IMG/VR virus record: IMGVR_UViG_3300011952_000024 | Reading direction: 5' to 3' (one strand) | Source: a virus | Lineage: Duplodnaviria > Heunggongvirae > Uroviricota > Caudoviricetes | Length of the DNA: 5,099 bases | Shown: positions 1 to 5,099 of the stretch, in pieces | Numbering within the stretch: the stretch's first letter is position 1 | Layout: every line of letters starts with the position of its first letter | Notes under the pieces: model-generated | Told to the model about the DNA's origin: nothing | The model's input: only the letters and a program-made list of their open reading frames with translations | The model's database searches: none | Program-made: the position numbers and the translations under genes

Positions 1-290
1 TCTTCCGTCATGGCACCGAGAAAATCATTCAGCGTACCTGGTCTGGAACCTTCATAGACGGTAATGGTCCCGGCATGTGAAGGCGGAAAACCTTCAACCA
101 GCAGGGTGACGCTGTACTGGCCATACTCAACATCCATGCTGTAACGTCCGGCTTCATCCGGATTTTCAGAAGCCACCGTGTTCACCAGTACCGTGGTGCT
201 GTTACGCTTTGCCTTCAGTTGAATAGTGCAGTTCTGTATTGGTTTTCCCGCACCATCTTTCAGCACACCTGAGATTTTTACTGCTGCCAT
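1..290 (-). CDS. stf: Side tail fiber protein Stf, N-terminal 96 codons only; the gene continues beyond the left edge of the window
   Basis: Not in the ORF track. My manual minus-strand translation from ATG at 290..288 reads MAAVKISGVLKDGAGKPIQNCTIQLKAKRNSTTVLVNTVASENPDEAGRYSMDVEYGQYSVTLLVEGFPPSHAGTITVYEGSRPGTLNDFLGAMTE with no stop before position 1. This resembles the N-terminus of lambda Stf as I recall it (MAVKISGVLKDG...), and the position directly downstream of lom matches lambda gene order. A GGAG lies 5 nt upstream of the ATG (plus 296..299, read on the minus strand). Confidence 0.82.
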   Translation of the reverse strand, partial: MAAVKISGVLKDGAGKPIQNCTIQLKAKRNSTTVLVNTVASENPDEAGRYSMDVEYGQYSVTLLVEGFPPSHAGTITVYEGSRPGTLNDFLGAMTE

Positions 291-301
291 ATCCACTCCA
301 C

Positions 302-328
302 AAAAAAGCCCGCCTGAACCGGCGGGCT
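302..328 (-). terminator. Putative rho-independent terminator between lom and stf (minus-strand transcription)
   Basis: Plus-strand 307..314 (agcccgcc) is the reverse complement of 321..328 (ggcgggct), giving an 8-bp GC-rich stem with a 6-nt loop (315..320). The A-run at 302..307 on the plus strand is a T-run immediately 3' of the hairpin on the minus strand. It lies 27 nt after the lom stop (355..357) and just before the stf RBS. Confidence 0.55.
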
Positions 329-354
329 GTCATAACACTGTGTTACCTGGCTAA

Positions 355-954
355 TCAGAATTTATAACCGACACCAACGATGAAACCGTCAGTGCGCCAG
401 TCGCCACTGCCGGAACCTTCATAAGCAATATCAATGGCCACGGATTCGGTCGGGTTAAACTGCACGCCAGCTCCCCACGCCAGAGACGTGTTGCTGTGGC
501 GACCGTCATCACTTCCGGTCAGCACATCGTGCGTTTTCCCCTTGTTGTCAGTTACGCGGATATAATCTCCGGAGAAAGTCGAAACACGGCTGTAAGCCAT
601 ACCCGCCATCGCATACGCGCTGAACCATTCATTCACGCGCACAGACGGCCCCGCCATCACGCTGAACCAGCGGTTACGCACGGAATCTTCATGCCAGCGG
701 GTATCGCTGTAACGGGTAAGCTGGCGATTCTTGTCTCCTGCATAGCTGAATGACGTCACCATCCCCAGTGTGTCCGTAAACTCATAACGGTATTTCACGT
801 TAATCCCGTTCAGATCATCGCTGCCGGGAACGTTCGTCGAGGCATGAAGATACCCCGCGCTCAGCGTGGACTGATGTTCAGATGCCCATGCAGGCGCACC
901 GGATACGGCCAGACAAATGGCTGCGGACAAAATGGCGGCATAAAGTTTACGCAT
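355..954 (-). CDS. lom: Lom outer-membrane protein (Ail/Lom/PagC/Rck family 8-stranded beta-barrel); lysogenic-conversion cargo gene
   Basis: 199-aa ORF with an N-terminal signal peptide ([24 protein letters not shown], then SEHQ), alternating beta-strand segments and a C-terminal aromatic residue (…GVGYKF) typical of outer-membrane beta-barrels. Sequence is near-identical to lambda Lom as I recall it, and the gene sits immediately downstream of J as in lambda. RBS GAGAGG 5 nt upstream of the ATG (plus 960..965). Stop TGA at 355..357. Confidence 0.93.
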
Positions 955-978
955 AATTACCTCTCGCTTTTCTGCAAT

Positions 979-1002
979 AAAAAAGGCACCATTTCTGGTG
1001 CC
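979..1002 (-). terminator. Putative rho-independent terminator downstream of J and upstream of lom (minus-strand transcription)
   Basis: Plus-strand 985..991 (ggcacca) is the reverse complement of 996..1002 (tggtgcc), giving a 7-bp stem with a 4-nt loop (992..995). The A6 run at 979..984 is a TTTTTT tract directly 3' of the hairpin on the minus strand, followed by ATT. It sits in the 69-nt gap between the J stop (1024..1026) and the lom start (954). Confidence 0.6.
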
Positions 1003-1023
1003 CTTATATGGGTTATAACAATT

Positions 1024-4000
1024 TCAACGAATACTGATGCCGGAAGCGGCTTTTTTGGTCACAATCACCGTACAGTCGGTGATATTGCCTGCCCCCTGAT
1101 TGCCTTTCTGGAAAATCTTAAACTCCAGAGTGACGCTACCACCACCACTAGGCATATCAATAACTGCACTGTAACTACCGGGAATGGCCCCTTTAGTTTC
1201 TCTGGATGCGATTAATACACCGTTTTTGCGAACTTCAAAACCATAACCCGTGTATCGCGTGCCTCCTGGGTTATTTCCGCTCCCCGGATCGTCATACGCT
1301 ATACCGTTAAAAATAATGGGCGGAATAATAATCTGGCGGTCAAAGTTATGATCATCGCTGATGGTGACTGTAACCGTACCGTTTGGTGTTTCCGTGTTAC
1401 CCCACGTACCGACTTTTTTCGGGAAGGCTTTTGATACAGCTTTAACGAAATCCCCTCTGACCTGGGTCGCCTCCAGCATGCCCTTAATCGTACAGTTCTG
1501 GTTAATCGTGACATTGTTGAGCGTTCCTGAGTTCGCATTCACACTACCACTGATATCCGCATTTTTAGCGGTCAGCTTTCCGTCTGATGTCAGGGAAAAT
1601 ACCGGAGGACTGCCACCGCTGGTAATGGTGGGGGCTGTCAGGCGCTTCAGGAACACGTCGTTCATGAATATCTGGTTGCCCTGCGCCACAAACATCGGCG
1701 TTTCATTCCCGTTTGCCGGGTCAATAAACGCGATACGGTTAGCGGCAACCAGAAACTGGCTCAGCTTGCCTTCCTCCGTGTCCTCCATGCTGAGGCCAAT
1801 ACCCGCGACATAATGTTTGCCGTCTTTGGTCTGCTCAATTTTGACGCCCCACATGGCATTCCATTTATCGTTAGCGTCCTTCCACTCTTTCGAAAACTCA
1901 TCCAGTCTGCTGGCGTTATCCTCCGTCAGGTCGACTTTTTCCAGCAGCTCTTTACCGAGATGGGATTCGGTTATCTTGCCTTTGAAAAAATCCAGGTAAC
2001 CTTCCGCATCATCGCTCGCCCGACCGACGGCCTCCACGAATGCCGATTTGCCAACGGTGTTCACACTGCGAACGTAAAAATAATAATCATGGCCCGGTTT
2101 GATATTGATACTGGCGGCTATCCAGTACAGCGCCGTACCAAGATAGCGGGCTGTGGTTTCAACCTGCCTGATATCGGTAATCCGCGTTTCCGAGAACCAG
2201 AACTCAAACTGTACCGTCGGATCATAAACCGCAAGATGCGGCGTGGCGGTTATCTGAAAATAGCCCGGAGTCAGCTCAATCTGTGACGGCGCTGCCGGTG
2301 CGGCAATCCGGAACGATACCGACGCCGGATCGCCCTGCTGTCCCCACGCATTTACCGCCCGGACTGTCAGCCTGTAGTTCCCCAGCGCCAGTTGCGTGAA
2401 GCGGTATGTGGTTTCCGTCGTCCGGGCCGTGCTGACCAGCCGCTCACTGCCGTCGTCCGCTGTTACGGTCAGACGGAGCAGGAAGCTCACGCCCTTCACC
2501 ACCTTCGGTGTGTCCCATCGCGCCAGCACCTGGTATTCCCCACTGTCTGCGGTGACTTCTGCGGTCAGGTGCTGCACCGCTGGCGGCGTGACACCATTCA
2601 CCGTGCCGCTCTGGTCGCCGTCAAAGTGCGCCCCGTTATCCACGATGGCTTCTTTTTCCGGTACATGCTGCACGGCGGTGATGGCATACGTGCCGTCGTC
2701 GTTCTCACGGATACTCACGCAGCGGAACAGGCGCTGGCGCAGCGTCGGCAGCTTCAGCCCCCACACGCTGTATTCAGCAACGCCGTCAGGAACACGGCTC
2801 ACTTTCACCTTCACGCCGTCGGTGACGGACTGAACCTCCACGCTGACCGGATTGCCACTTCCGTCAACCAGGCTTATCAGCGTGGTACCGGAGGATGGCA
2901 GCGTGATTTCACGGTCGAGCGTCAGCGTCCGGGTCTGGCTGTTTACCGCCAGCACGCGACCACCGGTGCTGATACCGGCATAGTCATCATCGCAGATTTC
3001 AATGACATCGCCCGGTACATGGCGAAGCCCTTCAGCACCCACGCTGAAGTCCACGGTCTGCGTTTCCAGCAGTTCCGTTTTAATCAGCCACAGCCCGGCG
3101 CGGTGCGCCTGCCCCCGGCTGGTACAGCCAAAGGCATCCATCTTCGTGACGTTACGACCGTAACGGGCAATGGCCTGCGTATCTTCAACAAGCTCTGTCG
3201 CCGTCTCCCAGCCGTTATCCGGGTCAATCCAGTTCACCTCAACGGCATTATGGCGGTCCTTCAGGGCGCTGAAGCTGTAGCGGAACGGCGCGCCATCATC
3301 CGGCATCACCACATTACTGCGGTTATAGGTCCACACCTTATCCGACGGTCGGTCCTGCACGAACATCAGCGTCTGCCCGTTCCATACCGGCATACAGCGC
3401 ATCGCCGAGCAGAAATCACTGAGCACATCCCACGCCTTGCGCTGTGTGGTCAGGTACGCATTACAGGTGATGCGCGGCTCCGTGCCGCCAAAACCGTCCG
3501 GCACCGACTGATCGCAATGCTGGCCGATGACATACAGCGCCCATTTGTCCACATCCGCCGCACCAAGACGTTTCCCCATGCCGTAGCGCGGATGGGTCAG
3601 CATATCCCACAGACACCAGGCCATGTTGTTGCTGTATGCCGGTTTTAACGTTCCGTCCCAGATACCGCTGTATTGCCGCGTCTGCGGGTTATAGTTCGAC
3701 GGCACCTGCAGAATGCGCCCGCGCAGATGATAATTACGGCTCACCTGCTGGCTGCCGAACTGCTCCGAATCCACCTGCACGCCGACCAGTGCCGTGTTCG
3801 GGTAGCACTGTTTCACATCGATGATTTCGGTGTATGACGACCAGAGCGTTTTGTTCTGCAGCTGGTCTGTGGTGCTGTCCGGCGTCATCCTGCGCATCCG
3901 GATATTAAACGGGCGCGGCGGCAGGCTACCCACCACCACCGAGGCCAGATACTGCGAGGTGGTTTTGCCCTTAATGGTGATGTCTTTTTCCGTCACCCAG

Positions 4001-4437
4001 CCACCGTTACGCTGTATCTGAACCAGCAGGCGGACTTCCGACGGATTCCGGTCCCCCTTTGAGGTGGTTTCCACCAGTGCCTGCACACCGAAGGTAAAGC
4101 GCAGACGGTCGATGTTTGCCGACGTAATGGTGCGGGTGATCGGCGTGTCATATTTCACTTCCGTACCCAGCACCGTCTCGGAGCCGGAGGATTCAAACCC
4201 CTCCGGCGGTGTCTGCTCCTGCTCACCGGCACGGAACACCACCGTGACACCGGAGATGTTGGTATTCCCCTCAGTGTCCAGCACCGGCGTACTGTTCAGC
4301 AGCACGCTTTTTAATCCATCCACCGGACCTTCAACCGGCCCTTCGCTGATGGCATCAATCACACTCAGCAGTTGCGTGGACTTCAGGTTGTCCTTCGCTT
4401 CGCGCGGGGTATGCCCCTTACTGCTTCCTTTGCCCAT
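1024..4437 (-). CDS. J: Tail tip central fiber / host specificity protein J (lambda gpJ family)
   Basis: 1137-aa ORF. The N-terminus [34 protein letters not shown]… and most of the length match lambda gpJ as I recall it, including the fibronectin-III-like central region (…[31 protein letters not shown]…). Size is close to lambda J (about 1132 aa). Located between I and lom as in lambda. GGAG lies 8 nt upstream of the ATG (plus 4446..4449). Stop TGA at 1024..1026. Confidence 0.96.
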
Positions 4438-4459
4438 TCGTCATACTCCATAAACGACA

Positions 4460-4479
4460 AAACCGCCCGGAGGCGGTTT
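4460..4479 (-). other. Inverted repeat / RNA hairpin in the I-J intergenic region; function unknown
   Basis: Plus-strand 4460..4467 (aaaccgcc) is the reverse complement of 4472..4479 (ggcggttt), giving an 8-bp stem with a 4-nt loop (cgga). On the minus strand it is followed by TTTTGTCGTTTAT, which is T-rich but interrupted. It lies between the I stop (4498..4500) and the J RBS. Confidence 0.35.
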
Positions 4480-4497
4480 CACATGAAATATTTTGCA

Positions 4498-5099
4498 TCA
4501 GCGGCCAATCACCACAACCTGACCACCATCCCCTTCGTCTGCCGTGCTGATCTCCTGAGAGACCACCCGCGACCCCACGCGCATTTCACCGTACAGAACG
4601 GGCAGAACATTGCCCTGGGCAACCATGTTATCCAGTGAGGAGAAATAGGTGTTCTGCTTACCGTTATCCGTTGTCTGTGTACGGGGAGTTCTGGCTTTCG
4701 GTGCCAGCATCTGCGCCACACCACCGAGCACCATACTGGCACCGAGAGAAAACAGGATGCCGGTCATACCACCGGCCCCAATGGCTGCCCCCCATGCTGC
4801 AAGGGTGGCTCCGGCGGTAAAGAATGATCCGGCAATGGCGGCTGCCCCCAGGACAATCTGGAATACGCCACCTGACTTGGCCCCGGCGACTCTGGGAACA
4901 ATATGAATCACAGCGCCATCAGGCAGAGTCTCATGTAACTGCGCCGTTAACCCGGACGTGCTGACGTCCCGCCCGGCAATCCGTACCTGATACCAGCCGT
5001 CGCTCAGTTTCTGACGAAACGCCGGGAGCTGTGTGGCCAGTGCCCGGATGGCTTCAGCCCCCGTTTTCACACGAAGGTCGATGCGGCGACCAAATCGTT
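4498..5099 (-). CDS. I: Tail assembly protein I (lambda gpI family), 3' portion; the 5' end lies beyond the right edge of the window
   Basis: The track ORF 4498..5070 begins at an internal GTG, but the frame stays open to the window edge; the upstream in-frame codons read …RFGRRIDLR-VKTGAEAIRALATQLPAFRQKL…, matching lambda gpI residues about 23 onward as I recall them. A glycine/alanine-rich hydrophobic segment and the C-terminal …TADEGDGGQVVVIGR are consistent with gpI. Stop TGA at 4498..4500, 60 nt upstream of J. Confidence 0.9.
   Translation of the reverse strand, partial: RFGRRIDLRVKTGAEAIRALATQLPAFRQKLSDGWYQVRIAGRDVSTSGLTAQLHETLPDGAVIHIVPRVAGAKSGGVFQIVLGAAAIAGSFFTAGATLAAWGAAIGAGGMTGILFSLGASMVLGGVAQMLAPKARTPRTQTTDNGKQNTYFSSLDNMVAQGNVLPVLYGEMRVGSRVVSQEISTADEGDGGQVVVIGR

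Follow-up and report, generated by a model that had tools for sequence, protein, structure and literature searches.

What does a lambdoid phage recognize on its host when its tip attachment protein J follows lambda for most of its length and then departs from it at the C-terminus? The question is raised by a 5,099-nt stretch of DNA, referred to here as the window, which contains an intact J gene of this kind together with its neighbors. Swapping the C-terminal part of J between lambda and 434 (h434) is a textbook determinant of host range, and the pairing of 434 J with OmpC has been known since the 1970s. The reading that we favor, and hold with high confidence, is that the window encodes a lambda-type J (aa 1 to ~970) joined to a phage 434/h434 specificity region that would recognize OmpC.

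Gene order and mosaic setting of the locus

The genes of the window all lie on the minus strand in the K-I-J-lom-stf order of the lambda tail tip, as seen from the list of open reading frames (ORFs) and Pfam searches on the flanking ORFs, and they are collinear with the annotations of lambda, phage 434, and lambda h434 imm21. Only the last bases of K are present, at the extreme right end of the window, where they overlap the tail tip assembly gene I (4498..5099). The start of I lies beyond the right end, and the gene is identified by Pfam Lambda_tail_I and by synteny with lambda h434 imm21 and 434. J itself, the tip attachment protein or central tail fiber, is intact in the ORF list (1024..4437, stop codon included) and encodes 1137 aa. 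Downstream follow lom (355..954), which encodes a 434-type Ail/Lom outer-membrane β-barrel protein of 199 aa (Pfam Ail_Lom, E = 8e-120), and the 5′ part of the side tail fiber gene stf (1..290; Pfam phage_tail_N, E = 4.5e-51), represented by its N-terminal 96 codons before it runs off the window.

A pattern scan places a terminator-like hairpin with a T-run directly after J (982..1005) and a second one after lom (307..328), both on the minus strand and both where the phage 434 record has an annotated terminator. Such sites are no more numerous in the window than shuffling would predict, so it is the conservation of position that supports these two sites as terminators.

Over the whole window, the closest phage records are lambda h434 imm21 (96.7% identity) and phage 434 (96.3%), and the closest complete Escherichia coli genome reaches 97.3%. 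No record identical to the whole window was found among the phage records and complete E. coli genomes searched, and the window is therefore read, on its nucleotide relationships, as another mosaic lambdoid prophage or phage. A side feature of the same kind lies at the 3′ end of I and the 5′ end of J (4400-4600), where identity to lambda and lambda h434 imm21 drops to 92-94% in surroundings that are otherwise 96-100% identical; the dip represents another small mosaic patch.

The J C-terminus, its boundary, and the cassette around it

Full-length homology, domain order, and gene order all identify J as a lambda-type tip attachment protein. By phmmer, its residues 1-1136 align to residues 1-1131 of lambda gpJ with E = 0 (structures 8iyk and others), and its Pfam domains run in the order FNIII-A_GpJ, Phage-tail_3, Ig_J, Ig_J_second, Phage_Tail_Tip, Ig_GpJ_C. 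We compared it in an alignment with three J proteins, those of lambda (gpJ, NC_001416), phage 434 (OL657226), and lambda h434 imm21 (OM418627). Against lambda gpJ, alignment columns 1-973 are gapless and 97.4% identical (948/973), whereas columns 974-1143 contain just 64 identities in 170 columns (38%), 17 gap columns, and five indels, a contrast between the N- and C-terminal parts with a Fisher p of 5.9e-79. The first-pass annotation of this DNA had called the first ~980 residues lambda-like, which agrees with the alignment except that the boundary lies slightly upstream, at residue ~970-974. It had also described the remainder (1027-1500, corresponding to codons 980-1137 without the stop codon) as unlike the lambda C-terminus, which it gave as ending in KKQALGISVV. 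The divergence is borne out by the 64 identities in 170 columns, the lambda ending is confirmed in NC_001416, and the peptide cited for the window is found exactly in J.

The boundary is equally sharp in the DNA. Followed in the direction of J, identity to lambda stays at 0.93-1.00 as far as window position ~1600, falls to 0.87 in 1599-1500, and is ~0.4-0.6 once past 1500. Exact runs shared with lambda last appear at 1584-1547 and 1545-1529; from ~1517, or J codon ~974, mismatches are dense. In Pfam, the fiber domain PF09327 ends at aa 972, exactly at the onset of divergence from lambda.

Beyond this point, the protein departs from lambda in sequence but stays within the same family. The specificity region as defined in PMC6646904 (aa 960-1137; 1027..1560, minus strand) has 78 of 184 alignment columns identical to lambda; counted from residue 960 or from residue 974, identity is far from the roughly 90% over aa 960-1132 that the first-pass annotation had named as the mark of a retained lambda C-terminus. 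We also considered whether the divergent C-terminus is an unrelated domain. This was rejected, as it aligns with lambda from end to end (phmmer over the whole length, E ~6e-29), belongs to the same Pfam family, and has the same predicted fold (see below).

The divergent C-terminus is instead of the phage 434/h434 type. It is identical to phage 434 J at 160 of 164 residues (97.6%) with no gaps, and likewise 97.6% identical to J of lambda h434 imm21, the sequenced phage whose J is the historical host-range allele h434 (PMC9119081, which covers the origin of the allele and the sequenced hybrids). Across the full specificity region (aa 960-1137), 174 of 178 residues match 434 J in a gapless alignment with the same indel pattern, above the 95% identity taken as the lower limit for this type (at least 95% over aa 960-1137), and a tblastn comparison over 173 aa puts identity at 97.7%. 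The DNA of the divergent region has an identity of 0.97-1.00 to 434.

This form of the region is widespread. The last 173 aa of J are 100% identical in phage mEp460_ev081 and 99.4% identical in several Stx-converting and other coliphages, and the last 185 aa are 100% identical in the J protein of a prophage of E. coli AR435. The cluster of proteins that share the identical domain sequence has 624 members (P0001), and the 537-nt 3′ end of J is matched in 2,134 of 5,426 complete E. coli genomes, with 509 records at ≥99%. Given these genome matches, the cluster size, and the phage matches, the J C-terminus is the common natural form of the phage 434/h434 specificity region.

The AR435 prophage (NZ_CP029115, 1540-5037) presents a further observation on modularity. 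Its J has 1165 aa and a specificity region identical to that of the window, joined to a shaft and upper fiber that are 35-79% identical to the window J (alignment columns 801-1000). The region is thus reassorted independently of the rest of J.

The divergence from lambda does not end with J. It continues without interruption from J codon ~970 through the J-lom spacer and into lom as far as codon ~160-175, and beyond window position ~480-435 in lom, identity to lambda returns to 0.8-0.9. Windowed DNA identity and the map of mismatches and exact runs delimit this stretch as 435..1530 (minus strand), with 97-100% nucleotide identity to 434 throughout and ~40-60% to lambda. The window Lom is of the 434 type: its 199 aa are 98% identical to 434 Lom, compared with 47% identity to the 206-aa lambda Lom. 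The J specificity region together with the greater part of lom thus differs from lambda as one cassette of ~1.05 kb.

Two side features of the flanking sequence can be added. The N-terminal region of stf (1-297, minus strand) has only ~85% DNA identity to both 434 and lambda, and its product has an additional Ala next to the initiator Met, so that a third lineage takes over in the window right after lom; the receptor-binding end of stf lies beyond the window. On the other side of the boundary, in the lambda-like part of J, Phe924 is kept and the peptide encoded by codons 902-933 (window 1639-1734, minus strand) is identical to that of lambda. This peptide is reported to trigger the activation of HepS, an anticodon nuclease encoded by a prophage (PMC13043305), and sensitivity of the window phage to HepS is therefore predicted.

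Fold, hypervariable loops, and the likely receptor

The Ig-like C-terminal receptor-binding domain proper (RBD) occupies aa 1001-1136 of J (1030..1437, minus strand), where PF12421 (Ig_GpJ_C) matches over model positions 1-134 of 135 with E = 6.2e-25 and a score of 88.3 bits, against a gathering cutoff of 26.2. An alignment of 24 homologs shows an invariant scaffold interrupted by four variable, indel-rich segments, which in J fall at ~aa 1007-1019, 1045-1064, 1078-1090, and 1107-1118. The AlphaFold2 monomer model of aa 960-1137, computed with this 24-sequence alignment as input, has a mean pLDDT of 81.6 and is all-β from ~aa 1000.

A Foldseek search of the PDB with this model returns four top matches, 8xck, 9wcb, 8xcj, and 9wca (E ~1e-15, TM 0.67-0.70), with all subsequent matches ten orders of magnitude weaker. 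Entries 8xck and 8xcj are the closed and LamB-bound states of the lambda central fiber, and 9wca and 9wcb are the closed and OmpC-bound states of "A8 gpJ 713". The structural comparison suggested in the first-pass annotation hence returns the lambda gpJ fiber and its receptor-binding domain among the best matches, with the same fold. The rmsd is high (~8 Å) because the monomer model leaves the N-terminal fiber strands unconstrained, and the comparison is used at the level of fold only. The PDB matches included no solved structure of a 434-type domain, and our literature search found no paper describing 9wca/9wcb, the A8 chimera being traced to the Eligo preprint.

Relative to lambda, the indels in J are located at lambda residues 1011/12, ~1043, 1078, 1099, and 1109-14. 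Maddamsetti et al. (2018, PMC6646904) placed the specificity region at aa 960-1132, with hotspots of indels and entropy at 1012, 1048/49, 1077/78, and 1107, and found lambda residues 1012 and 1107 to be required for gaining the use of OmpF. The indels in J correspond to these four published hotspots.

For the 434 allele, the receptor has been established genetically: lambda carrying the J of 434 binds OmpC, which is the receptor of 434 (PMC3509688, PMC11101478). The primary reference for this pairing is Hantke 1978, here as cited in the Eligo preprint. The 434 central fiber is likewise described as OmpC-targeting in PMC12502783, where an AlphaFold3 model of 434 J with OmpC has three loops in contact. 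For mEp460-type phages, which share the window domain, our literature search was less informative, returning only a broad remark that OmpC serves some of the lambdoid mEp phages as receptor, and it returned nothing specific on the receptors of ECOR13/PhiR phages. Taken together, the near identity to 434 J and the published genetics suggest that the most likely receptor of the window J is OmpC, not LamB. Two proposals of the first-pass annotation thereby gain support: that the receptor-recognition module has been exchanged relative to lambda, as seen in the 38% identity of the C-terminus to lambda against 97.6% to 434, and that the receptor is probably a protein other than LamB.

A mode of action can be proposed by analogy. 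In lambda, the receptor-binding domain has four loops, L1-L4, and receptor binding spreads the domains apart, a change that travels along the β-prism fiber and the α-helical shaft until the tip opens (PMC11101478). Homology with lambda gpJ suggests that the distal tip of the central fiber is formed by three copies of the Ig-like domain, and the homotrimeric state of the window J at this tip is likewise inferred from the lambda structures (PMC11101478). The four variable loops at the bottom of the domains would enter the extracellular mouth of a trimeric porin, whose binding may push the three domains apart. This movement would then pass up the fiber, and the tail tip would open so that DNA can be ejected. 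Loops of the 434 type would recognize OmpC as the porin instead of LamB. For this opening mechanism, both the lambda and the A8 structures serve as the templates.

The window J is not an exact copy of the 434 protein, however. It has Asn1019 in place of Asp, Ile1108 in place of Val, Gln1110 in place of His, and Gly1115 in place of Arg (Trp in h434). All four positions lie inside hypervariable segments, namely the first and the last, which leads to an alternative in which these substitutions change the porin or the OmpC alleles that are recognized, for instance to a strain-restricted subset of OmpC or to additional use of OmpF. The same positions are polymorphic among 29 representatives of 434-type clusters (Asp1019 in 8, Val1108 in 10, His1110 in 10, and Arg or Trp1115 in 10), and small changes in related proteins can matter. 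The A8 and 1A2 gpJ chimeras tell the OmpC of K-12 from that of EDL933 (Eligo preprint), and phage 21, whose native receptor is LamB, gains the use of OmpC through one J mutation (PMC11336670). As a single change in phage 21 J can add a receptor, the loop substitutions do count as a caveat. Nevertheless, we consider a shifted range unlikely. The domain is 97.6% identical to an allele whose receptor has been established by genetics, and positions 1019, 1108, 1110, and 1115 are not known to be linked to receptor switching among 434-type domains. Moreover, the residues of the window J are the majority states at all four positions among the 29 representatives, which makes it more likely the common functional form than a specialized derivative. 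Were the range shifted after all, these four positions would be the place where porin-allele specificity is naturally tuned in the most frequent J type among E. coli prophages.

A second alternative is that the domain still uses LamB in spite of its divergence. Lambda and phage 21 both use LamB (PMC11336670 for phage 21) with domains that are only ~55% identical, and so divergence alone is no proof of a change in receptor. Yet the window domain is just 48-51% identical to either of these LamB-using domains, and the nearly identical 434 allele makes lambda dependent on OmpC (PMC3509688, PMC11101478), which leaves continued LamB use very improbable. Hardly more credible is a decayed prophage remnant with a J C-terminus devoid of current function: most matches do sit in bacterial chromosomes, and the best whole-window match in the collections is 97.3% rather than identical, but J, lom, and what the window contains of I and stf are uninterrupted ORFs of the canonical length, the terminators are conserved, and the same domain is present in the plaque-forming isolates 434, mEp460_ev081, and phiSTEC1575-Stx2k.

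We therefore retain the reading of a lambdoid (pro)phage of E. coli with a J whose hub, FNIII, shaft, and fiber (aa 1 to ~970) are lambda-type and whose specificity region is that of 434/h434, with OmpC as its probable receptor. The initial observation of a C-terminus exchanged relative to lambda is correct but already known, as publications already cover the allele, the receptor it uses, the modular nature of the region, and the hotspots within it. What our analysis adds is that the cassette, defined relative to lambda, takes in most of lom, and that an identical specificity region is found on different J shafts in other prophages. Its practical value is in annotation, where the central fiber should be labeled as 434-type and predicted to be OmpC-dependent. 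Under this prediction, loss of lamB would not protect a host, whereas loss of ompC or a change in its allele probably would.

Comparison with known J-type systems

Among the J-type fibers described so far, the lambda gpJ receptor-binding domain, which binds LamB (8xcj/8xck), provides the structural reference. The window domain belongs to the same Ig_GpJ_C family, is predicted to adopt the same fold (TM ~0.7, E ~1e-15), shares the conserved scaffold residues, and takes the same position at the tip of the trimeric fiber. It differs in sequence, being ~38-48% identical depending on the stretch compared, in five indels at the loop hotspots, and, according to the literature on 434, in its receptor.

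The A8 gpJ chimera (9wca/9wcb), an OmpC user for which the structure of the complex with OmpC is available, has the same family and fold. The window domain is 50.0% identical to A8 gpJ and 50.8% to phage 21, and its loop lengths differ from those of A8. These values are far from the high identity expected within an A8/phage 21 type, and the domains of A8 and phage 21 form a lineage separate from that of the window. The OmpC contacts of A8 are consequently not transferable to the window domain residue by residue. Within that other lineage, the J C-terminus of phage 21 (OL657228, 3694-7176) is 82% identical to the OmpC-binding A8 gpJ (9wca). Since phage 21 uses LamB and A8 uses OmpC, the receptor is not fixed within one domain sequence type.

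The EHEC siphophage phi330 also has a lambdoid J-type fiber, and its C-terminal domain was found to target OmpC by knockout and complementation (PMC12502783). The same study reports the domains of phi330, 434, and lambda to be 35-40% identical in pairwise comparison, so that phi330 represents, by these published figures, another allele class.

The closest counterpart is phage 434 itself. Its J likewise has 1137 aa, with first ~970 residues that are lambda-like and an identical pattern of C-terminal indels, and it is followed by a 434-type lom and by terminators at the same positions as in the window. The differences include the four amino acids in the loop segments described above, 7 nt in the last ~520 nt of J, and the N-terminus of stf, where DNA identity to the window is only ~85%. 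We also considered whether the junction arose by recent recombination in this phage alone, and rejected this because the same boundary is present in 434 and in lambda h434 imm21. With the same lambda-like N-terminal ~970 residues in 434 J, the junction in the window represents an old boundary shared by the family.
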